A DNA stretch of 60,655 bases from a virus. Its lineage: Duplodnaviria > Caudoviricetes. A model generated the notes under the pieces. That model searched no databases and had not been told where the DNA came from. It saw only the letters and a list, made by a program, of their open reading frames with translations. Positions 1 through 60,655 of this stretch are shown piece after piece (position 1 is the stretch's first letter; each line of letters opens with the position of its first letter). The stretch spans positions 1 through 60,655 of IMG/VR virus record IMGVR_UViG_3300020442_003253. One strand, written 5' to 3'. The position numbers and the translations under genes are program-made.

Positions 1-1
1 A

Positions 2-730
2 GTACATTGGGAAGATATTCACCTCCTCAAACCTAGCCAGTATGCCTGGCCTGCCGAGCTTGGTCGCCTCCTAGACTGTGAAACGGTTAATTACGCTCGC
101 CGTGGAGCCTGCTTCCAGCAGATAGCTAGACAGTGTGCTGAGGCACACAAAGCTATCAAGGCTACGGATACTGTCATAGTAATGTGGACATATTTAAGTA
201 GGATTAGTCTACAGTGGCCTGCTAGGACAGCAGTACCATTTGCAACTGTATGCGATAGAAATTGGGGATGGCAAACTGTGCAGCTAGGATTTAATAAACT
301 GTTTGGGCTAAGTCGTGCAGCTACTGCACAAAAGGATCACGATGAAGAGATACACGAATATATAGAAACTTCCGTACGCAACACCTATACTCCACCATTA
401 GGCGCATTTGATAGATACTATAACAACATGTTACTACAGCAGATGACTGATGGATTCTTACAGTCAACAGGAGCAAGGATAATACATTTATCTGTAGAAC
501 CAACTACATGTTTAGATCAGTTAAATCGCACTAGACTTGAACTTCATAAGTCACTGCAGCAATATGATCGCATATCTGAACCCACAGCATGGTATACACT
601 ATCTGTAGATCATTCTAGTTCACATGTGATACTAGATCCCCAAATTCCACTAGCACCAAATGACATGCATCCATCAGAGCAGCATCATCGTAATTTTGCA
701 CTGCATATTTGCAAGAAATATTTTACTTGA
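2..730 (+). CDS. SGNH/GDSL-like hydrolase/acyltransferase (5'-truncated by window edge)
   Basis: Frame is open from base 2 (VHWEDIHLLKPSQYAWPAELGRLLDCETVNYARRGAC...) into the listed 182..730 ORF; shares PSQYAWP..LGRL...N.A..GA, VMW and C-terminal D-x-H-P (NDMHPS) with the ORF at 1310. Confidence 0.7.
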   Translation, partial: VHWEDIHLLKPSQYAWPAELGRLLDCETVNYARRGACFQQIARQCAEAHKAIKATDTVIVMWTYLSRISLQWPARTAVPFATVCDRNWGWQTVQLGFNKLFGLSRAATAQKDHDEEIHEYIETSVRNTYTPPLGAFDRYYNNMLLQQMTDGFLQSTGARIIHLSVEPTTCLDQLNRTRLELHKSLQQYDRISEPTAWYTLSVDHSSSHVILDPQIPLAPNDMHPSEQHHRNFALHICKKYFT

Positions 731-1130
731 GTAATTGTACGGGCATTTGTGACACTGTAGCTTGTACAAGGTCTCCCGCCAAATCCCAATGTTCACTCAT
801 CATTTCAAACGGTTGTCTATGAATGCGTGAGTATGCTGAACGGCCTATTTCTCTATAGTACGAACGATGCATACCACGATGCTTCCTATATTGGGGGAAC
901 GCTCCGTAGACTAGCAGAGCTGCATCTCCTACCGTTTTACAGTCACGTGCTGATTCAGCGGTTAAATAAAGCTCTGCGAAAGTCTTGTCTAGCGTCACTC
1001 TAGGCTTATCAGTGTATTCAGCCATTACTGCTGTTGTGTACTGTTGCAGTTCGTATGGTAAGCACAGTCCTTGGGTTCGGATCACTTCTCTAACCAACTG
1101 TTCAAACATTTCTAAGTACTCTGCTTGCAT
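723..1130 (-). CDS. hypothetical protein (135 aa)
   Basis: Start moved to ATG at 1130 (MQAEYLEM), 4 nt downstream of a perfect TATAAATA; VGDAALLVYGAFP...YYREIGRSAY resembles a conserved bacterial hypothetical family (from memory). Confidence 0.7.
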   Translation of the reverse strand: MQAEYLEMFEQLVREVIRTQGLCLPYELQQYTTAVMAEYTDKPRVTLDKTFAELYLTAESARDCKTVGDAALLVYGAFPQYRKHRGMHRSYYREIGRSAYSRIHRQPFEMMSEHWDLAGDLVQATVSQMPVQLLK

Positions 1131-1134
1131 ACTG

Positions 1135-1142
1135 TATTTATA
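1135..1142 (-). promoter_or_regulatory. T4-type late promoter TATAAATA
   Basis: Exact T4 gp55 consensus on the minus strand, 4 nt before the ATG at 1130. Confidence 0.7.
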
Positions 1143-1309
1143 AGTAGGGGGAAGGAATATAAATGTGCCTAAAATTGTCAACCATTGTGTAAGGGGTGTT
1201 TTATCGTGTTGCAAATGGTGTTGAGTAAAGGTTGGAGAAAAATTGCGTTAATCGCCTGCGGGCTTACCGCTTAACGCTTCGCGCAAGAAATACTGCGCTA
1301 AATATCCAT

Positions 1310-1921
1310 ATGAGAATAATTGCTTTTGGATGCAGTATGACATTTGGTCAAGGACTGCCAGATTGTGTACAAGGTAAGAAAAGAGATTTGCCTAGTCAGT
1401 ATGCTTGGCCTAGTGTGTTGGGAAGATTAACAAGGAGACCTGTGATTAATCTTGCAGTACCTGGTGCAAGCAATTTAGAAATTTTACATACAATAAAAAA
1501 ATTCAGCAACACAATTGGATCCCATGATATTGTGTGTGTGATGTGGAGTTACATAGAAAGAAGTTGCGTAATCAAAAATGATTCTGTATTACAGATTGGG
1601 CCATGGATAGATAAGCCTTACAGTAGAGAATATTATAGATTACTTCATGATGCCAGTCATGATAGATTTATGTATCAATTGTATGTGCATCACGCAGACT
1701 ACACGTTAAGATCACATACAGATAATATCTTATATACTGAAGTTTTAGAATCTGGTGCTTTTCCTTTACAACTGCAATGTATGCCTGTAAATTATGGTAA
1801 TATACCAGTAGCTGAAGATCAACCTGCACATGATCTAGGAATAGATGGAATGCATCCTGGCATCATACAACATGAACGATTAGCAAAACAAATCCTGCCT
1901 TATGTCAGACCTTTTCTATAA
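1310..1921 (+). CDS. SGNH/GDSL-like protein
   Basis: MRIIAFGCSMTFG (block I with GCS), NLAVPGASN (block II), DGMHPG (block V); start at 1310 follows TAAATA at 1299-1304. Confidence 0.75.
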   Translation: MRIIAFGCSMTFGQGLPDCVQGKKRDLPSQYAWPSVLGRLTRRPVINLAVPGASNLEILHTIKKFSNTIGSHDIVCVMWSYIERSCVIKNDSVLQIGPWIDKPYSREYYRLLHDASHDRFMYQLYVHHADYTLRSHTDNILYTEVLESGAFPLQLQCMPVNYGNIPVAEDQPAHDLGIDGMHPGIIQHERLAKQILPYVRPFL

Positions 1922-2438
1922 TCCACAACTGTATTTTACACCAGCTGATTGTGCAGAAATATTTGCAAACCCTTTGCAATTTACTAAAGGTTGTTGGAGT
2001 AAATTCAATACCTGCATTAGGAGTGATTTAATAACAGATTTTTATACAACTAAGCATTGGAGTATAATCAAAAACAAAATGCCAGGATCGCATCTACATC
2101 GGATGGATCACCTCCATGCAGGGTTCACCTTACACTGTTTACCTCCTGGAACTTATTATGGTTGGCACACGGATGAGATTTCAAAAAAAGGTGTAAGTGT
2201 TAGATCAAGAACAGTGGTTATAACAGTTAAAAAAGGAATCAGCAGTTTACTGGAAACTGAAAAAGGTATTTTTGATTTACCAGAGGGTTGGGGTATACAG
2301 ATACCAATTGGAGATCAATATCAGATATTAGGACCACAGATTACGAAAGATAATCACGATAACGATCACTGGGTGTTAATAGGCTGGGGAATGCAAAGAC
2401 TAAGCGATTATTATTGGAAAAAGAATTTTGATAACTAG
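1902..2438 (+). CDS. 2OG-Fe(II) oxygenase-like protein, possibly degenerate
   Basis: YYGWHTD (H-x-D) followed by R-x-x-TVVI and a terminal VLIGW strand; distal His not evident. Confidence 0.5.
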   Translation: MSDLFYNPQLYFTPADCAEIFANPLQFTKGCWSKFNTCIRSDLITDFYTTKHWSIIKNKMPGSHLHRMDHLHAGFTLHCLPPGTYYGWHTDEISKKGVSVRSRTVVITVKKGISSLLETEKGIFDLPEGWGIQIPIGDQYQILGPQITKDNHDNDHWVLIGWGMQRLSDYYWKKNFDN

Positions 2439-2944
2439 TTAGGTCGGTTTTGTTTAGGAGGTAATAATCTTGTTGAGTCGATCTTATACAAGTCGAACAT
2501 TTCTCCGCCTTCGGATTTACTAGTTCCTAAACCACCTAGAGAATCACCTTCTTCACCAAATAAACTTTCCTCATCTTCTGTAGCTTGATTGAATGCACCT
2601 TCTACCCATGTGCCATTACGAGCCTGTTGCATCGCTGCTTCTAGCTGTGCATGCTGTTCTTCTGTGTAGGGTAATGAGTATGCACGGGGTTCTGTTTCAT
2701 TATCGTGCAGCACCCACATGAATATACGTGTATCAGAATTAATATAACCTAGCAGTGTAAATTTGTCTAGTGCATAACGTGTGGTAGGATAACCTAATAC
2801 GCTACCATAGAAAGTGTACAACCCAATTGCACAAGCTAAAGATACAGGTATTATATAATAGAGATGTACACTGCCTCTTGTGCTGATCATAGCATATATA
2901 ACTATCAATACAGCAACTATCGCGATAATTAAAAGGTATGTCAT
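2435..2944 (-). CDS. membrane protein, two N-terminal TM helices, acidic C-terminus
   Basis: Hydrophobic segments at about aa 3-20 and 27-48; start overlaps the upstream stop (TAATG). Confidence 0.75.
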   Translation of the reverse strand: MTYLLIIAIVAVLIVIYAMISTRGSVHLYYIIPVSLACAIGLYTFYGSVLGYPTTRYALDKFTLLGYINSDTRIFMWVLHDNETEPRAYSLPYTEEQHAQLEAAMQQARNGTWVEGAFNQATEDEESLFGEEGDSLGGLGTSKSEGGEMFDLYKIDSTRLLPPKQNRPN

Positions 2945-3591
2945 TAAAATCCTCCTGAACCTTGTGTTGTTGTTGGGCCTGTAGGAGCTTGAACTAATCT
3001 CTTAGGCAGTCTGTTAATTTTCACAGCAGCACCGTCCTTGTTTAGTGTGAATCTCACAAATGTTTCTTCCTGCCCACGAGCTTGTAGTGTTTTACTGTCA
3101 GTAAAAATAACCTGGAATGGATTTAGCCTGATAACTTCAATGTTAACATCAGCCGGAATACCTGTACCGTAAGATTCGGAACCAATGCTTGGACTACTGT
3201 AATAATGAGCATTAACTACATAGTCGCCTGGTTGTAGTGCTCGCAGTGTTACAATTTCTCTATTAAGGAATATCTTTTCCATCTTTCCGTTTGGCATTAC
3301 GTAATAATCATTACGCACTCCAAGATCGTCTTTGTCTAGATGTACATGCCCGGCGACAGTGTTTATGTAGCTGACTTTGCCATTAGGAGTTTCTACCCAG
3401 AGGTCAATATCGCCTTCGTGATCATCCTGCCAGCTCATTACGATCATTATCTCTGCTTTGTATTCTATTTCAGATGTTTTGGCAGGATTGTTAATCAATA
3501 AGAAGCTGATTAGGAACAGCATCACAAAACCAAGTATTAAGTTGAACAGTAAATCTATAAAGGCAAGATTTGATACGTAACGTCTATCCAT
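2944..3591 (-). CDS. MotB/ExbD-like single-TM protein with YfaP/DUF2135-like C-terminal domain
   Basis: AFIDLLFNLILGF with intramembrane Asp like ExbD PFIDV; SW...DIDLWVETPNG and HLDKDD motifs. Confidence 0.65.
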   Translation of the reverse strand: MDRRYVSNLAFIDLLFNLILGFVMLFLISFLLINNPAKTSEIEYKAEIMIVMSWQDDHEGDIDLWVETPNGKVSYINTVAGHVHLDKDDLGVRNDYYVMPNGKMEKIFLNREIVTLRALQPGDYVVNAHYYSSPSIGSESYGTGIPADVNIEVIRLNPFQVIFTDSKTLQARGQEETFVRFTLNKDGAAVKINRLPKRLVQAPTGPTTTQGSGGF

Positions 3592-4057
3592 CTACGTGCT
3601 CATCCACTAACACAAGTTGTAACTTTAATAGCACACTCGCAATCAAGCCAACCAGTGTAGTCCATAGAGCAGTTCCCATTCCTGTAGCCATCATACCTAG
3701 TGCTTCCTGTACACTTGCGGTATCTTCTACATTAATACCTGTAAACACTGTAGTCAACATATAGATAAATCCTACCACAGTTCCTATCATTCCTAAGCTC
3801 AGCATGGTTTCACCAGCGAACCATTCTGGATTGGTGCTAAATGTGTATCTGTCTTTATCACGGTCAAATCGGTGTAATCTGTAGCCTAGTCTTAGAGAGA
3901 ATAAGAAATATAATCCTATTATTACCCAGCTAATCTTAGTAATGTCACTCTTGTACAAGCTGTCTAGGAATCCAAATGTCCAGCTGAGATACATTACCAA
4001 TACACTTACACAGAGTACCGTATACCATTTAAGTCGAGTTTGTATGTTTTCATTCAT
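3584..4057 (-). CDS. MotA/TolQ/ExbB proton-channel family protein
   Basis: LGMIGTVVGF and GMGTALWTTLVGL match the ExbB/TolQ channel helices, including both conserved Thr. Confidence 0.85.
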   Translation of the reverse strand: MNENIQTRLKWYTVLCVSVLVMYLSWTFGFLDSLYKSDITKISWVIIGLYFLFSLRLGYRLHRFDRDKDRYTFSTNPEWFAGETMLSLGMIGTVVGFIYMLTTVFTGINVEDTASVQEALGMMATGMGTALWTTLVGLIASVLLKLQLVLVDEHVDG

Positions 4058-5700
4058 CAGTTATTTATCTCACCCCATTGTTTAAAAGTGTAACACTTGG
4101 TGTCTACGGTGTGTATATAATCCGATCTATCCTGTGTGCGGATGCGTCCTTGGCCATATACGATGTCATAATCTCTATATGCTACTGGTCTCTGTACTGT
4201 AACGTCTATGTATTCGCCATAACCTGTACCTAGTGTAAGGAATGTTACCCAGCGGCCATTAGTACCGCGGAATGCACGACCATTAGCTACAATGCCTGCA
4301 AACTCTACACGGTCAAGCCACTGCTGCCGTACACCCAACCCATCCGGAAATCCTCGATGCCACCAGCCCGGCTCTGCAGGTACTTTCACCCTGTGTGCTT
4401 CACAGTTGTACACCCAGCGCCTGTAACTGCCTTGGCAATGTTTTAGACATGCTGCCCAGAACTTACGTTTGTTATGTGCTTTCTGATATGCCAATGCCCA
4501 GATAAGTCTTCCTAAGTTAACAGCATGCGCCCTGCACAATCCAAAGCCACTTAGCTCTTGTAGTGCAGCAATAGCTTCCTGCTTGCGTGGGTGATCGCCT
4601 ATCCGCTGCATAAATTCAAGTATCCTTGAATCGTTCTTCTTTGCAAATGCACGGCGATACATGTCTGCTTCGTAGTTGTCTACATCTATTATATCACTGA
4701 TAATCTCAATAGCATCATCCTCAAACACTATTGAGTCCTGTACTGCTTCTCTGCTCCAGTCGTGGAACATAGCAGCCTTCTGCCTACCTGACAGTGCTAC
4801 TGGACGTATCAGTGCAGTAGCAAACACACAATCTTCTACGCTCTGTGGTTGTAGCGCACGGAATAGCCTACGCATCGCAGGGGACTCGCCTTGCGTAACA
4901 CCTAGTACATCTCCCCTGCACAACAGTTCACTTGTAGCAGGATCCGTGCGTGGATAGTCTGCAAGTGCTGTATCCGGATCTATCTCTAGCAGTTGCGACA
5001 ATCCACGATTAGCTAGGATATCTACCTTAAGGTGCTCTAGGTCTTCTACTTCGTATTTGTCCAGTAGTATTTGATTATCTGCTGATATAAGGCTTTTAGG
5101 TAACTGGCGTGTAAACATTACTACACCGCCACAGTGCTTGCTTATACAACGCTTCTTGCCCAAGAGCTTGCGTTCTATACGTTTAGCTTCTTTAGGATCC
5201 ACACCCGCAGATTCATACGTAAATCCACGCTTTAGTGCTCCTGTAGCGCCCAAACGCTTTGCTGCTTCTCTACGTGCGCTCTTTTCTTTATATGTAACGT
5301 AGTTGCTTAAACGTGCAGTTTTACCAGGCCATTTTTTAAATATCCTCTGCATAACTTCATTCTGCCTGTGATGTTCAAAGTCTATGTCAACATCAGGCAA
5401 GTCGTCACGCATTGGATTCATAAAACGTGCAACTGGTATACGCCACTGTACAGGATCAACATCTGTAATACCAAGTAGGTAACAGATGAGGCTAGAGCCT
5501 GCGCTGCCACGTGTCATGTGTGTGAGGTCGTCTGTGAGATCTATTATATCACATATTTGGAGGAAGTAATCTGTGAAGCGTTGATTGAGGATTAGTTCGA
5601 ATTCTTCTACTAGTCTTAGCTTATATTCTTCGCCTTGTGGTATGGGTCTTTTGAAGCGACCCATGAGCCTTTCTATATTATCTAAATCTGTATTTGCCAT
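4057..5700 (-). CDS. dnaE: DNA polymerase III alpha-like (family C), compact, no PHP domain
   Basis: TRGSAGSS, LLGITDVDP, RFMNP.R..PDVDIDF, KHCGGVV, KVDIL, ALIRP, FGLCRAHA; short OB-like C-terminus. Confidence 0.9.
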   Translation of the reverse strand: MANTDLDNIERLMGRFKRPIPQGEEYKLRLVEEFELILNQRFTDYFLQICDIIDLTDDLTHMTRGSAGSSLICYLLGITDVDPVQWRIPVARFMNPMRDDLPDVDIDFEHHRQNEVMQRIFKKWPGKTARLSNYVTYKEKSARREAAKRLGATGALKRGFTYESAGVDPKEAKRIERKLLGKKRCISKHCGGVVMFTRQLPKSLISADNQILLDKYEVEDLEHLKVDILANRGLSQLLEIDPDTALADYPRTDPATSELLCRGDVLGVTQGESPAMRRLFRALQPQSVEDCVFATALIRPVALSGRQKAAMFHDWSREAVQDSIVFEDDAIEIISDIIDVDNYEADMYRRAFAKKNDSRILEFMQRIGDHPRKQEAIAALQELSGFGLCRAHAVNLGRLIWALAYQKAHNKRKFWAACLKHCQGSYRRWVYNCEAHRVKVPAEPGWWHRGFPDGLGVRQQWLDRVEFAGIVANGRAFRGTNGRWVTFLTLGTGYGEYIDVTVQRPVAYRDYDIVYGQGRIRTQDRSDYIHTVDTKCYTFKQWGEINN

Positions 5701-5759
5701 TGTGCCTTTCTTTGCCTCTATGGCAAATATTTACTTCCTAGTAGGTGTAAGGCACAATG
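5698..5759 (-). promoter_or_regulatory. start-codon-sequestering hairpin with internal late promoter in the dnaE leader
   Basis: 11-bp perfect inverted repeat CATTGTGCCTT (5698-5708) / AAGGCACAATG (5749-5759); GTAAATA lies between the arms on the minus strand. Confidence 0.7.
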
Positions 5760-5765
5760 ATCTGA

Positions 5766-6599
5766 TTAGCCTACAAAAGCTTTCTCTACTACATAATCTC
5801 CTGGAGTTCCTGTGTTACCTTCTGCAAATCCATTTGCATCAAGTACACGTTTTAGATCTTCATTAAACTCCATACTGCCACAAAGCATTACACGATCTTG
5901 TTGAGGATCCATTTCTCCTAGCAATACCTTATCATCGATAAGTTCTGTGATGCGTTTTTGATATCCTATGAACAATTCGTCTCTTGTTACAATAGGAAAT
6001 AAATTTAAATCATAACCTGTTAAGTCTGCTCTATATGCTTTAAGTTCATCTTGCTCTCTAACACTCCATGCCACGTTAACTTCTGCAAAGACATTAAAGA
6101 TATCTTTCTGTCTTACTAGACTCATAAAAGGTGCAATACCTGTTCCTGTTGCAAGTAACCAAAGCCTGCGACCTGGCTTTAGGTTTTCTAATAACAGGGT
6201 GCCTGTTGCCTTAGTACCTACTTCAACTGTATCACCAGGCTGAATATTTTTTAGCCTTGAAGTAAGTGCTCCGTCAGGCACCTTGATCGAATAAAATTCT
6301 AAATGATTATCTGTAGGAGAACTGGTAATCGAATAAGCCCTGCGTACCTTATCACCAAGGCCAATCATTACAAACTCACCTGCTTTAAATGTGTATCCTA
6401 CTGGCTTGTCTGTAACAAATCTAAACAGTGTATCGGTATAGTGTTGTACTTCTCTAACCATTACAACATGTTTATCGTTTTTTGGTTTTTCAGCAACCTG
6501 TTCTGCTTGCAGTACTAATAGTTCTGCTTGCCATTCTGCTTCTGATAAAGCATGCCATCCTCTACAAAAATCTGGACTTCGTCCGCATCCACACGCCAT
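5766..6599 (-). CDS. fpr: ferredoxin/flavodoxin-NADP+ reductase with N-terminal CDGSH-like motif
   Basis: RAYSITS, GALTSRL, ATGTGIAPF, VMLCGS, VEKAF; N-terminus CGCGRSPDFCRGWH; AAGGAG SD. Confidence 0.9.
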   Translation of the reverse strand: MACGCGRSPDFCRGWHALSEAEWQAELLVLQAEQVAEKPKNDKHVVMVREVQHYTDTLFRFVTDKPVGYTFKAGEFVMIGLGDKVRRAYSITSSPTDNHLEFYSIKVPDGALTSRLKNIQPGDTVEVGTKATGTLLLENLKPGRRLWLLATGTGIAPFMSLVRQKDIFNVFAEVNVAWSVREQDELKAYRADLTGYDLNLFPIVTRDELFIGYQKRITELIDDKVLLGEMDPQQDRVMLCGSMEFNEDLKRVLDANGFAEGNTGTPGDYVVEKAFVG

Positions 6600-6608
6600 A
6601 GTTCTCCT

Positions 6609-8036
6609 TTAGTCTGATTCAGTGTTTAGGTTATTTAAGAATTCTTTAAGTTTTGTACTGTCAGTCTTGGCTTTGATCTTACCTACTGTATCTCCTTCTG
6701 CAGGATCCTCTCTTACTGTTTCCTGTTGTGTTTGTGCAGTCCTTTTGATCTGATCAAACACTGTGCTCTTACGTTTGTTAAATTCTTGATAGTCTTCGTC
6801 TTCATTCATATCACGTATACGCAGATTATCAATATCAAATTCTAAATCTACTTTACTACCGACACCACTTGAGTTACGTGTTTTCATTAGCTGTATCTGA
6901 TATCTACCACGCTCTCGCATAGCCCTACTTGTAAAGATACCTATTACATTATCCGCAGTTTGTATCTTACTAAGTCCGCCAGATATGTGCGAATGATCAA
7001 ACTCTATCTCCTCTACGCTTGCCCTGTTTAACTGACTAGCTGTAACAAACAGTGTATTAGTTTCCATTGCTAGATTACGTAGTTCTTCACTTACATATTT
7101 GTCCTTAACAAACAAGTTCTCTGCTGATATACGTTTAGCAATAGGCATCATTAGATCTAAGTAATCAACAAGTATTACTTCAATCTTACGTCCTGTCTTA
7201 ACTTCAAACTCTTTAATGTAACTACGTAGATCATTTGCAGTCTTACCGCTTGGCATATACTTGACCTGGAAAGCACCGGACTTCTTCCCTATCATCCTTA
7301 CTTTCATTTCCACATCGTCTATGCTTTTAAATATTTCTCTGCTGGGTATGTCAGTAACCATACTGTCAAGCCTCATGCTTACAATATTTTCACTAAGCTC
7401 AAATGTTAAGTATAGCACATTAAGTCCCGCAAGCGCCCAGTTCACTCCTAGATTAGCTAAGAACAAACTCTTACCAGCACCACTACCGCCTGCAAATATG
7501 TTAAGCTCTCCCCTGTTAAATCCTCCAAACAATCTTTTATCTAGTGTAGCCCAACCTGTGCTAACCTGTCCGTTGCGGCTTTTTATTTCTTCTAGTCTTG
7601 TACGAGGATCTCTCCAATAGTCTGTTCCTAGGTCTTTCTGCAATCCTATCTGTACTGCTTTCTTAACTAAATCTTCAACAGGTCCATACTCGCCTTTCTC
7701 TAGTAAGTCTGCTGACTTGAGGATTGCATCTTCTAATGCTTTATGCCTGCTAAATGTTTCAAACTCCTGTAACAGCCAATCATAGTGTTGTTCTTGTAGT
7801 GTACCAGGATTTTTTAAATCACATTTAGCTGCAGCATTAATCATGTCAAACGTAGGCAATGCGTTATGCTCTGCTACATAATCTTTTAAGAATTCTGCAG
7901 CAGGTTGCAAACGCCTATCAAACGTCTTTGGTTCAAATACACCTTGACATCTTACATAGCTTTCGGCATCTGTAAGGAACATCTCAAGATATACCTTTTG
8001 TATATCGTATCCGTAATCTACATTTTGTCTTGACAT
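6609..8036 (-). CDS. gp41: replicative DnaB-family helicase (T4 gp41-like)
   Basis: GGSGAGKS Walker A, LTFELSE, LVDYLDLM, TASQLNR, LMKTRN. Confidence 0.92.
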   Translation of the reverse strand: MSRQNVDYGYDIQKVYLEMFLTDAESYVRCQGVFEPKTFDRRLQPAAEFLKDYVAEHNALPTFDMINAAAKCDLKNPGTLQEQHYDWLLQEFETFSRHKALEDAILKSADLLEKGEYGPVEDLVKKAVQIGLQKDLGTDYWRDPRTRLEEIKSRNGQVSTGWATLDKRLFGGFNRGELNIFAGGSGAGKSLFLANLGVNWALAGLNVLYLTFELSENIVSMRLDSMVTDIPSREIFKSIDDVEMKVRMIGKKSGAFQVKYMPSGKTANDLRSYIKEFEVKTGRKIEVILVDYLDLMMPIAKRISAENLFVKDKYVSEELRNLAMETNTLFVTASQLNRASVEEIEFDHSHISGGLSKIQTADNVIGIFTSRAMRERGRYQIQLMKTRNSSGVGSKVDLEFDIDNLRIRDMNEDEDYQEFNKRKSTVFDQIKRTAQTQQETVREDPAEGDTVGKIKAKTDSTKLKEFLNNLNTESD

Positions 8037-8048
8037 TTATTCAAATAT

Positions 8049-8765
8049 TTAAATATATTTTTTTTCTTGCAACCAAGGTATGATAACCTGGTCTGTAAAT
8101 AGTTTATGCTGTTCACTTGTTGGGTGAATACCGTGTTTCGGAATTATAATATCAGTATTTTCTTTACACCATTCGTAGCAACCTTTATTACCTAGTATAA
8201 AAGGATTCCAGTTTATTAAATTTATAAGATGCTCTGTTACAGGACTAGCATGTATATCTTCTAAGACACTATCCATATAAGTAAGCATAAAATATTTAAT
8301 GTTGTACTTTTCTAACAACAATTGTGTATATAAAATATATTCTAAAGTTTTTATAACACCGAACATAGGATCATAAAATCTATAAGTATTCATGGCATAC
8401 GGATTTTTCCAGCGAGCATTTTGTATAACCCATCCACCTGGATCATTTTCTACAAAATTGTCAGGATTTACCAACCAACCATCATAATTCCGTGATCTCA
8501 ATTTATGTATGATATGTTGATCAGTTGTATAAAATTCACTTCGACTAGTTCCACTCCACATGATGCCAACAAGGATATTTTCATAATCATCTTGCTGTGA
8601 TATTTCATAAATTAATTTTCTGGCAATTAGACCGTTACCTTGACTCCCCATAGAACAGTTAGTCCATGAAGACGGTTGTAAAATTTTATTCAGTTGTGCA
8701 GTCCACGGTTGTACCCCTCCTGTATATGTTTCTCCAAAACTACAGGCACTAGTTATTAAAATCAT
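8049..8765 (-). CDS. SGNH/GDSL-like protein
   Basis: LITSACSF (block I variant), N.SMGSQGN, GIMWSG..R, GIHPTSEQH. Confidence 0.65.
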   Translation of the reverse strand: MILITSACSFGETYTGGVQPWTAQLNKILQPSSWTNCSMGSQGNGLIARKLIYEISQQDDYENILVGIMWSGTSRSEFYTTDQHIIHKLRSRNYDGWLVNPDNFVENDPGGWVIQNARWKNPYAMNTYRFYDPMFGVIKTLEYILYTQLLLEKYNIKYFMLTYMDSVLEDIHASPVTEHLINLINWNPFILGNKGCYEWCKENTDIIIPKHGIHPTSEQHKLFTDQVIIPWLQEKKYI

Positions 8766-9159
8766 AATTTATCCCCATCGTAAATAATGCATTTACTGCA
8801 TTTTCAGTTGGCTTACGTGCAAACACACACCATTGTAACACTTCTTCGTCTGGATAGTTTTCTGCAACATAATCTCGGAAGCTCTTACCTGTTGTGTATA
8901 CATCGTCTACAACAAGCACAGGATCGTCTATGTTCTGTGTACCGTATCGATTAAGTGCTTCGCCTAATGCTACACCGCCTCTGGGTATACCTACAGCAGC
9001 TCGCCAGTTACGAGGTTCAAACTCGCGGATAATATGTGCAAGGGCAATCCATTCTTCTGGTGATATAGCATCACACTCAATTTTCCATGTAAGTGGTAAG
9101 CCTGCATGGCTTATAAAATTTATTTTTTGGAATAGGTCTATGTTAATGTTTTTATTCAT
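8749..9159 (-). CDS. type I phosphoribosyltransferase
   Basis: PRPP-binding loop LVVDDVYTTGKS; GIPRGG. Confidence 0.85.
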   Translation of the reverse strand: MNKNINIDLFQKINFISHAGLPLTWKIECDAISPEEWIALAHIIREFEPRNWRAAVGIPRGGVALGEALNRYGTQNIDDPVLVVDDVYTTGKSFRDYVAENYPDEEVLQWCVFARKPTENAVNALFTMGINYDFNN

Positions 9160-10679
9160 GAAAATACCTTTACATTGTATAGTTTACTAAATTCTTGTGC
9201 ATCTGTCAATGTGTTTACTATAGGTTTGCCTTTTATATTGAGGCTAGTGTTTAACAGCATAGGACAGCCTGTTAGTTCGTACCATCTTTCCAACAATAAT
9301 CTAAAACCAGGGTGATCTTCTTTTGTAACTGTTTGAACTCTGCTTGTTCCGTCTGCGTGGATAACTGCAGGGTATCGTTCAGGATCCTTACAATGTGCGG
9401 TGTACTGCATATAACGTCCGAAGGGCGGCTCAAATAAACTGGCTGCATATTCTTGAAGAACTGCGGGTGCAAATGGTCTAAACTTCTGTCTGCGTTTGAT
9501 GGCATTGACTTTATCTTTAATATCCATACGCTGAGGGTCAGCAAGAAGGCTGCGAGCGCCAAGGCTACGAGGACCGAACTCGGCTCTTCCTGACGCAACC
9601 CCTGCAATACCCGTTTGCATAAGTTCATTAACGATTTCATCTACTGGATATTCTCCTTCTATATCGTAACCTAAATAAGGTCCAGGCCACTCTGTATGTG
9701 TACCTCTGTGTGCAAGTACTGCTCCTATGCAACTGCCTGCATCACCTGGATTAGGCATTATCCAAACGTTATCAGCACCGTTCCAATGCTCAACTATCTT
9801 GCTGTTAGCACTACAATTCAAAGCACAGCCGCCCATAAACACTATATTACTGCTAGTGTATGTCCTGGCTACAGCCTTACTTATCCTAGTTAAAATATAT
9901 TCATATGCCCATTGTGTTCCGGCTGCTACATCATATGCCCATTGGGTAAACTCTTGCTTACCGTCTATTATATTGAATGCAATTTCAGTAGGCTCCCACC
10001 ACATACATCCTCTATGTAGATTGTGTTTCAAATGGAAATTAGGCAAACGATCAAACATATTAAGAAGATTTGAACTCTTATCCCAAAATGCATTTAATAT
10101 CTTTTCTCCATACTGACTGGCATTGCCATATGCTGCCATGCCCATTAATATGTACTCTTCCTCATTTGGTTTAAGTCCAATACGTTGTGTCATCGCACTA
10201 TACCAAATGCCTATACTGTTAGGATAGTTCCAGGTACGCTTACATGTAAGTTTATCGTACTCACCTTCCCATACGCTAAGAGTATTCCATTCGCCAATAG
10301 CATCAATAACTAGCACAGTTGCATGATCAAATCCGCTAGTATAGTATCCAGCTGCTGCATGTGAATGATGATGCCCTACTGTTGATATAGGTGCTGTTAA
10401 GCCAAAAGATTTTAAATATTTTTTTATACAATTCTTGTTTAATAAATCTTTTTGCCCAGCATATAGTTGCCGTGTAGTTTTAAGGAAAGGTTTTTCGTAC
10501 CATACAATCCTATCAGGTTCTCCCCATTGTAATGCGTAATTGACAATATCTTTATTTAGATGTGGATCATTTTTTATTCCACTAAACCTTTCTGTATGAC
10601 TAGCAAATTTGATAACATCATTATGATGTACAGATATTGCCGCATCGTGACTATTTGCGCTCACGCCCCATGTTATCAT
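9156..10679 (-). CDS. carbamoyltransferase (NodU/CmcH/TobZ family)
   Basis: SHDAA, ERFS..KND, HHHSHAA, ID.IGE, MGMAAYG, GGCALN, GDAG, EFGPRSLG.RS, FRPFAP, H.DGTSRVQTV, LNTSLN. Confidence 0.93.
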   Translation of the reverse strand: MITWGVSANSHDAAISVHHNDVIKFASHTERFSGIKNDPHLNKDIVNYALQWGEPDRIVWYEKPFLKTTRQLYAGQKDLLNKNCIKKYLKSFGLTAPISTVGHHHSHAAAGYYTSGFDHATVLVIDAIGEWNTLSVWEGEYDKLTCKRTWNYPNSIGIWYSAMTQRIGLKPNEEEYILMGMAAYGNASQYGEKILNAFWDKSSNLLNMFDRLPNFHLKHNLHRGCMWWEPTEIAFNIIDGKQEFTQWAYDVAAGTQWAYEYILTRISKAVARTYTSSNIVFMGGCALNCSANSKIVEHWNGADNVWIMPNPGDAGSCIGAVLAHRGTHTEWPGPYLGYDIEGEYPVDEIVNELMQTGIAGVASGRAEFGPRSLGARSLLADPQRMDIKDKVNAIKRRQKFRPFAPAVLQEYAASLFEPPFGRYMQYTAHCKDPERYPAVIHADGTSRVQTVTKEDHPGFRLLLERWYELTGCPMLLNTSLNIKGKPIVNTLTDAQEFSKLYNVKVFS

Positions 10680-10682
10680 ATT

Positions 10683-10817
10683 TTAATCATAAATAAAAGG
10701 ATCTTGTTTTCGTAGTTCTTTTAATCTTTTCCTAAACTCTATTTCTTCTTTTATCCAAAAATAAGGATAAGTTATATAATATTTTATTTTACTAACGATT
10801 TTTTTTAACCAAACCAT
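10683..10817 (-). CDS. 44-aa microprotein ending in DPFIYD (SxtK/DUF5989- or DltX-like motif)
   Basis: Hand translation MVWLKKIVSKIKYYITYPYFWIKEEIEFRKRLKELRKQDPFIYD*; fills the primase-carbamoyltransferase gap, overlaps the primase stop and ends 3 nt before the next ATG. Confidence 0.75.
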   Translation of the reverse strand: MVWLKKIVSKIKYYITYPYFWIKEEIEFRKRLKELRKQDPFIYD

Positions 10818-11785
10818 TTTTTTACCTTTAATTTTATTTTTAACGATGATCTTTCAGCAGATTTAATAATATTATAAAGAGTTAAAACTCTGCCATAAAT
10901 ATTTACCGCATCTGATATATCATTAATCTTATCTGACCAATTTGGCATGCTTACTTGCCATCCTAAATCAATAGCCTGTTCGGTTAATTTTTTTCCAGAT
11001 TTGTCTTTATCTGGAACTACAATAATATTTTTATTGTAAGTTTCAATTAACATTTTTTGTAAAGATGAAATTTCTGAACCTAAAATGCTTACACCGTTAA
11101 TGTGTAATGCATCAAACGGTCCCTCACAAACTATTATAAAATTATTATCAAATGATTGGTTGTCTAGATTATAAACAAATCCTGGTTGCGATTGTGTTAA
11201 GTATTTTGGTTTTGCATCATTTATACTTCTTGCAGTATAACCTACTATCTTTGAATTAAAAGTAAAAGGTAAAATTAATCTTGTATTGTAACCTACAGAT
11301 GGTGACCAATAAAAATTTGTGTCTTCTAAACATAAATTCCGTTTTGCAATATATTCAAATATAGGAATGATTTTGTTAGGTATATTTGTTACATTATTGA
11401 TACATTGAGACTGTGCTGGTAATTCAATAGTTTTAAATTTTGGCAGTTGAAGTTCTGGAATTTTCTTTGTAGCTATATCTGTTTGCCGCAACAGAGCTAG
11501 AGTTAACTTATTAATTAACTCATCAGTTACATTTATCCATTGCAAAAATTTTTTGAATTTAACTGTTAATTGCCTGCCATTTTGCCAGTTGCATTTAAAA
11601 CCACAATTAAAACAATGGTAGCTTACACCTGATTCAGGATGTATCATTAAGCCACCTCGTCCTCTTGTATCCTGGGCATGCCCATTATTATGGCAACAAG
11701 GTGCATTGAACGAAATCCACCCGCTAGGTGTATTTTTTCTTTTCGCTGGTATGTGTGAAATTACAATATCAGATACAGATAACAT
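10805..11785 (-). CDS. gp61: DNA primase (T4 gp61-like)
   Basis: Zn ribbon PCC...YHCFNCG; TOPRIM CEGPFDA and PDKDKSG. Confidence 0.88.
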   Translation of the reverse strand: MLSVSDIVISHIPAKRKNTPSGWISFNAPCCHNNGHAQDTRGRGGLMIHPESGVSYHCFNCGFKCNWQNGRQLTVKFKKFLQWINVTDELINKLTLALLRQTDIATKKIPELQLPKFKTIELPAQSQCINNVTNIPNKIIPIFEYIAKRNLCLEDTNFYWSPSVGYNTRLILPFTFNSKIVGYTARSINDAKPKYLTQSQPGFVYNLDNQSFDNNFIIVCEGPFDALHINGVSILGSEISSLQKMLIETYNKNIIVVPDKDKSGKKLTEQAIDLGWQVSMPNWSDKINDISDAVNIYGRVLTLYNIIKSAERSSLKIKLKVKKWFG

Positions 11786-11791
11786 TTATAC

Positions 11792-11820
11792 AGTATAGCA
11801 TCAGTATTGTCGAAAGTCAA
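11792..11820 (-). promoter_or_regulatory. sigma70-type promoter of primase
   Basis: TTGACT-17 nt-TATACT with extended -10 TG, 6 nt before the ATG. Confidence 0.7.
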
Positions 11821-12581
11821 TTTCTAATTAAAATTTTATTAATTTTATCTGTAGGATCGGCTGCAGCACAAAAACGCACAAAATTATATACACCATTAAA
11901 ATTATAAATAGTAGGTTCTGTTTCGTCCCCAGCTAATGTGATAGTGTCAATTGTTGCCCAATTTGTTGCAGACGAAACTGAATTATCTAATGTAACTTGT
12001 ATGCTTACATCACCTATGTAATCTATATTATAGATTGCAGCAGTATGTAGAGCTTCATTGCCATTGATACTCGGTTCAGCATTTATTGAACCAGTATACC
12101 AAAATTCGTTGTCTTTGGTAAAATTTGATACGCTTTTAGATTCTCTCGGACCTGGAAATGCATAATCATCTACAAATAATGTAGCATTATTATCAAAGTG
12201 ACTGTCGGCAAAAGTAAGATGATTGTCGCCTTCTAAGTCTGTTAGATAAATGTTATAACTTAGATATTGCCTTTGTATGTCTAACAAATCATTTTCTGAA
12301 ATTGTAATTGTAAACGTTCCTTGTACAGAATTTGCTACTGTTCCAGCTCTTCTAATTACTTGTCGTTTTGTTTCGTCAAATGCTACAAATGTAGGCATAT
12401 AATCAGTTATATCCATTGGTTTTTGATCTGCATTCACTATTTTAAACTGTATTTTATTATCAATACCTCTATAGGCTTTTATTTGTCTACTATACACTGG
12501 CATGTACTCCGTGTGAAATCCTGTTTCATATGTTACAATTATATTTGATTCTTTTAATAAATATCTTGGTATAAGTTGCAT
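11817..12581 (-). CDS. hypothetical protein (beta-rich, possibly virion-associated)
   Basis: 254-aa ORF; TAAATA 4 nt before ATG. Confidence 0.7.
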   Translation of the reverse strand: MQLIPRYLLKESNIIVTYETGFHTEYMPVYSRQIKAYRGIDNKIQFKIVNADQKPMDITDYMPTFVAFDETKRQVIRRAGTVANSVQGTFTITISENDLLDIQRQYLSYNIYLTDLEGDNHLTFADSHFDNNATLFVDDYAFPGPRESKSVSNFTKDNEFWYTGSINAEPSINGNEALHTAAIYNIDYIGDVSIQVTLDNSVSSATNWATIDTITLAGDETEPTIYNFNGVYNFVRFCAAADPTDKINKILIRN

Positions 12582-12612
12582 ATTATATTTATTACGAAAG
12601 AATTCTTAAATA

Positions 12613-12984
12613 ATGCTTAGAAAAGATATAGAAGAAAAATATCCTTTTATTAGTTTGATACAATACGGAGGCAAAGAATACGTAGGAATTGTTGTTAATC
12701 AAGATCAATTTATCACAACAATATTAGATTATTCTAATTTGAAAAATATTTCGCATAAAAAATATTTTTTAGAACTAGGTGAACTTTGGTGGATGGAAAG
12801 TAATAGAATGATTCCTATTACTATTTTTTTAAGAAATGATATAGAACATTTACGATATTGTTTAAGAAATCTTAATTCAAAAGATGTAAAGGTATTACTA
12901 GGACCTGTAGTAAATTTAGGAAGTATGCATCTAAAAAGGATTAAAAGAAAAAGTATTCAAATGGTTCGTCGCCCTAAAAAATAA
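12613..12984 (+). CDS. hypothetical protein
   Basis: 123-aa ORF filling the gap, divergent TAAATA immediately upstream. Confidence 0.7.
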   Translation: MLRKDIEEKYPFISLIQYGGKEYVGIVVNQDQFITTILDYSNLKNISHKKYFLELGELWWMESNRMIPITIFLRNDIEHLRYCLRNLNSKDVKVLLGPVVNLGSMHLKRIKRKSIQMVRRPKK

Positions 12985-13548
12985 TTATTCATGTGATAGT
13001 TTTTTGCATAATAAATTCATGTGTATTACAACAGCAACTGCATAAGATATTGCATGCGCTTTTTTAAAATAATATTCTCCATTAGTAGGTTTAATCCAGA
13101 CTTTTTTTTCTATAACATCCCACTCTTCTTGCAATAAAAATCTTTTTGCAGGTCGAATTATTGCAAGCACAGCAGCGAGTTGTTCTATGTTTCTAGGTTT
13201 AAGTTTTGCACAAATTTCATAATGTCCTGCCAAATGAAACAATAAATCTACAAACTCTTTATGTTCTAAAAGCTCCCACAACGGTTCTTGTTCCATAAGT
13301 TGTAGTAGATGTTCTTCATTTTTTATTTCACTGTATATTGAGACATTTAGAAAATCTAATTTAAAATATCCACGATCTTCTGCAACTTTGTAATCAATTG
13401 TAGCTACATTTGTAAAAGGATTACAAGGTATTTCAGTTACATAAATGCCTGTATTATGCTTTTTATTATTAGGTAATGCAGCTATCCTATGATCTATGAT
13501 AGATAAAATTTTGTTTCTATCAGCAAAATCTATATCAATGTCAGGCAT
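12985..13548 (-). CDS. dnaE: mini DnaE-like protein (palm/fingers fragment, 187 aa)
   Basis: MPDIDIDF, KHNTGIY, YFKLDFLN, LAIIRP, YFKKAHAISYA; lacks the upstream RGS segment. Confidence 0.8.
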   Translation of the reverse strand: MPDIDIDFADRNKILSIIDHRIAALPNNKKHNTGIYVTEIPCNPFTNVATIDYKVAEDRGYFKLDFLNVSIYSEIKNEEHLLQLMEQEPLWELLEHKEFVDLLFHLAGHYEICAKLKPRNIEQLAAVLAIIRPAKRFLLQEEWDVIEKKVWIKPTNGEYYFKKAHAISYAVAVVIHMNLLCKKLSHE

Positions 13549-14035
13549 ATTTTGTATATTTTTTTGCTTTTTTGTTTGCTATTTTCCAAACTAACGGCGA
13601 GACACGATCTTTAAAAGTTATACCTTGTAAATGATCCCACTCATGTAAAAAAACTTTTACGCTATAATCTGTTAGGTGTGTGCGTTTCTTTTCTAAGTTT
13701 TCATCATAGTATTCTACAAGAATTTCTTTTGGTCTTTTTACTTGTGCAAAAACATTAGGAAAACTTAGGCAGCCTTCTACATCAATTACAATTTCTTCAG
13801 TATGTTGTAAAACTGTAGGATTTATAAGCATTGAGCTATTTTCTTCACTGTCACCCATTACAAATAATTGTGCATCTAATCCTACTTGATTAGCAGACAA
13901 TCCGATACCATTGTTAGAAAGCATAAATTCAACCATTTCTTTTTTTAGTTCTACTGGATCAAATGTAGGAACATTAATATCTACATCTGCAACTTTTTTT
14001 GTAAGGAATTCATCCGGATAATATACAAGTTTCAT
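13541..14035 (-). CDS. def: peptide deformylase
   Basis: GIGLSANQ, EGCLS, HEWDH. Confidence 0.95.
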   Translation of the reverse strand: MKLVYYPDEFLTKKVADVDINVPTFDPVELKKEMVEFMLSNNGIGLSANQVGLDAQLFVMGDSEENSSMLINPTVLQHTEEIVIDVEGCLSFPNVFAQVKRPKEILVEYYDENLEKKRTHLTDYSVKVFLHEWDHLQGITFKDRVSPLVWKIANKKAKKYTKYA

Positions 14036-14727
14036 AATTTGCTTTCTTTAATAATTTGTTTTGCTAATTCTAAATCTCTTGTTTGTCTTTTAAATTTTAA
14101 TGCCCAGTGTTCAGGATCAACGATATGATATATCATTTTTAATTGTTCTTCATTGAATTTATCAAGCATCTGTTTTCCGCTTGTGCTATTTAAAACAATC
14201 CATGGAGAAATTTTTCCATCTTTAATATGATATACAGCTCTGTTAGTGCTTACTAAATTAAAATAGTGATTCCATACAGCCGGTGGATTTTCTTTTGCCC
14301 ATTCCGTCATTGTTAATACACTACGCTCTAGTGCTGTTGTTACATCTTCTTTTTTAATAAGTTCTATAGCGTAACGTTCATATAATTCTTCCTTACACCA
14401 TTGCTCTAGCTTTACACCACTTGTAACAACATAGTCAACATATTTTTCTGGATATAATGGTTTAACATTATTAAGGAAGCTACCAAATTTTACAAAGCTG
14501 TTGTAGTAAGGACTCTTGCAAAACTCTTCATATGTCTTATCTTTCTTAGAGCCCATACTACGTTTGTAAAATTGATTGAATGCATGGAAACCTAGCTGTA
14601 CCCTTTTCTCATCTTTCTGTAATGCTCTGCGTTTCTTTTCACATAAATGTGCAAAAAGAGTTTTCTCTCGTGTGTATGATGTATTACAATATTCGCATGT
14701 ATACTTAGATTTTGATATCAAGTGCAT
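14032..14727 (-). CDS. hypothetical protein with N-terminal Zn-finger
   Basis: CEYC-x12-HLC; tightly packed ORF. Confidence 0.7.
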   Translation of the reverse strand: MHLISKSKYTCEYCNTSYTREKTLFAHLCEKKRRALQKDEKRVQLGFHAFNQFYKRSMGSKKDKTYEEFCKSPYYNSFVKFGSFLNNVKPLYPEKYVDYVVTSGVKLEQWCKEELYERYAIELIKKEDVTTALERSVLTMTEWAKENPPAVWNHYFNLVSTNRAVYHIKDGKISPWIVLNSTSGKQMLDKFNEEQLKMIYHIVDPEHWALKFKRQTRDLELAKQIIKESKL

Positions 14728-15154
14728 GATCCTCGATCAATTGTTCAATTTCTTCTTTTGTTGATATACTAGCCAAGACTTTTATGTCATCTAATTTTTT
14801 ATCTGGAAAAAGTTTTATTAAAATTTTTTCAAACTTATTTGTAGTGTTAGTAACGTTTGATTTCAAACCTTGATATTTATGGAATTCAATGTTTTTTGTG
14901 TTGCCAGATATACACAACAATTGCCATTGCAATTCTGGATGATTATATGCTACCATATAATTTTTATTGAAAAATTCATTAGTTTTCAATACAGCAAGTG
15001 CTTGCTTCTCGGACGATCCTGCAACACTAGAAATGTATCTATTTAGCAGCCAAAAAGACACTGATTTTTTTTGCTCAGTATCTAATTCCTTCCAAACAGA
15101 TTTAGCATTCATATCTATTGCTGCAAGTATATCTTTTACTGGTATTTTTGACAT
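14705..15154 (-). CDS. gp62: clamp loader small subunit-like (T4 gp62)
   Basis: WLLNRYIS...N...HPELQWQLL pattern, size and replication context. Confidence 0.55.
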   Translation of the reverse strand: MSKIPVKDILAAIDMNAKSVWKELDTEQKKSVSFWLLNRYISSVAGSSEKQALAVLKTNEFFNKNYMVAYNHPELQWQLLCISGNTKNIEFHKYQGLKSNVTNTTNKFEKILIKLFPDKKLDDIKVLASISTKEEIEQLIEDHALDIKI

Positions 15155-15159
15155 AGCCT

Positions 15160-15188
15160 ATTATACTATATAAGTTTACAAAAATCAA
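15160..15188 (-). promoter_or_regulatory. sigma70-type promoter
   Basis: TTGATT-17 nt-TATAAT, 5 nt before the ATG at 15154. Confidence 0.6.
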
Positions 15189-15678
15189 TAATTTCCATTT
15201 GTCGCGATACATCTTTTACAAAAAAAGCACATAATGGATTTTCTTCTTCAGTTATTGGTATAGATAATAGTTGTCCGTTTTTAACTTTGGGAAAATACCA
15301 TTTGACATCATTATAAAAATTTGTAATTTTTATTGTACCATAATCAGCTTTATAGCTTTTTAAAGGATTAAATAGAAAAGCTTCAAAGCCTCTGTCATTA
15401 AGACTAGTAAGAGGTAAAATTTCTAAATCTTTTCCTGTCCTACTATCTCCTACTGCAATATGCCAATCAACAGGCATAATTAATTCTTGATTATTTATTT
15501 CTAATACTATTGCAGGACTGCTAAAAGATTCAAGAAAAATTAGTGGAATGAAAAAGAAATCAGGATCTGTTGGATCACTATTATCTAGTACACTAAATCT
15601 AAAATCTTCTTCAATTTCATCTGGTAAATTGTTAAGGTCATAAGTTTTGTTTTCTAATGTAAGTATTCTCATTGCCAA
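15166..15678 (-). CDS. hypothetical protein
   Basis: 170-aa ORF coupled to the end of uvsW. Confidence 0.75.
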   Translation of the reverse strand: MAMRILTLENKTYDLNNLPDEIEEDFRFSVLDNSDPTDPDFFFIPLIFLESFSSPAIVLEINNQELIMPVDWHIAVGDSRTGKDLEILPLTSLNDRGFEAFLFNPLKSYKADYGTIKITNFYNDVKWYFPKVKNGQLLSIPITEEENPLCAFFVKDVSRQMEIIDFCKLI

Positions 15679-17132
15679 TCAACCTTTTCTATTGTAAATG
15701 GATATTGAGCGTCACGATAAAATTTCTTACGCTCTGTTAAATGTCTTTTTGCAAATTTGCAAGTACTAGTAAAATCCCATATCTGTACAAAGTCTTTGTC
15801 CTTAGCTTTACGGACGCCACGACCTATAGACTGTATAACCCGTACAAAACTTTTGCCTGGTTCTATCAAAACAAGATTAAAAATACGAGGAATATTGATC
15901 CCCACAGCAGCAACCCCGTAAGTTGCAACGATAACAGAATTGTCTGCATCTTGGATTTCGTCATACGCTGATTTCCTGTCCTTGAGCTTAACATCACCTT
16001 TTATAAAAACTGAGTTTTCTATACGTTCGTGCAACAATTCTCCAGCACTGATACGATCAATTAGTATAAGTGTATTACCAGACTCCTTAATTTTATTTAA
16101 CATCTTAGCAATGTAGTTTACACGGTTTTCTTCAGTTACAAGATATTTTAATTCACTTTGATAGTCTCGATGTGCAACTGTATCTATAAGCTGTACAATG
16201 TTTACATGACAGTTAGATAGCACTCCTTTGTCCTGTAGTTCTTTAGCAGTAATCTGACCAATAACTGGTCCTATACTTGCGTGTAATGCTTCAAATTCAA
16301 AACGTTCTTTGGGTACTGTACCTGTTAGTCCCCAGCGTATTGGAGCGTTTCGTAGGTTGCGTGTAAGTAAATTTTTCAACACTTCGGCCTTTGCCTGATG
16401 CACTTCGTCTATGATTATTGTGCTTACGCCGTCTAAGAACTCTGCAAGTGTTAGTACTGCTGTACCATCTTTGCTCTTCTTATCTAGTATGTTGAGACTT
16501 TGCCAAGTGCATATGGTATGCGTTTTGGATAGATCTTTCCTATCGCCAAAGTATACGCCGCAGTCCAGCCCGCAATTTTTGTAATCTTCTTCAGTTTGTT
16601 GCACAAGAGATTTGTTTGGTACAACAACAAGTGTTCGTCCATATTTTTCCGCTATGTGTGAGAGTGTTGCAGTGGTAATAGTTTTACCAGCGCCTGTTGC
16701 AATCTCCTGTAGAGACTGCGGATTCTTAACAAAATTATTTATAGCTTCTACTTGATAATCTCTTAATACAATATCTTCTCCTGCTGCAGGATGCCCTTCT
16801 GGCCACTTCACTCCTTGCTGTTTCCAGTAGTCTTCTGTTATGGGTTGTAAGTCTAGTGTAACAGGATGTCTACGATCTTCTATGTCAGCAATTTCTACAT
16901 TATTGTTCTGCAGTATCTCTACAATCGTATCTAGATGATTGACATATCCTGTACCACCTATACCAAAGAATGCTACCTTCCCGTCCCATCTGCCAAGTTT
17001 ATACTGTGGCATATAACGTGCATAAGGAACTTCAAATTTAAGGGCATTGGCAAGTTTCCTACGTATTTCAACAGGTAGTCCTTCGAGCTTTATATTAACT
17101 TCGTCTTCTATAATTAGTTTACATGTTGTCAT
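15669..17132 (-). CDS. uvsW: SF2 helicase UvsW
   Basis: LRDYQ, ATGAGKT, IIDEVH, GLTGT, GINIP, QSIGRGVR; N-terminal YKLGRWDG. Confidence 0.92.
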   Translation of the reverse strand: MTTCKLIIEDEVNIKLEGLPVEIRRKLANALKFEVPYARYMPQYKLGRWDGKVAFFGIGGTGYVNHLDTIVEILQNNNVEIADIEDRRHPVTLDLQPITEDYWKQQGVKWPEGHPAAGEDIVLRDYQVEAINNFVKNPQSLQEIATGAGKTITTATLSHIAEKYGRTLVVVPNKSLVQQTEEDYKNCGLDCGVYFGDRKDLSKTHTICTWQSLNILDKKSKDGTAVLTLAEFLDGVSTIIIDEVHQAKAEVLKNLLTRNLRNAPIRWGLTGTVPKERFEFEALHASIGPVIGQITAKELQDKGVLSNCHVNIVQLIDTVAHRDYQSELKYLVTEENRVNYIAKMLNKIKESGNTLILIDRISAGELLHERIENSVFIKGDVKLKDRKSAYDEIQDADNSVIVATYGVAAVGINIPRIFNLVLIEPGKSFVRVIQSIGRGVRKAKDKDFVQIWDFTSTCKFAKRHLTERKKFYRDAQYPFTIEKVDWQ

Positions 17133-18355
17133 AACTGTTCAATTTGCTGCGATTTCCATGTTGTAAGAATTTCATCATAATGAATGATTAGATCAGATTG
17201 GTTATAATAAGTAGTTAGAATTTTTTGATGTCTAAAGCTTTCTAATAAAATGGTTGTGTTAAAATTAAATTTTTCTGATAACAATGGTTTTGGAATTTTT
17301 ATGTTATTTAAAAATACTAATTTTGTTTTATCATTTACAGGATTATTTAATTTTAATTCTTGTACAAGCGTGTTAAACGAAATTTGATAGTCATTTGCAT
17401 TAGCAAGTCTAAATAATACTGACATCTCATTCTGCAAAATGTTATTAGAAAAAGCTGAATGTATTTTTTGTAAATATTCTAATTCATTATTATTTTTTAA
17501 AATAACTAGTATTGGCAAACGCTTTAATTCGAGCAACGATGTGCATATGTCTTCAATTGGAAAAATTTTTTTAGAACAAAAGATTTCTTTTTTATTTGAA
17601 TTTGATATTTTTTGAGCAGTAGGAGAAAATAATTTTAGTGATTCATTTAGTACGTCACTGTCAAAATATTTCAACCCTAATGTGTTTCTTCTATCCCAAT
17701 ATAAGGTATAATTGTTCTTTGTAGGTTTACCTAGCAAAGAGTAAGCGTAATCTAATAATTTTTCATGAGTGTTTTTTAACTCAAAATTATATATACCTGG
17801 TTTATACTTTTGCTCATTATCAGTAAAGTATTTTATAGTATCATATAAAAGTTCTACATTTTTATCTATTTCAAAATTTGCTTGTTTAAATTTTTCTACA
17901 ATTTTGTATATATTATCTTCTGTTAATTCTATAAAATGTGTTTTTGTTTTTGTATCATATAATTTTTTATTTTTTTGTAATAGTTTTATAAATTCAATGT
18001 ACTTTATCATCTTGTTAGAATAGGGAAATCGTATTGCTATCATAGTTGTTTTTACATTCCCAAATAAATCAATGTATTCTCTTTCAACAAGAGAAATTGT
18101 TTTTGATCGATCTATTACTCTAAGAGGCAGTCGTAAATTATTTAAATCATTATCAGTAAACTTATAACCTACTTCATCTAATTGCTCTTTGTAAGATATA
18201 ATTTTAAGTTTAGCAAGATTATATTGTCTATCTGTAAATGGAACATTTTTTTTAGTTTGACTTGCTAAACTTTTAATTAATTTTACATCTGCATTATCTA
18301 AAATTATATTTGATGCAGGATCTGCTAGGATTTCTAAATAATCTTCTATATACAT
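17129..18355 (-). CDS. hypothetical protein
   Basis: 408-aa ORF, very AT-rich, coupled to uvsW. Confidence 0.75.
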   Translation of the reverse strand: MYIEDYLEILADPASNIILDNADVKLIKSLASQTKKNVPFTDRQYNLAKLKIISYKEQLDEVGYKFTDNDLNNLRLPLRVIDRSKTISLVEREYIDLFGNVKTTMIAIRFPYSNKMIKYIEFIKLLQKNKKLYDTKTKTHFIELTEDNIYKIVEKFKQANFEIDKNVELLYDTIKYFTDNEQKYKPGIYNFELKNTHEKLLDYAYSLLGKPTKNNYTLYWDRRNTLGLKYFDSDVLNESLKLFSPTAQKISNSNKKEIFCSKKIFPIEDICTSLLELKRLPILVILKNNNELEYLQKIHSAFSNNILQNEMSVLFRLANANDYQISFNTLVQELKLNNPVNDKTKLVFLNNIKIPKPLLSEKFNFNTTILLESFRHQKILTTYYNQSDLIIHYDEILTTWKSQQIEQL

Positions 18356-18391
18356 GAGTCAAAAAAAAATAATTTATTAAGTAATTGTACA

Positions 18392-19237
18392 TTAGATCAA
18401 ACCAGAAGTCAATCTTTTTAGCGGAAAACCTGTTTCAATTTCTGGTATTGTCCATTCAGTATATGCTAAATCATTTAACCATTGTGTTCTGTCAAACACA
18501 ATTGGGTTACATATATTCTTCCAAGCTGTATTGCTGACATTATAGGCTAGGCTGTCTGGACCTACAAAAACAGGGATACCTGCTAAAGATGCTATCACTC
18601 CTGGATTGCTTGACCAATTTATAACAGCAGACACATTTGTAAAATGCATATCAAAATCGTCATATGTTCCTATAATTTTATTTGGATTTTGCAATTCTAC
18701 ATTAGCATATTGACTTAGATTTATTTTTAATTTTGATCGAGGATGAGGGCGAATAATAATTTTTTTTCCTGTGTATTTTCTAATTTCAGAAATACTAGTA
18801 TGTAAATGCGAAGTTGCATGATTTTCGTTCATCCATTGACCGCTTTTTTGATGTTGACCAGCATAAAGGATATCCCCATCTTGCAAATTCCTATCTTTAG
18901 CATATAATTTAAGTTCTGTGGCACGTTTACTATCGTTTCCTTTTGGTCCAAAATATGCTTTACTGTTTACTCCGTTCACACCTATTTTCCATGTGGTACC
19001 TCTATATAGGCAACCAACTTCTAACACAATAATTGATTTTTTTTCTTTTTGACATCGGTCCCAAATTATTTTGTTGCGTTGCATCCGTCCATTCCATAGT
19101 ACACTCCATATTACTTCTATATCAGATGGTTTGTTGATTACATATTGATATCCTAATTTTTCTATACCTTTTGCAAATGCTGTAAATACAGGTTTAGAAT
19201 TTAAAGCTCCATTTGCTGTCCATAATCCGAATTTCAT
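18392..19237 (-). CDS. glycosyltransferase-like (capsule polysaccharide biosynthesis KpsS-like, GT-B)
   Basis: IIIRPHP, WSSNPGV.A..AGIPVF; paralog of 23114..24034. Confidence 0.6.
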   Translation of the reverse strand: MKFGLWTANGALNSKPVFTAFAKGIEKLGYQYVINKPSDIEVIWSVLWNGRMQRNKIIWDRCQKEKKSIIVLEVGCLYRGTTWKIGVNGVNSKAYFGPKGNDSKRATELKLYAKDRNLQDGDILYAGQHQKSGQWMNENHATSHLHTSISEIRKYTGKKIIIRPHPRSKLKINLSQYANVELQNPNKIIGTYDDFDMHFTNVSAVINWSSNPGVIASLAGIPVFVGPDSLAYNVSNTAWKNICNPIVFDRTQWLNDLAYTEWTIPEIETGFPLKRLTSGLI

Positions 19238-19275
19238 TGTTAAATACCTTTATAGTATTTACGAAAGATTTTCTA

Positions 19276-20112
19276 ATGAAAAATATTTTAACAGTTACAA
19301 CGTTTAATAAAGAAGGGTTAGATCTTTACGGACAACGATTTTTAAACTCTTTTGCCCAAAATGTAGACAAGGAAATAAAACTAATTTGTTATGCAGAAAA
19401 ATGCAAACCAGAAAACCCTAGTCCAAAAAATATTTTAATTCTAGATCAAGAAGAAGCACTTCCTGACCTAGTAAAATTTAAAAAAACCTGGGGCAATGTT
19501 CCAATGGCAACAGGTACATGTCCTTGGCCGCAAAAGCGTCCAAGGGATCATCATAAAACTTTTAAATGGGACGCTATAAGATTTTCTAATAAAGTTTATG
19601 CAGTGTTTGATGCGTGTGAAAGAGCAAACGATTGGTGTGTATGGATAGATGCAGATACATATGTGCATAGTCCTTGGTCTTATGAAGAATTTTGTTCAAT
19701 ATTGCCAGATAAGGTATGGTTAACATATGTAGGAAGAGGAAAAGTATCTGCAACTTGGCCAGAATGTGGATTTTATGGATTAAAAGTTTCTGATGCAAAA
19801 TGTAGACAATTTATTGCAAATTTTAAATATATGTATGAGAATGCAAATATAGGAATATTTAAATTAGATGAATGGCATGATAGTTTTGTTTTTGGTCATG
19901 TAATAGATAAGTTTAAAAGTATGTATCCTGACATGCATGATTATACTAAAGATATGTTGTTAAAACAAGCTAGCACTGGCGGCGGCGGTCATCCACTTAT
20001 TAACACGATCTTAGGTAAATGGATTGATCATTTGAAAGGCGATAGAAAAAAATTACGTAAAAGTAAAAAAAGTGATCTAACTGTAAAAAGATCTGAAAGT
20101 TATTGGAATTAA
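19276..20112 (+). CDS. glycosyltransferase (GT-A, DxD)
   Basis: VWIDADT, KVYAV, ECGF, WHDSFVF, HLKG; probable start MKNILTVTTF at 19276. Confidence 0.7.
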   Translation: MKNILTVTTFNKEGLDLYGQRFLNSFAQNVDKEIKLICYAEKCKPENPSPKNILILDQEEALPDLVKFKKTWGNVPMATGTCPWPQKRPRDHHKTFKWDAIRFSNKVYAVFDACERANDWCVWIDADTYVHSPWSYEEFCSILPDKVWLTYVGRGKVSATWPECGFYGLKVSDAKCRQFIANFKYMYENANIGIFKLDEWHDSFVFGHVIDKFKSMYPDMHDYTKDMLLKQASTGGGGHPLINTILGKWIDHLKGDRKKLRKSKKSDLTVKRSESYWN

Positions 20113-21108
20113 ATGGCAAAAGAACAATATCAAGATATATACAAACGTGGCGGACATATAATTCCTGGTATCAGAGAATGTGAATCTAGATACGTAGAAA
20201 TAAAAAAACAATTAATAGGATTCAAAAGGACATTTTCTGTAGTTGATATTGGAGCTAATTTAGGCTATTTTAGTTTTAGGATTGCTGAGGATTTTCCTAA
20301 TGCTACTTGTGTTCTAATTGAGAAAGCATACGGAAATGAGTTAAAAAAACTTGCTTTAGAAAATGGGTTCAATAATATCATTGTATTAAAACACAAAGTT
20401 GACACTAAAGATTTAAATTTACTTGCTCAGTGCGAGCATTTTGATATAGTTCTTGCACTTAACATCATTCATCATATCGGTGATGTGGATAATTGTTTAT
20501 CGGCTATAGAGCAAATTGGAGAAAAGATTATAATTGAAACTCCTGCTCCAAATGACAAAGGAGCTTGTGGTCAAAAAAATTTACAATTAATATTTGATAG
20601 AATACAATCCAATTACACGCACATAGGATCGTTTACAAGGCATACGTCTAGTGCTAAAAGTTTAATGGGTGTTAAACAAAATAAGAAAGAAAAGCTAATG
20701 AAAAAATATTGGGATTGTCCTAAAAAAGGCAGTAAAGGAATTTCTCATATTGCATTAGAAGTAGATAATTCTGTTAAAACTTATATTAAGAGGCGTAACA
20801 AACTTGAAGAGAAGCGAAAGTGGATTGAAGGTATAAATCTACGCACATACCAATATTTAAATGGTGTTTTTCCCTTAAGGACAATACTTGCTCAATCAAT
20901 TTTGACTAATCCTGAAATAAAGAATCATAATGATGTGTCCCCATGGAATATGATTGTTAACGGTGATAGAATCACGCTAATTGATAATAATGATCCAAGA
21001 CAAGGAACTAAAAAAGGACAGCCAAATTTAAAAGCTCAAATGATTGCAAATGAAATCATTAATGAACAAATAAATCCTGTAGAGACTTATGTGCAAGATT
21101 ACTTGTAA
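20113..21108 (+). CDS. SAM methyltransferase fused to kinase-like domain (WbdD-like)
   Basis: VDIGANLGYFS, FDIVLALNIIHH; C-terminal HNDVSPWN and LIDN. Confidence 0.65.
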   Translation: MAKEQYQDIYKRGGHIIPGIRECESRYVEIKKQLIGFKRTFSVVDIGANLGYFSFRIAEDFPNATCVLIEKAYGNELKKLALENGFNNIIVLKHKVDTKDLNLLAQCEHFDIVLALNIIHHIGDVDNCLSAIEQIGEKIIIETPAPNDKGACGQKNLQLIFDRIQSNYTHIGSFTRHTSSAKSLMGVKQNKKEKLMKKYWDCPKKGSKGISHIALEVDNSVKTYIKRRNKLEEKRKWIEGINLRTYQYLNGVFPLRTILAQSILTNPEIKNHNDVSPWNMIVNGDRITLIDNNDPRQGTKKGQPNLKAQMIANEIINEQINPVETYVQDYL

Positions 21109-21842
21109 TGCTTTATCTTAATATCTTTAGTATGATTATCTACTAAACTTTGTCCAGATCCTTGCCATTTGACTCTCAATCCTTTAGGCATTTTGCTGCC
21201 ATAATGAACTGCACCGAAATCGTAAACATGGAATCCTTTTCCGTAATCAATATTCATAATTTTGTAAGAAGGATACTGTTCGAACATACTTTCTACAGCG
21301 TCGCCGTCATAGGGTTTTCGTAGTTTAGATATTTTACCAGATTCCCATATATCTTCATAATCTAGTAATAGTTGTTCGTATAGCGGATGTTTAGTATTAA
21401 GAATTATCATACCACTATCATGCAATCTACTATGTGATCTACCAGTTGCCCAGACATAGTTACTTACTAGAAATTCATCTAAAATTTGTTTTACTTTTTC
21501 TAGATCAAAGTTGTCTAATATTTCTATATCAGTATCAAGTAGCCAAACAAAATCACATTTAGATTTAAATTCTCTAGCTGACCAAATTTGCGTTTGCATT
21601 TTTCTCCAAAATGACCAAGGCTTTTTATGCGGTCTTTCTTTAATGCGTTGGATAAATTTACTGTTATTATTTGGTACACCGTTCCATTGAATTGTTTGCA
21701 AAAAAGGAAAATTTATTACATCACTATCATGTATAATATATTTAGAACCTGGTAATTTTTCCCAAGAAGGTAAGCAATATTGAGCAATAACTTCGTAATA
21801 AATCTTATCAGCAAGTCCTGTGTAAATTATTTTATGTTTCAT
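21099..21842 (-). CDS. glycosyltransferase-like (GT-A, DxD)
   Basis: FWRK, WLLDTD, DSG, PYD, HYG: same layout as neighbouring GT-like ORFs. Confidence 0.55.
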   Translation of the reverse strand: MKHKIIYTGLADKIYYEVIAQYCLPSWEKLPGSKYIIHDSDVINFPFLQTIQWNGVPNNNSKFIQRIKERPHKKPWSFWRKMQTQIWSAREFKSKCDFVWLLDTDIEILDNFDLEKVKQILDEFLVSNYVWATGRSHSRLHDSGMIILNTKHPLYEQLLLDYEDIWESGKISKLRKPYDGDAVESMFEQYPSYKIMNIDYGKGFHVYDFGAVHYGSKMPKGLRVKWQGSGQSLVDNHTKDIKIKHYK

Positions 21843-22441
21843 ATATTCTTAACCAAAATTGACTGTTTAATTCTACCTCTTATTTGTTGATAAGTCTTTG
21901 TTTCTATAATATTTAAAGACCAAGGCGAGTATGAAAAATCTAAAGGACGACTTTTTCCTATTTGACAGTCAGTGTTCGTTTCAATTAATTTATCATACAC
22001 ATCGTTTGTAACTAATAGATATTTACTACACAAAGACATTTTTTGTAATAAATCTGCTACAAATGCATTAGGTAAATGTTGCAATACATCTTTACACACA
22101 ATCAAATCAACAAATGGCCATTGCCATTGATCATTGACAGTTTCAAAAGTTACATTATTATTTGAATACTTTTGTTTATTTTCTAAAATTACGCTGTCAA
22201 CAATATCTACACCATAGTATTTGTCTACTATATTGTTCCAATTAATTAATTTGCTAAACTGCCAATCCCCGCATCCATAATCTAAAATTATTTTACTTTC
22301 TGTTTTTTTAATTGTATCAATCAAAAAATTTCTATAATCTTGAGTTGCTTTTGGTGCTGAGCCTGGTCCAGAACCTTTTTTCCATAAATTATTTGAGTAT
22401 ATATGGGAAAATGTTCTTTCAATTAATGCTAGGTTATCCAT
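21839..22441 (-). CDS. class I SAM-dependent methyltransferase
   Basis: GSGPGS, ILDYGCGD, GVDIV, DLIVCKDVLQHL. Confidence 0.85.
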   Translation of the reverse strand: MDNLALIERTFSHIYSNNLWKKGSGPGSAPKATQDYRNFLIDTIKKTESKIILDYGCGDWQFSKLINWNNIVDKYYGVDIVDSVILENKQKYSNNNVTFETVNDQWQWPFVDLIVCKDVLQHLPNAFVADLLQKMSLCSKYLLVTNDVYDKLIETNTDCQIGKSRPLDFSYSPWSLNIIETKTYQQIRGRIKQSILVKNI

Positions 22442-23117
22442 GCATATTTCCTAAATCTATTTTCCTTTTTCTCCCCCAAAAATGAGTAATAGATTCTTCT
22501 ACTGCTGTATTTAGGAAACCACATGAATTATGATCAGGTTTGCCATTATATAAATTTTTAATTTTATATTTTTTTGAAAAGTCTTCTAATATGTAAGCAT
22601 CCCAAGGATTGTTTAATTTCCATATTGTGCCATTGATATAATAACCTATGTAATCATTTATAAATGAATCAAATTTGGGAAATTTTGTGTTGAAAGCAAC
22701 AATACCTGAATCACATGCGTTTATTCCTCTTATGATAGTAGCAAATAGTTCGTCTTCTGCTGGTAATATATTTGCTAAATTTAATGGTTTATTAATATAA
22801 CAATCAGTATCTAACCAAATTATAAAATCATATTTTTTATAATATGTATTTAATGCATACCAAATACAATATGCTTTTTTAAAAAATTTATAGGCTTTTC
22901 TTTGTTTTTTACTAATAGACTTTTGTAATTGAGGATGGAAAGAACCTATAGCAGATCTTATATCAATTTTTTCTGACGGATAATCTAAGATACTAGGATC
23001 CATTTCACATAGGAAAATTTTATCACCATCTAAGATTTTCCAAGTAGGAAGAGTTATTTTACCTATGTTTGCATAATATTTTTCTGTAAACGATGTTACA
23101 AAACAAAAAGTTTTCAT
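22434..23117 (-). CDS. glycosyltransferase-like (GT-A, DxD)
   Basis: FVTSF, FFKKAY, IWLDTD, DSG, PWD, HFWG. Confidence 0.6.
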   Translation of the reverse strand: MKTFCFVTSFTEKYYANIGKITLPTWKILDGDKIFLCEMDPSILDYPSEKIDIRSAIGSFHPQLQKSISKKQRKAYKFFKKAYCIWYALNTYYKKYDFIIWLDTDCYINKPLNLANILPAEDELFATIIRGINACDSGIVAFNTKFPKFDSFINDYIGYYINGTIWKLNNPWDAYILEDFSKKYKIKNLYNGKPDHNSCGFLNTAVEESITHFWGRKRKIDLGNMHG

Positions 23118-24034
23118 AAAAATTCTGTCCTCATATAACTCCAGGCTGTACCATTATTTAACTCAGATAACTTATAATGGCACATTGCTAATTTTTCTAA
23201 CCAAGGTTCTCTATCATAAACCTGTGGATTTTCTATTTGTTCTAAATTGGTATTACAAATATCATATGCTTGGCTATCTTTTGGTTTAGGGTCTGTAACA
23301 AACACTGGAATACCTTCAATTGCTGAAGCTACACCTGGACTACTGTTGTAAGTTATAGTTGCCCAAGCATTGTATAAATCGTCTTTAATACATTTGTTTT
23401 TAGAATATCTGTATTGTTTATCTTTTTTAAGATACTGTGATGATTTTTTATCACCTGGATGTGGTCTAATTAGTATAGGTCTATCTGTATATTGGCGTAG
23501 TTTTTTAACGGTCTGATCTATCCAATCAGGTACAGGTAATTTTTTCATACTCCATCCACCGTTTCTTTGACAACAAAGAAGTATATGATTACCTTTATTA
23601 CGCCAAGGCTTTAACTGGATATTTGATTCTTTTAAAATATTTTGCCATCTTTCTTTATCTTTTATTCTATCAAAATAATAACCTGTAGTGGGGAAAATAC
23701 CGTCTACACTGTATCTTAGATACCCTTTATTATCACGTCCTGATGCATAATTGAATAGATTACTATCAACAATAATTGTGTGCTTATTTGATCTATTGCT
23801 TACTATTGATCTGCGTAGATTAAGATGTGGAGTCCTTGCACTGTCCTCATGTACAAAACCTTGCATAATTGCGACATCACAAGGAACTAAATGCATTTTA
23901 TCAAATGCTATACCTATATCTTTGTTTTTTTTTACTCCTTCTATGAAGTTTTTTAATATTTCAACTTTATCAGTGTTACGTATAGGACTAGGAACACCTT
24001 TTAGATACGCAACAACCTTAATCTGTGTAGTCAA
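23114..24034 (-). CDS. glycosyltransferase-like (KpsS-like, GT-B)
   Basis: ILIRPHPGD, YNSSPGVASAIEGIPVF. Confidence 0.6.
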   Translation of the reverse strand: MTTQIKVVAYLKGVPSPIRNTDKVEILKNFIEGVKKNKDIGIAFDKMHLVPCDVAIMQGFVHEDSARTPHLNLRRSIVSNRSNKHTIIVDSNLFNYASGRDNKGYLRYSVDGIFPTTGYYFDRIKDKERWQNILKESNIQLKPWRNKGNHILLCCQRNGGWSMKKLPVPDWIDQTVKKLRQYTDRPILIRPHPGDKKSSQYLKKDKQYRYSKNKCIKDDLYNAWATITYNSSPGVASAIEGIPVFVTDPKPKDSQAYDICNTNLEQIENPQVYDREPWLEKLAMCHYKLSELNNGTAWSYMRTEFL

Positions 24035-24734
24035 TTGTGTCAGTCCTTAAAAAATCTTTACCTGTCATATCCTTATACTCATTACACCATTCAACTGATA
24101 GATGCTGCATGTAATATTTGTTAAACCAAGGACCACCTTCTGTATAGTGTATAAGCTTAGGAGGTCCGTCTTGTAGATAATAATGCCCAACTAAATAATT
24201 CCATTCGTGATGTAATGTGCCTATTTCGTCATCCTTAAGCCAGCTAAATCTATGGAAGTATGCACCATCTTTTGTTTCATCATTGACTAAATCTTTAGTA
24301 AGAATTTTATTGCTAGGGTGTTCGCAGTTGAATAGCATTACACTAGACCAATTTTTCCTAGGATATCTAGTTTGTTTTCTACCATCCATTTTAACAGTAT
24401 GAGTTGGATAAAATTTGTGTTTAACGACCATTACTGCATATTGTTCGTCTGCTAGATCAAATAATTCAGTTATATCAGATTGCAATAACATATCGCAATC
24501 CATAAACAACGCCCATCCTGTGTAGTTTGTCAAAGCTGGAACTAAAAATCTTGTAAATGTAAATTCTGTAGACGCTAGTTGATCTATTGGTCTTGTATAC
24601 CAACCTTCTTGTTCAAGGAAAGTTTTTACAAGTGGCGTAATATGAGCAGCAGGAGTTCTACGTTCTATGCTATGTTTGCATACTTGATATGCTATATCTT
24701 CTCTATGATCATATCCAATAAAAATTTTCATCAT
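24018..24734 (-). CDS. glycosyltransferase (GT8-like)
   Basis: FIGYD, STEFTFTRF, FMDCDM, RKNWSS, EWNYLV, HYTEGGPW. Confidence 0.8.
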   Translation of the reverse strand: MMKIFIGYDHREDIAYQVCKHSIERRTPAAHITPLVKTFLEQEGWYTRPIDQLASTEFTFTRFLVPALTNYTGWALFMDCDMLLQSDITELFDLADEQYAVMVVKHKFYPTHTVKMDGRKQTRYPRKNWSSVMLFNCEHPSNKILTKDLVNDETKDGAYFHRFSWLKDDEIGTLHHEWNYLVGHYYLQDGPPKLIHYTEGGPWFNKYYMQHLSVEWCNEYKDMTGKDFLRTDTIDYTD

Positions 24735-25186
24735 AAGCTTGCGTCCTCCATACCTGCTACTCTAAGTTTCACAATGTTAGTGATTTGCCATTGCTTTTGA
24801 TCTAACCCTTTTAAAATACCTAGCCATTTATTTCTCAATAGTGCAAATTCATTAACTATTTTTTCAAAATCAACTACATCAACTTCTCCGTCAACATACT
24901 TATCAACATCTCTACTCGATAACGCTCGTTGATAATTTTCTAAATATTTTTTGAAAAAAGAGCTTTTTAATTTTCTTAGCTCGATATTTAAATAGTTAAG
25001 TATAGCTTCTATTTCTTGCAACTGATTGAAACGATGTTCTACAATACCCGGAAGCTCTGCTGCAAGTTTTTCTACATTTCCTTTAACCTTGCATTCAAGT
25101 TTTGCGTCTCTTAACTCAGATTCAAAATGCAATATAGCATCTGGAATCTTACTTATATCTCTTGCAACTTCGCTATACCAGCCCAT
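24731..25186 (-). CDS. uvsY: recombination mediator UvsY
   Basis: Helical 151-aa protein with DVDKYVDGE and KGLDQKQWQITN, downstream of uvsX. Confidence 0.7.
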   Translation of the reverse strand: MGWYSEVARDISKIPDAILHFESELRDAKLECKVKGNVEKLAAELPGIVEHRFNQLQEIEAILNYLNIELRKLKSSFFKKYLENYQRALSSRDVDKYVDGEVDVVDFEKIVNEFALLRNKWLGILKGLDQKQWQITNIVKLRVAGMEDASL

Positions 25187-25194
25187 TTGTCCTT

Positions 25195-25413
25195 TTAATA
25201 AAAATCTTCATCTTCCTGATTATCTAAGTCTAGATAATAGGAAATTGCAATATCAAGAGTACTACAATTTCCTAAACTATTTTTTAAAGTATTGTCTGCT
25301 ATTCCAAAATCTGCAAGTAGTTCTACGAAATGTTCTGCTGCAACAGTTAATTGTTTTTTGTCACAATGTTCCCGAAACAGACTCCAAATCTCGACTATCT
25401 GTTGTTCCGTCAT
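25195..25413 (-). CDS. small acidic hypothetical protein
   Basis: 72 aa; has its own TATAAATA (25444-25451) and AGGAG SD inside the uvsX 3' end. Confidence 0.7.
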   Translation of the reverse strand: MTEQQIVEIWSLFREHCDKKQLTVAAEHFVELLADFGIADNTLKNSLGNCSTLDIAISYYLDLDNQEDEDFY

Positions 25414-26467
25414 CCTCTATAATCTCCTCTTCCATAGATGGAGTATTTATATCTTTTTTCTTTTTTGGATAATCTTGCATTACCATATCTAGTAAGTTTC
25501 CAGTCCAATTTTTCCTGTATTCTTTGTGTTCATTTCCTTCGCTGTCGATATATCGTAGCCTATTACCATCTTTAACAAGATGTCCTTGTTTTTCAAATAG
25601 ATCTACTAGACCGCTATACGGATTCATACCAGTTTCGTAAGGAATCTTAACCTGTACTCCTTCAAACGGTTTTGCATAACGTGTTTTCATTACCTTACAA
25701 GCTGCACGGATGCCTTGCACTTCTGAAGTTTTGTTACCATCTTCGTCTTCTTTTAATTTAAGTTTTTTCATTGCAACTACAATACTACTTGCATAGATAA
25801 AACCTTGTCCGCCTGAAATTTTATCGTCTGGGTCGAACATATCTTGACTAGCATATGTGTGATTAGTTGCCACAAGTCCTACATTATGACTGCCGAACAT
25901 GTTTACGCAATTCCGTACAAGAGCTGTAAGTGCTTTAGGTTTTCTACCCATATCACCTTTAAGATCGCCCTTGCCAAACTGGTCAACATCAGTTGGTGTA
26001 AGTAACATACCTAAACTATCAATAACAAACAGTACTTTAGGTTTGTCTTCTCCTTCGAGATTTTTATAGTCGTCAATAAAGACTGAGATAGTTTTAGCTA
26101 CATCATCAATCATACTCATGTTAAGTTTTAGTAGCTTTTTTTCGCTCGTATCAACGTTTAAATTCCTAAGCCAGTCTTCATCAAGTGCGTTCTCACTGTC
26201 AATAAGCACAACAAAAATGTCTTGGTCTTGTGCTGCTTTTACAATGTTACCTGCACAGATATAACTCTTACCTGCACCGGACTCTCCTGCAAATACACTT
26301 ACTTTACCTAGTGGAATGCCTTTGTGGAAATCGCCTGAAATAAGATAGTTTAGTGCATAGTTGCCAGTTGAGATCCAATCGGTTGGATCATTAAAACCAG
26401 CACTCATGCCTGTGATAGATTTTGTTAATTGTGTTCTAAATTTACTCGGATCAAATGCTTTTGCCAT
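25361..26467 (-). CDS. uvsX: RecA-like recombinase UvsX
   Basis: STGNYALN, GESGAGKS, IDSENA, VIDSLG, TNHTY, SGGQG. Confidence 0.93.
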   Translation of the reverse strand: MAKAFDPSKFRTQLTKSITGMSAGFNDPTDWISTGNYALNYLISGDFHKGIPLGKVSVFAGESGAGKSYICAGNIVKAAQDQDIFVVLIDSENALDEDWLRNLNVDTSEKKLLKLNMSMIDDVAKTISVFIDDYKNLEGEDKPKVLFVIDSLGMLLTPTDVDQFGKGDLKGDMGRKPKALTALVRNCVNMFGSHNVGLVATNHTYASQDMFDPDDKISGGQGFIYASSIVVAMKKLKLKEDEDGNKTSEVQGIRAACKVMKTRYAKPFEGVQVKIPYETGMNPYSGLVDLFEKQGHLVKDGNRLRYIDSEGNEHKEYRKNWTGNLLDMVMQDYPKKKKDINTPSMEEEIIEDDGTTDSRDLESVSGTL

Positions 26468-26488
26468 AATTGTGCCTTAAAAATTTGT

Positions 26489-26561
26489 TGCCGACAGCAG
26501 GATTCGAACCTGCAACCCACTGAATACAATACAATGCCTCTACCAATTGAGCTATGTCGGC
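26489..26561 (-). tRNA. tRNA-Thr(UGU)-like, non-canonical or degenerate
   Basis: GCCGACA/TGTCGGC acceptor stem, TAGCTCAATTGGTAGAG D arm, GCAGG-TTCGAAT-CCTGC T arm, TGT anticodon; mismatches in D and anticodon stems; followed by ACA rather than CCA. Confidence 0.75.
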
Positions 26562-26575
26562 AAAATGTCCTGAAT

Positions 26576-26598
26576 GCTAGGAACAATTTGTTCCTAGC
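26576..26598. terminator. perfect palindromic hairpin downstream of gp32
   Basis: GCTAGGAACAA-T-TTGTTCCTAGC; no clear U-tract, so it may be a processing or stability hairpin. Confidence 0.45.
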
Positions 26599-26608
26599 TA
26601 GTGGTGTG

Positions 26609-27568
26609 TTAGTCTGCTTGTCTTGCTCGGATCATTGCAAGGATGTCTTTTGCGTTATCTCCACCCGCTGAAGTTTCTGCTACTACAGGCTCGCTTACTG
26701 TAACAGTTTCTTCTTTTGTTTCAACTACAGTGGTTGTAGTAGGAGTAGAATTTGCACTAGTATTAGGATCTCCGGTCATTGCTGACATTCCTGCCGGGCG
26801 GAAGTATTGACTCCATTTCTCGCTGTCATACGCTTCGCCGTCAACGCTAGCTTCAAACATTTGCTGCATGATTTTAACTTCAACATCAGTTGGCTTTTTA
26901 GGTAGGAAATCATTCAAATTAAACAATCCAAAAGAGTTAATTGCATGCATTTCTTTGTCATTTAAAGGACGTTCTCTACGTGCCCAATTACTTGTTGAGT
27001 AATCAGCAAATCCACCTTTTGATGTTTTATTAAGTCGGAAGTCAATACCACTTGTATAGTCAGTTGGTAATTCTTCCATATCTGGATCCATCAATGCCTG
27101 CTTGATAATTTGAAAAATTTGCGGTCCAATAATAAATCTACGGATAGGATTTTCTGGTACACTTTCTTCTTTTAGTGGATCATCAGTTACAAAGCCTTGG
27201 AATAGATACGAACGCTTTTTCCAATACCTACGACCCATTTCTTCTAAGCTAGAATCTTTAAACCAGCCACGTACCTCATTAAGGATAGCACAGCTCTCGC
27301 CATACATTTCCATACAAGGAATTTGTACCTGTACTGGCTTACTGTCGGTTTCTCCTTTTACACCTGCAAAAGGAAGTTTGATCATTAATCGCTCACGCCA
27401 GAAAAAAGTATTGTTGTTATCTCCGTCTGGAAGGAACCTAAGAGATGCAGTAGTGCCTTCTGCCATATTCCAAAAGGGATAGATACCGTTATCACCACCG
27501 GATGTGTTTCCACCTTGTCTTGATTCTTGTTCTTTGAGTTTTGCTCGAATTTCTGCTAAAGTTGCCAT
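26609..27568 (-). CDS. gp32: single-stranded DNA-binding protein (T4 gp32-like)
   Basis: LRFLPDG, C...YGESC, YWKKRSY, GIDFRLNK, FADYSTS, acidic tail. Confidence 0.88.
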   Translation of the reverse strand: MATLAEIRAKLKEQESRQGGNTSGGDNGIYPFWNMAEGTTASLRFLPDGDNNNTFFWRERLMIKLPFAGVKGETDSKPVQVQIPCMEMYGESCAILNEVRGWFKDSSLEEMGRRYWKKRSYLFQGFVTDDPLKEESVPENPIRRFIIGPQIFQIIKQALMDPDMEELPTDYTSGIDFRLNKTSKGGFADYSTSNWARRERPLNDKEMHAINSFGLFNLNDFLPKKPTDVEVKIMQQMFEASVDGEAYDSEKWSQYFRPAGMSAMTGDPNTSANSTPTTTTVVETKEETVTVSEPVVAETSAGGDNAKDILAMIRARQAD

Positions 27569-27664
27569 AATATGCCTTTCTATAAATTGTTAAATGTGCC
27601 TTAGCTGTTGCCTTAAATGTGTAGCACAAACATATATGCTACACGAGTATTTACCAAATGTCAA
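27569..27664 (-). promoter_or_regulatory. gp32 leader: nested promoters, hairpin and AAGGCA repeats
   Basis: TTGACA-17-TAGCAT with GTAAATA inside; GTGTAGCA/TGCTACAC stem (27619-27644); three AAGGCA copies before the ATG. Confidence 0.55.
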
Positions 27665-27688
27665 TAATTAAATTACTGATTTGATTGA

Positions 27689-27880
27689 TTATCTGTGATC
27701 ATCTGTGCAGTGTGTATGCCAGTATGATCCACCATGTTGATCGTCATGATCATGATGTTGCCATGCATTGCAATGTTGATCAATATGACTATGCATCCTC
27801 GTCATATGATGGTCTCTATGCGGGTTTGTACATGCCGCAGTAAGTAGTAGGACAGCGCCTACAATAAAAAATAATTTCAT
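27689..27880 (-). CDS. small His-rich lipoprotein
   Basis: MKLFFIVGAVLLLTAAC lipobox-type signal followed by a His/Asp-rich mature part; AAGG SD. Confidence 0.65.
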   Translation of the reverse strand: MKLFFIVGAVLLLTAACTNPHRDHHMTRMHSHIDQHCNAWQHHDHDDQHGGSYWHTHCTDDHR

Positions 27881-27889
27881 ATATACCTT

Positions 27890-29875
27890 TTATGCTATTC
27901 CAGCAAGCTTCAAGATATCCTGAGCTTCTGTACTATACTTATCTTTAATTCTGCCAAGTTCTTCTTGATTGGCTCCATCTCGTCCTGCTTGAGCAAGAGC
28001 TTTCATACCATCCTTACCATATTTCTTTTTACCGATATGATATTGTAAGCCGGACTCGTCTACATCATCTTCATAAGTTTTTGTAAACTGTGGATCAACT
28101 TCATGTACCTTACTACCGTACATCATTTTTAATTTATGAAAGCGTGAGTTAGGCAAAACCATTACTTCAGAATTTTCGTCTGCAACTTCTATATAACCAG
28201 CAAATCTCCTGTCATTCTGAATATCGTAATAATCTTCCATATCTGGAACCACAAAATATCTTCTATCGCTTTTTGGTTTAGGATCGATTAAATCTTCTTC
28301 AACATTTTCAGTTGCTTGTCTATTAAGAGTTTCTGCTGTTCCTTCTGCTTCATGCTGATTATATGCTTTGTGTACGACCTGCTTAGTTTTCGTATCAAAT
28401 ACTTTCCATTCTCCGTTAGCTGATTGTACAGCCTTAAAACGCATAGGAGTTTCGCTCAATATTCCATCACTGTCTGTATCATAACCGTGGTATTCACGGA
28501 ACTTTTGATTTATAGCTTCAATGAACTGTTTAGCTGGATTGATTAAACTTTCGCCATAATCCTTTTCTACTGCAGTCAAAACAGCAGTTTCTCCTTTTGG
28601 AAATTGTCCTGTTTGTCTGTCATACATGCTTAAAATAAATTCAGTAATAGGTAATTTTTTTTCTATTTTAATATCTGGTTCATCTGAATCTGGATGGGGT
28701 ATAGTATCACCTTTCTTTTTGCCGTTCATTTTAGCCTTGCGTACTGCATGGACATATGCATTGCCATCATGTATTTCACTGTCTAATGCATTTTCTATTG
28801 TTTCTTCAGCCCAATTTTCAAATTCTGTAAACATATCTTCATTTTTAACATCAGTTTCATCTTCACTTTCATCTGAAACTTCGTCTATAATATTATCAGG
28901 TGTAATTGTTTTAGCTTGTTTTTCACTAATTAATTTGTAAATGTAAGGAAAAACTTCTTGTAGTTCCTCATTAAATTGTTTAATAGTTAGCTGATCAATC
29001 CAGTTTTCTGCAACATCTTGCGGAACTTCTTGTAAGTCTTCATTACTGAAATTTTCAACCATTTCTTTATATCTATTTTCTTTTTGAATACTTTCAATCG
29101 TCTTCTTTACCGTTGCAATACGCTCGCTTACAATATCTGCATATTCAGATAATCCTTCTGCCATTACACTTGATCTACTTACATAATTTTTGAATTTCTT
29201 TAATTTACCTAGCTCTTCGCTGAGACTTACAATGTGTTTTCCGAAATCATCGTGCATTGTACCGCCTTCTGATATATGTCTAGCCATTGCTCTAGCACCA
29301 TTTAAATGCTTAATAGGATACTTAAATCTTTCACCCTCTGCATTTTCTACATAAATGTTCTCAATATATTGTGTGCGGCCACTTGCTATATTATTGTTAA
29401 CTGGTTGTGAATGCTTAATGCTTAACCTTGCAGCCCCTATATCTTGGTAACTTGTTTTGCTAGTTCCATAAAGTCGTGATTCTGTCATTGCTCCTTCTCC
29501 GGCGTTTTTTGCTAAAAATTTATAATCTCGTCTATCTAAATTACTTTTTGTTATATCTCTAACATCAAATGTCAGTAAACGTTTTTTTGAAAAATTTCTT
29601 AATTCTCTTAGAAATGCATACCAATTTTTCTTTGTTGTTGAGCTTTGATTTTCAACAAAATTTTGTGCATACATTATATTTAAACTTGTTTCATCCAACG
29701 CAATGCTTACATTTCCTAATACATTGTTGTTATCTTTAAATTCAAAATCAAAAAATCTTGCTTCTGTAGGATCATTTGTGACCATACCTTCTTGGTTTCC
29801 TAACGTCACTGAAGGAAACTTACTCCTGATTTTATTGAAAAGCTCTTCGCCTATAAAATTAATGTTCTTTTCCAT
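27890..29875 (-). CDS. large acidic hypothetical protein (probable head/internal protein)
   Basis: Start at 29875 (MEKNINF) 5 nt after GATAAATA; Glu-rich; ends ILKLAGIA; next to terminase. Confidence 0.7.
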   Translation of the reverse strand: MEKNINFIGEELFNKIRSKFPSVTLGNQEGMVTNDPTEARFFDFEFKDNNNVLGNVSIALDETSLNIMYAQNFVENQSSTTKKNWYAFLRELRNFSKKRLLTFDVRDITKSNLDRRDYKFLAKNAGEGAMTESRLYGTSKTSYQDIGAARLSIKHSQPVNNNIASGRTQYIENIYVENAEGERFKYPIKHLNGARAMARHISEGGTMHDDFGKHIVSLSEELGKLKKFKNYVSRSSVMAEGLSEYADIVSERIATVKKTIESIQKENRYKEMVENFSNEDLQEVPQDVAENWIDQLTIKQFNEELQEVFPYIYKLISEKQAKTITPDNIIDEVSDESEDETDVKNEDMFTEFENWAEETIENALDSEIHDGNAYVHAVRKAKMNGKKKGDTIPHPDSDEPDIKIEKKLPITEFILSMYDRQTGQFPKGETAVLTAVEKDYGESLINPAKQFIEAINQKFREYHGYDTDSDGILSETPMRFKAVQSANGEWKVFDTKTKQVVHKAYNQHEAEGTAETLNRQATENVEEDLIDPKPKSDRRYFVVPDMEDYYDIQNDRRFAGYIEVADENSEVMVLPNSRFHKLKMMYGSKVHEVDPQFTKTYEDDVDESGLQYHIGKKKYGKDGMKALAQAGRDGANQEELGRIKDKYSTEAQDILKLAGIA

Positions 29876-29886
29876 AATTGTATTTA

Positions 29887-31467
29887 TCAATAATTGGTAC
29901 TTACAAAGATAGGCATAGGTGCCTGATAATCTTCTTCTTCGTCCATACTTTTAAATGAGTTATATATTCGTGGATCCCAGTCTCGCAATACGCTGATAAT
30001 TCTTAAACATAATAACATTGCGCTTACTAGATCGTCGCTTTCTTCTAACTTTCCTCTGTATGTTGTACCTACTGCAACAAAATTTTTAAGCTCGCTTATT
30101 AGAGCTGCACTATTAATATGTAATTTATCATTTTCTATCATTACTTTTAATTTACTACAAGCTGTAAGCTTACTGCTATGTGTAGTATTAAATCCTTTGC
30201 GAAATTTTCTTACGTGACCTTTTCGCATTGGTTCACTTAAGAATAATCCCGGAATGTTTTCTTCTCCGAAATCATTTATTACTAATAATGCCGCTTCCCC
30301 AATAGCATTATTTTCTACACTCCAGTAAATTCCTGTAGGATTATTTAAACTTTTTGCAATGTAATCACAAATATCTTTTAACACCCTTATTTGCCCTGGT
30401 ATAGCAGTTGTGTTATGTCGCCATTCTCCTATCTGTCGGTAAGTCGGCAATTCAATAACTTGTATAGCAGCAAAGTCTCCTCCTGTCCCCATGCTAGGAT
30501 CTAAACCTACTACATATGTTGCATCTGGTTTTATTTTTTCATACCATCTAGTTTGCCCCATGTTTACTATAACATTCTTAGATTGCATATTCGCAAGAGT
30601 AATACTGTTTATCAATGTTTCGTCATAGACTAAAAATTCGCAGCCATATTCCCTCCGGAATCTTTCTTCTCCAATACGACCCATTTCAGCTTCGCGCCAC
30701 TCCTCATCTCGATCAGGATGTTCATCCCAATGCACTGTAAAGCTATGGAATCCGTTTATGCCTAATTCTTGTTCGTTGCCATGATCGTCAAATTTTTGCT
30801 CAGCTTGTTTCCAGATCGTTGCAAATGTATCTTCATCTGAATTAGGTGTACTTGTAATAATTGCTCTACCACCTGTTGCTAATGTAGGAGAAATAGATGT
30901 CCAAAATTCTTCTGCTATATTTGGTGCAACAAAAGCAAACTCATCGCAGTATAATAATGATATACTCATACCTCTACCAGTATTATCAGTAGTTGTAGCA
31001 CTTACAATACGGCTTCCATTTTCAAATTCTATACTACCTTTATTGTAACTTGTAACTCCGGCACGTATATAATCAGGGCAGCATTCATAGACATACCTCA
31101 CTCTTTGCATAATTTCTTGTGCGCCTGTATACTTATGAGCAGCAATAAGGATTGTTTGATCAGGATTAAACATTGCAAACCATGTTAGATATATGGCTGC
31201 ACAAGTTGTTTTTCCTGTTTGTCTTGGTAGCATGTTGATATTAAATCTATGATTATGATATGTATTAAATAATCTTACCTGATAATCATAAGGATCAAAT
31301 TGCAACTTTCCTTTGACAGGATGTTGTATAAATGCAAAGTTTTTTGAAAAGTAAAGATATCCGTCTTGAGGATCCATACATTTCATAAGATCCTCAATTT
31401 GTTCGTTGGTGTAAGTTTCTGTTTGATTTGCTTTTTTAGTAATTACACCGTCAAGCGATTTACTCAT
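29887..31467 (-). CDS. gp17: terminase large subunit (T4 gp17)
   Basis: YDYQ, PRQTGKT, TGRGMS, LLYCDEFAF, ITSTPN, GLDP, VENN, DDLV. Confidence 0.95.
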   Translation of the reverse strand: MSKSLDGVITKKANQTETYTNEQIEDLMKCMDPQDGYLYFSKNFAFIQHPVKGKLQFDPYDYQVRLFNTYHNHRFNINMLPRQTGKTTCAAIYLTWFAMFNPDQTILIAAHKYTGAQEIMQRVRYVYECCPDYIRAGVTSYNKGSIEFENGSRIVSATTTDNTGRGMSISLLYCDEFAFVAPNIAEEFWTSISPTLATGGRAIITSTPNSDEDTFATIWKQAEQKFDDHGNEQELGINGFHSFTVHWDEHPDRDEEWREAEMGRIGEERFRREYGCEFLVYDETLINSITLANMQSKNVIVNMGQTRWYEKIKPDATYVVGLDPSMGTGGDFAAIQVIELPTYRQIGEWRHNTTAIPGQIRVLKDICDYIAKSLNNPTGIYWSVENNAIGEAALLVINDFGEENIPGLFLSEPMRKGHVRKFRKGFNTTHSSKLTACSKLKVMIENDKLHINSAALISELKNFVAVGTTYRGKLEESDDLVSAMLLCLRIISVLRDWDPRIYNSFKSMDEEEDYQAPMPIFVSTNY

Positions 31468-31480
31468 AATTGATTATTTG

Positions 31481-33499
31481 TTATAAACCTGCTAAAGTTT
31501 GTAAATCATTTACTTCAGTTGTAGTAACAATTTTCTTTTTTTGATTTATTCCTGCAAGAGATTTCATTTCCTCTACTTGTTTATCATCTACATTTTGATC
31601 ATCGAATAAACCGCCAAGGAATCCTTTTTTCTTAGGAAATTCTCCACCATTCGCTTGTCTAATTTTATCAAGTAAAGCATCTGCTGCTTTGTCAGCATAT
31701 GGCATACAATAGTTGGTTGTTTCTAACAATTTTTGTACCATAAATGCAGCATATTGCCAAGGACGTTCTTTGTCTTGAAAACCTATTTCTAATTTTTTTT
31801 GCAATTTTTGTGCTGATTCTCGTGTATATCCTTCTCCCGGAGGACAAGGCAATCCTTTCATACTTGGTGGTTTTTCTGTAGACATATTACTTCCATCACT
31901 GCTAGCTGGATTTTTTGGAATGTCTAATTCTTTTAAATACTTTTCTTCTAAAGATTTTCTGAGTTTACTAATATATGTTTCTGTAGTTACAGATGGATCT
32001 TTTACTTTAATAGCAGCAATATCTTTTTTTCTGTTTATTCCGCCTGACAAATCGTTTAACATATACGAATCATCTTGATATTCCTCATCTGGTGAATTAA
32101 CCCATTCTTCTTCAACAGATTCTCCGCACGATGATCCATCTGCATGCATAGCACCGCATCCACATGGGCTAGGCTTTGGCTGGAACATTCCCATAGATGC
32201 TACAGGTTTTGCATCTTCCATTCCAGCATTTCTTAAAAGTGCCATAAGCTCTGCAACTTCCTGACTTGTGTTGCCTGTCATAGACACATTCATACTTGCT
32301 TCATTTATCATTTTAATTTCCTTATTTTTAAAGTCTTTATTTGAGGTCATTGTTTGCGAATAACTATCAAATGAATCTTTAGATTTTTTTGTAGGTTTCA
32401 TTGTGTTAGAATAACTATCAAATGAACTCTTTCCAAATTTTGATCCTGCTTTGGCTGCATTTGTTGGTGTTGGTTTTTTATCCGGTGTTGGTTTTTTATT
32501 TTGTTTTGCAGGAGCATTTGTTTTTCCTGTTAGCAACGGTGTACCATTTTTTGTCAGCCATGTTGATAACAATTTATATTTGTCTCCGAATCTAGCATCA
32601 ATAATTAATTTAGGAGGAATTTTAGGTTTAGGATTTACACCGTCAGGTGCATACCTTATGTTGATACCTCCGTCTATAGGAGATCTGTCAATCACATATG
32701 GAAAAACTTTCTTATTGTTTACGGTCTTAGGTCTGCTTAAACGTAGTAACCATTTGATTGCAGGATCAGATCCATCTAAAGGTATACTTACATATTGAGC
32801 ATTACTTTTTCCTGCTGTACTGGTTTTATCAGTATTTGACTTAGTTCCTAATTTATCACTTGCTGGGTTTTCCGGCGATACAGCAAGAGGTTTCCCGTCA
32901 CCTGGTTTTTTTAATTTCATGTTATTATTAAATGGATGACCAGGAACACCTTTTTGAAGTAGTTGACTAGGTTCTTTATCATAAGTATATTTTTTTTCAG
33001 GCGGCTCTTTTAATTCAGCACTTGGAGGATTTGGGTCTAGCTCGTCTTTTTTACTTTTGTCAACGCCAAATTCATCTGCTAAATCGTCTGGTAGTAATCC
33101 ACCATCGTATTGTAATTGCGCTATATCTCTGTGTTTCTTTGGATCAAAATCCTGCGTAACATGCTGGCCCTGTGGCATCAGTTCTGGATTGTTTTTTGAT
33201 TTTTGGGTTTTCTGAGTTGCTACAAAAGATACTTGTCGATTTTGAAACGTTCCCGGTTCTAAGTGAATCAGTCCTCTAATTCCACCTAGTTCTTTTGCAA
33301 GCATTCCGTAAAATTGATTTAGTTTAGACGAGTCAGTGTAAAATTTCCAATCTACACTCACATCTTTGGCTTGCTCAATAGCATTCCTTAAATTATCAAG
33401 TGTAGGCTTTTTTTTAAAATTGCTTATTATTTTTGAAAATATTCCGTAATTTACTTCATCTTTTTCTAATAATAAAAAAATTTCCTTAACGCTTTGCAT
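31481..33499 (-). CDS. hypothetical low-complexity protein (probable internal head protein)
   Basis: 672 aa, Lys/Pro-rich, short internal repeats, two LAG[IL] motifs at the C-terminus. Confidence 0.7.
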   Translation of the reverse strand: MQSVKEIFLLLEKDEVNYGIFSKIISNFKKKPTLDNLRNAIEQAKDVSVDWKFYTDSSKLNQFYGMLAKELGGIRGLIHLEPGTFQNRQVSFVATQKTQKSKNNPELMPQGQHVTQDFDPKKHRDIAQLQYDGGLLPDDLADEFGVDKSKKDELDPNPPSAELKEPPEKKYTYDKEPSQLLQKGVPGHPFNNNMKLKKPGDGKPLAVSPENPASDKLGTKSNTDKTSTAGKSNAQYVSIPLDGSDPAIKWLLRLSRPKTVNNKKVFPYVIDRSPIDGGINIRYAPDGVNPKPKIPPKLIIDARFGDKYKLLSTWLTKNGTPLLTGKTNAPAKQNKKPTPDKKPTPTNAAKAGSKFGKSSFDSYSNTMKPTKKSKDSFDSYSQTMTSNKDFKNKEIKMINEASMNVSMTGNTSQEVAELMALLRNAGMEDAKPVASMGMFQPKPSPCGCGAMHADGSSCGESVEEEWVNSPDEEYQDDSYMLNDLSGGINRKKDIAAIKVKDPSVTTETYISKLRKSLEEKYLKELDIPKNPASSDGSNMSTEKPPSMKGLPCPPGEGYTRESAQKLQKKLEIGFQDKERPWQYAAFMVQKLLETTNYCMPYADKAADALLDKIRQANGGEFPKKKGFLGGLFDDQNVDDKQVEEMKSLAGINQKKKIVTTTEVNDLQTLAGL

Positions 33500-34008
33500 T
33501 ACTTTTCTTTCGTTATGCCCTTCGTAGGATCAAACTCATTTTCTTTTTTTGCTGTTTCTAATTCTTTTAATAAATCCATCACCCTATTTTGACCTACCTT
33601 GTCTTGAGCAGATTCGCTTTCTAATTCTTCTTTTGTTAAAAGAGTTTGATATTCTGTATTAGGTTTTTCTTCTTGATATTTTTCAGTTTCGTCATTTTCT
33701 CCACGTACCTTAAGATGACTAGCAGGATAGTCTGTATTAAGAGTTAAATAACTTTCAAGTACATGACTTGTTGTTGGATAACTTACTTCTGCATCAAAAG
33801 TTGTTACTTCGCAATTTGTTAGCTGTGGAAAGTCCAAAGGTCTTTCTGTAATAGGTGTTGTTTTACCTTTAGAAAAACTAACAACTTCGTATTTGTTAAG
33901 TGCAGTTTCTAATTTATCTACAAATCCTTCTGGTAATTCGCCAGCTGCACGAATTTTAAATTTATAAGTTTTTTTTGATTCTGTTAAAAGTTCTTTGAGT
34001 GATTTCAT
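33499..34008 (-). CDS. hypothetical protein (head module)
   Basis: MKSLKELLTES N-terminus resembles T4-type propeptides cut after Glu. Confidence 0.75.
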   Translation of the reverse strand: MKSLKELLTESKKTYKFKIRAAGELPEGFVDKLETALNKYEVVSFSKGKTTPITERPLDFPQLTNCEVTTFDAEVSYPTTSHVLESYLTLNTDYPASHLKVRGENDETEKYQEEKPNTEYQTLLTKEELESESAQDKVGQNRVMDLLKELETAKKENEFDPTKGITKEK

Positions 34009-34028
34009 TGCAATAATCCTAGTTTTAT

Positions 34029-34517
34029 CTATTTATCCATATTTTTTAGTTTTTCTAATAGACTGTTACGATCTGTAACTAGATACCCTTCGCCTTGTAC
34101 AACATTATTCTCTGTTGTAGATTCTTTATCTAACTTTTCTTTTTTTAATTGGAGTTCTACCATCTTTAGTTTTTTATCTAGTTTTGCAACTTTACTATCT
34201 AGATTTGTTTTTAACATTTGTCCTGCTACTTCAAAGATCCTACCACTATATCTAGCCTCTACGTTCATCCCTAAATCCATTAAATCTTCATAAGCTGCCA
34301 TAGATTTTTCAGATACTTCGTCGAGCTCAATGTCACCCATATCACCAAGTCCATTTACTTTGGGCAAGGCTGCAGCAATTTTGTCAAATTCTTCTATCTG
34401 TTCTAAAGTATGAGATTGGACAGGTATACTTTTTTGTTTCTTGTTTTTTTTACTATCTTCGTCAATAATTTCTTTTGATTCTGGCAGGTTTAGTAACTCT
34501 TCTAATTTTTTTGTCAT
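34029..34517 (-). CDS. gp16: terminase small subunit-like (T4 gp16)
   Basis: RIFEVAGQMLK matches the gp16-family R.xEVAGQL.K helix; coiled coil and C-terminal beta strand. Confidence 0.6.
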   Translation of the reverse strand: MTKKLEELLNLPESKEIIDEDSKKNKKQKSIPVQSHTLEQIEEFDKIAAALPKVNGLGDMGDIELDEVSEKSMAAYEDLMDLGMNVEARYSGRIFEVAGQMLKTNLDSKVAKLDKKLKMVELQLKKEKLDKESTTENNVVQGEGYLVTDRNSLLEKLKNMDK

Positions 34518-34547
34518 GGTAAATACTCTAATAAATACTATTTATTT

Positions 34548-34985
34548 TTACCGCTTTTTACCATAGTGAAAAATGTCATTTTCAGTAATAACTCTAAAAA
34601 GAATACCTTGAGGTTTGCACCACGCTTTAGCCGCATTCCATTTTGCTTGATTTAAAGCGTAATGTGCTTGATTGTTACGACTCCTACCAATTTTTTCTTG
34701 TATTGCTTGATTTGCGGGTTTAACCTCAATTAATTCTGTTCTTATTTTACCTGTTTTATCACTAAACTGTATTAGGAAATCTGGTACGTAGATTGTCTTT
34801 TTGCCTGTTAAAGGATTTATATATGGTATTTTAATCCCTTCAGAAACCCATTGGGTTATACTAGGATGTTCGTCACAAAAACGCATCATAGTAAATTCCC
34901 AACTGCTTCTATATAACGGCGTGCTTCCACCTATGTATTTTTCAGGATTTTTGCAGCGAAATCTGCCTTGAGCAAAACGTGCCAT
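34548..34985 (-). CDS. gp4: head completion nuclease (T4 gp4, TnsA-like PD-(D/E)xK)
   Basis: NPEKYIG, YRSSWE, IPY, YVPDF, IEVKP, NQAKW.AA. Confidence 0.88.
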   Translation of the reverse strand: MARFAQGRFRCKNPEKYIGGSTPLYRSSWEFTMMRFCDEHPSITQWVSEGIKIPYINPLTGKKTIYVPDFLIQFSDKTGKIRTELIEVKPANQAIQEKIGRSRNNQAHYALNQAKWNAAKAWCKPQGILFRVITENDIFHYGKKR

Positions 34986-34986
34986 C

Positions 34987-37900
34987 TTAAGTTACAGTAA
35001 TTGGACCATTCATTCCTGAATGATTAACACAATTATAATGGAATGAGCCACTGTTGGGAATAGTCCAATCAATATTACCACTGTAGGCACCATTATTCAC
35101 TACACCGCCTGCTTGGTTTCCTGTTCCTGTGCTATTCATAGTTTTAACATACATTGAATGTATTGAGGATACATTCATAGCAAACCTTACCTTGTCACCG
35201 CTAGCAAAAGTCAATGAAGGATCTGTGCCGCTTACACTTCCGTTTGCGTCTGTTCCTGACATAGTATAGTTATTACTATCTAGAGCTGTAACATTAATTG
35301 TGTAATCAGGTGTAAATGTCGGGGTCTGACTAGTGTCATTAATAGTAATATTTTGTGTTTGAGCTACAATTGTACCACTTGTGCTTCCTGTCCTGACCTG
35401 CGCTTGGAAAGTTTCTGCAACTGCTTCTGTTGTTGCATCTGCATCTGGTTGCACAGAAAAAGAGCCTGTATTTGAAGTAATTGTAAAACTTCCACTTGAA
35501 GTAGTAAAATCGCCTGCATTTGTCACTGTCCAATATAAGGTAGTTGCATCATCTACATTTGTTGTAGTGACATTCATTAACAATGTTGTTCCTTCATCAA
35601 CATCAGTTGCATTATTTTGAGGAACAACTGAGTATGTAGGATCAGCAGTAAGGCTTGTATCATTAATAGTTATTGATGATGATGTTACAACAATTGTACC
35701 TCCTACACTTCCAGTCCTAATTTGTGCTTCAAATGTTTCTGCACCTTCTGTAGTTGTATCTGCTGTAGGTACCACACTGAATGATCCTGCATTTGCTGTA
35801 ATTGTAAAACTACCTGACGAAGTTGCAAAATCTCCTGCATTAGTTAGGGTATAATACAAAGTAGTTGCATCGGCGACATTTGTTGTAGTAACATTAAAAG
35901 TCAACGAACTACCTTCATCTATACTTGTTACGTTGCCAGCGGTAGCTATATTATACGATGGACCTGGAGTTTGACTTGTATCATTTATAGTAATAGCGTT
36001 AGATGTAGCAACAACAGTACCTGATACACTTCCAGTCCTTACACTTACGGTAAAGGTTTCTGCGCCTTCTGTAGTCGCATCTGATGTAGGAGTGATATCA
36101 ATCGTTCCTGCATTACTTGTGATGTTAAAAGAACCTGTTGAAGTAGCAAAATCACCAGCATTACTAACACTCCAGTACAAAGTCGTACCGTCAGTTACAT
36201 TACTTGTTGCAACATCAAATGTCAGAGTGCTACCTTCATTTACACTTGTAGCTCCACCTTGGGCTGTTACAGAATATGTTGGAGTATTACTTGCTGAAAC
36301 AACAATATCGCCTGTCATACTATTATGGGTTGTGCAATAATAATAATATGTGCCTGCAGATTGTGGATTAAATTGCACACCGCCATTTTCGGTTAATAGA
36401 CAATTTGCTGATATTGGCCCAGCACTTGTTGCAGATATAATGATAGGATGTGTAGCATAATAAGGATTAACCATGCTTAACACATCATTCACAACCATAT
36501 TAATTGTATAATTTTGTTGTCCAGTAAAATAACCGTTTGTGTCTTGACCTGTAAGAGTTATGTAACTGTTTGCTGAGTCTGCCTTGTGTACATATACCCT
36601 ATGCCAATCACCTATTTCTAATTTTTTTGTTCTTGTTTGCAGCTTTACCCTAGGAAAAACCAGTCCTGATTCTTCTCTTTTATTATTTAATACTGAAAGC
36701 GATGTGCCTGATGTTGTTCTTTGCTGTACATGATACAAGTATCTATTTGCTTCTCCACTTTCATTGACTAGGTCATAATATCCGTCAAGATCTAATCCTC
36801 CGTCATACATTTGATTTTTCTTAGATCCCGGTCCATGGAACCAATCTCGTACTTCTTCATGAGTCATATTTTGTTGAGTTTCTAACAAGCAAGCTATTAC
36901 ACCTGACATTTGCGGACTTGACATACTTGTACCTTGATATTTTCCTACCACAAAATTACTATTCCTTGGATCAGCATATTTTGTTGTATTAGTATCGTCT
37001 CCAGTTTGGTGTAAACTTGATGCAATAGCCATACCTGGTGCATAGCAATCTATAGCAGATCCTTTTGCACTAAACCAAGCTTTTCTATCATTACCATAAT
37101 AATCAGCAGCTCCGGATATGATCGCTCCGCCCATTCTCTTACTATCGCCTCTACAATAGAAGTAATCAGTACCGCCACTTGTTGTAAGCTTATTATTATA
37201 ATCAGCTTCAGATGGAAGTGCATAAATTTGGTTAGCATTCCCGCCAGACCCTATCATTATAACTCCGGCTGCCAACATATCTTGAATATCTGTTATTTCG
37301 CTGTTTAGTATCTCGGGAGTCTTTATTAATGTCCCGTCTATTTCGCCATTAAGACCGTAACTCCGTAATTGAGCAGTAGTTAATGAAGATGCATCGTTAG
37401 TTACAACTGTTCCCCGAAATGTAATAGATGCATTTGTCATATTTCTCCACCACTGGCTACCATAACTGGCATTTATTAAAGTAGGATTTTTCCTTCCAGT
37501 AACTGGATTGATTGGTTTTGTTTCATGAAATTCTTGGATAAAATTATACTTATACTGATAAAATGTAGAAGTGTTTATTCCGCCTGAATAGGGGCTTATG
37601 TTGTAAATAGTTGCACTCCTTGCCCAACCTTGTGTGTTTCCTGCAACAGTTCCTGCAACATGCATTCCATGATCTGCTCCGTAAATCGTACTGTTTGTAT
37701 CGCCATATAAATAATGGCTAATTCTAGGAACAGCTGAGCTGACAGCATTTCCAAATATATTCCATGAAAAAACATCCCAGTCAAGTTTTACAAATCTTAT
37801 GTTACCTGTTCCATCTGCATTTACTGTAAATTCAGGATGATTTGGATTTATCAATCCGTCTACTACAATAACATCAACATGTTCGCCTGACAATGTACTG

Positions 37901-38292
37901 GTTATTTCTCCAGTCCTATTAGAGTATGATGTACCCCACGATCCATCTTGTGTTCCTTCTATAACTCTCAGCAAACCCCAATTTTTGTGTTCGCTTGCCA
38001 TTGTATTAGAACGCCACCAATAATCACTATCTTGGATCCAGCCTTCAGGTTCTACTTCTATCCGTTTTTTGTGTTCTTCTACTGATATTATATCTAATAC
38101 ACGAGGATCATTCCTTATCAGCGCAACTTCATTTTCTTCTAAAATGTAGTTAGTATTTCTATTTCTAGGCCTACGCATAGCAACATCTACATTCCTATCA
38201 GGTATGTATAAATTACCGCCAGGTGTTTCCATGTCATCATAAAAATCATCTAGATCTTCAAAAGAATGTAGGGTAATAATGTATTCTTGCAT
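34987..38292 (-). CDS. subtilisin-like S8 protease with Calx-beta/Ig-like repeats and two cupredoxin-like domains
   Basis: Triad VIVVDG / HGMHVAGT / GTSMSSP; three repeats of about 106 aa (V.EG...D.TTE..ETF); YCTTHNSM and YNCVNHSGM. Confidence 0.85.
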   Translation of the reverse strand: MQEYIITLHSFEDLDDFYDDMETPGGNLYIPDRNVDVAMRRPRNRNTNYILEENEVALIRNDPRVLDIISVEEHKKRIEVEPEGWIQDSDYWWRSNTMASEHKNWGLLRVIEGTQDGSWGTSYSNRTGEITSTLSGEHVDVIVVDGLINPNHPEFTVNADGTGNIRFVKLDWDVFSWNIFGNAVSSAVPRISHYLYGDTNSTIYGADHGMHVAGTVAGNTQGWARSATIYNISPYSGGINTSTFYQYKYNFIQEFHETKPINPVTGRKNPTLINASYGSQWWRNMTNASITFRGTVVTNDASSLTTAQLRSYGLNGEIDGTLIKTPEILNSEITDIQDMLAAGVIMIGSGGNANQIYALPSEADYNNKLTTSGGTDYFYCRGDSKRMGGAIISGAADYYGNDRKAWFSAKGSAIDCYAPGMAIASSLHQTGDDTNTTKYADPRNSNFVVGKYQGTSMSSPQMSGVIACLLETQQNMTHEEVRDWFHGPGSKKNQMYDGGLDLDGYYDLVNESGEANRYLYHVQQRTTSGTSLSVLNNKREESGLVFPRVKLQTRTKKLEIGDWHRVYVHKADSANSYITLTGQDTNGYFTGQQNYTINMVVNDVLSMVNPYYATHPIIISATSAGPISANCLLTENGGVQFNPQSAGTYYYYCTTHNSMTGDIVVSASNTPTYSVTAQGGATSVNEGSTLTFDVATSNVTDGTTLYWSVSNAGDFATSTGSFNITSNAGTIDITPTSDATTEGAETFTVSVRTGSVSGTVVATSNAITINDTSQTPGPSYNIATAGNVTSIDEGSSLTFNVTTTNVADATTLYYTLTNAGDFATSSGSFTITANAGSFSVVPTADTTTEGAETFEAQIRTGSVGGTIVVTSSSITINDTSLTADPTYSVVPQNNATDVDEGTTLLMNVTTTNVDDATTLYWTVTNAGDFTTSSGSFTITSNTGSFSVQPDADATTEAVAETFQAQVRTGSTSGTIVAQTQNITINDTSQTPTFTPDYTINVTALDSNNYTMSGTDANGSVSGTDPSLTFASGDKVRFAMNVSSIHSMYVKTMNSTGTGNQAGGVVNNGAYSGNIDWTIPNSGSFHYNCVNHSGMNGPITVT

Positions 38293-38298
38293 TAAGAA

Positions 38299-39171
38299 TT
38301 ATCCTTCTACTTGAACTAAAGTGAGCGTGACAGTAATTGCTGCAGATGCACCTGATTTGTTAACAACTTTTAAAGGTATATCTGTAGTCACAGGTGATTC
38401 ATTATTGAAGCCAAATACACCAGGACTTATGAGTAAAGTATCTGCTCCTGTAGTAATTGCTTCTGCAATAACTCCACTTCCAGGTAAAGGGTCAGTAGTT
38501 TCAGCTCTTGCTGCATCAGCAGTTCTACTTGCTGTGTCTGAATAGACAGTAACCCATGCTGCAGCCGATGTTTCTATTTTTAAGAGATAATAACTTTTGA
38601 ATCCTGTTATAGTTATGTTGTCTGCTGATCCATCTAATATTGAAGTTGTGGTTGCATTTGCAGTAGATCTTGATAAAGTGGCATTGTCAGCTTGATTTGC
38701 AATTGCTACCCAAGCTCCGCTATGGGCAAAATACATCCTACCGTCTTGATGACTATGCAATATTGCTCCATGATACGTTGATGGAGAAGGAAATGTAGCT
38801 TGTGAACTGTAATAAAACGGTATCACAGTTCCTTCTACTGCTGGAGCTACAATTGCTCCTACATCACTAATTGTAACAAGACTATTTTGTAAGGTATCTC
38901 CTGTAGTGCTATCAAATCGTACAATTGCATTATCAGTTGAATTAGGCGCTTTGTTCACATCTCCTGAAGCAATAGATGATATTGTTCCGTCTCCGGTCAC
39001 AGTTATTGTAGTATTGTCAACTTTTACAACACCTACATCTGCTGCAGTTGCTATAGGTAGGGCTGCGCCGGCATTATTTGCATTCCAGCTGGTACCGTCC
39101 CATGTCCAAGTAATATCACCTACTACATGCGTATCGTTAACTAGCGGTGAATTTGGAAAATTAATTGCCAT
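38299..39171 (-). CDS. tail fibre/virion structural protein
   Basis: MAINFP...WTWDGTSW, GVVKVD, DNAIVRFD, YHGA...H fibre-type motifs. Confidence 0.7.
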   Translation of the reverse strand: MAINFPNSPLVNDTHVVGDITWTWDGTSWNANNAGAALPIATAADVGVVKVDNTTITVTGDGTISSIASGDVNKAPNSTDNAIVRFDSTTGDTLQNSLVTISDVGAIVAPAVEGTVIPFYYSSQATFPSPSTYHGAILHSHQDGRMYFAHSGAWVAIANQADNATLSRSTANATTTSILDGSADNITITGFKSYYLLKIETSAAAWVTVYSDTASRTADAARAETTDPLPGSGVIAEAITTGADTLLISPGVFGFNNESPVTTDIPLKVVNKSGASAAITVTLTLVQVEG

Positions 39172-39189
39172 GTTTGTTTATTCCTTTAC

Positions 39190-40401
39190 TTATAAATCAT
39201 AGATTATGATCATAATTTCGCCTAAGTTTAATGGATCTTCATTCCAGCGTCTAATTATAAATTCTACTCTGTCGGTAAATCTAGTTGTACCAATTTGTGC
39301 GCCATTTCCTGCTACCCAATTAGTACCATCATAACAAGCATTAACAATGTAATCTGTTCTAGCTGAGTATGAGGATGGAAACGTAAGGGTGTAAATTACA
39401 TCTGTACTTTGAGCTGTTCCATCGCCTCCAGACTTTGCTACAGTATAGCCTGTGGTGCCGCTCCATGTCGGAGAGTTAGCATTCATATCAATAAATCCAA
39501 CTGCAGTTGGTAAATTTTGAGCTGTGCTATAACCAGTTTGGGGTGTAGCATCTACCCATTGCAAACTGGTTCCATCATTGTAATATACTTTTAGAACTCC
39601 GACAGTTGAATCCCACCAAAGATCTCCACTGTCTGGATTTGACGGAGTAGTGTCACTAATTGTTACACTGGCACTATTGATTGATGTTGGAACAAATCTA
39701 TTATTACTTGCAGACCATTCTAATACTTGCCCATCTGATATTCCTGCTAAACTTACATCACTATGATTTGCAACTGTTCCATATTGCGTCAGGTATCCAG
39801 CTACACTATGATCCCCCCATCCGTAAGCAGTATTCCAATCTGTAATGTTTTGTGCTGTAATTCCACCAGCTGGATCACTTGGTCCTATATATCCAGCTAC
39901 ACTATGATCCCCCCATCCGTAAGCAGTATTCCAATCTGTAATGTTTTGTGCTGTAATTCCACCAGCTGCACTAGCTGTAAAGACTGGGTCAGTTTCTGTA
40001 ACTGTATTAACTGCTGATACCCAGATTGTGCCGTTGTATTGTAAGACATGTCCAGGTGTAGGATTAGATATGGATACATCTCCTAGGTCATTTAAATTTG
40101 TATCCCCTAAACTTGTTAAATATCCTTGGGTAGCGTGATTGCCCCAATTGTATGCGGTGCTCCAATTGGTAATATTTTGAGTAGTAATATTATATGCTGC
40201 ACTTGCTACAAAAATTGGATCAGTTTCTTCATAAAATGTAATATATCCTTGGAGAGAATGATCCCCCCATCCGTAAGCAGTATCCCAATTAGGTTTGCTT
40301 GTTTCTAAGGTAGTTGTGCGGGTATTTAACTCAGAAAAATTACCATCTAATTCTTCAAATGTTAAAGCTTCGCCTTTTGTCAATCTTAAAGTTATTGCCA
40401 T
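39190..40401 (-). CDS. tail fibre protein with WxTAYxWGxH repeats
   Basis: LTFEELDGNF N-terminus, four W.TAY.WG.H units, ETDP.F repeats, GDLWWDS. Confidence 0.75.
   Translation of the reverse strand: MAITLRLTKGEALTFEELDGNFSELNTRTTTLETSKPNWDTAYGWGDHSLQGYITFYEETDPIFVASAAYNITTQNITNWSTAYNWGNHATQGYLTSLGDTNLNDLGDVSISNPTPGHVLQYNGTIWVSAVNTVTETDPVFTASAAGGITAQNITDWNTAYGWGDHSVAGYIGPSDPAGGITAQNITDWNTAYGWGDHSVAGYLTQYGTVANHSDVSLAGISDGQVLEWSASNNRFVPTSINSASVTISDTTPSNPDSGDLWWDSTVGVLKVYYNDGTSLQWVDATPQTGYSTAQNLPTAVGFIDMNANSPTWSGTTGYTVAKSGGDGTAQSTDVIYTLTFPSSYSARTDYIVNACYDGTNWVAGNGAQIGTTRFTDRVEFIIRRWNEDPLNLGEIMIIIYDL
39794..39968. repeat. 79-bp perfect direct repeat with 96-bp period
   Basis: 39794-39872 is identical to 39890-39968; a partial third copy lies near 40259-40290. 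Confidence 0.9.
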
Positions 40402-40868
40402 TATAGTACATATCCTTGTTCAACATATCCTGTTGTAATATATTGTGAATCTGGGTCCTCTACTTGGTCCTGCCCAAAACCAACATTATCAGGTTCAGTA
40501 TTTACTTTATCTCCAATTGATCGCAATTCGGTAAGGGAATTATTATTTGCTGTCCTATAACCTAATTGTGAAGTTTTACCTCTGCTGGCATTTAATATTT
40601 TTGTAACCACAGTAGATAAACTTGGTTCATTCAATTTTCCTAACGAGTCTATTAGTGTAAAAACAGATATGCTTTCTTTTTTTGCCTGGGTCATTATAAC
40701 CTGGCTAACTGTACGTGATGCAGTTTCACCAAAATTTCTTTTATCAAAAAAACCAACAACCGCATCGTATTCGGAAACTGGAAATTGTATTTTTTTAGTA
40801 AAATATGAATCAAAAAATTCAACAACTTTCTGTTCTGATTTTTTTTCTTTTGTTGGTAATGATGACAT
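40401..40868 (-). CDS. hypothetical protein (tail module)
   Basis: 155-aa ORF, tightly packed. Confidence 0.7.
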   Translation of the reverse strand: MSSLPTKEKKSEQKVVEFFDSYFTKKIQFPVSEYDAVVGFFDKRNFGETASRTVSQVIMTQAKKESISVFTLIDSLGKLNEPSLSTVVTKILNASRGKTSQLGYRTANNNSLTELRSIGDKVNTEPDNVGFGQDQVEDPDSQYITTGYVEQGYVL

Positions 40869-40876
40869 AAAAATCC

Positions 40877-41935
40877 TTATAAACTTGGAAATTCTAAATT
40901 CTGTAATCCACTTACTGTATTATCGTAAAAATCTTCATTTGCTCCGGTAATGATATTCGTTATATCTTCACGGATTCCTTCTTCTGTTAAATCCTGGATA
41001 TTACCTATTAAATTTACACCTGCAAGCACTGCTGCAATTGGATTGTTAAATCCTTTACCAGTTCTTGTGTAATCAAATAAATCTACTCCACCTGATAATA
41101 TTGCACCTAATGATACTGAACCTCCGCCTACTAATGTGTTTGGGCTAGGAGTTGCATCATAATGCGCTAAATCTCCAAATCCTACCGGTTCTCCTTGTCC
41201 GCCTTCTGTTACTCCGCCTCTGTCAATCCACACAGTCTCATATGCAACTGTCATACTGTTTTCATTTGTATCACTTCCAGGGGAAGAATCTACATTACCA
41301 TGATTCCACTCTGTTATTATAGGGTTGACTAGAGTATAGGTAGTGTAAGTATGCCTTGTCATTTGGCTAATTTGAATATTTACAATAAAAGGATCTGTTA
41401 CGCCATTATGTAATCCGAATGCATATTTGTTGCGAACTTCTCCCTTGTATGTGCTATCTCCTGCATCAGCTTGGCCGTACAATTTATTGTAAGCGCCCTT
41501 GGCCATATCAGATAATCCATAATTTCCATCTAGATAATAGTATCTATAATAAGCCTCTAACATTCCTGTTATAATGCCTAAATTGTCATCATGGAAATTT
41601 ATTGTAATAGGATTGTAAGTAAGTCCTGTTTGGATTTGTTTTGTTCTATTATATTTTTTTTTTGCTTCTACATTTGCAGTAAAAGATGGTAATGTAGAAT
41701 TTTTTACAAGTAAACCTGCTTCTAATTTATGTTTTTGATCCCATGACAGCAATGTCTTTTGCATTGCAGGACTAAAAGTAAAAGCGACATGGTATAGAAA
41801 CTTTACTTTAGGAGCAAGTCTAAATGAATTTTTAACAAAGGTCCTGCTAGCATGCCTAGCATCACCTAAATTTCCTTTTGGATTTAGGGTTCCTGATAAA
41901 AGATTATCAAAGAATCCATTAAATGCATTACTCAT
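40877..41935 (-). CDS. tail tube-like baseplate/tube initiator protein (gp48/gp54-like)
   Basis: LP.F...YNR..Q.....Y.PITINFHDD, Y.L.NP.I, MTVAYE tube-fold motifs; follows gp19. Confidence 0.6.
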   Translation of the reverse strand: MSNAFNGFFDNLLSGTLNPKGNLGDARHASRTFVKNSFRLAPKVKFLYHVAFTFSPAMQKTLLSWDQKHKLEAGLLVKNSTLPSFTANVEAKKKYNRTKQIQTGLTYNPITINFHDDNLGIITGMLEAYYRYYYLDGNYGLSDMAKGAYNKLYGQADAGDSTYKGEVRNKYAFGLHNGVTDPFIVNIQISQMTRHTYTTYTLVNPIITEWNHGNVDSSPGSDTNENSMTVAYETVWIDRGGVTEGGQGEPVGFGDLAHYDATPSPNTLVGGGSVSLGAILSGGVDLFDYTRTGKGFNNPIAAVLAGVNLIGNIQDLTEEGIREDITNIITGANEDFYDNTVSGLQNLEFPSL

Positions 41936-41955
41936 AATTTACTTTACTATTGAAA

Positions 41956-41972
41956 GGGCAGGGTTACTGCCC
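41956..41972 (-). terminator. putative intrinsic terminator after tail tube gene
   Basis: GGGCAG/CTGCCC stem followed by TTTC on the minus strand. Confidence 0.5.
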
Positions 41973-41985
41973 ATTATTGAAATTT

Positions 41986-42612
41986 TTATGAACCGCCACC
42001 AGTAGCTAATGTGCTAACATTTCTACCTATAGCAGTACCTATACCTGTACCTTGAGGCGTTTGTATAGCATTATCATAGCGTACATTTAATGTTATGGTG
42101 ACTGGAGCAGATTCAGCATAGTTTAAAGAATTATAATTTGCACTTTCTAAGTAGCATCCATATAATTCAAACGTTTCTAAAATACCCGGAGTATTTGCTC
42201 CGTTGCCGCCATCTAGAATTTCTATTTTGGTAGTAAATTTGTAATCTAATCCAGATGCTGCACTTGATTGCTCATAAAAATCAAATTGCTTTTGGAGTTG
42301 TTCACCTACTAACAGTTGGACTTCATTATTAACATCTTCTCTTAAATTAATTGTAATCGGTTCCCAATTGTGCTTTCCAGCCAAATATACCCTTGAGTTA
42401 TACACATCTAATGTAATTTGATCAAAAGTTAAATTAGGTTTTGTAACATCTACAACTTGCTTTGTTAATTCTGTTGTAGGGGTACTGTTGCCAAAATTTT
42501 GAAAAGATACCCTAAATCTATATTGTAATTTTGGCATCAATAGTGACTGCGAACTGGGGCTATCCCCAGTTGCAAGTGGCACTGTCATTTTTGATAAAGT
42601 TGCTATAGCCAT
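41986..42612 (-). CDS. gp19: tail tube protein (T4 gp19-like)
   Basis: YRFRV.F, YLAGK..W.PITI.LRED, L.GC, L.Y, L.VRYD; directly after the sheath; GATAAATA and AGGAG upstream. Confidence 0.85.
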   Translation of the reverse strand: MAIATLSKMTVPLATGDSPSSQSLLMPKLQYRFRVSFQNFGNSTPTTELTKQVVDVTKPNLTFDQITLDVYNSRVYLAGKHNWEPITINLREDVNNEVQLLVGEQLQKQFDFYEQSSAASGLDYKFTTKIEILDGGNGANTPGILETFELYGCYLESANYNSLNYAESAPVTITLNVRYDNAIQTPQGTGIGTAIGRNVSTLATGGGS

Positions 42613-42645
42613 TAAATCGCTCCTAATTTATTATTATTTATCGTA

Positions 42646-45600
42646 TTATAAACCAGATATTTCACCTGTGTTTTTAATTCTTAAAGGTATGTAAATAAAT
42701 TCGATAGCTTTTACAGGCTCTATTGCAATATCTACATACAACTCATTTCTATCAATTCTTGCAGGTGTATTATTTGATTCATCACAGACAACAAGGAAGT
42801 CATATAGTGCTCTAAGACCAACTAATTCTAACAGTAATGTTTCTACCTGCTGTTTGATTTCATCACGTGTGATTTTATCATTTGGTTCAAATAAGTATGG
42901 TTTTGCTAATACTTTTAGTTGACTTCTAAGATAGATAATTAACCTAGCAACATTTATTCTATCTAAAGCACTTGCAGTTAGTTGTCTAGTTTTTTGTCCA
43001 AAACATACTAAACCTGCACCAGTAATGAAAGTAATTGGATTAACATTATTTGAATATAATGTGTCGCGCAGTCCTTCGTTCATTGCAAGACTTTTAAATT
43101 CACCCTCTGATGTAATAAATCCGCTTGCTGTAGCATTTGTGATATTTCCTCTCCGTGTTCCTGCTGGCGCAAACCATGGATAAGCAACTTGATCACTCAA
43201 AGCAATAGTTCTTAACATCATATGACTTGCAGGAACAACTATGTTATTACCAAAATTGTCGCTTGTGAATCCAGATGGATAATAAACAGCCATGTAAGGA
43301 TCTGAACTAACAAGTCCTGCATCATTATCTTCAGTTGCATTGTTAACATTGGTTGCCCAATTATTTAAATTAGTTCCTGTAGCTTCTAATCTAAATGGTG
43401 AGTCACCTACTATAAATGCTGTTAACCCTCTATCATAATTTAGCGTATTAAGTTCACCTATAAGTTCTGGATAACCAGGACATGCCATAAGATTAAACAA
43501 TCTTGACTCATCATCACGTATTTCTTCGTTACTGTTAACTAAAGCTTGAAGAGATTGTACAACTACTTTACGCTGAGCAATCCTGCCAAAAGAACCTGAT
43601 CCGTCTTCTTGATTTCCAGATTCTGTAACCCATCGATCAGGTACATACCCGTCCATAGGTTCGTCGTTATATCTGATATTTTTTGTAGCAGTGTTTACGT
43701 AATTTTTTCTAAATCGCTTAACATTAAAACCACTTCTACGTAAGTTCCATAACAACATTCCTTTAGGATATAGAGCTGGATCTGGACCATCTGGATCCAT
43801 ATAATCGGAATATAGTAAATCATTAATTTCTCCAGGCGTATCGCTATTTGCTCCTGCAGTATTATAACGAGCGTCAGCAAATAAAACTCCATTTTCAGAC
43901 GTCTGATCAGTAGTATCAACTGTAAACCATCTCCTTACAAGAGGAATATCAGTTCTGCCTGCATTAAACTTGTACATAACTGGATAATTTTCTATATCTG
44001 ATGTATCTATCCACAAATCGCCTGTAACTAAAGCAGTTCCGTCACTTTGAGTAAGAGGTATACTTGCACTAACAATTGGTCCATTTGGGTCGGTTTGAAC
44101 AGTTTCATCTGCATCATAAAATGGACTTGCTGTTGCGCTTTGACCACTTGAACCATCATACAAATATCCAACAAATTCGCTACCATTATGCACTAAGATA
44201 TCAACTTCATCAACTATAGAATTATACCAAAGTGTTTGGTCTGCAGTTGCACCTAATACTTCATTATCGCTAGCTGTATAGGTTAATACTTGCCATAAAG
44301 ATGCTTGTAGTTCCGAAGGACTCGTAGTATTATCGGTTCCCGGTGCATAGTACAAGTTAGGAGTTCCGCTATTTTCATCTACAAAAGGAGTAAATCCTGC
44401 TTCTGCTAAACTACCATCAGTATCAACAAATTTAATTTCACCTCCAAGGCTATGTGATATTTGAACTTTATTTTGACTTGTTACTGTAGCACTTACATTG
44501 TCTACACCAGCATCACTTATTGCAGAAGCTAGTAAAGTTGCATCAGTTGCTTGTCCTGTTGGATCAAAACTAACAGTAATAGGACTACTCATTGCTATTG
44601 ATCCGTTATCTGTAGAACTCATTGTAAAAGTTTTTGTTCCTGCTGTAAGGGATCCTGCAGAAATCTTTGTTCCAGTAACTGTGGTAGGTGCTATATTATC
44701 TCTTCTATATAGTTTTATTGTTGCTGTTGGTCGAAAACCTTTGCCTACATCTGAAAGTGCATATAGTTGGCCTGTGAGTAAATTTATTCCACCACCGGAT
44801 CTATCCATTTCGTATAATGCTTCAGCATTACTTGAATAAATGTCAACGTCTTGACCTTCCCATAGCTTTGTACTATCATTCCATTTTTTTACATCAAGCT
44901 TTGCTCCTAAATTAGGTATAGTAGTTTTTAGCCATATACTTCCAGTTGGTCTAGGCTTAGCATCTAACGCCTTAAATTCTGGTATAGATGTGTGTTTTGA
45001 TATTTGCAATTTTGGAATATATCGTGTTGCAATTGTAGGAGTACCTGTATCTGCTGTAATTCCAATTTCAGCAAATCCATCTATATCTGCACTAGGCACA
45101 TTTGTGATTGTCATATGCGATACCCAACCGCCGTTGCTAAATCTACCTGTTGAGTAAATTTCTAATCTACCATCAACAGCTTGGGCACTAACATTGCCTG
45201 CTACATAAACAGTGTTAATTGTTAGGGCAACATCAGCAGCAGTGTCTCCAGGATTTAAAGCAATTGATACTGCTTGTCCAGATTCTACGTGAGGACTTCC
45301 GTCTTCATTGTACAATGTTATTTCTATTGCTGCAGCTTGCGCTCCTGCAAACTCAAATACATTTGTTCCTTTTGCAGTTGGCCAACTTTTTACCCATGGA
45401 TCACTTCCAACTAAAACCCAATCTCCTGATCTATTTCTATAAAATGCGCGGTTCAAAGTAGATGTTGCAACAACTGCATACTGTCCAATTGACCCTACTG
45501 TTTTTGCTGGGATATAACCGGCAAATCCGTTTACAGATAATGACCCTGTATTTGATGTTTCAGTTTCATCTGTAATTACAATAGGTTCTTTGTTTGTAAA

Positions 45601-46080
45601 CACCTGTCCGTCATTAATTAATGATTCACCATTCCATTCTTGCAAACCCCATAATGTTGTGCTCGTGTCAAACCAATACGCACCGTCCATTGGCGCAGCA
45701 CCTGGTGCTGTAGGTGATCCTTCTAATTCTGCCAAATCAATATCGGCTCTAACTACATATGCTCTGTTTGCTATGCCTAGAAAACTGTAAGCTGTTTGCA
45801 ATCCATATTCATTTAATTCTGATCCATGGATAGGGTTATTATTATTGTCTGTTTTAAAAATAGGATCTCCAAATGTATCTACTAAATCACGCTGAGATGT
45901 TAGTAAATAGGGAACACCTGCGTTGCTGGCTAAAGTTCCTGCTGCTGTTCCTGATCCTGATCCGTTAGGTTTGTTGCCTGCTGTTGCAACAAATATACAA
46001 GGTAATGTACCTGGTTCTGCTGGGGTATAAAAACTTTCGTCAACGACTTTAACTTCTACACCTGGTGATACTAGTGCCAT
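42646..46080 (-). CDS. gp18: tail sheath protein (T4 gp18-like), enlarged
   Basis: MALVSPGVEV..VDES, PWFAPAG.RRG, NVNPI, FGQKT, ALDRINVARL, FEPND, EFIYIP. Confidence 0.95.
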   Translation of the reverse strand: MALVSPGVEVKVVDESFYTPAEPGTLPCIFVATAGNKPNGSGSGTAAGTLASNAGVPYLLTSQRDLVDTFGDPIFKTDNNNNPIHGSELNEYGLQTAYSFLGIANRAYVVRADIDLAELEGSPTAPGAAPMDGAYWFDTSTTLWGLQEWNGESLINDGQVFTNKEPIVITDETETSNTGSLSVNGFAGYIPAKTVGSIGQYAVVATSTLNRAFYRNRSGDWVLVGSDPWVKSWPTAKGTNVFEFAGAQAAAIEITLYNEDGSPHVESGQAVSIALNPGDTAADVALTINTVYVAGNVSAQAVDGRLEIYSTGRFSNGGWVSHMTITNVPSADIDGFAEIGITADTGTPTIATRYIPKLQISKHTSIPEFKALDAKPRPTGSIWLKTTIPNLGAKLDVKKWNDSTKLWEGQDVDIYSSNAEALYEMDRSGGGINLLTGQLYALSDVGKGFRPTATIKLYRRDNIAPTTVTGTKISAGSLTAGTKTFTMSSTDNGSIAMSSPITVSFDPTGQATDATLLASAISDAGVDNVSATVTSQNKVQISHSLGGEIKFVDTDGSLAEAGFTPFVDENSGTPNLYYAPGTDNTTSPSELQASLWQVLTYTASDNEVLGATADQTLWYNSIVDEVDILVHNGSEFVGYLYDGSSGQSATASPFYDADETVQTDPNGPIVSASIPLTQSDGTALVTGDLWIDTSDIENYPVMYKFNAGRTDIPLVRRWFTVDTTDQTSENGVLFADARYNTAGANSDTPGEINDLLYSDYMDPDGPDPALYPKGMLLWNLRRSGFNVKRFRKNYVNTATKNIRYNDEPMDGYVPDRWVTESGNQEDGSGSFGRIAQRKVVVQSLQALVNSNEEIRDDESRLFNLMACPGYPELIGELNTLNYDRGLTAFIVGDSPFRLEATGTNLNNWATNVNNATEDNDAGLVSSDPYMAVYYPSGFTSDNFGNNIVVPASHMMLRTIALSDQVAYPWFAPAGTRRGNITNATASGFITSEGEFKSLAMNEGLRDTLYSNNVNPITFITGAGLVCFGQKTRQLTASALDRINVARLIIYLRSQLKVLAKPYLFEPNDKITRDEIKQQVETLLLELVGLRALYDFLVVCDESNNTPARIDRNELYVDIAIEPVKAIEFIYIPLRIKNTGEISGL

Positions 46081-46189
46081 AATCTATTCTCCTCTAAGGC
46101 TGATATTTCTACTAGTATTTAGTTATTTTTTTAAAAATTACATTTTGTAACGCCTTAAAAAGGGGTGGAAAAGGTTAGATAAATAGGAT

Positions 46190-46528
46190 ATGAGACCTTT
46201 GTGCATATGTGGATTTAGACCTGCAGCTATTAATTATGTAAAAAACAATAAGATATACTATAGAAAAAAATGTGAGCGTTGTTTAAAACACAATAATGTT
46301 GCCGTAGGAATACCTTTATGGAAACAACGGGGATATTTAAAAAAAAATGTATGCGAAAAATGTGGATACAAAAGCCAATATGAAGAACAATTTAATGTTT
46401 ACCATATTGACGGAAATTTAAAAAATTGTAAAGTAAGTAACCTTAAAACAATTTGTGCAAATTGCCAACGGATTCTTTACAAAGAAGGAATAAAATGGAA
46501 GCAAGGTGATTTAATTCCTGATTTTTAA
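46190..46528 (+). CDS. HNH-like Zn-binding protein (probably degenerate nuclease)
   Basis: CEKCG...YHIDGN..N....NL.TICANCQ; last His replaced by Gln. Confidence 0.6.
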   Translation: MRPLCICGFRPAAINYVKNNKIYYRKKCERCLKHNNVAVGIPLWKQRGYLKKNVCEKCGYKSQYEEQFNVYHIDGNLKNCKVSNLKTICANCQRILYKEGIKWKQGDLIPDF

Positions 46529-47283
46529 CCTATGATAAATGAATAACCTGTGCCTCCTGGTACAGCGGTTGCTACTTCTTGCTCTAATTTTTCTAGTTCT
46601 GCACTTGCTTCATTTTTTAATGTATCACCATTAAGTTGACCTCCGCCTTGCGGTCCTGCTATCGTTGCAAATTTACTCCTAGCTTCTCCTAACATCATCT
46701 TACTAATGGCTAAAGCATAATCTCTTATCCAGGATTTTGCCATGTAATCGTTTAGTAATTGTTCATCTGGTCTGTAATTGTAACATTCTAAAAGTAAAGT
46801 TTCTTCTGCTCTAGGCCTTTGTAATATTGTTAATTTGTGTGTAGAACTATTCCAGTTAAATTCTATAAATGATCCAAACATTCTTCCAACTAATTCTTGA
46901 TATTGGCTAAAAAAATCATATGTAGCCAATCCTCCTAAATTAGAACTCGCAAGTAAATACGTGTTTGTGTAAGCCAAATTAAAAGGCTCAAATAAACTAC
47001 CACCGTCGCCGCCGCCTGTTCGTGATCCTATACTTCTACGAAAAATCTTTTTAACTTCTACTATCTCTTTTGGTAAAGTATATTGGTTTTGGTCAACTAT
47101 AGTAGGCATAAAAAAATAGCTTTCTTCTATGCTGTTGTCTGATCGTTGTCTAAATCTAGTTAGAGCTTTGTCTAAAGCAGTAGCATAGTGTACAGGATCA
47201 AGTTCTACATCCACCATTCCTCCGCCGAGCATGTTGTGGATATAGTCATAAACCTCTTGTCTATAGGTTGTTAAATCATTCAT
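46525..47283 (-). CDS. gp13: neck protein (T4 gp13-like)
   Basis: LGGGMVDVEL, WIRDYALA..K..LG..RSKF..I.GP.GG..LNG. Confidence 0.85.
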   Translation of the reverse strand: MNDLTTYRQEVYDYIHNMLGGGMVDVELDPVHYATALDKALTRFRQRSDNSIEESYFFMPTIVDQNQYTLPKEIVEVKKIFRRSIGSRTGGGDGGSLFEPFNLAYTNTYLLASSNLGGLATYDFFSQYQELVGRMFGSFIEFNWNSSTHKLTILQRPRAEETLLLECYNYRPDEQLLNDYMAKSWIRDYALAISKMMLGEARSKFATIAGPQGGGQLNGDTLKNEASAELEKLEQEVATAVPGGTGYSFIIG

Positions 47284-47296
47284 AGGTCATATCTCC

Positions 47297-47326
47297 TATT
47301 GTATTTATCGTAAGATAAATACAATA
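47297..47326. promoter_or_regulatory. palindromic back-to-back late promoters for the gp13/gp14-like genes
   Basis: TATTGTATTTATC-GTAA-GATAAATACAATA perfect 13-bp inverted repeat. Confidence 0.75.
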
Positions 47327-48492
47327 TGCCAAGATTATCTTTATACCGGCCCAGCAAGGGCAATGATTATAATTTTATAGATGCTAGAATTTTTGAAATG
47401 TTTACTGTAGGTGGAACTGATGTAAACATTCACAAATATCTAGGACCTAAAAATCCAACAGACGAGCAAGCAACCGCAGATATACCTCAGTATGATGTCA
47501 TAGCAGAGACAAATATTCAAGATCTACTGTTTTTAGAAAATAGAGATAGGAAATATGATCCAGATATCTATACTATTCGTGGTATATATAATGTACAAGA
47601 CATAGATTTTAATCTTAGTCAATTTGGATTATTCTTAAACAATGACACTCTTTTTATGACTATACACATTAATAGTTCTGTTAAAACTCTTGGTAGGAAA
47701 ATTATGAGTGGTGATGTTATAGAATTACCTCACATGAAAGACGAATATGCCATGAATGATTTTCATGTAGCATTGAAAAGTTATTACGTAGTAGAAGATG
47801 TGAGCAGAGCAAGTGAAGGTTATAGTCCTACATGGTACCCTCATCTTTATAGATTAAAATGCAAACAAATAGTAGATAGTCAAGAATTTAAAGATATATT
47901 AGATTTACCAATGGATGAAGAAGCTCCTGCTGCAGGAAGTTTACGTGATTTATTATCAACTTACTCAAAAGATTTAGAAATAAATCAAGCAATTGTAGCA
48001 CAAGCAGAAGCTGATGCGAAAAAAAGCGGGTATGAAACTGGACACTTTTTTACCCTACAAACCGGTGATGATGGCAAAGTTGAACTTGTTACAACTGATT
48101 TGACCGAATTAGATGCAAGCACAGCCAACGAATTGGCCGATAGAGTTATGCAAACTCCGGAACGGACTGGATACACTGGTTACTTATTAGGTGACGGTAT
48201 TGCTCCAAATGGAGAAATTTTTGGTCATGGAGTTATTTTTCCCGAGGGCAGTGTCAATGGTGATTATTTTTTGAGGACAGATATGATTCCAAATCGATTA
48301 TTTAGATACGACGGTCGTAGATGGATAAAAATTGAAGATGCAGTTAGAATGACTATGACTCAAACAAATGATAGAAGCACTCAAAAAGGCACATTTATTA
48401 ATAACACAAATACAACAACTGTAGCTGGCGAAACTATACCCGAGCGTCAAAGCGTAAGTAAAGCTTTAAGAGCAAAAACTGACAATCTTTAA
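47326..48492 (+). CDS. gp14: neck protein (T4 gp14-like)
   Basis: D.LFLE, LSQFGL...D.L.M.I, GDVIELP, Y.LKC; adjacent to gp13-like. Confidence 0.7.
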   Translation: MPRLSLYRPSKGNDYNFIDARIFEMFTVGGTDVNIHKYLGPKNPTDEQATADIPQYDVIAETNIQDLLFLENRDRKYDPDIYTIRGIYNVQDIDFNLSQFGLFLNNDTLFMTIHINSSVKTLGRKIMSGDVIELPHMKDEYAMNDFHVALKSYYVVEDVSRASEGYSPTWYPHLYRLKCKQIVDSQEFKDILDLPMDEEAPAAGSLRDLLSTYSKDLEINQAIVAQAEADAKKSGYETGHFFTLQTGDDGKVELVTTDLTELDASTANELADRVMQTPERTGYTGYLLGDGIAPNGEIFGHGVIFPEGSVNGDYFLRTDMIPNRLFRYDGRRWIKIEDAVRMTMTQTNDRSTQKGTFINNTNTTTVAGETIPERQSVSKALRAKTDNL

Positions 48493-48503
48493 TAGGATCA
48501 TAT

Positions 48504-49967
48504 ATGCAACATTTTTATGACGGACAGATAAGAAGGTATATAACTCAAATAGTCCGTATGTTGAGTAACTTTAGTTACAAAGACTTAGAAGGAAACATAA
48601 AAATAATACCAGTGGTTTACGGAGATTTGGCAAGGCAAGTAGGTTCTATATTAAAAGATAATTCAGAATTAAAGTTAGTCGGTGCTCCAAAAATGAGTGT
48701 TTATATCACAGGTTTAGAATTAGATAGAAGTAGATTATCAGATAGTAGTTTTATCAGCAAAGTTAATATCCGAGAGAGAGCATTTGACGAAAATAACAAT
48801 GAATATTTAAATTTCCAAGGAAAAAATTATACAGTTGAAAGGCTTATGCCTACACCTTATAATTTAACTGTGAATGCAGATATATGGTCAACAAACACTG
48901 ATCAAAAACTACAAATACTTGAACAAATTTTAATGCTTTTTAATCCAAGTTTAGAAATTCAGACTACAGATAATTTTGTTGATTGGACAAGTTTAAGTGT
49001 TGTAAATTTAGAACAAGTAACATTTAGCAGCAGATCAATAGGAACAAGCACAGAAACGGAAATAGATATTGCTACTTTAGGATTTAGTACACCGATTTAT
49101 ATTTCTCCACCTGCAAAAGTAAAAAAGTTAGGTATTATCCATACTGTTATAACAAGTATTTTTAACGAATCTTATGGCAATGTAGATCTTAATCAAACCA
49201 TGCCAGAACTGCTAGCATATGCAGATGGTAGGTACAAGTCTGATTCAATTCATAAAACTGTAGTAAATGAAGATGGAACAACTGAAGAAATTTATGATCA
49301 TTTGCCTGCATCGAAACCTGATACAGATGCTGTTATAGCTACTACTTTTGGTAACTATGATTTATTTGTTCTAAATAATACTGCAAAATTAATTGATAAA
49401 AATCAAATAGGATCTGTATCATGGGAAGAATACTTTAAGGCATATCCAGAAATCTTTACACCGGGCATATCTGAATTACGTCTATATAGGAATGATCTTA
49501 ATACGGATATTGTAGGTAGTGTAACAATAAATCCATTAGACGGTTTTAGTTTGTCTATCAATTGGGATTTAGATACTTTACCAAGTGATACAATAATCAA
49601 TGGTCCGTTAGGAGACAAAACAAAAATTGATTATATAATAGATCCTACAAAAACTAATCCTACCAATTTAAAATTTCCTGGTTTACGAATACTTTTATTA
49701 GATGAAAATATAGGTAATATAGATAATTTAGACGGTGCTGACGCTTGGAAAAACAACAACGGAACTGATTTTGTTGCTGGCGCTAACGACATAATAGAAT
49801 GGGACGGAACTGCTTGGCACGTTGTATTCGATGCAAATGAACATACTGGTGATATAATATACACAACAAATTTAAATACAAATATCCAATATAAATTCTT
49901 AGAAAAAGAATGGGTACTGTCATTTGAAGGTGAATACCCATTTGGCACATGGCGTATAGCATTCTAA
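48504..49967 (+). CDS. gp15: tail completion/sheath stabiliser (T4 gp15-like) with C-terminal extension
   Basis: HFYD.QIRRY, IPVVYG, P.MS..ITG...D..R, P.PYNL, QILEQIL..F.P. Confidence 0.8.
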   Translation: MQHFYDGQIRRYITQIVRMLSNFSYKDLEGNIKIIPVVYGDLARQVGSILKDNSELKLVGAPKMSVYITGLELDRSRLSDSSFISKVNIRERAFDENNNEYLNFQGKNYTVERLMPTPYNLTVNADIWSTNTDQKLQILEQILMLFNPSLEIQTTDNFVDWTSLSVVNLEQVTFSSRSIGTSTETEIDIATLGFSTPIYISPPAKVKKLGIIHTVITSIFNESYGNVDLNQTMPELLAYADGRYKSDSIHKTVVNEDGTTEEIYDHLPASKPDTDAVIATTFGNYDLFVLNNTAKLIDKNQIGSVSWEEYFKAYPEIFTPGISELRLYRNDLNTDIVGSVTINPLDGFSLSINWDLDTLPSDTIINGPLGDKTKIDYIIDPTKTNPTNLKFPGLRILLLDENIGNIDNLDGADAWKNNNGTDFVAGANDIIEWDGTAWHVVFDANEHTGDIIYTTNLNTNIQYKFLEKEWVLSFEGEYPFGTWRIAF

Positions 49968-49980
49968 GCTAACTATACAT

Positions 49981-50415
49981 ATGCGTGAAATAATATGTAG
50001 TGGTGCTTTAATATTTTCTAAATCAACAAATAAATTTCTTTTCTTACACCGTGCAAAAGGTAAAAATAACAATTTATGGGGTCTAGTTGGTGGAACCAAC
50101 GAAGATAACGAAACACCTTGGTCTGGTTTGCAAAGAGAAATAGTTGAAGAAATAGGAAATATTAGAATAGTGAAAAGAATACCTTTAGAAATATTTGTTA
50201 GTAATGATGATCATTTCTTATTTCATACGTACCTGTGCATTGTAAATGATGAATTTATACCTAAATTAAATGACGAACATGACGGTTATGCATGGGTTTC
50301 CTTTTGTAAATGGCCTAAACCATTGCATCCAGGACTTCGTAACACACTTAGGACAAAAATTAATCAGGCAAAATTAGAAACTGTTATAAAATTAATAACT
50401 CATTTAGACAAATAG
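49981..50415 (+). CDS. NUDIX hydrolase
   Basis: WGLVGGTNEDNETPWSGLQREIVEEIG Nudix box. Confidence 0.9.
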   Translation: MREIICSGALIFSKSTNKFLFLHRAKGKNNNLWGLVGGTNEDNETPWSGLQREIVEEIGNIRIVKRIPLEIFVSNDDHFLFHTYLCIVNDEFIPKLNDEHDGYAWVSFCKWPKPLHPGLRNTLRTKINQAKLETVIKLITHLDK

Positions 50416-50419
50416 ATAA

Positions 50420-50734
50420 ATGGAAAATACAGAATTACATTGGGCAAATAATGAAAATTATTCGGCAAAAATTTTAATTTTTGAAAATGCAGGATTTAAA
50501 ACGCAAACTATGTTGCACAGTAAAACTTCGAAAACATGGTTTGTAAATTCCGGCAATTTTATTTTAAAGATTATAGATACAAAAACAGGAACTCAAGAAG
50601 TTCACGAAATTGGTGATGGGAAAACCATACATTTTCATCCTCTAAGTCCGCATAGTTTAGAAGTTATCATACCAGGAACAATTACTGAAGTAGCAACTAG
50701 TGATCCAAACACTGATCTATATATATTAGGTTAG
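50420..50734 (+). CDS. cupin-fold protein
   Basis: H..TSKTWFV.SG...G..IHFHPL.PH.L, EVAT. Confidence 0.6.
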   Translation: MENTELHWANNENYSAKILIFENAGFKTQTMLHSKTSKTWFVNSGNFILKIIDTKTGTQEVHEIGDGKTIHFHPLSPHSLEVIIPGTITEVATSDPNTDLYILG

Positions 50735-53700
50735 GCTTGCGCTTCACCCCAACGTAAGATTATACTAGAATTAATTGCTGTTCCTGTTACCTTTGTAACA
50801 TTTATTGCTAAAATGTCAGGACCATTTGGATATGTTCCTCTACCTCCTAATGGCGTATTTGTAAGTTCTTTTAATTCTCCTAAATCTAATGAACTACTAT
50901 TTCCTGGATTTGTGATAAAAGAAAAGACTGTTTCACCGGGTTCAGCAAATGATGATGCACCTAATTCAAAAATTACATTTTGACTAGCTGTTAAATTACC
51001 TATAGAAGTTTGACTAAATGTAACTTCATAAAAAGAGACCGTGCCTAGTGTAAGGAATTTTATATTTGATACTGCTGTTCCTGCAGGCCAATTTGTGTCA
51101 GTTGCGGAAACCTTTGTACCTATTGTAACATTAGAGCTGTCAAGATCAGCATTAAAAAACAATAACCTGTTTGTAAATCCTGTATAGTTCCTATAAACAA
51201 ATCTGTATGTAGTACCAAGGTTCTGATTACCTTGGGCAAGACTGTTACCTAAACTTGACTGATAGTAAATTTCAGCTCCAAATGGACCATTGTCATTAAC
51301 TGACGTTACAGTAAATATTTCGCTAGGATCTGTGAATCTATCAGGATTTTGTGAATAAATTACAGACCCAACTGCTATTGGATTTGCTTGAACCTGACCA
51401 CTATTTAGGTACAACGGGTTGTAATTTCCTCTATACAAACCGTTGTAGATAAAACCAGTGTCTACGTCCGATGCTAGGGTTGAAATTGTTACCGTTGAAG
51501 CAGTTGTATTCCCCCAATCTATACCTCCTGCAGGTGCAACCTGAGCAAAACTAGGTTGTCCTCCTAAAGCTTGACTACTTAAAGCTGACCAAGCAACATC
51601 ATTAGGATTGGTTGGATAATTGTTTGGATTTAAGATACCTTCAACAATTAAAGCACCCGAACCTGTATCTGATGTTACTTCTATAGATTTCAACAGCATT
51701 TGTGCTCTGTTTAATAATTCCCGTTCGCCTAAATCTCCTATGATTGCATTTGATACACTAGGTGCAAGTCTTATTAAAAAAGCAGTTTTAGGAGTTGTGC
51801 TAATTGATAATCCTGTTGCTGCATAGGAGAAAATATAACCTCTATCTTCGTCAAAACCACCATCAGTAAGGAAAGCACTACCCCAATGGCTTATCAAAGG
51901 TGTGATAGTTTGAGATATTAAAATTACACCTTCTCCTGCTGTATGAGTAGCTGCTGCTCCTGCACTAAATGATCTAAGAGCGCCTGCTTGAAATACCGAA
52001 TAACTTGCTGCCCTAAGAAGTCCTGTTAATTTATTGTTGTCCTTATCATTTCCAGTAAATTCTATAACTTCATTTTCGATATATACATATCCTGCGTCTG
52101 GAAAAAATGAAGAATCGTATAATGTTAGCTCTGTTGCAGAATCTGTCAAATCTACTTTTAATCTGCCTGGAGGACCTTCATTTGTAACTTCATACCTTAC
52201 TGGCAAGTTGCCAGATCTCATAAAAGCTTCTGTGTTAATATTTGAATTACGCATCCTGTGAGCAAAAACAAAATTTCCATCTGACCCACGTAACATGAAA
52301 TCAATAAATCCAGCGCCATACCAACTATATTGAATTCCTATCATCTGCATAGTTGCAACATCTATTTCGTATCCAGATGGGCCAGTTCCGTCTAATCTGT
52401 CCATATTGAATTCTGATTGTTTAACCTTTTTATCAACAATCAAAGCAACCTTTGCTCCTGTTATTGCAGATACACCTCTAAAATCAGGTGCAATGTAGCA
52501 CACTGTTTGAGAATCTACTCCTGTTACTAGATGAGTCATTCCTTTTATGATAATCCTGTCACCATTTTTTATTTGATCTAAAAATCTAGTATTAGTACCT
52601 GTAACTAAATTTGTATCTGGATTACAAGAAATTGTTCCTGCTATTTGTTTTGTTCCAGTACGTTGTACAACTGAAATTTGTGTTCCATCGTTTTCCCAAA
52701 AAATTCCATTTTGATCATCAAATATTCCAGCACGGACTGTGGCTCCATGCCAAGATACAACACTCATTTGAGCACCAAATCCTAGGACAGCGTTTAAGGC
52801 TCCTAAACGTCTTTGAGCTCTTACAGTAAAGGTTTTTTCGTCTATGACACTTGTAACGGTGTAATCAAAATTTGGTGGCACAGCAGTATAAGGTCCACTG
52901 TTATAACCTGGTGTTTCTATACCTAATAATCTAATTACACCTCCTTCTTGAACACCGTGATCATTATTATCTGTTGTAATTGTTATTATACTTCCAACCT
53001 CATTGCCAGTAGAAACCACTGACGCTAAATCATAACTTGGTGCAAATAAAGCACCGGTTGTGTACATAATTCCTTTACCAGATTGATAACGTATATATTT
53101 TTTACTTTGTCTTATAGCTTGTGCCCCGTGTTGCGGTCCTCCAGTTCCTAATTGAACACCACCGTCATAGGGCCTATGTACAAAAAATGAATCAGGTCTT
53201 GGGTAAACAGAAGCTACTATTGGATCTTGTGCTTCATCTTGTGTAATAGTTTCATCTAATTCGTAAAGGCTAGATGTATTTCCCCATTCATTAGTAAATG
53301 AATTTTGTAAAGTTCCCCTTTCATAAAAATATGCAGTGCCAGTATACACCCATTTTGGCGGTACGAATGATAAAATTTCCGCATATTCTGTTGCATCTTC
53401 TATATCATTTACGTCAACTAGAGTTGTTGAGTTTTTCCTAATTTTAACGTAATTTGCATTTGCACCTTGCACTAATTTAACTCCTGATTCCCACCAAGTT
53501 GGATCTTGACTATCAAATAATGTAGTTGTAGTTTGGACTGCTTGAATATCTTCATCTATGAATCCAACTGCTCTTGCTGTAAAAGTTAGTTGGTCAAGTG
53601 CAGGTATATTAGTTGCAAAGAAAGATCCTGCAGCTAAATTGTGATTATTTAACCCATCATCAGATGTCACTCCTACAATAAAAGTATTGCCTGGCACCAA

Positions 53701-56700
53701 TCCATGCGGATTATCAAATGTAATCAGTAAAGTAGCAATTGCAGTAAAATCTACAGTTTCGGCAGATAGCAATGGTTGTGTAGTAGGTTCCGAAATTGTA
53801 ATTGTTGATATAAAATCTACCGTATCGCCAGTTGCCGTAGAACTATATTCTAAAGAAATTGTACCACTTGAATCATCTTGTATTGCTCCATTTAATTCCT
53901 CATTTATAATTATTGTTAAACTATTAGTTTGATCGCCACCTAATAAATTACCCGCAATTAGTATCCTATCACCTACAGCATAATTTTGTCCACCTGATGA
54001 TACAGTAGCAGTGTAAGTTCCACTAGATCTAGTTACTTCGAATGTAGCACCGTTACCGTTTGGTGTAATATTTGTACCACCTACATTGTTTACAGGAGAA
54101 ACACCTGTGCTTGCAATACCTGTATTAACTGCGACACTCACTAGCCTATTCATATCATCTACTGCAGTAACATCTAGTATTAGATCGTTAGTAGGTGTAG
54201 CTCCTAACAGTAAATTTCCTGGAATTGTGATAGTTTGTCCTACATAAAACAAAATACCTGGCGACACTACAGTAACACTTGAGTATGCACCCGCTGACAG
54301 TGTAATATCAGCTTGTGCTCCTATACTTGTAACAACGTTGCTATTCGCTCCTGACACAAATCCATAATTGTAAGCAGTTCCGGATAATGTGGTACTTGTA
54401 ATTGCACCAGCGTCTACTTGTGTAATAGTAATGGTTAAATTATTTGTTGGATCATTACCACCTAATTCAGATCCTAATATCTGTATTTGGTCGTTCTGAG
54501 CAAACCCTGTGGCATCTAGCTGATCTAAGAAATATTGTGTACCGACCTGACTAATAACAATTGATGTAATTGCACCTGATCCTGTTATTGAGTATTGAGG
54601 ATTATTATAAACTGCTGTTTGATCTGGTCCAGTGCCACTTTCAACTGTAAATGTTTCTATATTACCTATGCCTGTTACACTAGCTACACGGATCACAAGG
54701 GTATTAGACGCACTTGTTCCTGTAATTCCTAACGCAGTGTAAGGAATAATTATTCTATCGTCAATATCAAAATCTTGGCTCAGATCCGGCGACACTAACG
54801 AAACAGTGTAAACATTATTCAGCCACTCAATATCCCACACTGCATTTGTTCCAGTTGCTCCTGTGCCTGGCAAATCAAAATTTGTTAAGGTTGCTTCTCC
54901 TGCAAATGCAGTTCCTGATGCTGTAATATTTGTTATTCCTCCGACGCCGTCTACTGAATCTACAAAAATATTAATATCATTAATAATATCTTGACTACCA
55001 ATTAAAAATCCAGCTATTTTAATCCTATTTCCCGGAAAGTAATCTTCACCTGCGGTATTAATTGTGACAGTGTAAGTAGTTCCCGTAGCTGTTATGTCGA
55101 AGGTAGCATTTGTTCCAACAGGTGCTAGAAGAGCTCCAGTTAAGTTGCTGTAAACGCTGGTTTCTCCTATAAAAGTTCTTTCTACTTCACTTGTAAAAGT
55201 AACAGTATTTCCCACCACACTTTCAACAAATACTGCAGTTCCATTACCATTGTCGATTGCTAAATTATCAACAATACCGGTAACATCTACAAAATCTATT
55301 TGATTTGTAAATGTATTGTAATCATTGAATACTTGCGCTGTTAAGTAAAGCCCACCTCCGGTGCTCGTAGTCTGCACAGCAGTTACTTGGGCGCCTGTTG
55401 TTATCTTTGCATTAGATGCAGGCGACCCAACATCAGGAGCTGGGCCATCGAATGGAATAATATAGCTACCTGAGTCAGTGTCTAATTCTACTGTAATTGT
55501 TGTGTTTGCGCCTTGTGATAAGACTGTGAATTCGGCTCCGCCGATATCGGCTCCAGTATAAAATCTTCCCTTTCTAAGTTGAGAATAGGTATTCGTTAAA
55601 TCTTCGCCTGCTGTAGAACCTACTTTTGCTTTTGCATAATATTCTAAAGTGGTGTTTGATGGTACATTTATAACTACAAATGATCCTTCTGCTCGTGCAA
55701 CTCCAGTAACACCGTCATTTAATGCCTTAATAGTAATCGGATCGCCTACATCTATACCATGCGCACCTACCGTAGTAACTGTAATTAAACTTTGTCCTAC
55801 ACCATTTGTTCCTGAGCTTGCATCTGTTGTAATAGAACTTACTAAGATATCTGATCCAGGAATTTCATATATAGAAGGATATCCTCGTAAGGTAGATATT
55901 GCAGCCCATTTTGTAGGTTGGAGACCATATTCAAAATCTGCATCAAGCATAGACAAAGGTTCTGCAATCCTGTTCCTTTCAATTGCATCTGTACCAAAGT
56001 TGTATGGACGGGTTACAACAACACTTTTAGCATTTTCTACAGTTTCTACAAAAATTTGTATATCGTCAGTTGCTGACATAGTATTTGTAGAGTTACGGAA
56101 TTTTAATGTTGTAATTCCGTCTGTAGTTTGTAGATAGGTCGGAAAATCTGTATTATAATCTCTAAAACTATCTGTAATCTCAATTTCACCGCCTTGATCA
56201 AAATTATTAAAAGAATACATAATTGTATTCGTTGTTGCGTTGTTGATTAGTAATATCTCTGATAAGTTGTACTTACCTTGAATTTGAATGTAACCTAAGG
56301 CATTGCTACTTAGTTCTGGTATAAAATCTAATCCTCCGCGAATGACTTGAGTAGTAATATTAACAAGGTTGTTTATAACATTAAATGCAGAACTTTCAGC
56401 TTGCTTACTTTCGTCAATTGTTTGTGATATTCCACCTAAATTTGTCCACGCTACATTTTGGAAAATATTTTCAACAATCAAATCACCGATAAAAAAATGT
56501 GTCATAATTTCTGGTATTCTATTACCGTCTATTTGGGCAACATCTTGGTCCCAATAGTATTTTACAACTTTTCTAGTCTGCTCATTACCACCATATTTTA
56601 AATCAGTGCTATATGCATCTAACACATATCTAACATCTCTTTGACATTTTTCTTCATTGTATGTATAATTTTCATCAAATGTGTTATTCTCAATAATTTC

Positions 56701-57729
56701 ATTTTTCCTAGACAAAATTGCTGTCGTTGCATCAATTGTTTCTTGGTTTGCCCATAAGCTTATACTAGGCGCTGTCCTGATAATAGCATCTAACACTACT
56801 GTTGCTTCTGCTAAATCATTTGCACCAAGAACATCTATTGTAATTTGTACTAGAGTTTCAACGTAAGATGTTTCTGATATTGTACCATTATTACCACTTG
56901 TTATTTGAACTTCGTTATTACCTGTACTCGGTGTAATAGCTGTGCCTGTAATAATGTCTGGTAAAATTGCTTTTAGATGTGTATATGCAGCTACTGTTTG
57001 TTCTTTGTGCGAAGGATCAATTCCAGGATCATTATTATCTAAATGATAAAAGAAGAACTTGCTTTGATCATAAGTTGCAGCATTGCCACCATATAAAACA
57101 TCATAACAACAAGCCTCAATTATATAAATTATATCTCGAGTGCATTTTGACACATCGTGATCTGTAGGAGCATAATTAGCTTCTACATAGGCATTTATCT
57201 CTGCGGTTATAAAATCTATATTCGCAAGTAATTTATCTTTAGTTGCAATAGCATTTGAACCTGCGGTAATAGGATTAGTAAAGTCCAAAGCACTTGCTGC
57301 TGTTTTACCATTTTCTATTATGTTTATCAGCTCAACTTTGTAACTTTCTATTTTGTCTATTATCGTTTGCGATAGTGGACCTGCAAATTCTCCAGTACCT
57401 ATTTGTACTGTTTTAGTTTCTTCGATTGTATTTGTTATAATCCTAGAAACTGTATTTGATAAATCTAAACTATTTGTTTCTGTAAAACCTAAAAATCTTG
57501 CATTATAGTTAGTGTCAAGACCAACATCATATACTAAACCATCAAATATGTAATCTAAATCTCTTTTACATTTAACTGTATTTTGAACTTCGTCGTTGAT
57601 ATATGCAATGATTTCTGATACTATAAAATCTTTATTTGATTCTAATAAACTGCTAGCATTTGGTTGAAGGTCTTCTGATAAACCAAAACCTGGTTTAAAT
57701 ACATAATTTTTAACTAAAGTTTTTGCCAT
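50731..57729 (-). CDS. giant virion structural protein (2332 aa)
   Basis: Three N-terminal KC.RD..Y helical repeats, then G/T-rich beta repeats (G.NYAVGD.I.I.G.LLGG) and a lectin-like region (YIRYQSGKG, GIFDDQNG, YSWYGAG). Confidence 0.8.
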   Translation of the reverse strand: MAKTLVKNYVFKPGFGLSEDLQPNASSLLESNKDFIVSEIIAYINDEVQNTVKCKRDLDYIFDGLVYDVGLDTNYNARFLGFTETNSLDLSNTVSRIITNTIEETKTVQIGTGEFAGPLSQTIIDKIESYKVELINIIENGKTAASALDFTNPITAGSNAIATKDKLLANIDFITAEINAYVEANYAPTDHDVSKCTRDIIYIIEACCYDVLYGGNAATYDQSKFFFYHLDNNDPGIDPSHKEQTVAAYTHLKAILPDIITGTAITPSTGNNEVQITSGNNGTISETSYVETLVQITIDVLGANDLAEATVVLDAIIRTAPSISLWANQETIDATTAILSRKNEIIENNTFDENYTYNEEKCQRDVRYVLDAYSTDLKYGGNEQTRKVVKYYWDQDVAQIDGNRIPEIMTHFFIGDLIVENIFQNVAWTNLGGISQTIDESKQAESSAFNVINNLVNITTQVIRGGLDFIPELSSNALGYIQIQGKYNLSEILLINNATTNTIMYSFNNFDQGGEIEITDSFRDYNTDFPTYLQTTDGITTLKFRNSTNTMSATDDIQIFVETVENAKSVVVTRPYNFGTDAIERNRIAEPLSMLDADFEYGLQPTKWAAISTLRGYPSIYEIPGSDILVSSITTDASSGTNGVGQSLITVTTVGAHGIDVGDPITIKALNDGVTGVARAEGSFVVINVPSNTTLEYYAKAKVGSTAGEDLTNTYSQLRKGRFYTGADIGGAEFTVLSQGANTTITVELDTDSGSYIIPFDGPAPDVGSPASNAKITTGAQVTAVQTTSTGGGLYLTAQVFNDYNTFTNQIDFVDVTGIVDNLAIDNGNGTAVFVESVVGNTVTFTSEVERTFIGETSVYSNLTGALLAPVGTNATFDITATGTTYTVTINTAGEDYFPGNRIKIAGFLIGSQDIINDINIFVDSVDGVGGITNITASGTAFAGEATLTNFDLPGTGATGTNAVWDIEWLNNVYTVSLVSPDLSQDFDIDDRIIIPYTALGITGTSASNTLVIRVASVTGIGNIETFTVESGTGPDQTAVYNNPQYSITGSGAITSIVISQVGTQYFLDQLDATGFAQNDQIQILGSELGGNDPTNNLTITITQVDAGAITSTTLSGTAYNYGFVSGANSNVVTSIGAQADITLSAGAYSSVTVVSPGILFYVGQTITIPGNLLLGATPTNDLILDVTAVDDMNRLVSVAVNTGIASTGVSPVNNVGGTNITPNGNGATFEVTRSSGTYTATVSSGGQNYAVGDRILIAGNLLGGDQTNSLTIIINEELNGAIQDDSSGTISLEYSSTATGDTVDFISTITISEPTTQPLLSAETVDFTAIATLLITFDNPHGLVPGNTFIVGVTSDDGLNNHNLAAGSFFATNIPALDQLTFTARAVGFIDEDIQAVQTTTTLFDSQDPTWWESGVKLVQGANANYVKIRKNSTTLVDVNDIEDATEYAEILSFVPPKWVYTGTAYFYERGTLQNSFTNEWGNTSSLYELDETITQDEAQDPIVASVYPRPDSFFVHRPYDGGVQLGTGGPQHGAQAIRQSKKYIRYQSGKGIMYTTGALFAPSYDLASVVSTGNEVGSIITITTDNNDHGVQEGGVIRLLGIETPGYNSGPYTAVPPNFDYTVTSVIDEKTFTVRAQRRLGALNAVLGFGAQMSVVSWHGATVRAGIFDDQNGIFWENDGTQISVVQRTGTKQIAGTISCNPDTNLVTGTNTRFLDQIKNGDRIIIKGMTHLVTGVDSQTVCYIAPDFRGVSAITGAKVALIVDKKVKQSEFNMDRLDGTGPSGYEIDVATMQMIGIQYSWYGAGFIDFMLRGSDGNFVFAHRMRNSNINTEAFMRSGNLPVRYEVTNEGPPGRLKVDLTDSATELTLYDSSFFPDAGYVYIENEVIEFTGNDKDNNKLTGLLRAASYSVFQAGALRSFSAGAAATHTAGEGVILISQTITPLISHWGSAFLTDGGFDEDRGYIFSYAATGLSISTTPKTAFLIRLAPSVSNAIIGDLGERELLNRAQMLLKSIEVTSDTGSGALIVEGILNPNNYPTNPNDVAWSALSSQALGGQPSFAQVAPAGGIDWGNTTASTVTISTLASDVDTGFIYNGLYRGNYNPLYLNSGQVQANPIAVGSVIYSQNPDRFTDPSEIFTVTSVNDNGPFGAEIYYQSSLGNSLAQGNQNLGTTYRFVYRNYTGFTNRLLFFNADLDSSNVTIGTKVSATDTNWPAGTAVSNIKFLTLGTVSFYEVTFSQTSIGNLTASQNVIFELGASSFAEPGETVFSFITNPGNSSSLDLGELKELTNTPLGGRGTYPNGPDILAINVTKVTGTAINSSIILRWGEAQA

Positions 57730-57731
57730 TT

Positions 57732-58640
57732 TTATATTCCGAATATGATAGAAAATCCAATAGCTGCTGAATCTACATAAGTTCTATTTGCAATCGCTGC
57801 AGGAGATGTAGTTATTTCAGTAACTGTGCCGTTAGTGAAATTACCTGTAGACGGAGTAGTTTGTCCTATTGGACTATTGTCTATCTGAGCATTTGTTAGG
57901 ACTAAATTAGAACCAAACGTATTATAGAACGGAATTGTTGAACCAATGTCAGTAATTTGCCCTATAGTAACGTCATCAATTTTAATTGTAATATTTGTAG
58001 TAGGATTTATTTCTATGGAAGATATACTTGTTATTGCCGGTGAAGATGTGCTTAAAAATTGCAGATTGTTTCCTATGCTTACATTTTTGTTAACTGCTAC
58101 TCCGCCATCAACAAACAGAGCACCCGTGCTTAGATCTGTTGATTCTGTGATATTTTTAATTGTTACAGTATCAAAAATTCCAATAGCTTCAGTAACAACT
58201 ATAGTGCCAAATTGTGTTCTAGCTTCATTGCTATAAAAAAGTTGTGTAATATCGCTAGATGTAGGAATGTTAATTGTATAATATCCATTGCTTTTACCTT
58301 GAGCGTCTCTGCCTCTAAGTCCTGTATCATGCACCATATTACCAGAAAATAATGTTTCTCCATCATCTTCTAAAATATATAGTCCTGTATTTGTTAATGT
58401 AAGACCAAAATATACAGTTTCAGTTTTTGAAATTGTTATGGTAGGAAAACTACCAGTTTGTCCTACAATAGAAATAATACCGTCAACTGTTTCTAAAAAT
58501 TCAAAATCAAACTCAATTCCTACACTTTCCTCACTCAGTGTTAAGGAAGTTGCAGTAATATTTCCTAAAGAATCTACATTAAAAAAAGGACTAGTATATC
58601 CAAAATCTGATTGTACAGGTTGTTTGAATGATTTCCGCAT
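57732..58640 (-). CDS. virion structural/fibre-like protein
   Basis: TGALFVDGGVAV, IDNSPIGQTTPSTGNFT, ANRTYVD fibre motifs; TAAATA and GGAG upstream. Confidence 0.7.
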   Translation of the reverse strand: MRKSFKQPVQSDFGYTSPFFNVDSLGNITATSLTLSEESVGIEFDFEFLETVDGIISIVGQTGSFPTITISKTETVYFGLTLTNTGLYILEDDGETLFSGNMVHDTGLRGRDAQGKSNGYYTINIPTSSDITQLFYSNEARTQFGTIVVTEAIGIFDTVTIKNITESTDLSTGALFVDGGVAVNKNVSIGNNLQFLSTSSPAITSISSIEINPTTNITIKIDDVTIGQITDIGSTIPFYNTFGSNLVLTNAQIDNSPIGQTTPSTGNFTNGTVTEITTSPAAIANRTYVDSAAIGFSIIFGI

Positions 58641-58670
58641 TAATTCTCCATTATAAAATATTTAGCTGAT

Positions 58671-59075
58671 TTAAAAACTTATAGGAGAAAGAGTCTTAAA
58701 GTAGTTTGCGGAATAGATAAATTTTGCTGTTTCTATTTTTTTATTAACAGGTGTAATTGTCACGTCTACATATGATCTATTCACTGTTGCTTCTAATTTT
58801 ACAAGTTCTCTATTTAATTGAGATCTACCAAAAACTTGTAAATTTGCAATTTCAGTGCTGGCAACAACCATGCATTTTATAATTTCTTTATTCTCTGTTG
58901 ATTCGTCAATTAGGATTGTATATTCTGCTGCACATACTTCTCCTATATACCAACGGTCAAAAGAATTAGAACGGCCAATTAATTTCCATGGACCAGAATG
59001 CGTAAATCCGCCATTATTATAAAATGTTAGGGAATTATTAGTACCTAACCCAAAAAATTTTCTAAAAAAATCCAT
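58671..59075 (-). CDS. hypothetical beta-rich protein (probably structural)
   Basis: 134-aa ORF with CATAAATA upstream. Confidence 0.7.
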   Translation of the reverse strand: MDFFRKFFGLGTNNSLTFYNNGGFTHSGPWKLIGRSNSFDRWYIGEVCAAEYTILIDESTENKEIIKCMVVASTEIANLQVFGRSQLNRELVKLEATVNRSYVDVTITPVNKKIETAKFIYSANYFKTLSPISF

Positions 59076-59104
59076 ATAATCATTATTCCAATTTATGATT
59101 ATAT

Positions 59105-60655
59105 TTATGCAGTATTTTTTATAAAAATAAGTTTAGATAATTCTGGTAGATACAAATATTCAATATTACTGTTAGTCAAAGTCCGTATCGCATCATCAAG
59201 TGTTTCGACTAAAGGTTCGCCTCCTAGATTGAAACTCGTATTGAACAAAATTGGAATATTTGTTTGTTTATAAAATTCTTTAATCAGGTTGTAAAAATGT
59301 AAATTTTGTTCTGCTGTAACAGTTTGAATCCTACATGTTCCATCAGTATGGATAATAGATGGAATTTTTTCTGCTGTACCTTCTTTACAATTTACAGCAT
59401 ACATCATAAATGGCGAATTTTCCATACCTCTTAGGTCAAACCATTCGTGAACATGTTCTTCAAGGATAGTTCCTGCAAATGGTCTAAAATATTCTCTATT
59501 CTTTACTGTATTAACAAAGTCTTTTCCGTCTTCAAAAGTTGGATCAAATAATATGCTGCGATTGCCTAATGCTCTTGGTCCGTTTTCACTTTTGCCTTGG
59601 AAAATACTCACAATATTTTTTTCTCTAATCAGCTGTATAACTTTTTTATAATCTGCATCAAATATTTCAGCATTTGTGTTTTTTAACCTGTTCTCTACAT
59701 CCTGTATACTATAGTTATACTTTGGTCCATAATAGAGTGTTTCTGCTTTAGGATACGATTCACTTTGATTTACTTCGTTCCAAAATAAAAGAGCTGCACC
59801 CATTGCTGTTCCAGCATCGTTACTTACTGGTTCTACATATATGTCTATATTTTCATCTCCAAGAGATTCTAGATAGTGGTAATTAGCTACACAATTTAAT
59901 CCATATCCACCACTTATAACAACATTTTTTCTACCTGTTAATAAAACTGCATGCTTTATAAATTTTGTTACTTGGTCTTGGGTTTCTATCTGACAAGCAT
60001 AAGCTAGATCTCTCCTATTTTGCAATGTTGTTACATCACCTTCTATATTATCCTGTAAATACTCGAATAAATTAGCATTCACTGAAGCAGCCATTGGATA
60101 TAGTGGACAAATTAAATTTCTATTTGATATAGGCACAATTGAATTTGATTCGAACAATTTTGGTATTTTAGAATTTTCATTACCATATGGAAACAAACCC
60201 ATAGTTTTTCCAGCTTCAATTGCTGAAAAATTACAATATTGCGTCACTGCTTCGTATACTTTAACGATACCAGCTCTGTCAGTAACCCAAGCTTGGTGTG
60301 TTCCTTCTTCTATAATATTCCTAGAATCTAACTCATCATAATAACTAGCAACAATAGGTTCTTTACAACCATAATTTTTAAAAATTGTTTTTAGATTATT
60401 AGGATAAGAACAATCTATTATAGATTCAGTTTCAAATACGGTAATAGGTTCTCCACCGTATTGAATGTTAAAAAATGTTCCACAGCCATCAACTACTACT
60501 GCAACAGCATCATTATATCCTGATCTGTAAAAAGCACAAGCTGCATGCAATTTATGATGGATACCACTTAAATCAATTACTTGAGGGTGATTCCTGTTAT
60601 CTATGTTTACATTTGATTCTATTAGTCCTAACTTTCTAGCTAAGCCAGTATATAT
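59105..60655 (-). CDS. second carbamoyltransferase (NodU/CmcH family), 5'-truncated by window edge
   Basis: Frame open to the window end (IYTGLARK...IHHKLHAA); VVDG.G, GKTMGL, GG.GLN, GPRALGNRS, FRPFA, H.DGTCRIQTV, FNTSFN. Confidence 0.92.
   Translation of the reverse strand: MYTGLARKLGLIESNVNIDNRNHPQVIDLSGIHHKLHAACAFYRSGYNDAVAVVVDGCGTFFNIQYGGEPITVFETESIIDCSYPNNLKTIFKNYGCKEPIVASYYDELDSRNIIEEGTHQAWVTDRAGIVKVYEAVTQYCNFSAIEAGKTMGLFPYGNENSKIPKLFESNSIVPISNRNLICPLYPMAASVNANLFEYLQDNIEGDVTTLQNRRDLAYACQIETQDQVTKFIKHAVLLTGRKNVVISGGYGLNCVANYHYLESLGDENIDIYVEPVSNDAGTAMGAALLFWNEVNQSESYPKAETLYYGPKYNYSIQDVENRLKNTNAEIFDADYKKVIQLIREKNIVSIFQGKSENGPRALGNRSILFDPTFEDGKDFVNTVKNREYFRPFAGTILEEHVHEWFDLRGMENSPFMMYAVNCKEGTAEKIPSIIHTDGTCRIQTVTAEQNLHFYNLIKEFYKQTNIPILFNTSFNLGGEPLVETLDDAIRTLTNSNIEYLYLPELSKLIFIKNTA

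Follow-up and report, generated by a model that had tools for sequence, protein, structure and literature searches.

A candidate ion-driven MotA/ExbB-type complex encoded by three phage genes

Ion-driven motors with 5:2 stoichiometry provide the power for flagella, for the import of nutrients, for the upkeep of the envelope, for gliding and for defence against phages, and all of those described are, to our knowledge, cellular. Could a phage encode one of its own? The question is raised by three adjacent genes, here called A, B and C, in a 60,655-nucleotide stretch of viral DNA (IMG/VR record IMGVR_UViG_3300020442_003253; the window in what follows), for which an earlier note had proposed a MotA/ExbB and MotB/ExbD-like ion motor with a third membrane partner. 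The trio comes from a fragment of a marine jumbo phage. What is established here is the family membership of A, the conservation of the Asp and Thr residues, the conserved order of the genes and, as predictions, the folds of the other two proteins. We consider it reasonably probable that the trio specifies a compact ion-driven, stator-like complex of the MotA/ExbB type with periplasmic output.

The features of the locus are collected in Table 1. The three reading frames run in the same direction on the minus strand and overlap at every junction, as had been proposed. The TGA stop codon of the dnaE-like gene (4059-4057) shares one A with the ATG of gene A (4057-4055), which gives the TGATG overlap of the earlier note. 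Genes A and B overlap by 8 nt (B start 3591-3589, A stop TAG 3586-3584, read from the sequence), and the TAA stop of B (2946-2944) has one A in common with the ATG of C (2944-2942). An RNA-library contig of a related strain (X16 record 12, 3843-4401) spans the junction between the dnaE-like gene and A, a weak hint that the two are co-transcribed. The 547-aa dnaE-like protein has NTPase and finger domains only (Pfam PF07733, 1.5e-41; PF17657, 4.8e-16). Its gene stands in a row of replication genes of the same orientation, among them that of a DnaB helicase, which is 51% identical to its counterpart in Pseudomonas phage PA5oct.

Table 1. Features of the locus, with positions in the window
Feature	Position	Strand	Description
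Gene A	4057-3584	-	157 aa ORF; MotA/ExbB/TolQ-family
Gene B	3591-2944	-	215 aa ORF; one TM helix and predicted periplasmic beta-sandwich
Gene C	2944-2435	-	169 aa ORF; predicted two-helix TM hairpin and small domain
TGATG junction	4055-4059	-	dnaE-like stop/A start; read from sequence and ORF table
DNA polymerase III alpha-like gene	4057-5700	-	547 aa; upstream neighbour of A
DnaB helicase gene	6609-8036		co-directional replication run
TAAATA hexamer	4062-4067	-	earlier-proposed late promoter; outside the system in this analysis

The TAAATA hexamer had been taken for a late promoter, for which we find no support. The hexamer is rarer in the window than chance would give: shuffles lead one to expect 127.9 copies and there are 94 (all 100 of 100 shuffles contained at least 94). 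The full T4 late motif TATAAATA is likewise rarer, with 5 observed and 12.1 expected. Moreover the end of the hexamer lies only 4 nt before the ATG of A, which is too close for a leader with a ribosome-binding site.

The assignment of A to the MotA/ExbB/TolQ channel family holds. The protein scores 26.7 bits against PF01618 (MotA_ExbB) in Pfam, above the curated cut-off of 22.9, and 27.8 bits in a six-frame search. The margin is just 3.8 bits and the match spans the last two helices only. PF01618 is on record in 103 of 120 A homologues among the matches listed. Alignment with E. coli ExbB by hhalign (probability 63.7%, E = 6.7e-5, over TM2-TM3 of ExbB) places T93 of A on T148 and T134 on T181, i.e. 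on both pore threonines of ExbB, while E176 of ExbB corresponds to T129. The probability against TolQ is 47%. The earlier description of A as a minimal channel protein keeping both ExbB-type Thr residues is thus borne out.

Both positions are conserved, to different extents in different parts of the family. T93 is kept in all 70 viral-type and all 118 database homologues (188/188 phage-type sequences), but 70 of the 72 Burkholderiales copies have Lys at this position, so that the ion pathway varies within the family. T134 is retained throughout (70/70 viral-type, 72/72 Burkholderiales and 115/118 database homologues; 257/260 in total). The first periplasmic loop has a nearly invariant Asp, D38. 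A hydrophobicity scan and the alignment indicate that A probably has four TM helices, at about 11-30, 43-60, 84-106 and 122-148. The cytoplasmic loop between TM2 and TM3 has about 22 residues (61-82), too few for a sizeable cytoplasmic domain, and the chain ends 9 residues past its last helix. In the alignment the Burkholderiales copies carry some 50 extra residues between helices 2 and 3.

How does A compare with the known motors? ExbB-ExbD-TonB and TolQ-TolR-TolA are proton-driven 5:2 motors in which a third partner spans the periplasm. A belongs to the Pfam family of ExbB and TolQ and has both pore threonines in common with them, and the trio follows the tolQ-tolR-tolA order of channel, Asp protein and third membrane protein. 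However, A has the loop of about 22 residues where ExbB and TolQ have a large cytoplasmic domain, and probably four TM helices rather than three; it scores 13.8 bits against the NCBIfam exbB equivalog model, for which the cut-off is 206. Every characterised family member has a cytoplasmic domain that A lacks. The probable four-helix topology, with both ends cytoplasmic, resembles that of MotA, but the loop by which MotA and PomA drive the rotor is missing, and the MotP and PomA models give 10-12 bits.

In NCBIfam and PADLOC A matches ZorA models best, over their N-terminal membrane part, and the membrane core of ZorA is about as compact as A. Residues 22-144 align with positions 1-121 of NF033917 (E = 1.3e-5), and the PADLOC ZorA2 models match at E = 3.7e-5 and weaker, with 20.9 bits. 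In Zorya systems ZorA has a long cytoplasmic tail, ZorB has a peptidoglycan-binding domain and the partners are ZorC and ZorD, or ZorE. A has no such tail and scores far under the family cut-offs (24.3 bits against 500 for NF033917), and a PADLOC scan of the trio proteins gave no ZorB, ZorC or ZorD match for B or C. We therefore rejected an identification of the trio as Zorya. Zorya is moreover an anti-phage defence, whereas the trio is on the side of the phage.

Protein B has a short basic N-terminus, one TM helix with D13 in the motif FID, a short linker and a predicted periplasmic beta-sandwich. The single TM helix is seen in a hydrophobicity scan and corresponds to helix 3-33 of the AF2 model (mean pLDDT 81.6). 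Of 410 distinct homologues, 403 have D13, six have a gap and one has Val at this position; the intramembrane Asp of the earlier note is thus conserved. By eye the motif aFIDllf resembles pFIDvml of ExbD and pLLDvll of TolR, with which B also shares its topology, and in the single helix the Asp is close to the cytoplasmic end, as in MotB and PomB. The resemblance does not extend to sequence profiles. Neither Pfam nor NCBIfam gave an ExbD, MotB, OmpA or TolR match for B at E ≤ 1, and hhalign probabilities of 0.3% against E. coli ExbD and 0.1% against TolR amount to no detectable similarity. Pfam gave no significant match for B, the sole entry at E ≤ 1 being DUF4329 (E = 0.14), far under the cut-off. 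Since B lacks detectable homology to ExbD and TolR, the comparison of the A-B pair with the ExbB-ExbD type is an analogy, and it is only by analogy, in gene position, topology and Asp, that B can be called a MotB/ExbD-like partner. The earlier naming of B in those terms stands for the single Asp-bearing helix and the place of the gene, and falls as regards profile similarity (hhalign below 1%, no Pfam match).

The periplasmic part of B is of another kind. In the predicted model the TM helix is joined to the sandwich by coil (residues 34-47), with no plug helix. No peptidoglycan-binding domain was found by Pfam or by Foldseek against the PDB, and a periplasmic domain of ExbD or OmpA type is absent from the model and from the Foldseek matches. 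B thus differs from MotB and PomB in lacking both the plug and the OmpA-like domain. The replacement of an ExbD or OmpA domain had been correctly foreseen, and by fold the substitute is TerD-like. It is modelled entirely in beta strands, as a sandwich, and the PDB chains that match it best are of the TerD type or DUF4425; the TerD-type chains 2qng, 3ibz and 2qz7 are found by Foldseek with E = 4.6e-4 to 5.1e-4 and TM-scores of 0.40-0.52, a modest match, and BFVD structure matches are likewise TerD-like proteins. The TerD family comprises tellurite-resistance proteins with a calcium-binding beta-sandwich, which are soluble and cytoplasmic. Its fold (PDB 3ibz, 2qz7, 2kxt) is the closest to the outer domain of B, and the latter carries an invariant Asp/Asn/Glu cluster. 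In an alignment of 25 B sequences D61, D63, D88, D89 and E112 form an invariant acidic cluster, and D86, N94 and D95 are near-invariant. In contrast to TerD, the domain of B would be anchored outside the membrane, and it has no sequence-level TerD match in Pfam or in a PDB profile search.

The sandwich had instead been described as YfaP/DUF2135-like. Weak hits to DUF2135 (PF09906) do occur in 6 of 25 B homologues (best E = 0.0061), but the B protein of the window has none at E ≤ 1 (cut-off 22 bits). The DUF2135 model, of just 48 positions, found nothing in five Burkholderiales genomes with B homologues. The nearest named clusters to B in the Atlas carry DUF2135, with scores of 0.83 and 0.82 that serve as leads only. 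A relationship to DUF2135 is not demonstrable.

The AF2 model of C (mean pLDDT 80.2) begins with a TM hairpin of helices 2-21 and 27-50, in agreement with the two-TM third protein proposed earlier. The hairpin is followed by a conserved G-Y-P exit motif (G51, P53) and by a small domain at 62-118 with the order beta-beta-beta-alpha-beta, in which W77, P86 and Y93 are conserved in an alignment of 27 sequences. Distal to this are an acidic segment, which is disordered, and a C-terminal strand. The loop between the helices is basic, and the domain is therefore predicted to be periplasmic. Foldseek comparison of the model with the PDB gave no match at E ≤ 0.001, and there was no significant family match in Pfam, NCBIfam, PADLOC or PHROG. 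TonB and TolA have a single TM helix, a conserved motor-binding His and a C-terminal domain of TonB or TolA type. C is not of this type, as it begins with a hairpin of two helices, lacks a His in the first of them (by eye) and has a domain that matches neither TonB nor TolA.

The three genes occur together well beyond this phage, as the earlier reading would require. In 164 loci, including that of the window, the order is ABC in 147, AB in nine, BC in five, and A alone, BAC and CBA in one each, where the CBA locus is the window itself read on the other strand. In viral contigs with room for the neighbouring genes A lies directly upstream of B in 79/79, and C is present in 74/74. The corresponding figure for C in genome contigs is 75/77; one of the two misses is an ORF-calling artefact and the other (locus L126) a real loss. 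The family comprises 2123 representatives at 50% identity with E ≤ 0.001. The carriers are many uncultured phages, T4-like marine phages, jumbo phages, Rhizobium phages (again in the order A-B-C) and one freshwater bacterial group. Flanking genes vary with the phage lineage, and include DNA polymerase III alpha, UvsY, gp23, gp15, peptide deformylase and an SMC-like ATPase. Every copy that we saw in deposited phage records is called 'hypothetical protein' or by a locus name such as p040, and we found no published description of the trio in the literature.

In one Burkholderiales family, 201 genomes of which were sampled, B is also present in 31, and there the trio is chromosomal and accompanied by a fourth gene. 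Chromosomal copies outside prophages are found in Sphaerotilus mobilis and its relatives. The bacterial copies form one clade in a quick tree (support 95), and are single-copy and mostly vertically inherited in the Comamonadaceae and Sphaerotilaceae. The existence of such chromosomal, non-prophage homologues argues that the complex is a working machine rather than a mere toxic leak.

How might the complex work? A, B and C would form a single inner-membrane complex, made by the phage in its host. By analogy with all solved members of the family, A would encircle the TM helices of B as a ring, in a 5:2 ring-and-axle arrangement, where D13 of B, facing T93 and T134 of A, would bind the coupling ion and let it go again. 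As A is practically without a cytoplasmic domain, the work should be done within the membrane or in the periplasm. It would pass through the TerD-like sandwich of B, which would probably bind divalent cations, and through C, which would occupy the TolA position of tolQ-tolR-tolA with a periplasmic domain of no known fold. The module appears to be self-contained and mobile among phages, with one Burkholderiales lineage keeping a chromosomal copy and the fourth gene.

The strongest alternative, which we nevertheless regard as unlikely, is a channel that performs no mechanical work. An unplugged ion pathway through A and B would lower the membrane potential, timing lysis or shutting off the host. 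The coil at 34-47 where a plug helix might be predicted in B, the failure to find a peptidoglycan-anchoring domain and the missing cytoplasmic domain of A would all fit. Yet a constitutive leak is hard to reconcile with single-copy chromosomal homologues that have been kept mostly vertically, and the strictly conserved periplasmic domains of B and C would be needless for it. In the phages examined the trio lies among replication, recombination and structural genes, with no lysis gene in the annotated neighbours.

Could the proteins instead be unrelated small membrane proteins, e.g. holin, antiholin or spanin-like, with a chance likeness of glycine-rich helices to MotA/ExbB? The Pfam score of A is indeed marginal, and a 297-aa viral cluster resembling C has a phage lysozyme domain, a lead only (TM-score 0.61 by query and 0.37 by cluster row). 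But the PF01618 annotations come from independent homologues, the two pore Thr align with those of ExbB and hardly vary, and the partner helix has its Asp where the MotA/ExbB family requires one. The bacterial copies are chromosomal and outside prophages, and a search at 330-2000 aa found no longer, fused form of C, although this is weak evidence. We judge a chance likeness very improbable.

Virome pipelines label ExbB/ExbD-type hits as auxiliary metabolic genes. That the trio is such a set, a host-derived ExbB/ExbD helper of iron uptake, would agree with the Pfam family of A and with the viral exbB and exbD listed among iron genes in one virome paper (PMC13065750), but we give it hardly any credence, as B is not ExbD (nothing by hhalign, and a different fold), A falls far short of the exbB equivalog cut-off, C has two TM helices, no first-helix His and a domain with no PDB match, and there is neither a TonB-like gene nor a TonB-dependent receptor in the flanks.

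For the stator-like complex that we favour, the putative role we rank first is that it may, like Tol or Ton, supply the energy for a process in the envelope of the infected cell. Second, it may exclude other phages or interfere with the envelope motors of the host, and third, it may provide a regulated ion leak. A bolder reading, which we offer tentatively and regard as doubtful in its full extent, would make it the first virus-encoded ion-driven ring-and-axle motor, with three proteins in the host inner membrane and periplasmic work passed on by a TerD-like domain that binds cations and by a transducer of a new, two-helix kind. It would serve to hold the envelope during a long infection or to bar competing phages. 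The bacterial copies would stem from a single exchange with an ancestor of the Comamonadaceae and Sphaerotilaceae, the fourth gene being added afterwards, and the trio would be a new branch beside MotAB, ExbBD, TolQR and ZorAB with its centre of diversity in phages.

Many phages thus carry a stripped-down, motor-like module, in which neither B nor C is a member of any described family. Tractable systems for its study exist in cultured Rhizobium phages and in isolates such as Sphaerotilus mobilis. If the trio is a motor, it would show how small such a machine can be, and for phage biology it would be a new kind of function in the take-over of the host.

The earlier note placed a three-gene ion-motor operon in this region, and three minus-strand ORFs are indeed found there. 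They are the genes A, B and C, together the trio: A encodes a channel-like protein, B a protein with a single transmembrane (TM) helix and an outer β-sandwich, and C a protein with two TM helices. The noted coupling of A to the dnaE-like polymerase gene is also present, the start of A overlapping the polymerase stop by one base (TGATG). The overlap between A and B is 8 nt, and that between B and C one base (TAATG). Purine-rich stretches resembling ribosome-binding sites can be read upstream of the starts, the clearest being AGGAGG, 7 nt 5′ of C.

Coordinates of the trio and of neighboring genes in the window
Feature	Position	Strand	Description
Gene A	4057-3584	-	ORF, 157 aa
Gene B	3591-2944	-	ORF, 215 aa
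Gene C	2944-2435	-	ORF, 169 aa
DNA polymerase III alpha-like protein	4057-5700	-	547 aa; NTPase and finger domains; without PHP or N-terminal part
FNR-like FAD/NAD-binding oxidoreductase	5766-6599	-	among replication genes; next gene upstream of polymerase
Carbamoyltransferase	9156-10679	-	among replication genes

The IMG/VR virus record that makes up the window is linear and 60,655 bases long, and CheckV puts its completeness at 17%. Its DnaB-like helicase (6609-8036) has 51% identity to that of the Pseudomonas jumbo phage PA5oct and 48% to that of Agrobacterium phage Atu_ph07, and near-identical DNA is present in marine and seawater metagenome runs from several studies. From this we take the window to be part of the genome of an uncultured marine jumbo phage. 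The neighbors of the trio are replication and nucleotide genes, encoding a Toprim primase, DnaB, the FNR-like flavoprotein, the carbamoyltransferase and the polymerase. Because the domains of the polymerase are incomplete and the flavoprotein gene lies next upstream, the polymerase gene may be split or truncated. The same 547-aa form lies upstream of the trio in related viral contigs (e.g. L007 of our 164-locus comparison set). Several such contigs (cluster 9, e.g. L014) also have an FNR-like gene upstream of the trio. Elsewhere in the window are three apparent paralogues of ~230-240 aa, at 2-730 (+), 1232-1921 (+) and 8049-8765 (-). By eye the first two share a QYAWP..LGRL motif, and the second and third have weak matches to DUF6071 that are below the cut-off (E = 1.6e-4 and 6.8e-3 respectively).

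The best interpretation of the trio is as the end of a co-directional run of replication genes. A late promoter had been proposed upstream of A. TAAATA occurs 94 times in the window compared with 127.9 expected by chance, and the full T4 late motif TATAAATA five times compared with 12.1 expected; moreover, the hexamer ends only 4 nt from the ATG of A. On these grounds we have rejected this promoter. A scan of 1800-6800 for sigma-70-type promoters and terminators gave no more sites than were found in shuffled sequences. In three studies, RNA-library contigs of related strains (90-99% alike) extend over the polymerase gene, A and some of B, and span the polymerase/A and A/B junctions. DNA can occur in such libraries, so these bridged junctions are taken as a weak hint of a common transcript, and the absence of cover over parts of C is uninformative.

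The genes A, B and C form an inseparable module. Using B as the guide we compared the best 80 of 127 IMG/VR stretches (viral loci) and the best 80 of 204 GTDB stretches (genome loci) encoding a relative of B. The genes co-occur in the same order, as the proposal of an operon would lead us to expect, with ABC in 147 of the 164 loci. The other orders are CBA (1, the window's own), AB (9), BC (5), A alone (1) and BAC (1). In viral contigs with enough sequence A is present in 79/79 and C in 74/74; the corresponding values for genome contigs are 70/73 and 75/77. The three misses of A are ORF-calling artefacts, because A is present there in the gene-order listing. One of the misses of C is likewise an artefact (L154), and the other is a real loss (L126). 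Six viral loci (L064, L065, L067, L071, L081 and L084) have one to three additional genes, inserted either between B and C or downstream of B, and in these contigs B and C are 242-1342 nt apart. The flanks of the trio vary with lineage, and include genes for DNA polymerase III alpha, FNR-like protein, UvsY, gp23, gp15, peptide deformylase and an SMC-like ATPase. The trio is kept together across these varying flanks, and therefore moves as one unit among phages of the T4-like, jumbo and other kinds. The wider B family is large; a profile search returned 2123 representatives (at 50% identity) at E ≤ 0.001, 1518 at 1e-10 and 545 at 1e-30.

Among cultured phages B matches 29 records, all from Rhizobium or Sinorhizobium phages, at ~30-33% identity. 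A-like and C-like genes flank B in RHph_N34 (T4-like), RHph_N3_13 and 16-3 (temperate; p038 to p042), and in these phages the trio is annotated as hypothetical or by a locus name only, such as p040. The DNA of the trio has no match in cultured phages. The A protein of the window finds nothing there at E ≤ 1e-3; using a more distant Rhizobium-phage homologue of A as the query returns 23 cultured-phage records. C gives a single marginal match (E = 9e-3).

A is a MotA/ExbB-family protein with pore residues. It matches the Pfam MotA_ExbB family over residues 87-143 with 26.7 bits (cut-off 22.9), and PF01618 is on record for 103 of 120 listed homologues of A, which are ~150 aa in length and mostly metagenomic. 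Profile comparison with Escherichia coli ExbB gives a probability of 63.7% and E = 6.7e-5, and that with TolQ a probability of 47%. The ExbB alignment pairs GMIGTVVGF with GLFGTVWGI, and GMGTALWTTLVGL with GIAEALLATAIGL. Both of the ExbB-type threonine residues attributed to A are thus present, T93 aligning with ExbB T148 and T134 with T181; the position of ExbB E176 is occupied by T129. T93 is kept in 70/70 viral-type sequences and 118/118 database homologues, and T134 in 70/70 viral-type, 72/72 Burkholderiales and 115/118 database sequences. D38 lies in the short loop preceding helix 2 and is retained by every ungapped sequence but one, which has alanine. Hydrophobicity and alignment suggest that A has four helices. 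The loop between helices 2 and 3 is positively charged and only ~22 residues long. Such a topology is like that of MotA, but without its cytoplasmic domain. The best NCBIfam and PADLOC matches of A are with ZorA models, in their compact N-terminal membrane part. These fall far below the cut-offs, and identification of the trio as Zorya was rejected.

The product of the gene translationally coupled to A crosses the membrane once and has a conserved intramembrane aspartate. D13 in the single TM helix of B is invariant in 25 aligned homologues (37-87% identity to the B of the window), and is present in 403 of 410 distinct homologues, the remainder comprising six gaps and one valine. The conservation expected of this residue is thus borne out. 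By eye its motif aFIDllf is similar to pFIDvml of ExbD (D25) and pLLDvll of TolR (D23). Using hhalign we found no similarity of B to ExbD or TolR (probabilities 0.3% and 0.1% respectively), and there are no ExbD, MotB or OmpA family matches at E ≤ 1 in Pfam or NCBIfam.

The AF2 model of B (mean pLDDT 81.6) comprises a helix (3-33), a coil linker and an all-β sandwich. The best solved match is 9a6r_B, an integrative model (E = 1.5e-4), followed by the TerD-type chains 2qng, 3ibz and 2qz7 (E = 4.6e-4 to 5.1e-4, TM-score 0.40-0.52) and the DUF4425 chain 3u6g_B (E = 6.7e-4). The calcium-binding Klebsiella TerD (2kxt) is lower among the matches, at E = 1.9e-2, and a viral structure library also returned TerD-like proteins. 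A search of PDB sequences with the B profile gave nothing significant (best E = 0.29). The sandwich has an acidic cluster in which D61, D63, D88, D89 and E112 are invariant and D86, N94 and D95 near-invariant. By analogy with TerD this is probably a divalent-cation site. The YfaP/DUF2135-like character assigned to this domain is weak; six of 25 homologues have a weak match (best E = 0.0061), and the B of the window has none. In the Atlas, a source of protein-cluster and structure look-ups, the nearest named neighbors of B (scores 0.83 and 0.82) carry DUF2135, which is a lead only, and the DUF2135 model matches nothing in five Burkholderiales genomes.

In the AF2 model of C (mean pLDDT 80.2) a pair of long helices (2-21 and 27-50) is followed by a small three-strand/helix/strand domain (62-118), then by an acidic stretch that is disordered and by a last strand. 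The conserved residues include G51, P53, W77, P86, Y93 and G111. Across the family the two helices are joined by a basic loop, so the small domain probably faces the periplasm. C matches no family in Pfam, NCBIfam, PADLOC or PHROG, and its model matches no solved structure at E ≤ 0.001. Complex prediction with the periplasmic segments of B (residues 38-215) and C (residues 47-169) yielded no verdict for or against a contact (score 0.08 against a mark of 0.32, in a run without controls). Structure look-up in the Atlas returned viral hypothetical clusters, plus one 297-aa viral cluster with a phage lysozyme domain in all members (TM-score 0.61 by query and 0.37 by row). Its members may be membrane-anchored lysozymes that share the hairpin of C, or the resemblance may be a coincidence between two helices. 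No longer or fused forms of C were found between 330 and 2000 aa; the 297-aa cluster lies outside both length ranges searched.

The trio has a bacterial counterpart. The genome loci are mostly from Comamonadaceae, Sphaerotilaceae and related Burkholderiales, and include the isolates Sphaerotilus mobilis DSM 10617 and Pseudaquabacterium pictum. In S. mobilis the trio has genes for an ABC transporter, TctC and RlmJ as neighbors, and a scan of ten flanking ORFs revealed no Pfam family related to phages. A fourth gene, D (~240-260 aa), follows C in 65 of 80 genome loci compared with 0 of 80 viral loci. It has a weak DUF3108-like match (best E = 5.7e-5), and occurs in Burkholderiales loci within L088-L164 (e.g. 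L107:6114-6893). In 22 of 80 genome loci (e.g. L107:1304-4252) the genes immediately upstream are for an ABC-2 exporter with an ATPase and for a Peripla_BP_6 binding protein, which hints that the bacterial trio is linked to an export process. B was detected in six of the 301 genomes sampled from the order and in 31 of the 201 sampled from the family. In 30 of these 31 there is one match only, and the remaining genome has two partial matches side by side. We calculated a quick maximum-likelihood tree of B, unrooted and excluding duplicates and rows shorter than 170 aa, with L100 and L137 counted as phage-type. A branch with SH-aLRT 95 sets the 74 Burkholderiales-type proteins apart, and within this group the internal branches are short and in line with genera. 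Divergence is far greater among the 70 phage-type rows. Bacterial A has ~50 more loop residues than phage A, and lysine at the T93 position in 70 of 72 sequences.

In tests of membership of known systems only A was placed. B failed both the homology and the domain test for ExbD, TolR and MotB, and C those for TonB and TolA. Gene C occupies the position of tolA in tolQ-tolR-tolA, but C is not a homologue of TolA or TonB. We found no paper on a phage-encoded module of this kind, and supplementary gene tables of Rhizobium-phage or virome papers might hold annotations. In a virome paper viral exbB/exbD are counted among iron genes (PMC13065750), and in the XacN1 jumbo-phage paper exbB appears in the reference list only (PMC5852040). 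Motors of the MotAB, ExbBD, TolQR and ZorAB type are reviewed in PMC12905483, PMC12505986 and PMC12204202, and in the accessible text of the latter two, which are evolutionary surveys of stators and force transducers, phage are named only in connection with Zorya.

By analogy we infer that the trio works like a Ton/Tol-type or stator-type motor. In MotAB, ExbBD, TolQR and ZorAB a pentamer surrounds a dimer, and the aspartate is the ion carrier. A ring of A would similarly surround B, and ion flow at D13 would drive a conformational or rotary cycle. Since A lacks a cytoplasmic domain the output would be in the periplasm, and the candidate parts are C and the sandwich of B.

Of the possible roles of such a motor in infection we rank first the energizing of an envelope process, and second the exclusion of other phages or interference with the envelope motors of the host. 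A regulated leak is ranked last, because the chromosomal copies speak against a merely toxic channel and the trio, with no lysis gene among its annotated neighbors, sits among early and replication genes.

What the first reader, a model, noticed from the sequence alone, without database searches (positions are those of the whole stretch)
8049..10817. Candidate tyrosine carbamoyl-shuttle system: PFIY microprotein + carbamoyltransferase + PRTase + SGNH
Seen: an ORF missing from the supplied track (10683-10817, 44 aa, ends RKQDPFIYD) lies 3 nt upstream of a NodU/CmcH carbamoyltransferase, followed by overlapping PRTase and SGNH genes, all inserted between primase and helicase. Known: DltX and AlgI-type MBOAT tails use a C-terminal F-[IV]-Y-x-x-F motif whose Tyr carries an acyl group to an SGNH protein (DltD, AlgJ). 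Bacterial sxtI-like carbamoyltransferases sit beside small SxtK/DUF5989 proteins ending (from memory) in PFIYTLF and beside SGNH genes. Inference: an MBOAT-free relay, carbamoyl-AMP to microprotein Tyr to SGNH Ser to acceptor (virion/surface glycan or nucleotide). The motif lacks the terminal x-F and the peptide has no clear TM helix, so it may be a soluble variant.
Basis: partly seen in the sequence, partly recalled or inferred. Interest (0 to 1): 0.85.

Follow-up and report, generated by a model that had tools for sequence, protein, structure and literature searches.

The report
Tyrosine-tailed microprotein partner of carbamoyltransferase
A hidden 44-residue phage gene belongs to a very large unnamed family of tiny proteins that end in an invariant tyrosine and always travel with one branch of carbamoyl-adding enzymes, and often with esterase-like proteins, so it probably receives and passes on the carbamoyl group.

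Summary
The 44-aa ORF (10683-10817, minus) ends ...RKQDPFIYD, stops 3 nt before a TobZ/NodU-type carbamoyltransferase (CT), and is followed by overlapping PRT-like and SGNH-fold (DUF6071) genes between primase and helicase.

The ORF is a real gene. A profile of it finds 495 cluster representatives. Tyr is kept in 149 of the best 150, and codons vary synonymously.

It travels with the CT, not the primase. Of 73 primase loci, 16 have CT plus tail, 0 have CT alone and 56 have neither. Bacteria with the same CT clade carry the same tail (45 of 60 loci), often fused to the C-terminus of DUF6071 or GDSL-like SGNH proteins.

A controlled complex model (0.62 against 0.00) puts the tail in the CT acceptor site, beside the catalytic His and the oxyanion hole.

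Best reading (about 0.5): the Tyr takes the carbamoyl group from the CT and hands it to SGNH-like transferases, a soluble, MBOAT-free counterpart of the DltX/PatA acyl-tyrosine shuttle. No chemistry is shown. The PRT-like gene is an accessory.

The scan reached the same reading earlier on other DNA (e1-5945606).

The parts
10683..10817 (-). Microprotein gene, 44 aa: variable amphipathic N-part, basic helix (RKRLKELRK), C-terminal tail DPFIYD.
   Evidence: ORF. No Pfam, PHROG or NCBIfam family. Profile search finds 495 representatives at E<=1e-3. Synonymous codon variation across 84 distinct nucleotide versions.
10686..10703 (-). Codons of the tail D39-P40-F41-I42-Y43-D44. Y43 (10689-10691) is the proposed carbamoyl acceptor.
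   Evidence: Sequence. D39, P40 and Y43 invariant in A1. Tyr kept in 149 of 150 best family hits, with no Tyr-to-Phe. Residues 36-37 and 39-44 form the predicted interface with the CT.
9156..10679 (-). Carbamoyltransferase of TobZ/NodU/CmcH type: Kae1-like N domain plus YrdC-like C domain, 507 aa.
   Evidence: Pfam Carbam_trans_N and Carbam_trans_C. PHROG 1601 at 331 bits. Best solved relative is NovN 9s2t, E 2e-51. H11, H103, H107, D126 and D313 invariant in A2. Clade loop N220-L-H-R-G-C225 is in the predicted tail contact.
8749..9159 (-). PRT-like small protein (136 aa) with a VVVDDVYTTGKS PRPP-type loop. Accessory, not part of the conserved module.
   Evidence: Sub-threshold Pribosyltran hit and sub-threshold NCBIfam PRT hits. 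451 homologues. Next to the CT in only L004, L005, L006 and L011, 4 of 80 loci.
8049..8765 (-). SGNH-fold protein of the DUF6071 family (238 aa), with putative nucleophile S9 in a G/A-C-S block, G43-N44 and H214. Proposed carbamoyl acceptor and transferase.
   Evidence: Many of the listed homologues carry PF19547. Invariants. AF2 pLDDT 93.2. Foldseek best hits are TesA/TAP and other GDSL/SGNH enzymes, and PatB at ranks 24-42.
1232..1921 (+). Second, divergent DUF6071-like SGNH paralogue. The likely start is the ATG at 1310 (MRIIAFGCSMTFG...).
   Evidence: genome-search hits. Translation. hhalign to A3 gives probability 95%.
10805..11785 (-). Primase (Toprim), upstream border of the cassette. 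Context only.
   Evidence: In 56 of 73 related primase loci the helicase follows directly, with no CT and no tail.
6609..8036 (-). DnaB-like helicase, downstream border of the cassette. Context only.

Best explanation
**What it is.** The 44-aa protein is the dedicated partner of the neighbouring carbamoyltransferase.

**Shown**
- It is a conserved, protein-level-selected gene of a very large unnamed family.
- The family's only constant part is a basic helix followed by D-P-F-I-Y plus zero to two residues.
- It is gained and lost together with one CT clade, in phages and in bacteria.
- In bacteria the same tail is often the C-terminal arm of an SGNH-fold protein (DUF6071 or GDSL-like).

**Modelled.** The tail inserts into the acceptor pocket of the CT's Kae1-like domain. 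Tyr43 lies beside the catalytic His11 loop and the oxyanion-hole residues 127-128, next to metal ligand D126.

**Inferred mechanism**
1. The CT makes carbamoyl-AMP from carbamoyl phosphate and ATP, as TobZ and GdmN do.
2. It transfers the carbamoyl group to the Tyr hydroxyl, giving an O-aryl carbamate.
3. The flexible tail carries it to the Ser nucleophile of a DUF6071-type SGNH protein (8049-8765, perhaps also 1232-1921).
4. That enzyme passes it to a final hydroxyl or amine acceptor, which is still unknown. A glycan or a small metabolite is most likely.

This would be a cytoplasmic, MBOAT-free counterpart of the DltX/PatA acyl-tyrosine shuttle. Within the CT superfamily it parallels HypF loading the C-terminal Cys of HypE.
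For: **Real gene**
- 495 representatives at E<=1e-3.
- 120 of the best 150 end DPFIY plus one residue.
- Tyr is kept in 149 of 150, while the F and I positions vary.
- All four Pro codons and all three Ile codons are used.

**Linkage to the CT**
- 71 of 80 viral CT loci have the tail within 5 kb.
- In 4 of 5 'tail-less' loci tested, the tail gene lies elsewhere on the contig.
- Of 73 primase loci: 16 have CT plus tail, 0 CT only, 1 tail only (the contig ends 905 nt after the primase), 56 neither.
- 45 of 60 bacterial loci with a CT of at least 42% identity carry the tail. 0 of 16 loci with distant CTs do.

**Fusions**
- The tail is fused to DUF6071 (110-175 bits) and to GDSL-like proteins.
- In the 20-row fusion alignment S10, H209, D293 and Y297 are invariant, and the linker is variable.
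- SGNH-like genes lie within 6 kb of the CT in 42 of 61 bacterial loci: 29 DUF6071 and 13 GDSL-like.

**Complex model**
- ipSAE 0.62 (runs 0.62, 0.64, 0.59) against a best control of 0.00.
- Partner pLDDT 72-74, and the runs agree in at least 100% of contacts.
- The mark was reached by 58 of 80 solved complexes and 2 of 110 mismatched pairs. These counts hold only roughly, because my own alignments were used.

**Mapping of the contacts.** Through the NovN alignment and the GdmN paper (passages), H11 is the general base H27, D126 is the Fe ligand 156, and 127-128 are the oxyanion hole 157-158.

**Short CT forms.** CT variants cut down to the Kae1-like domain still keep the tail gene (8 of 16 loci).

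**Precedents**
- Acyl-Tyr to SGNH-Ser transfer in Dlt, PatAB and OatA (PMC12148441, abstract and passages).
- HypE C-terminal Cys in a PRIC motif (abstract in the listing).
Against: - No biochemical datum exists. Carbamoyl-tyrosine as a natural intermediate was not found in print.
- In phages the SGNH gene is seldom adjacent. BLAST with six SGNH queries hit 6 of the 80 viral loci. Of five large related contigs, two showed no DUF6071-like gene in the part held.
- The tail is also fused to GatZ/KbaZ-like (7 loci) and SnoaL-like (1 locus) domains. This fits a general docking or arm peptide as well as a carrier.
- Carbamoyl-serine enzymes tend to be long-lived, so turnover through an SGNH Ser is not assured (general chemistry, recalled).
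- The regular expression used for the bacterial count was widened after the variants had been seen (DRFIYP, RDFLYP), so 45 of 60 is partly post hoc.
Confidence: 0.5

Rival explanations
1. Docking or activator peptide only. The tail binds the CT (and recruits whatever it is fused to) without covalent chemistry. It would gate or shape the acceptor pocket, or bring the SGNH, GatZ-like or SnoaL-like enzymes next to the CT for substrate channelling.
For: The tail is fused to unrelated domains: GatZ/KbaZ-like, SnoaL-like, DUF6071 and GDSL-like. The complex model shows binding, not chemistry. The N-terminal parts are highly variable.
Against: Tyr is kept in 149 of 150 hits with no Tyr-to-Phe, although the F and I positions vary. 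Phe would keep a purely hydrophobic contact. The model puts the tail in the acceptor position itself, next to the general base and the oxyanion hole, where it would block any other acceptor.
Confidence: 0.2
2. Terminal modification. The Tyr is carbamoylated by the CT, but that is the end product: a regulatory mark on the microprotein or enzyme, or a RiPP-like peptide product. It would not be a carrier.
For: TobZ-like CTs that act on peptides exist: a preprint on Lys carbamoylation in a Streptomyces RiPP cluster was seen in a search listing only (PMC13174530). The acceptor-site model fits this reading too.
Against: The tail sits on full-size SGNH enzymes in many bacteria. SGNH genes accompany the CT in 42 of 61 bacterial loci. 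An aryl carbamate is an activated donor, and SGNH enzymes take acyl groups from Tyr in Dlt, Pat and OatA. No protease or exporter typical of RiPP clusters was noticed next to the cassette, but this was not searched systematically.
Confidence: 0.17
3. The CT is a nucleic-acid modifier, a 5-hydroxymethylcytosine carbamoyltransferase as in the MetaGPA study. It would sit among replication genes for that reason, with the microprotein as an unrelated or accessory neighbour.
For: Phage CTs of this superfamily make 5-carbamoyloxymethylcytosine in vitro (PMC8670742, abstract and passages). The cassette lies between primase and helicase.
Against: That enzyme class co-occurs with a thymidylate-synthase-like dCMP hydroxymethylase. 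No Thymidylat_synt match is in the window. Only 2 of 5 large related contigs have one, at 337-352 bits over the whole model, which I read (my judgement, no call) as ordinary ThyA; the 93%-complete contig has none. The same CT clade with the same tail sits in bacterial loci, some on large chromosomal contigs, including Streptomyces, Sorangium and Reyranella. The characterised enzyme's sequence, printed in the paper, was not compared.
Confidence: 0.05
4. The ORF is a chance open frame in AT-rich DNA and is not translated.
For: It is short, absent from gene tracks, and unannotated in Ralstonia phage RsoM2USA.
Against: 495 related representatives. The frame is kept at 35-90% CT identity in phages and bacteria. 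Synonymous codon variation. Co-variation with the CT.
Confidence: 0.01

Closest known systems
DltX/DltB/DltD, and the PatA/PatB, AlgI/J/X and OatA acyl-tyrosine shuttles (FXYXXF 'acyl shuttle' motif)
   Same: An invariant Tyr sits in a conserved C-terminal peptide, either on a microprotein (DltX) or fused to an enzyme (PatA). The partner is an SGNH-fold protein that takes the group on its Ser. The core F-x-Y is shared. Source: PMC12148441.
   Different: No MBOAT or AT3 gene is in the window. The donor enzyme is a soluble ATP-dependent TobZ-type CT. The group would be carbamoyl, not acyl. There is no TM helix. The motif ends one residue after Tyr and lacks xxF. The whole system is probably cytoplasmic. 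There is no sequence homology beyond the motif.
   Same: It is a microprotein next to a NodU/CmcH-type CT: 30 of 31 loci have a CT within 1.5 kb. The shared core is P-F-I-Y. The sxt cluster also holds a GDSL-like SxtL (PMC2885083, passages).
   Different: DUF5989 has a TM helix and the full tail APFIYTLF, in 29 of 31 loci. Its CTs are only about 30% identical to this one. The window peptide gives no HMM match. hhalign aligns only 5 columns at probability 22%.
HypF-HypE ([NiFe]-hydrogenase maturation)
   Same: A CT with the same YrdC-like and Kae1-like domains loads a carbamoyl group onto a residue at the flexible C-terminus of a partner protein, the Cys of a PRIC motif (abstract in the listing). 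There is a weak hypF hit on the window CT.
   Different: The acceptor is a Cys thiol rather than a Tyr hydroxyl. The group is then dehydrated to cyanide rather than transferred. The partner is a 35-kDa ATPase, not a microprotein. The domain order of the CT differs.
TobZ, GdmN and NovN O-carbamoyltransferases
   Same: Both Pfam domains are present. The catalytic His, the HxxxH and Asp metal ligands and the oxyanion-hole position are conserved.
   Different: Those enzymes carbamoylate small-molecule hydroxyls directly and have no peptide partner. The clade here has its own loop, N-L-H-R-G-C (220-225), at the predicted tail contact.

Membership tests
DltX/MBOAT acyl-shuttle motif | C-terminal hexapeptide F-X-Y-X-X-F | tested here: not met
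   The tail is F41-I42-Y43-D44-stop. The family mostly ends Y plus one residue. The motif definition comes from PMC12148441.
DltX/MBOAT acyl-shuttle motif | Invariant Tyr in the C-terminal motif | tested here: met
   Y43 is invariant in A1 and kept in 149 of 150 hits.
DltX/MBOAT acyl-shuttle motif | Membrane microprotein, or motif on an MBOAT, with an MBOAT (or AT3) donor enzyme present | tested here: not met
   The longest uncharged run is 10 residues. No MBOAT or Acyl_transf_3 match is in the window. The window is only about 17% of the genome.
DltX/MBOAT acyl-shuttle motif | SGNH-fold partner that receives the group | tested here: inconclusive
   An SGNH-fold DUF6071 gene lies in the same operon, and tail-SGNH fusions occur in bacteria. 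Binding or transfer was not tested. The AF2 fusion model gave no confident docking.
DltX/MBOAT acyl-shuttle motif | Covalent acyl-Tyr intermediate | not testable with these tools
   Needs mass spectrometry.
DUF5989 (PF19451) | Match to the family HMM above 27 bits | tested here: not met
   No hit even at E<=10. The six-frame search of the window gave only a spurious 18.5-bit hit elsewhere, with two stops inside. hhalign probability is 22% over 5 columns.
DUF5989 (PF19451) | TM helix followed by ...PFIYTLF, next to a CT | tested here: inconclusive
   The PFIY core and adjacency to a CT are met. The TM helix and the TLF ending are not.
NodU/CmcH/TobZ carbamoyltransferase (for 9156-10679) | Carbam_trans_N and Carbam_trans_C domains above their cut-offs | tested here: met
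   136.2 bits (cut-off 24) and 167.1 bits (cut-off 27).
NodU/CmcH/TobZ carbamoyltransferase (for 9156-10679) | Catalytic His, HxxxH plus Asp metal ligands | tested here: met
   H11, H103, H107, D126 and D313 are invariant. They align to NovN H27, H133, H137 and D156. Their roles come from the GdmN paper.
SGNH hydrolase / DUF6071 (for 8049-8765) | SGNH fold with Ser, Gly, Asn and His blocks | tested here: met
   AF2 pLDDT 93.2. Foldseek gives TesA and other SGNH enzymes at probability 1.0. S9, G43, N44 and H214 are conserved. The Asp of the triad was not identified.
SGNH hydrolase / DUF6071 (for 8049-8765) | DUF6071 HMM above 27 bits | tested here: inconclusive
   The window protein scores 16.5 bits. 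Many of its listed homologues carry PF19547.
Type I phosphoribosyltransferase (for 8749-9159) | Pribosyltran HMM above its cut-off, with a PRPP loop | tested here: inconclusive
   19.2 bits against a cut-off of 26.3. A PRPP-like loop VVVDDVYTTGKS is seen in the sequence. Some sources call homologues PRT-like.
5hmC carbamoyltransferase (MetaGPA) | Co-occurrence with a thymidylate-synthase-like dCMP hydroxymethylase | tested here: not met
   None in the window. 2 of 5 related contigs have a full-length Thymidylat_synt match, which I read as ordinary ThyA. The window is a fragment.
5hmC carbamoyltransferase (MetaGPA) | Close sequence relation to the characterised enzyme | not tested
   Its sequence is only in the paper and was not typed.

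The most novel reading that the evidence does not exclude
A general, unrecognised carbamoyl-tyrosine carrier system. CT clades of the NodU/CmcH/SxtI type that have a PFIY partner do not carbamoylate their final substrates directly. They load the C-terminal Tyr of a microprotein, and SGNH-fold enzymes then deliver the group. The microprotein is either soluble (DPFIY-x, as here) or membrane-anchored (DUF5989, APFIYTLF). This would give a function to the 495-cluster microprotein family, to DUF5989 and to DUF6071. It would recast the long-unexplained small ORFs and the GDSL-like gene beside sxtI-type CTs. It would also show that large marine phages carry a modular carbamoylation relay.
Probability: 0.35. 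Interest if true: 0.9.

Novelty: new variant of a known kind. Interest (0 to 1): 0.8.

Why it matters
- **A new form of a recent mechanism.** Tyrosine as a covalent group carrier to SGNH enzymes is a recently established mechanism for acylating cell-envelope polymers. A soluble, ATP-driven carbamoyl version would extend it to a new chemistry, a new donor enzyme class and the cytoplasm.
- **Functions for unnamed families.** It would assign a role to a very large family of unannotated microproteins (495 representatives of 50%-identity clusters) and to two Pfam DUFs on which no paper was found.
- **An old puzzle becomes testable.** The small ORFs that accompany sxtI-type carbamoyltransferases were still described as uncharacterised in the 2010 review read here. 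One mass-spectrometry experiment would test their role.
- **Annotation.** Gene callers miss these ORFs. The copy in Ralstonia phage RsoM2USA lies in an unannotated gap.

Tried and rejected
1. **Nucleotide search of the region in the phage collection.** No match.
2. **Protein word-index search with the 44-aa peptide.** Only 7 close hits. The profile search was needed.
3. **ESM Atlas look-up.** It returned only unnamed small clusters of 160, 74 and 63 members. This is a lead, not evidence.
4. **Pfam scan of ten divergent family members.** Nothing above any cut-off.
5. **AF2 of a DUF6071-tail fusion** (L133, 20-row alignment), to see whether the tail docks on its own SGNH domain. Mean pLDDT was 76, the basic helix about 71, and the last three residues below 50. 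No verdict either way.
6. **RNA evidence.** Four RNA-library runs hold contigs 85-95% like the CT and PRT genes, but next to nothing over the microprotein (depth 0.66 in one bin of one run). They are contigs of relatives and may include DNA, so they say nothing about expression of the ORF.
7. **'Travels with the primase'.** Rejected by the primase scan.
8. **PRT-like gene as part of the relay.** Rejected as a core part.
9. **DNA 5hmC carbamoylation.** Considered and given low odds.
11. **Supplementary files of the papers.** Closed. The supplements of PMC8670742 (CT tree and contig lists) and PMC9633730 (CT subclade alignment) might show whether this clade was sampled there.


Full report
**1. 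Observation**

One search lists a 44-aa ORF at 10683-10817 on the minus strand (MVWLKK...RKQDPFIYD). One search shows three things:
- its TAA stop, three spacer bases and the ATG of the next gene;
- a 13-nt overlap of its start with the primase stop;
- an AAAGG box 8 nt upstream of the start (also seen).

All six genes lie on the minus strand with short overlaps: primase 10805-11785, microprotein, CT 9156-10679, PRT-like 8749-9159, SGNH-like 8049-8765, helicase 6609-8036.

Gene identities:
- The CT carries both Pfam carbamoyltransferase domains (136 and 167 bits) and PHROG 1601, 'Nol-like carbamoyltransferase'.
- The microprotein matches no Pfam, PHROG or NCBIfam model, even at E<=10.
- The window is a fragment of a large marine phage, with CheckV completeness 17%. 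Near-identical DNA is held by at least 8 marine or seawater runs at half or more of the sampled words.

**2. The microprotein is a real, widespread gene**

A scan of viral contigs with the CT gave 173 confirmed relatives, of which the best 80 were kept.
- In 71 of the 80, an ORF ending [KR]-x-D-P-[FY]-[IL]-Y plus one residue lies within the 5-kb flank. It is usually directly upstream of the CT and often overlaps its start.
- For 5 of the 9 remaining loci I searched the whole contig. 4 encode the microprotein further away.
- The same tail stands by the CT of Ralstonia phage RsoM2USA, in an unannotated gap, and of Marine virus AG-345-D19. These CTs are 43-45% identical to the window's.

A 38-row alignment (A1) has D39, P40 and Y43 invariant, a basic helix before them, and an N-terminal part that varies freely: W/Y-rich, acidic, or absent.

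A profile of A1 against 1.84 billion cluster representatives found 495 proteins at E<=1e-3 and 18 at E<=1e-10.
- Of the best 150, 120 end DPFIY plus one residue and 6 end at the Tyr.
- Tyr is kept in 149 of 150. The one exception has a different C-terminus altogether.
- The Phe position shows Y, S and H, and the Ile position shows T, N, R, H and V.
- There is no Tyr-to-Phe case.

Across 84 distinct nucleotide versions the five codons vary synonymously, with four Pro, three Ile, two Asp and two Tyr codons. This shows selection on the peptide. Within the window only this one ORF tail matches the tail profile.

**3. It belongs to the CT, not to the primase**

A scan with the primase gave 73 loci. 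Their content is as follows:

| Content | Loci |
|---|---|
| CT plus tail | 16 |
| CT without tail | 0 |
| Tail without CT | 1 (the contig ends 905 nt after the primase) |
| Neither (helicase follows the primase directly) | 56 |

The pair is therefore a cassette that comes and goes as a unit. At least ten viral loci with a full 5-kb upstream flank have the tail and CT without any primase or helicase homologue.

In 8 of the 16 cassette loci the CT is cut down to its Kae1-like N domain. These align to residues 1 to 323-333 of the window CT. The L221 ORF, the one read in full, is 319 aa and still has the catalytic motifs, and the tail gene is kept in all eight. This fits a partnership with that domain.

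**4. Bacteria**

A scan of one genome per species with the CT alignment gave 80 loci.
- Of the 60 loci with a full-length CT at 42-57% identity, 45 have the tail. The variants are DPFIY, DPFIY-K, DPYIYP, DRFIYP, RDFLYP, DPFMYK, DPHLYK and NPFIYP.
- The pattern was widened after the variants had been seen, so this count is partly post hoc. Several misses are short contigs.
- Of the 16 loci with distant CTs (28-36% identity), none has the tail.

In many bacteria the tail is not a microprotein but the C-terminus of an SGNH-type enzyme:
- It is fused to DUF6071 (Pfam 110-175 bits) in Streptomyces, Antrihabitans, Sorangium, a Magnetococcales MAG and an actinobacterial MAG.
- It is fused to a GDSL-like protein in other MAGs and in Geodermatophilus.
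- A 20-row alignment of DUF6071-tail fusions keeps S10 (in Y-A-N-G-C-S), N59-D60, H209, H215, D293 and Y297. Between the domain and the tail lies a variable Arg-rich linker of some 30-70 residues, which has the look of a flexible arm.
- By clustering of neighbours, DUF6071 occurs in 29 and the GDSL-like protein in 13 of 61 bacterial loci.

In phages the tail is also found fused to a GatZ/KbaZ-like aldolase-fold protein (7 loci) and to a SnoaL-like domain (1 locus).

**5. The other genes of the window cassette**

*The SGNH-like gene (8049-8765).*
- It has 257 homologues, and many of the 120 listed carry PF19547.
- C8, S9 and N44 are invariant, and G43 and H214 nearly so.
- Its AF2 model has pLDDT 93.2.
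- Foldseek against the PDB gives E. coli TesA/TAP first (probability 1.0, TM up to 0.67 on the target). Many GDSL/SGNH esterases follow, with the peptidoglycan O-acetyltransferase PatB at ranks 24-42.

So 'SGNH' is right, and the family is DUF6071, the same family that carries the tail in bacteria.

A second, divergent DUF6071-like gene lies at 1232-1921 on the plus strand.

DUF6071-like genes are not always present, or not always near:
- Of five large related contigs, three gave a match.
- These include the 93%-complete one, where the matches lie far from the CT.
- Two gave none in the part held.

*The PRT-like gene.* It has a PRPP-type loop but only sub-threshold family scores. It belongs to a widespread marine family of 451 hits. 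It sits by the CT in only 4 of 80 loci. I treat it as an accessory.

**6. Where the tail binds**

The results:
- ipSAE was 0.62 (runs 0.62, 0.64, 0.59). The best of three controls scored 0.00.
- Partner pLDDT was 72-74, and the runs agreed in at least 100% of contacts.
- The mark was reached by 58 of 80 solved complexes and 2 of 110 mismatched pairs. The tool warns that these counts hold only roughly with my own alignments.
- The model supports binding but does not show it.
- A distantly similar complex (HypE-HypF) has, to my recollection (no call), been solved, so some memory effect cannot be excluded.

The interface is residues 36-37 and 39-44 of the peptide against CT residues 10-11, 71, 74, 76, 127-128, 158, 161-162, 165, 171-172, 221-224 and 226-227.

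The contacts map onto solved enzymes as follows, using the phmmer alignment to NovN (9s2t) and the numbering that NovN shares with GdmN:

| Window CT | GdmN | Role (PMC9633730, passages) |
|---|---|---|
| H11 | H27 | general base |
| H103, H107, D126 | 133, 137, 156 | Fe ligands |
| A127-I128 | G157-R158 | backbone oxyanion hole |

The equivalence of NovN and GdmN numbering is my inference from identical motif positions.

Tyr43 is listed in contact with 127, 128, 158, 161, 171, 172 and 222. The tail therefore occupies the acceptor site. The loop N-L-H-R-G-C (220-225), which touches D39 to I42, is conserved in the tail-linked clade and absent from the distant CTs.

**7. Comparison with what is known**

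PMC12148441 (abstract and passages) describes three things:
- the FXYXXF 'acyl shuttle' motif of DltX and of MBOAT C-termini;
- the acyl-Tyr intermediate;
- transfer of the acyl group to the Ser of the SGNH partner.

That paper does not mention carbamoyl.

*DUF5989.* The recalled DUF5989 tail is also right.
- PF19451 is DUF5989.
- It was over its cut-off in 61 of 301 sampled genomes of one phylum.
- In 31 loci, 29 end APFIYTLF and 30 have a CT homologue within 1.5 kb.
- One such pair turned up beside a 31%-identical CT in a Nitrospirota MAG.

*The sxt cluster.* Reviews of the sxt cluster say that sxtJ and sxtK are uncharacterised short ORFs next to sxtI, and that SxtL is GDSL-like (PMC2885083 and PMC2679770, passages).

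*Membership.* The window peptide is not a DUF5989 member. It gives no HMM match, and hhalign aligns only DPFIY to APFIY at probability 22%. It has no TM helix. It is not a DltX-type motif either, since only one residue follows the Tyr. No MBOAT or AT3 gene is in the window.

*Precedent within the CT superfamily.* HypF loads the C-terminal Cys of HypE, in a PRIC motif (abstract in the listing).

**8. Rival: DNA modification**

Phage CTs can make 5-carbamoyloxymethylcytosine. Such CTs co-occur with thymidylate-synthase-like hydroxymethylases (PMC8670742, abstract and passages). Against this rival:
- The window has no such gene.
- 2 of 5 large related contigs have a full-length Thymidylat_synt match at 337-352 bits, which I read as ordinary ThyA. 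The 93%-complete contig has none.
- The same CT clade with the same tail sits in bacterial genomes.

I give this rival about 0.05. I did not compare the characterised enzyme's sequence.

**9. Verdict**

The evidence falls into three grades:
- **Shown:** a large, unnamed, tyrosine-tailed microprotein family is tied to one CT clade and, through fusions and neighbourhood, to SGNH-fold enzymes.
- **Modelled:** the tail sits in the CT acceptor site.
- **Inferred:** carbamoyl-AMP to Tyr to SGNH Ser to an unknown acceptor.

My odds:

| Reading | Odds |
|---|---|
| Full relay | about 0.5 |
| Docking only | 0.2 |
| Terminal mark | 0.17 |
| Other readings | remainder |

**10. Novelty and print status**
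- Full-text searches for DUF5989 and DUF6071 found no paper.
- A search for DltX plus tyrosine plus carbamoyltransferase counted 4 papers; only one work was listed, and it was not relevant.
- A search for carbamoyl-tyrosine terms and 'acyl shuttle' found only the Dlt/Pat papers, two papers on engineered enzymes and one unrelated metabolomics preprint.
- An earlier agent of this scan reached the same reading on another genome (e1-5945606). All counts here are my own.

Noticed in passing
window 1232-1921 (+): A second, divergent DUF6071-like SGNH gene (GCS block, MHPGIIQH block). It lies 6 kb from the cassette on the other strand.
   Followed up: partly
L212-L214, L216, L221, L226, L227, L233 (e.g. 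L221:5091-6050): In 8 of 16 primase-linked cassettes the CT is only the Kae1-like N domain (319 aa in L221, the one ORF read; catalytic motifs kept there) and lacks the YrdC-like domain that makes carbamoyl-AMP. The tail gene is still present. Where the adenylate comes from is open.
   Followed up: partly
L001 (Ralstonia phage RsoM2USA) 56-3980 and 3038-3148: Three DUF6071-like paralogues, all annotated hypothetical, stand upstream of the CT. The tail microprotein lies in an unannotated gap between the second and third.
   Followed up: partly
L034, L046, L058, L060-L062, L082 (about 363-365 aa); L072:4588-5004: The DPFIY tail is fused to a GatZ/KbaZ-like class II aldolase-fold protein in 7 viral loci, and to a SnoaL-like domain in one. 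This may hint at the pathway or acceptor.
   Followed up: partly
P0008 (75 aa): One family representative holds two tandem copies of the microprotein, each ending DPFIYK, in one open frame.
   Followed up: no
L165-L195: DUF5989 is over its cut-off in 61 of 301 sampled genomes of one bacterial phylum. It is nearly always directly beside a CT of about 30% identity, with an almost invariant tail APFIYTLF and a single TM helix.
   Followed up: partly
L099, L102, L106, L107, L111, L113, L116, L124, L126, L154 and others: A Streptomyces locus type has the CT, a DUF6071 ending RDFLYP on the opposite strand, and a conserved 455-aa protein (MTDVLLIWPPHVPSYFNAGHH...) found in 22 loci. It looks like a biosynthetic cluster. 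The 455-aa protein was not identified.
   Followed up: no
window 4057-5700 (-), 12985-13548 (-), 13541-14035 (-), 5766-6599 (-), 3584-4057 (-): The phage encodes several other notable genes: a DNA polymerase III alpha-like core (NTPase and finger domains, 547 aa); a 187-aa ORF beginning MPDIDIDF with no Pfam hit; a peptide deformylase; a ferredoxin-reductase-like FAD/NAD protein; and a small MotA/ExbB-like membrane protein.
   Followed up: no
window 8749-9159 (-): The PRT-like protein belongs to a large marine family (451 hits) that is mostly unannotated, or variously named hypoxanthine- or orotate-PRT-like. It is independent of the CT.
   Followed up: partly
L006:6610-6993: In the closest relative with a different layout, a GDSL-like ORF sits between the CT and the PRT-like gene. 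The microprotein there is separated from the CT by about 550 nt.
   Followed up: no
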